Shown here: positions 1 through 12,375 of the stretch, in pieces
How the letters are laid out: every line of letters begins with the position of its first letter
Position numbering within the stretch: position 1 is the stretch's first letter
Origin: Zygophlyctis sp. KS116
Taxonomy: Eukaryota > Fungi > Chytridiomycota
Reading direction: 5' to 3'
Length of the DNA: 12,375 bases
NCBI GenBank assembly: GCA_054661495.1
Contig: BAAFSQ010000291.1
Coordinates: 1-12,375 of the forward strand
Position numbers and translations under genes: made by a program
Notes under the pieces: model-generated
Databases searched by the model: none
What the model was told of the DNA's origin: nothing
Seen by the model: the letters and a program-made list of their open reading frames with translations, nothing else

Positions 1-45
1 CATTCGCATCCCCCGGAAGGTAAGTGCTGAAATTGGGAAATTCAT
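1..45 (-). CDS. Possible 5' end of a divergently transcribed gene, truncated by the window edge (MNFPISALTFRGMRM...)
   Basis: ATG at 45-43 preceded by an A-rich stretch, then 15 open codons to the edge. Too short to verify. Confidence 0.25.
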   Translation of the reverse strand, partial: MNFPISALTFRGMRM

Positions 46-137
46 TTTATTATAATTTTTTCTACTGCGTTTTGTACTAATAAAATTCTTGTGGGTTCTA
101 GAGGTCAATCTTTAGGTGAGGGGGATTTTTGAGCCAA

Positions 138-1280
138 ATGTTCGACTACAAGAATCTGATCAGATCAAAAGCCCAAGAGATCCAGTCGATTGAATCATCA
201 CTAAGATCGCTCTCGTACATTCTCCCTGGTAGATTTAAAGACTCTGAATTTGTGTCTGAATTAAGTATTTTTTACTAATTAATTTGTAGTTTACAGCTGT
301 TGTAATCTGTTTTCTCTGCTGAATGCGTCTATTTTAGGGACTGATCAGACAAAATATTTGCTGGGAGATACACAGCCTTCCCCACACAATCGATACACTA
401 AATCTGTTTTGCTGCTAGTTCCTGATTCTAGGAGAAATCTAGTTGATTGGAAGGATGATGATTTTGAGCGTAATTCGTGGTTGCCGCATTTATCTTATGC
501 ATTGGCCATAATTAGACAATGTGAAATAATTCTAGAAATGGCAGTTTTGAAATGGAAAGACGATGATTCGAGATGGAAGATAGTTGGGATATTGGAGAGT
601 ACAAAGTAAAATTGTATTCTTTAATTACTAGATGCGTAATCAAAACGCTTATTTTTAATTTTACTCAAAATCGTTTACTTTTAGGATCATCAGTATTAGA
701 ATCTGAGCCTATTATTCCTACTAAAGGAACTGATGCTGCTGGAATAGTGGCTTATGGAGAGGAAAAAACTTGGATAGGGAAAAGAACAGGTATAGAACGT
801 CCATTTTCCTGGGCTATTCAAACACGAGGAATAAACTATTTACTGGCTAGAGCTGTTGCTGAAAATTCACCGTTGGATATGGTTAAGCCTTTAAGTGGGA
901 TTAGAAAAGTAGTAGAGTATCTTTATATTTTTAGACCATTGATTTATCTTGCATTGTTGCGTAAATGTGATAAGAAATCTTGGAAGCCATGGTTGATTTC
1001 AATTGGTTTAGAGATTTTAGCTCTATTGCCTTCAAATGGATGGATTACTGAAGCTCCTGCTTTAACTACATTAGAATCTGATGAAATCAAACGAAGACAA
1101 CGCTGTTTACTATTTTACTTGCTAAAGACTCCGTTCTATCAAAATTATTCTAAATCTGTGATTGATAATGTTGTAAAATCTACTGAAACGAAGCCTATTA
1201 TTTCTATTTTCTCTTCAATGATCAAGGATTATCAGCCACTATGGGAAAATTACCATTTCTATACAAATTGCGGGTTATAA
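138..1280 (+). CDS. PEX16: Peroxisomal membrane biogenesis protein Pex16, 363 aa; join(138..264,290..605,632..1280)
   Basis: Spliced translation MFDYKNLIRSKAQEIQSIESSLRSLSYILPGRFKDSEFVSELIYS...PSPHNRYT...EIILEM...RWKIVGILESTKC...EYLYIFRPLIY...SWKPWL...EIKRR...FYLLKTPFY...DYQPLWENYHFYT carries the typical fungal Pex16 blocks. Two GT-AG introns restore the frame and the total of 1092 nt is divisible by 3. Confidence 0.92.
265..289 (+). other. Spliceosomal intron, 25 nt (PEX16 intron 1)
   Basis: gtattttttactaattaatttgtag, with a ctaat branch-like motif. Removal joins SEL to IYS in frame. Confidence 0.88.
606..631 (+). other. Spliceosomal intron, 26 nt (PEX16 intron 2)
   Basis: gtaaaattgtattctttaattactag. 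Joins ORF 358..609 to the frame of ORF 573..1280 (LESTK|CVIK). Confidence 0.88.
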
Positions 1281-1291
1281 TAATGAAATAT

Positions 1292-2058
1292 TTATTGTTT
1301 CTTTTTCAAGTAACTCTTAAATTGATCTTCAACTTGCAAACATACACTCTTTAAAAAGTTTGGTAATATCAACTCTTTACCCCATTTATATACTTGAGCA
1401 GTTAATGTAACAGCATTTTGAAAATTAGCTTTAAGAAATAACTCTACTTGCTTAGTATAAGTCACATTCATTGATCGTGAAGAAATACCACTAACATTAA
1501 CTAATAATTTAGTGAATACCGATCATAATTTCTTTGAACGTATAAATCATAATCCTTTATGACTCTTGTAATTAAATCCGTAGTTGATATTCCTTTTGTT
1601 CTTTTAGTCGTAACAAATCGGCCTATATTTAAGTCAAAAGTGACACTACCCAATTCCTTTACGGTTTGATACACATCATTATTAGAACCGCTAGTATAAG
1701 GAATAGCATCATGAGCTACAAAGTCAATATCATACTTATCCATAAAATCCCTTGTTATAATCCATGGTGCATCTTCAATGACTTCATCCACCCATCGACA
1801 GTGCCTAACGCTTTCATAGCGTTCATAGTCTTTCAAAACTGTTTGGCATTTATATGCATGAGTTGTTTCATCACTGCAAACTCCAACAATCAAGATTACA
1901 TTTGGAAACGATTTCTTTGCCTGCTCTAGTGCTCTGGCATGCCCATAGTGGAAAATATCAAAAATACCATCTGCGTAAACTCTGACTGGACGATCAGTAG
2001 GTGGAGGAAGATGATCAATTGTATTTGGGACAGGGGATTCTAATGATATTATACTCAT
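1292..2058 (-). CDS. PCT1: CTP:phosphocholine cytidylyltransferase (CCT), 236 aa; complement(join(1292..1490,1520..1622,1650..2058))
   Basis: Contains [18 protein letters not shown] (HxGH motif), [24 protein letters not shown] and [13 protein letters not shown]. After splicing it continues [14 protein letters not shown] (compare RNLxRGYSxxxLNV) into an amphipathic C-terminus ending ...FKSYLKKKQ*. Confidence 0.93.
1491..1519 (-). other. Spliceosomal intron, 29 nt (PCT1 intron 2)
   Basis: gtattcactaaattattagttaatgttag. Removal restores the conserved RG-x-S...NV segment and a 66-codon last exon. Confidence 0.85.
1623..1649 (-). other. Spliceosomal intron, 27 nt, in frame and without a stop (PCT1 intron 1)
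   Basis: gtagtgtcacttttgacttaaatatag. Removal turns [16 protein letters not shown] into the family-like VKELGRF. Confidence 0.8.
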
Positions 2059-2077
2059 AAACGTGTTCTATTGCGCC

Positions 2078-3519
2078 TTAAACTAAAACTAACAAAAACA
2101 GACTGAAAGCCAAAAGAAGCAATGCAATGCCAACATAAAAAAATTGACGAGGGACAAAAACTTTAATCAGAATTATTCCTATTGCCAAGGCTGAAATCAA
2201 AATAATTCGTAGTTTTTGAGGAGTTATTCCGTATACATTTCCGGACGAATCTTGAAAGGAAAATACATAGTTTAATAAAGCGGGATGTTGTATTCCATTA
2301 GGATATGCATTTGTATTTGGTAATGAGAATAGTAGAGCATCAGCTGTTTCAAGTGCATTTTCCTTAAAATATGCTCTAATTTTAGAATCCATTAAAAAAT
2401 CATCATCTGAAGCAAAATAATGAGCTTCCCAAGTACATTCTTTTACTAAAGGTGTTGTTACATCGGATTTTGTTTTGGTTGCCAAGATTTTAGCACGTTT
2501 TGCTTCATGTTGTGTATGGATTTTCATCCATTCCAAGATAGAATTCGCCCCATCAGAATTGTTTTGATAAGATATTGATCTAACTTTAATGAATAGTTTA
2601 TCTTGATCTTTTGCAATAGTGGAAACATTGACATTAAAATCATCATTTAAATTATTTTCTTTTTTGGGGCTTTGAATTGTGAGCACAGCAGCATCATCGG
2701 CAGAGTTTCTTCTAGATGAAGATACTGAGTTTGCTTTTTTGAGCTTTTCAGGTTGTTTATTTTCTAGTGCCTCTGGTTTAATCATGAAATGTAAAGTCTT
2801 TTTCTTATCCTGAGAATAGCCCAAAATTCTTTCCAATGCTGGAGATAAAATCCTTTCAAATGTGTTTTCGTGATTGGCTGCCATTTCATACAGCTTTGAA
2901 TTTCTTGTTGGACTCCTTTTGGATTTTTGAATTTGACTCCCCCTTTGGATTACATAGTAATGAACATCTCCAACTCTACTTATTAATCAATTGAATATTA
3001 CATTGTCATATTGTTAAGCGGATTTTTAGCTTGCATCCTATGCAGTAGACCTTCTTCTGGCTGCGTTCTAAAAATGATCTTGTTAATATGATGTGCAGCA
3101 TAATAAGAATAATAAAATCGATCAGGATCAACTGGATCAATAGTAGTTACTCTTGCAAGAATGAAATCTTTTCCATTTTCAAGATGCATTCTCACTAGAT
3201 CATCAAATGTTTCGAGAGTAAATGGTTCTTCCGTTTCTTTGGCATCGATCACATCAATGAGCTCTTCTGGGGCATGTGGGGCCTTGATCGTTCTATTTTC
3301 TTCCTGAGGTAATATTGTTTTCTGTATTTCTGATTATTTAGATTGTACCGATTTACCTTTCGCTTGATTAGGAACCCTGCCATACAGTTTAATGAATTGG
3401 GAAGTCTCATTTGTAATCGGATCAATTGTTGTCTTAATAGGCGATATTCTGCGGCGAAGTGAGTCTAGCTCAAAGTGTTCATTTGACATTGGGATTTCAA
3501 CATACGGGGAATCGGACAT
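2078..3519 (-). CDS. Hypothetical protein, 462 aa, with two C-terminal TM helices; reminiscent of DUF5092 (from memory, unverified); complement(join(2078..2975,3002..3329,3357..3519))
   Basis: Three track ORFs are joined in frame by two GT-AG introns (total 1389 nt). Probable start is MSDSPY after aaacataaaaaa. Conserved-looking blocks EPFTLETF...FILARVTT...YSYYAAHHINKIIFR...KNPLNNMTIVGDVHYY and AHYFASDDDFLMDSKIRAYFKEN flank a polar insert, and the C-terminus is a hydrophobic hairpin. Confidence 0.8.
2976..3001 (-). other. Spliceosomal intron, 26 nt
   Basis: gtaatattcaattgattaataagtag. Joins NNMT|IVGDVHYY and runs into the frame of ORF 2078..2884. Confidence 0.85.
3330..3356 (-). other. Spliceosomal intron, 27 nt, containing an in-frame TAA
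   Basis: gtaaatcggtacaatctaaataatcag, with a ctaaa branch-like motif. Joins ORF 3334..3588 to the frame of ORF 2998..3252. Confidence 0.82.
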
Positions 3520-3695
3520 TTTTTTATGTTTGTTTATAAGTTGTTCGTTTCCAAATCTGATGTGGTGGCGTACTGATTCAAATATCAATATCTTTTGACT
3601 ATTTAATAATATTATTTAGGAGCTAATCATAATCTGAATTTTTGAAGAAAAAATCCATGTCCGAAACAGTTGCCAAATTGAATGTTTGCGAGACC

Positions 3696-6600
3696 TTAAA
3701 CATCTTCAATATCCATCACTGCATCATCAGGGTCCCTTATCCACCTAATAGATCTCTTTGTAACTTGATCATTACTCTCTTCAGCATCTACAGTTTTTGG
3801 AATTTCGTCTGGTAAATATGTAATTTTGTTACTTTCAGTAGATTTTATCTGTGAATTCACTTGATCAGCAGAAATGCTTTTTGTTTGAATAATATCGCAT
3901 TCTTCAAATTTTGCCAATGATACGGTTCTCATAATCCCCGCCGACTGTTCTGATGGGACAATGTTCACTTCTCTTTTCGCTAGGGTAGTGCCTGGATTAG
4001 TGTTAAAATTGGGGTTAACATCAGAACTATGATTTTCTGAATTCCTTTTTTTGTTTTCAGTTGGAGATATGCTTTGCTGATTTGAATATTCTTGTGGATT
4101 TTCCTTTTGATCGTCAATAGAAACGGAATCATCTTGTGATTTAAGTATTGACGGTTGCAATTGTGATTCTTGCTCTTGCAAATGTTCTTCGCTTTTAAGA
4201 GATGAATCTTTCAGTCTAGATTCATCTATGAATGCTGTTATTCCAACGATCAGTATGTATATATTGTAACATATTAAGCCGGATAACCCCGATAAAGCAT
4301 AAATATATCCGGCTGTCGTGTTTTTTGAGGTTAAAATTGAGTAATGTATTGAATCATACGCAACAATCCCATAAATGAAAGCTGAAAATAACGCTAGAGC
4401 AATCGAAACTGACTGCGATCCGAAAAGAATATCGAATGATTCATTTATGGTTCGCCTTTCAATCAATGGTACTGATTTCTTTTTCGGTTTGAATTTTCCA
4501 AAAATAGGATTCTTAGAAAGCTCAGAATCTTCCGCTATATTATTTACCTCGATATGCTCTTCATTCGCCTTCTTCAATGCATCCCGGAGATCTGACTTCT
4601 TCACAATTGTATATCCCAGCCATTCAGCGAGAGATTTGGCTTTTGGAAGTTTTGGCCGCCAAAAATAAACGAATATTAAATAAATAATGCTAAAGGCTCC
4701 TGGAAAACTAACAACTAAATATGCTGCAGTAAGTTTTGTTCCTACGACCAAAGCAACGATGGCTAATAACCACGCACAAGCAAGAACAAATATCAGAGCC
4801 TTAATAATTATCAGAAACCAACGTTTCTCGCTGATTTTGGATCTACTTATCAATACAAAAAATGTTAAAATTTGTCCTAATAATGAAAGCACACAGCCTG
4901 CTACAATACCATAAGCTCCCGCATTGGAACCGGAGACTGCTGAAGATGCCAATATTGATGCTACAGCAGGGCCAATGGTCGAAAGACCCATCATCAAGCT
5001 AAAGATAAAAGACCAACCAAAGGACTCCCAGCGTAAAAAAGTAAAGGCCAAATGACTAATAACCGATACTACCGAACTAATTAACACAGAATGAGAAAAG
5101 GCCAAATTCCCATTTAATTTTAATACAATGAATGATGCACATAGGGCAAATATGCCTGATAAAGTAATAATTATCCCAACGAGGTATATTATGAGAAATT
5201 TGGAAAAAGATGTCTGTCTTATCCAATGTAAATGTCTTTCAGCAGGAGACATTATATTTCTCCAGAGAAGCAAATCATATTCAGCCTCTGAAAGATTTAT
5301 CCGCCCATAATAGCTCTTGTGCAGAATGAACCCAATTGAAGAAACGATAAATATTAAGGATCCAAAAGATTTCAAAATAAAGGATGATTGTGATCCTCGA
5401 CTTGATGATAATATGATTCCAAATATAAAAGAAGATACTCCAAAACTTAAAGTTATACCCAGCCAAACATATCCGATTTTTCTCGAAAGTGAAGAGTCCC
5501 CCCAAGCAATCATCACATAAAGTCCAAACAAAATAAATCCAAACATAAGAAATATCCAGTTACTGATTAGTTCCGGAGTTGTTATAAAATAAACATCGGA
5601 GTGTATTATAAATCCAATAACGAATAATATCCATCCTGCTAAAGATAATATTTGTAAATTTCTCGAATTTGATGAGACTGCCAGAGGAAGTTTTCGGAAA
5701 GAAAACCATGAAATATAGCCCGTCAAAATAAATGAGCTGGCCAGAATATTAAGCATACTCCCTAGAATAACTGGAGCATTGAATCCTAAATGTTCCCCGA
5801 ATAATGCCCAGCACACCGCAAAAGCATTTATTCCAGAATTATAGAAGAGAATAGGTAGCCCAACGTATTGGGCAGTTGTATTTCCTTTAAATATCCAGAA
5901 AATTAGCATAAATATTGCTATCAAACCAAGGGCTATGAAAGAAAAAGTCGCTGAATAGTACGTATTCAATCCTTCCTTCCCTAGCAAGTAGCTGAAAGAT
6001 ACGATAAAAATGAAATAAGACCATATATAAATATTGATGCATGATTTCAGCCAATGCTGCATTGAGGGCCAAGACATGACCATACTATATAAATCAATCT
6101 TTCTATATGTGGCTAATTCTTTATCGCTTTCTACGGTTACAATTAATTGGTCTATTTGAATTGACACCCCGAATACTACTATAGTCCAGAAAGCTAAAAA
6201 GCAGCCGATAATGAACAAGAATGATCCAAATAAGATCAGTAAATTTGAGCTTGATCCAGAATGACATGAGCCAGTTAAGCATTTATTTGAAAGAGTAAAC
6301 GATGAGAAAAACATCGAGCCGGTATTAATAAAAGATCCAAATATTAAAATCACTGATGAGACGCTTATTATTGAGTAATTATCACCAAACGAATATTTAG
6401 CTTCATTTCGATTATTATTGGCGAGGTAAAAGAGGGAAAGCAACGCCATTACGCATAAATATCCAACAATAAAACTCGAGAAAGAGTCTGCAAATGACAG
6501 TCGAACAAACTGAAGATCTTTCGAGTCTGAACGAACTAATACCCCAATTGTGATCAGAATTGTTCCCAGCAATGTTCCAACAATCGACAAAATAAAAAGA

Positions 6601-9600
6601 GGGCGTGACATTAAACTATCTTCTTTAAATTGAACTCCAAATCGAACAAATATCAATGACAGTAATACCATTATGGATACTATGAATCCAGAACATCCAA
6701 TGACCATACATAACTGTGAGGAAAATGGCTTCAACCATAGCACACAAATAAGCCGCCCACAAGAAATACTAGCGATTATGCAGAAAAAAATAGCAAATGA
6801 CATAATATTCCTAGAATTGCGTATTAATGCCCAGGAAAGGGCAAATATAGACATCGGTCCAAAAAGAGAATATAGGATCGCTGCTGCAGAGAAATCTGCG
6901 GGAACAAATCCATCCGAAAGTGCTCCGAATCCAGACAGAAATACTGTCCAGCAAATTAATGCGATCACCGCAAATCCTTTCCAGATATTCCATCGAGTAG
7001 GATTAGTCGTTAAAAAACGGAAGATAAACTCTTCTTCATTTGTGGGTACCAAAGCCTCCATTATTCCTTTAGGATCAAGCTCATCAACCGGATTATCATG
7101 ATAGTTTTCAATTTGAATTTGTGAGATTATTCGTGACTCCATATCCTCCGAAGACTCGCATGCGACCATTTTGGCGATCAATCCAGCGACTGAGCCAAGT
7201 AAATATATCAACCCACCAGAGAGAATCATAGGATTATGGTAAGAACAATCGGAAGCAAATGTGCATCCGTTCATTTGAGTGCCGGCGCTGATGAGTGTTC
7301 CGCCAAGAAAAAAGAAGGAAATTGTGGCTAAAAAAACTCCAAATGAAGTAAGCCACTGGTTAAATTGAATTGTAGATAAAATAAGAAATATGATCGTCAA
7401 TATTCCTGATGCTGCGAATCCCATCATCAAAGGCTCAATTTCCCGTTCAAAATCAGCCTTCGTCCGACCGATACTAACAACTGCTAGTATCCAGCCTACC
7501 AAAGAAAATACAGATGATATTCTAACTACCATATCAGCTTCAAGTGATGAGCGCATTTGCCTACTCGAAGATATGCCACAACCAATCGCTTGAAAGGTGC
7601 TATAAACTCCAGCACCTGTAACCATCAATCGAATACTTGAAATTGAAATTATTCCTGATCCAAAATAAATCACATTTCCGGCACTTAGAGAACATATTAT
7701 AATTAGGAAAGCGTTAATAACAATAGCAATAGTACTTTTATGCAAAGCTACAACGTAGTTTGTAATACAAGATGCTAAACCCAATATTGCCAGCAAATAT
7801 GTCACGCCTGCCAGACTTAAGACATCATTTCCTGAATTTGTATAGCTAGCTCCCCCAACAGCAAAAATTACCCAGCCAGTAAGAGCAACAACTTCGACCA
7901 TAAACATAACCTGCTCAATAGCTTTTTCTAGACTGATCATTTTGCCGAAAATAATTCTCTTTTCTGGCAGTTGTAGCTTAAAGGAATGCACTTCAACAAA
8001 TAAACCATACACCCAATAAGTTCCTAATAAACAAGCAATCAGAATGGGTATAGTTAAGCAGCTGGCCAGCCATGATACAAATGAAGATATCTTTGGTATT
8101 GCTTTAATAGGCTCATCCAGCTGCACAGCTGCATAATTTGAACTGATTAAATTTGTTGAGCTGGCTGGAAATAAAGACGCAGCTCTCCCAGCATGATTAA
8201 TTATGTCATACGAAGCACCTCCATACCTACTCAACTGAATTAAAAGATCAGTTTCTTCATTTTTATCGAATATTACAATAGAAGGAATATTTCTTTTCCG
8301 TGTCGTGGTTAACAGGTAAGGATTTAAGAAGATACTCCGAAATTCGAAGGCGCTTGAATAAATTGCGTTTCCAATCAATTGATCATTGAATATTTGGGCC
8401 TCTGCATCGTACTTTAGAGCCATAAACTCATTACCAAGCCCCATGTTAGCCATATAAACTATCAATGGGAAGCTTTTGGTAATGAAGAAAGGCGAAAATG
8501 AATAATTGTTCATGCAGAACACCTAATATTATCGAATAATTTTTCTTACTGAGCCCAAACTTTTCATCATCAGTAAATCATCGTCAATGTCGAAAAAAAT
8601 ACGGTTTTGTACAGATGGCAGTGAATCAAGCCAAAATTTGAACTCGGCAAGATTTCCAGCTCTTTGCTTTGCTGAATGAAATTTGATATAAATACCCTGT
8701 GATTCAGTGAGTGAGTTAGAATAAACAGAAGGGGTTTGGTCTATTTGAACAAATGAAGTTGAAAACCCAGTGTCATTGATTGATCTACCCCAAAATAATG
8801 GAGTGATAAACGCCACGATCATTGATATAACTATGAAAACAACAAGAGCGCCACCATGTGCTAAAAGGTACAACCATCTATTTGTAGGTAAATATCCAGA
8901 AATGGCGATTGATACTGCAATTATCACAAGCATTAAAGATAGTGGTAGATAAAGCCCTGAACATAAACTAACGAAAAAAGATCCGAAAATGGAACTTAGA
9001 GCCAAATATCTGAAAAAAATCCATTTTACGTTCGACGATACTTCATTTTTCAAGTCTTCAAACCTATTTTCCGAATTGACTTCTTCATGTGTATCCGAAA
9101 TTCCAGGATTGATCAAGCTTTTAGATTTATCAGGATTATTTCTGGAAGGATCACATGCTAATATAATAGTACATACAGGCCATAAGTATGCAGAAACGTA
9201 AATAGAAAAATCTCCTGATAATACGACTGCTAATATGATAGTTATAATATATGATACACCAAAAATATAAGATGTAATTGATTGATTTCTCGTCCATTTT
9301 ATCGGACTTAGACCGAGTCCGCCGAAAAAGAAATGACTCGTCAAAATAATGCTGACTGAAATCACTATAGATTGAATCAACCCTTTTTCATGGCCAAATA
9401 AATAATAAATTGCAAAAAGGTAGTATGAAATCAATAATGTCCCAAAAGACACCCCGCTCCACAAAGCTGTTGAATAGTAATATTTAATCTTTTTTTGTCT
9501 CTTTGAAAGAACCTGTTCCATGTTTGAGCCGTCTAGTGTTTTATTTGAATCCATTTTAACCAAGGGCGGTAAGTCTCCAAAAAAGCGTCGTAAGGGCGTC

Positions 9601-10651
9601 AAGTAGTTTTGAGAGGTATTAGCTTGATTATCAGATTTTAAAAACGAGGTTTTTCTTGGTTCTTCCAATGAAATCATAAATTTAGACTCTAAATTCAACT
9701 GACTTTCATGCAAAACTTTTTGGAAAGTCAGCGCAAAGTATAGATTCATCAGCATCAAAGAGATAAAATAATACCATTCATAAAAACGGACTGAAATATT
9801 ATCTGTTATCGGACAAATTCCAATTGAAAACATGACAGATAAAATACTATAAATGATTGTAAAAAAGGATATTGATCTGTTAAATAGAAAAATCTATGAT
9901 TTAGTTTGAGAAATATACATTATAGTCTACAAAATTTGTATCTGTAATCAATACAGAAAACAAAAAACTAGACAATGCAATCAGAAATCTAAAGACATTC
10001 ATAATATCTAAAACGATCAATGAAACTTTTCCTAGAGTATAACTAGAATCCGATGAGCTTCCAACATATGACCCGATTGCTATTAGATAAACTGCAGCTG
10101 GTAGTATAATAATCCATGCTAATTTTTGAATTTTAAATCTAATCTCTTCCGATTCCATCCACAATCTATCATAAAAGCATTATATAGTTACCTTATTACA
10201 ATCACAGATGTCACAATCTGTATGAGATACAATAATACTTCAGAGACTGCAGAGAGAAAAATATAAATTTGAGAGTTAACCGTGTATAATACAAAACCTG
10301 AAATCCATGAAATCGAAAATAAAATTGCTGATGAGTGAAGTATTAAATGCATTTTTTGATAATCATTGAATGAAATCCAATCTAAAGATCCAACCATATT
10401 CCTATAAAATAACGCAACCTTGATTAATGATGCGATTGCAAATAATAACCCAAAAACAGCAAGTAGTAAATGACCGTTTGAGTATCCAATCTTTTCTTTA
10501 ATACTTTGAGCAATACCTGGGCAGAATATAATATATAACCGCGCATAGAGTCATGAGTAAAAAATCCAGAGACTGGACAACTTGATGATAACTGTACATC
10601 TTCAGTTGATAAAGCAAACTGACAAAATTCTAGAGTTAGATTTTGCCGCAT
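3696..10651 (-). CDS. Giant polytopic membrane protein, ~2283 aa; complement(join(3696..8522,8550..9893,9919..10165,10192..10490,10517..10651)); alternative start at 10546
   Basis: Five track ORFs are joined by four 25-27 nt GTA..AG introns, each frame-consistent, giving 6852 nt (2283 aa plus TAA). About 47 hydrophobic helices by eye. The start codon is uncertain. Confidence 0.82.
4227..7913 (-). repeat. Eight degenerate tandem 4-TM protein repeats, arranged as 4 pairs
   Basis: TM1 cores: ALTGWVIFAVG, SLVGWILAVVS, ALICWTVFLSG, TLLGTILITIG, YIWSYFIFIVS, SLAGWILFVIG, YLVGIIITLSG, LACAWLLAIVA. They lie at residues ~217, 344, 525, 654, 836, 964, 1117 and 1251 of ORF 3696..8522. Each unit's TM4 shows an hhhG[SAGC]hhxhh pattern. 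Confidence 0.7.
8523..8549 (-). other. Spliceosomal intron, 27 nt, containing in-frame TAA and TAG
   Basis: gtaagaaaaattattcgataatattag, with a strong GTAAG donor. Joins SLGS|VFCM. Confidence 0.88.
9894..9918 (-). other. Spliceosomal intron, 25 nt
   Basis: gtatatttctcaaactaaatcatag, with a ctaaa branch-like motif. Joins VDYN|IFLF and continues in frame into ORF 8529..9833. Confidence 0.85.
10166..10191 (-). other. Spliceosomal intron, 26 nt
   Basis: gtaactatataatgcttttatgatag. Joins VIVIR|LWMESE. Confidence 0.83.
10491..10516 (-). other. Spliceosomal intron, 26 nt (AAG acceptor)
   Basis: CAG|gtattgctcaaagtattaaagaaaag|ATT. Joins YSAQ|IGYSNGHLLLAVFGLLF and adds a TM helix upstream of ORF 10188..10397. 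Confidence 0.7.
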
Positions 10652-10773
10652 TAAGTCGAATGTTACAACGGAAGTTAATAGCGTAGAACAACGCGCTGTG
10701 AGTTGTTGAGAATCTCTATATCTTGTTAAATTTCTAGTTTTATAAACCCATTACTAGATCTTCGTCTAAGGCA
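10652..10773. promoter_or_regulatory. Probable bidirectional promoter between divergent genes (122 bp)
   Basis: Positional only: lies between the head-to-head ATGs at 10651 (-) and 10774 (+). Confidence 0.4.
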
Positions 10774-11314
10774 ATGCAATCTCTAAAGAATTCCCTCCAT
10801 GATCTTATGCTATCTACTCCACAGCCTGGTATTTAGTATATCTAATCAGTAGTTGTTATCCTTACAACCATGCCTAGATCATCCGCTTCCTCTAGCAGAG
10901 GAATAACTCTGTCATCATTCAACTTTGTCTCTTTCAACCCACCGATCATTTCATTTTGCCTCAATAGACCATCAAGTACTCTTAATAATATTAAAAATAG
11001 GGACGCTGGATATCGTTTTAGAATCCAAGAATTTTGCGATAAACGTTTTGAATGGGGGAATGATCAAGGAAGCAATTCATTACTCAAATTCAAAAACACA
11101 ATCAGAATTTCCTTTCCCGATGGAAACCATTAAATTCAATGAAAAGGAATTTTTAATCTTTAGAAAATCTAATTCGTCATTGATATGTTCAATGCATTCA
11201 AGTAATAGTATTGGAGATCATGATGTGTTTTATGGGAATGTAGAGGAAATTGTCAAATTTAGGGACGCTATGCCTTTGTTATATTTCAAGTCTGAATTTC
11301 ATACTCTACCTTAA
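10774..11314 (+). CDS. Flavin reductase-like FMN-binding split-barrel protein, 163 aa; join(10774..10828,10853..10975,11001..11314)
   Basis: Spliced: MQSLKNSLHDLMLSTPQPVVILTT...RGITLSSFNFVSFNPPIISFCLNRPSRTLDIVLESKNFAINVL...LICSMHSSNSIGDHDVFYGNV...PLLYFKSEF. The GxTxSS/SxxPP, FAINVL, GDH and PLLY motifs of the flavin reductase family are all present. Confidence 0.9.
10829..10852 (+). other. Spliceosomal intron, 24 nt (21 nt if the upstream CAG is used), containing an in-frame TAG
   Basis: gtatttagtatatctaatcagtag, with a ctaat branch-like motif. Joins PQP|VVILTT. Confidence 0.85.
10976..11000 (+). other. Spliceosomal intron, 25 nt
   Basis: gtactcttaataatattaaaaatag. Switches from the frame of ORF 10870..11133 to that of ORF 10925..11314 (RPS|RTLD). 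Confidence 0.88.
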
Positions 11315-11482
11315 TTATGAAACAACTTTTAACAGAATTCTACCATTTCTTTGACAATCTGAATGTCCATTTATTCCAACTTCGATCTAAATTCACCTTT
11401 GAGACGCCGTCGCATGGCTTAAATGGCTGGCTGACATTGGCTTAGAATGGCACTGGACCGCAAGATAATCTTATCAAAAAAA

Positions 11483-12375
11483 ATGCAACCAAGCTCCTTG
11501 CTATACTTCTTATCTTTATCTGCATCTGTTCTTTCAGTCACAAATGATGACTTTTTTGCACTCGAGGTTAAACTTCAAGAATACATTGCAAGAAATCCTC
11601 AACGTCATATTCCTTTACTCGTCAGAAATAGTTTCCATGATCTATTTCTACAAGACACAGGAGGCCTACATGGATGCATCGTTCAGCCTGAATTCTTTGC
11701 CGATAAGGAGAATGGAGGCCTGGATGTTACCAACAATGATATTAAAAACATTGTTGAAACAAATTTCCCCAAAGCAGGATTCTCTTACGGTGATGTAGTT
11801 GCATTCGCCGGAAAAGTTGCAGTAGAATCCGCTTTACCTTGTGTAAACGTTGATTTCAAGTTCAACAGAGCTGCCTGCAACACAAAACCCAGGAACCGCA
11901 ATCGAGCACCATCTGCATTTTTTGATGAATTGAAAAAGTTTGATGATATGCTGGAGTATTTGGGAGGTAGTTTGACCGCTGAAGATATAGCGATTCTCTC
12001 TATGGGAGGCCATGGCATTCAGGGTGCTGCAGCTGGCCCATCGGGTTGGTTCGGAATATTCGCTACGGTTAACTCTGGAAAAGATTACATTGCAAAGACA
12101 TTCTCTTCGGTCTGGAAAGAGATCAAGGAAGGAACTAAGCTTCAATACTTCACTGGTGCGGCATTCGATCCAAAATCTAGTATTATCCGTCTTCCAACTG
12201 ATATGATTTTTTTCCCAAGTAAAGTTCCAAAAGAATCAAAGGCGGATGATAGTGCCGAGGCAAAAAATATTGAAAATACACTAAAGTCATTTATCAACCA
12301 GGATAGTAGTGTATTCGATGCGAAGTTTGCGCAAGTTTTTTCAAAAATGCTTTTGATAGGAGGAGGCGATCAAGT
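11483..12375 (+). CDS. Secreted heme peroxidase of the peroxidase-catalase (non-animal) superfamily; 3' end lies beyond the window
   Basis: Hand translation gives 297 uninterrupted codons that are absent from the track. It has a signal-like N-terminus MQPSSLLYFLSLSASVLS, distal LVRNSFHD (11624-11641), ENGGL, SYGDVVAFAGKVAVE, proximal GGHGI (His at 12011), RLPTD, and FDAKFAQVFSKMLLIG. Confidence 0.9.
   Translation, partial: MQPSSLLYFLSLSASVLSVTNDDFFALEVKLQEYIARNPQRHIPLLVRNSFHDLFLQDTGGLHGCIVQPEFFADKENGGLDVTNNDIKNIVETNFPKAGFSYGDVVAFAGKVAVESALPCVNVDFKFNRAACNTKPRNRNRAPSAFFDELKKFDDMLEYLGGSLTAEDIAILSMGGHGIQGAAAGPSGWFGIFATVNSGKDYIAKTFSSVWKEIKEGTKLQYFTGAAFDPKSSIIRLPTDMIFFPSKVPKESKADDSAEAKNIENTLKSFINQDSSVFDAKFAQVFSKMLLIGGGDQ

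Follow-up and report, generated by a model that had tools for sequence, protein, structure and literature searches.

Gene structure and exon junctions

The analysed window is the whole of a 12.4-kb contig (12,375 nucleotides) from the 12.7-Mb, AT-rich and gene-dense genome of Zygophlyctis sp. KS116. On its minus strand, from position 10651 to 3696, five open reading frames are joined by the removal of four GT-AG introns of 26, 26, 25 and 27 nt into a single frame of 2283 amino acids, with a spliced coding sequence of 6852 nt and a single terminal stop. Exon 1 (10517..10651 (-)) encodes residues 1-45, the predicted extracellular N-terminus with Cys10 and Cys25; both cysteines were kept in all three full-length relatives, and no signal peptide was seen in these 45 residues. 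The start ATG lies at the same place in the environmental relative L004. Intron 1 (10491..10516 (-); 26 nt, phase 0) has an AAG acceptor and is followed by exon 2 (10192..10490 (-)), which carries TM1-3 of the first seven-helix block. Beyond intron 2 (10166..10191 (-); 26 nt, phase 2), exon 3 (9919..10165 (-)) encodes TM4-5 and is bounded by intron 3 (9894..9918 (-); 25 nt, phase 0), which contains a 3-nt insertion in the sister strain L003. Exon 4 (8550..9893 (-)) includes TM6-7, the cytosolic linker, the second seven-helix block and the start of the outer barrel. Intron 4 (8523..8549 (-); 27 nt, phase 0) contains an in-frame stop, and exon 5 (3696..8522 (-)) contributes 1608 codons for the rest of the barrel, TM15, eight four-helix units, the tail and the stop. 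The chance of a 1608-codon stop-free frame at the local base composition is about 1e-52.

The junctions were tested by an unbiased scan of every GT..AG pair in the environmental relatives. The scan chose the identical four junctions in L003, L004, L005 and L007, introns 2-4 in L006 and intron 4 in L008; in Spizellomyces punctatus, introns 1-3 were found at identical position and phase. The relatives sharing all four introns by codon and phase have 55-95% identity to the gene. Intron lengths in the relatives ranged from 23 to 38 nt, and the intron sequences were unrelated beyond the sister strain. Intron 1, with its AAG acceptor, looked the least certain of the four and was also picked by the scan in the relatives; a longer alternative for it was ruled out by the conserved junctions. 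A frameshift in L003 was rejected as an assembly artefact as it sits on an N scaffold gap. The first-pass annotation had proposed that four micro-introns join the five reading frames into one chain of about 2283 residues, and the recurrence of the junctions bears this out. At the level of sequence the chain is confirmed as one real gene of chytrid fungi. That two or more adjacent genes were wrongly joined by the gene model is highly improbable: the model is known here from genomic sequence alone and several database entries are partial or begin at the barrel (P0012, P0010, P0017), but the introns are conserved, the borders between the two seven-helix blocks, between barrel and TM15 and between all units fall inside stop-free exons, three genomes annotate a single protein of 2548-2696 aa, and a sister species of the one with the short P0012 entry carries the full-length protein.

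Helix content and topology

Hydropathy analysis revealed 44-47 transmembrane segments depending on the threshold, in agreement with the earlier estimate of about 47. The same analysis grouped the helices as 7, an 86-aa linker, 7, a 228-aa gap, 1, 32 and a 176-aa tail, so the proposed module layout holds. Three full-length relatives gave 47, 47 and 45 helices by the same rule. With the N-terminus taken as outside, the Lys/Arg density was 0.136 in the inside flanks vs 0.067 in the outside flanks, and the eight cysteines that the family keeps in its loops (residues 10, 25, 254, 678, 1095, 1101, 1423 and 1428) all fell outside. The predicted outside N-terminus agrees with charge bias and cysteine placement, while the sequons, to which the annotation had also appealed, are weak topology evidence with 5 of 14 outside.

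The two seven-helix blocks

The first block (9711..10469 (-); aa 53-288) is predicted to have seven helices with the N-terminus out, as judged from hydropathy, positive-inside bias and cysteine placement, and its TM7 carries a conserved Cys254-Pro and Trp267/Tyr269. In the Atlas language-model features, the nearest neighbours of the corresponding Spizellomyces block were unnamed fungal 7TM clusters of about 300 aa (0.91-0.92), followed by DUF7702, RTA1, DUF3112 and THH1/TOM1 at 0.84-0.87. DUF3112 makes up class 12 in a listing of fungal GPCRs (PMC12842992). These GPCR-like families share with the block seven helices and a short outer N-terminus with cysteine, but here 40 further helices follow. 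No HMM match to the DUF3112, RTA1 or TOM1 families and no Pfam match was obtained, and the embedding scores weakly suggest a GPCR-like block as a lead. The second block (8793..9452 (-); aa 375-594; TM8-14), arranged as four helices, a basic inner loop and three helices, had no Pfam and no PDB match.

The predicted outer barrel and TM15

The soluble module (8103..8780 (-); aa 599-815) is a predicted extracellular beta/alpha domain in which Cys678, Asn-Pro 742-743 and Arg752 are invariant. An alpha/beta-hydrolase reading was dropped as the fold searches favoured TIM barrels, with GDPD/lysophospholipase D folds in the lead. The best fold match over the whole length was to the GDPD phosphodiesterases (PF03009) and the membrane-bound GDE2/3/6. 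In GDE2/3 the order is helices, barrel, helix; here too helices precede the barrel and one helix follows it, namely TM15 (8025..8081 (-)), which returns the chain to the inside and has conserved Trp826 and Pro834. The enzymes differ in their HR, ExD and HD catalytic motifs: compared by motif rather than by structural alignment, none was common to the six domains compared and all were absent from the N-terminal half. By eye, strand 2 has Tyr/Leu in place of the expected Glu, and the GDPD insertion domain also appears to be missing. PF03009 gave no match in this gene or in the family members, and the four matches in the same genome lie elsewhere. The fold evidence points weakly to a GDPD-like barrel, and from its residues the outer domain is probably catalytically dead. 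The same genome holds an intact single-ORF GDPD gene (L012:1108-1857 (-)) and an ankyrin-GDPD (GDE1-like) gene (L011), so ordinary GDPD activity would be covered elsewhere.

Four-helix units and tail

The remaining helices form four doublets. Units 1+2 (7158..7934 (-); aa 872-1130) carry Cys1095/Cys1101 in an outer loop, and the AF2 model of this 4+4 doublet showed eight full helices with pLDDT 93.3 and pTM 0.90. Units 3+4 (6153..7001 (-); aa 1183-1465) carry Cys1423/Cys1428 in an outer loop, and are followed by units 5+6 (5304..6074 (-); aa 1492-1748) and units 7+8 (4218..5216 (-); aa 1778-2110), of which unit 8 is divergent with an 83-aa basic inner loop. The pairwise likeness of the units was 10-24%; hhalign between the units, together with the model, shows at the level of sequence and prediction that they are homologous repeats of a four-helix fold. 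The units gave only scores below 0.8 in the Atlas feature search. The best Atlas match of the doublet was MLC1 (modulator of VRAC current 1), with a TM-score of 0.51 over 167 residues, spanning residues 83-257 of 257, and in the fold search both doublet halves resembled the copper-storage bundle 6Q6B, as in MLC1. MLC1 also has a 4+4 internal repeat, but it is one doublet whereas here there are four plus three other modules, and the likeness is structural and covers part of the doublet only. Tetraspanin, MS4A, claudin/TARP, sarcospan and LCI1 are also four-helix bundles, a generic fold; here eight units occur per chain. The large EC2 loop and CCG of tetraspanins are absent, the TM3-TM4 loops being at most about 31 aa with no CCG in the model protein.

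Other readings of the units were tried and rejected. The unit profile scored at shuffle level against the Sho1-like protein of the same genome and the gene has no SH3, and for AWPM-19 there was no match to PF05512. That Sho1-like protein (L038:808-1671, G000 contig C60) consists of four hydrophobic helices followed by SH3 and is unrelated in sequence to the repeats.

The tail (3696..4226 (-)) comprises 176 aa, is polar and predicted cytosolic, and ends in a basic-Trp-hydrophobic motif (Trp2269). In the relatives the tail varies from 79 to 558 aa and the motif ends most complete tails, where it likely serves as a docking site.

The family and its variation

A single-sequence search with the first 1200 aa of exon 5 against 1.8 billion representatives returned 19 matches. 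Full-length single proteins were found in S. punctatus (SPPG_01040, XP_016611604; 2548 aa), Phlyctochytrium arcticum (KAI9095191; 2549 aa) and Gaertneriomyces semiglobifer (2696 aa), which answers the suggestion that orthologues be sought in chytrids, and partial entries in Gaertneriomyces, Borealophlyctis, Rhizophlyctis, Blyttiomyces, Zopfochytrium, Obelidium and Podochytrium. All named relatives are chytrids; no member outside Chytridiomycota was among the matches of this one search, and the family is kept across at least three chytrid orders. The module order is the same, with 45-47 predicted helices in three full-length members, shared cysteines and, in Spizellomyces, shared introns 1-3, while identity in the matched stretches is 24-29% and the tails are longer than in the Zygophlyctis gene. 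All database entries are labelled hypothetical, no Pfam family was found in the members, and no publication naming the accessions searched was found in the literature library used. The annotation had recognised no family for the chain, and indeed neither a Pfam match nor a characterised full-length match was obtained in searches run by exon or with database proteins; it did not see that a chytrid-wide, unnamed family was already in GenBank, and it also missed the GDPD-like resemblance of the soluble domain and the variable number of repeats. In a tree of units 1-3 the gene and three environmental sequences form one group (100/100), and the named orders fall outside it. The gene is single-copy, as no paralogue was found in its own genome, and two metagenome pattern scans gave no match.

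Comparison with the sister strain L003 gave dS 0.062, dN 0.020 and dN/dS 0.32, which shows purifying selection at the sequence level. In the first block, the barrel and the doublets 1-2 and 7-8 the ratio was 0.13-0.19, with 0.13-0.18 in these two doublets. Units 5-6 (5304-6074 (-)) reached 0.85 with 24 non-synonymous and 8 synonymous changes, small counts on which relaxed or diversifying selection may be proposed. Units 5 and 6 are also missing in the orthologue L049, where four contigs carry the protein; it has just four units in addition to both seven-helix blocks, the barrel and TM15. About 470 nt separate the end of the last unit from the DUF5092 match, which leaves no space for further units, so a 31-helix form is predicted and the unit number in the family ranges from 8 to 4.

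Genomic neighbourhood

The neighbours of the gene are PEX16 (1-1280 (+)), a DUF5092 gene (2078-3519 (-)), a CTP cytidylyltransferase, a flavin-reductase-like gene and a secreted heme peroxidase (11483-12375 (+); PF00141, E 1e-10) that runs off the contig end. In the sister strain, 299 nt are inserted between the last two (L003:902-1200; window position 11403). DUF5092 adjoins the gene in five environmental relatives (L003, L008, L049, L052, L053), the most distant at about 22% identity, and PEX16 is kept in four, both being syntenic in L049; neither was seen within 3-4 kb of the gene in Spizellomyces or Gaertneriomyces. The kept neighbourhood probably reflects old gene order and not shared function. 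Upstream and on the opposite strand, both the environmental relative L004 (L004:2549-4406 (-)) and G. semiglobifer (L054:1-1602 (-)) have a RasGEF gene, which is absent from the window.

Proposed function and alternative readings

Our preferred reading, held tentatively, is that the protein is a non-catalytic cell-surface sensor with a built-in tetraspan scaffold, single-copy and made as a single chain. An outside cue would be bound by the GPCR-like first block and/or the catalytically dead GDPD-like barrel, for which a glycerophosphodiester or lipid head group is a plausible ligand. The four rigid 4+4 doublets would form a covalently linked tetraspan-like platform. Like tetraspanins, TARPs, sarcospan and MLC1, which act in trans, it would hold and tune channels or signalling proteins as its partners. 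The signal would leave by way of the inner linkers and the disordered tail, at whose end the conserved motif lies. We infer in this way the location, ligand, partners and signalling direction of the protein. The resemblances of the modules fit the receptor or sensor-scaffold suggested by the first-pass annotation.

The same annotation had also considered a channel-like system, and a channel or transporter in which the tetraspan units, within or between chains, surround a conduit gated by the N-terminal sensor blocks was weighed on the analogy of LCI1, a trimeric four-helix CO2 channel. This is unlikely: homology lends it no support, there is neither a pore module nor a pore loop or filter, and the units, simple four-helix bundles where modelled, vary in number from 8 to 4 and are only 10-24% alike. 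A K2P profile match (E 5e-4) was rejected since it depends on a Gly-x-Gly located where a helix ends; the units have no conserved Thr as in the TxGYG-type filter of K2P/TOK channels, and the model has eight full-length helices with no re-entrant pore helix. Lipid handling appears still less probable. The first block would be an RTA1-like lipid translocase, the barrel would derive from GDPD and bind lipid or GPI, much like an inactive version of the membrane-bound GDE enzymes, and the array would organise a lipid domain. The RTA1 scores of 0.84-0.86, the lead of GDPD/lysophospholipase D folds, the helices-barrel-helix order recalling GDE2/3 and the CTP cytidylyltransferase as next-but-one gene agree with this, but the RTA1, GDPD and GDE families gave no sequence match, L049 and Spizellomyces lack that neighbour, and 32 further helices are left unexplained.

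Poor odds are likewise given to a mechano- or osmosensor built by analogy to the Piezo blade, in which the chain of units would curve the membrane and pass tension to the first block or to a partner channel. Chytrid zoospores are wall-less and exposed to osmotic stress, and the four-helix proteins Sho1 and PM19L1 are osmosensors. The very long chain, of Piezo size, and the tandem four-helix units are shared with Piezo, and 47 helices are predicted here vs 38 in Piezo1 (PMC10333744). However, the comparison, which the annotation had also drawn, found no backing by sequence or fold: no Piezo match came from the Pfam and PDB searches or was among the Foldseek and VIA matches listed for the doublet of pLDDT 93. 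The beam and the C-terminal pore module (outer helix, extracellular cap, inner helix and CTD) are absent, the repeats being C-terminal here and followed by the polar tail, and the units have no similarity to AWPM-19 or the Sho1-like protein of the same genome. A bolder extension, also improbable, would be a new single-chain receptor class of flagellated fungi, with a GPCR-fold sensor and a pseudo-enzyme barrel wired to a tetraspan array that forms a gated pore or tension-sensing blade, an independent sensory machine of Piezo size.

Implications

The architecture is new in that no described family was found to join these modules, while the modelled modules each resemble known folds. Because at least three chytrid orders share it and one search showed no member beyond them, the sensor read from these modules is a concrete candidate for the sensing of surfaces, chemicals or osmotic change by chytrids. 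S. punctatus carries the full gene, making tagging and expression studies possible, and the natural four-unit variant together with the well-modelled 4+4 doublet may provide a handle on the function of MLC1-type proteins.
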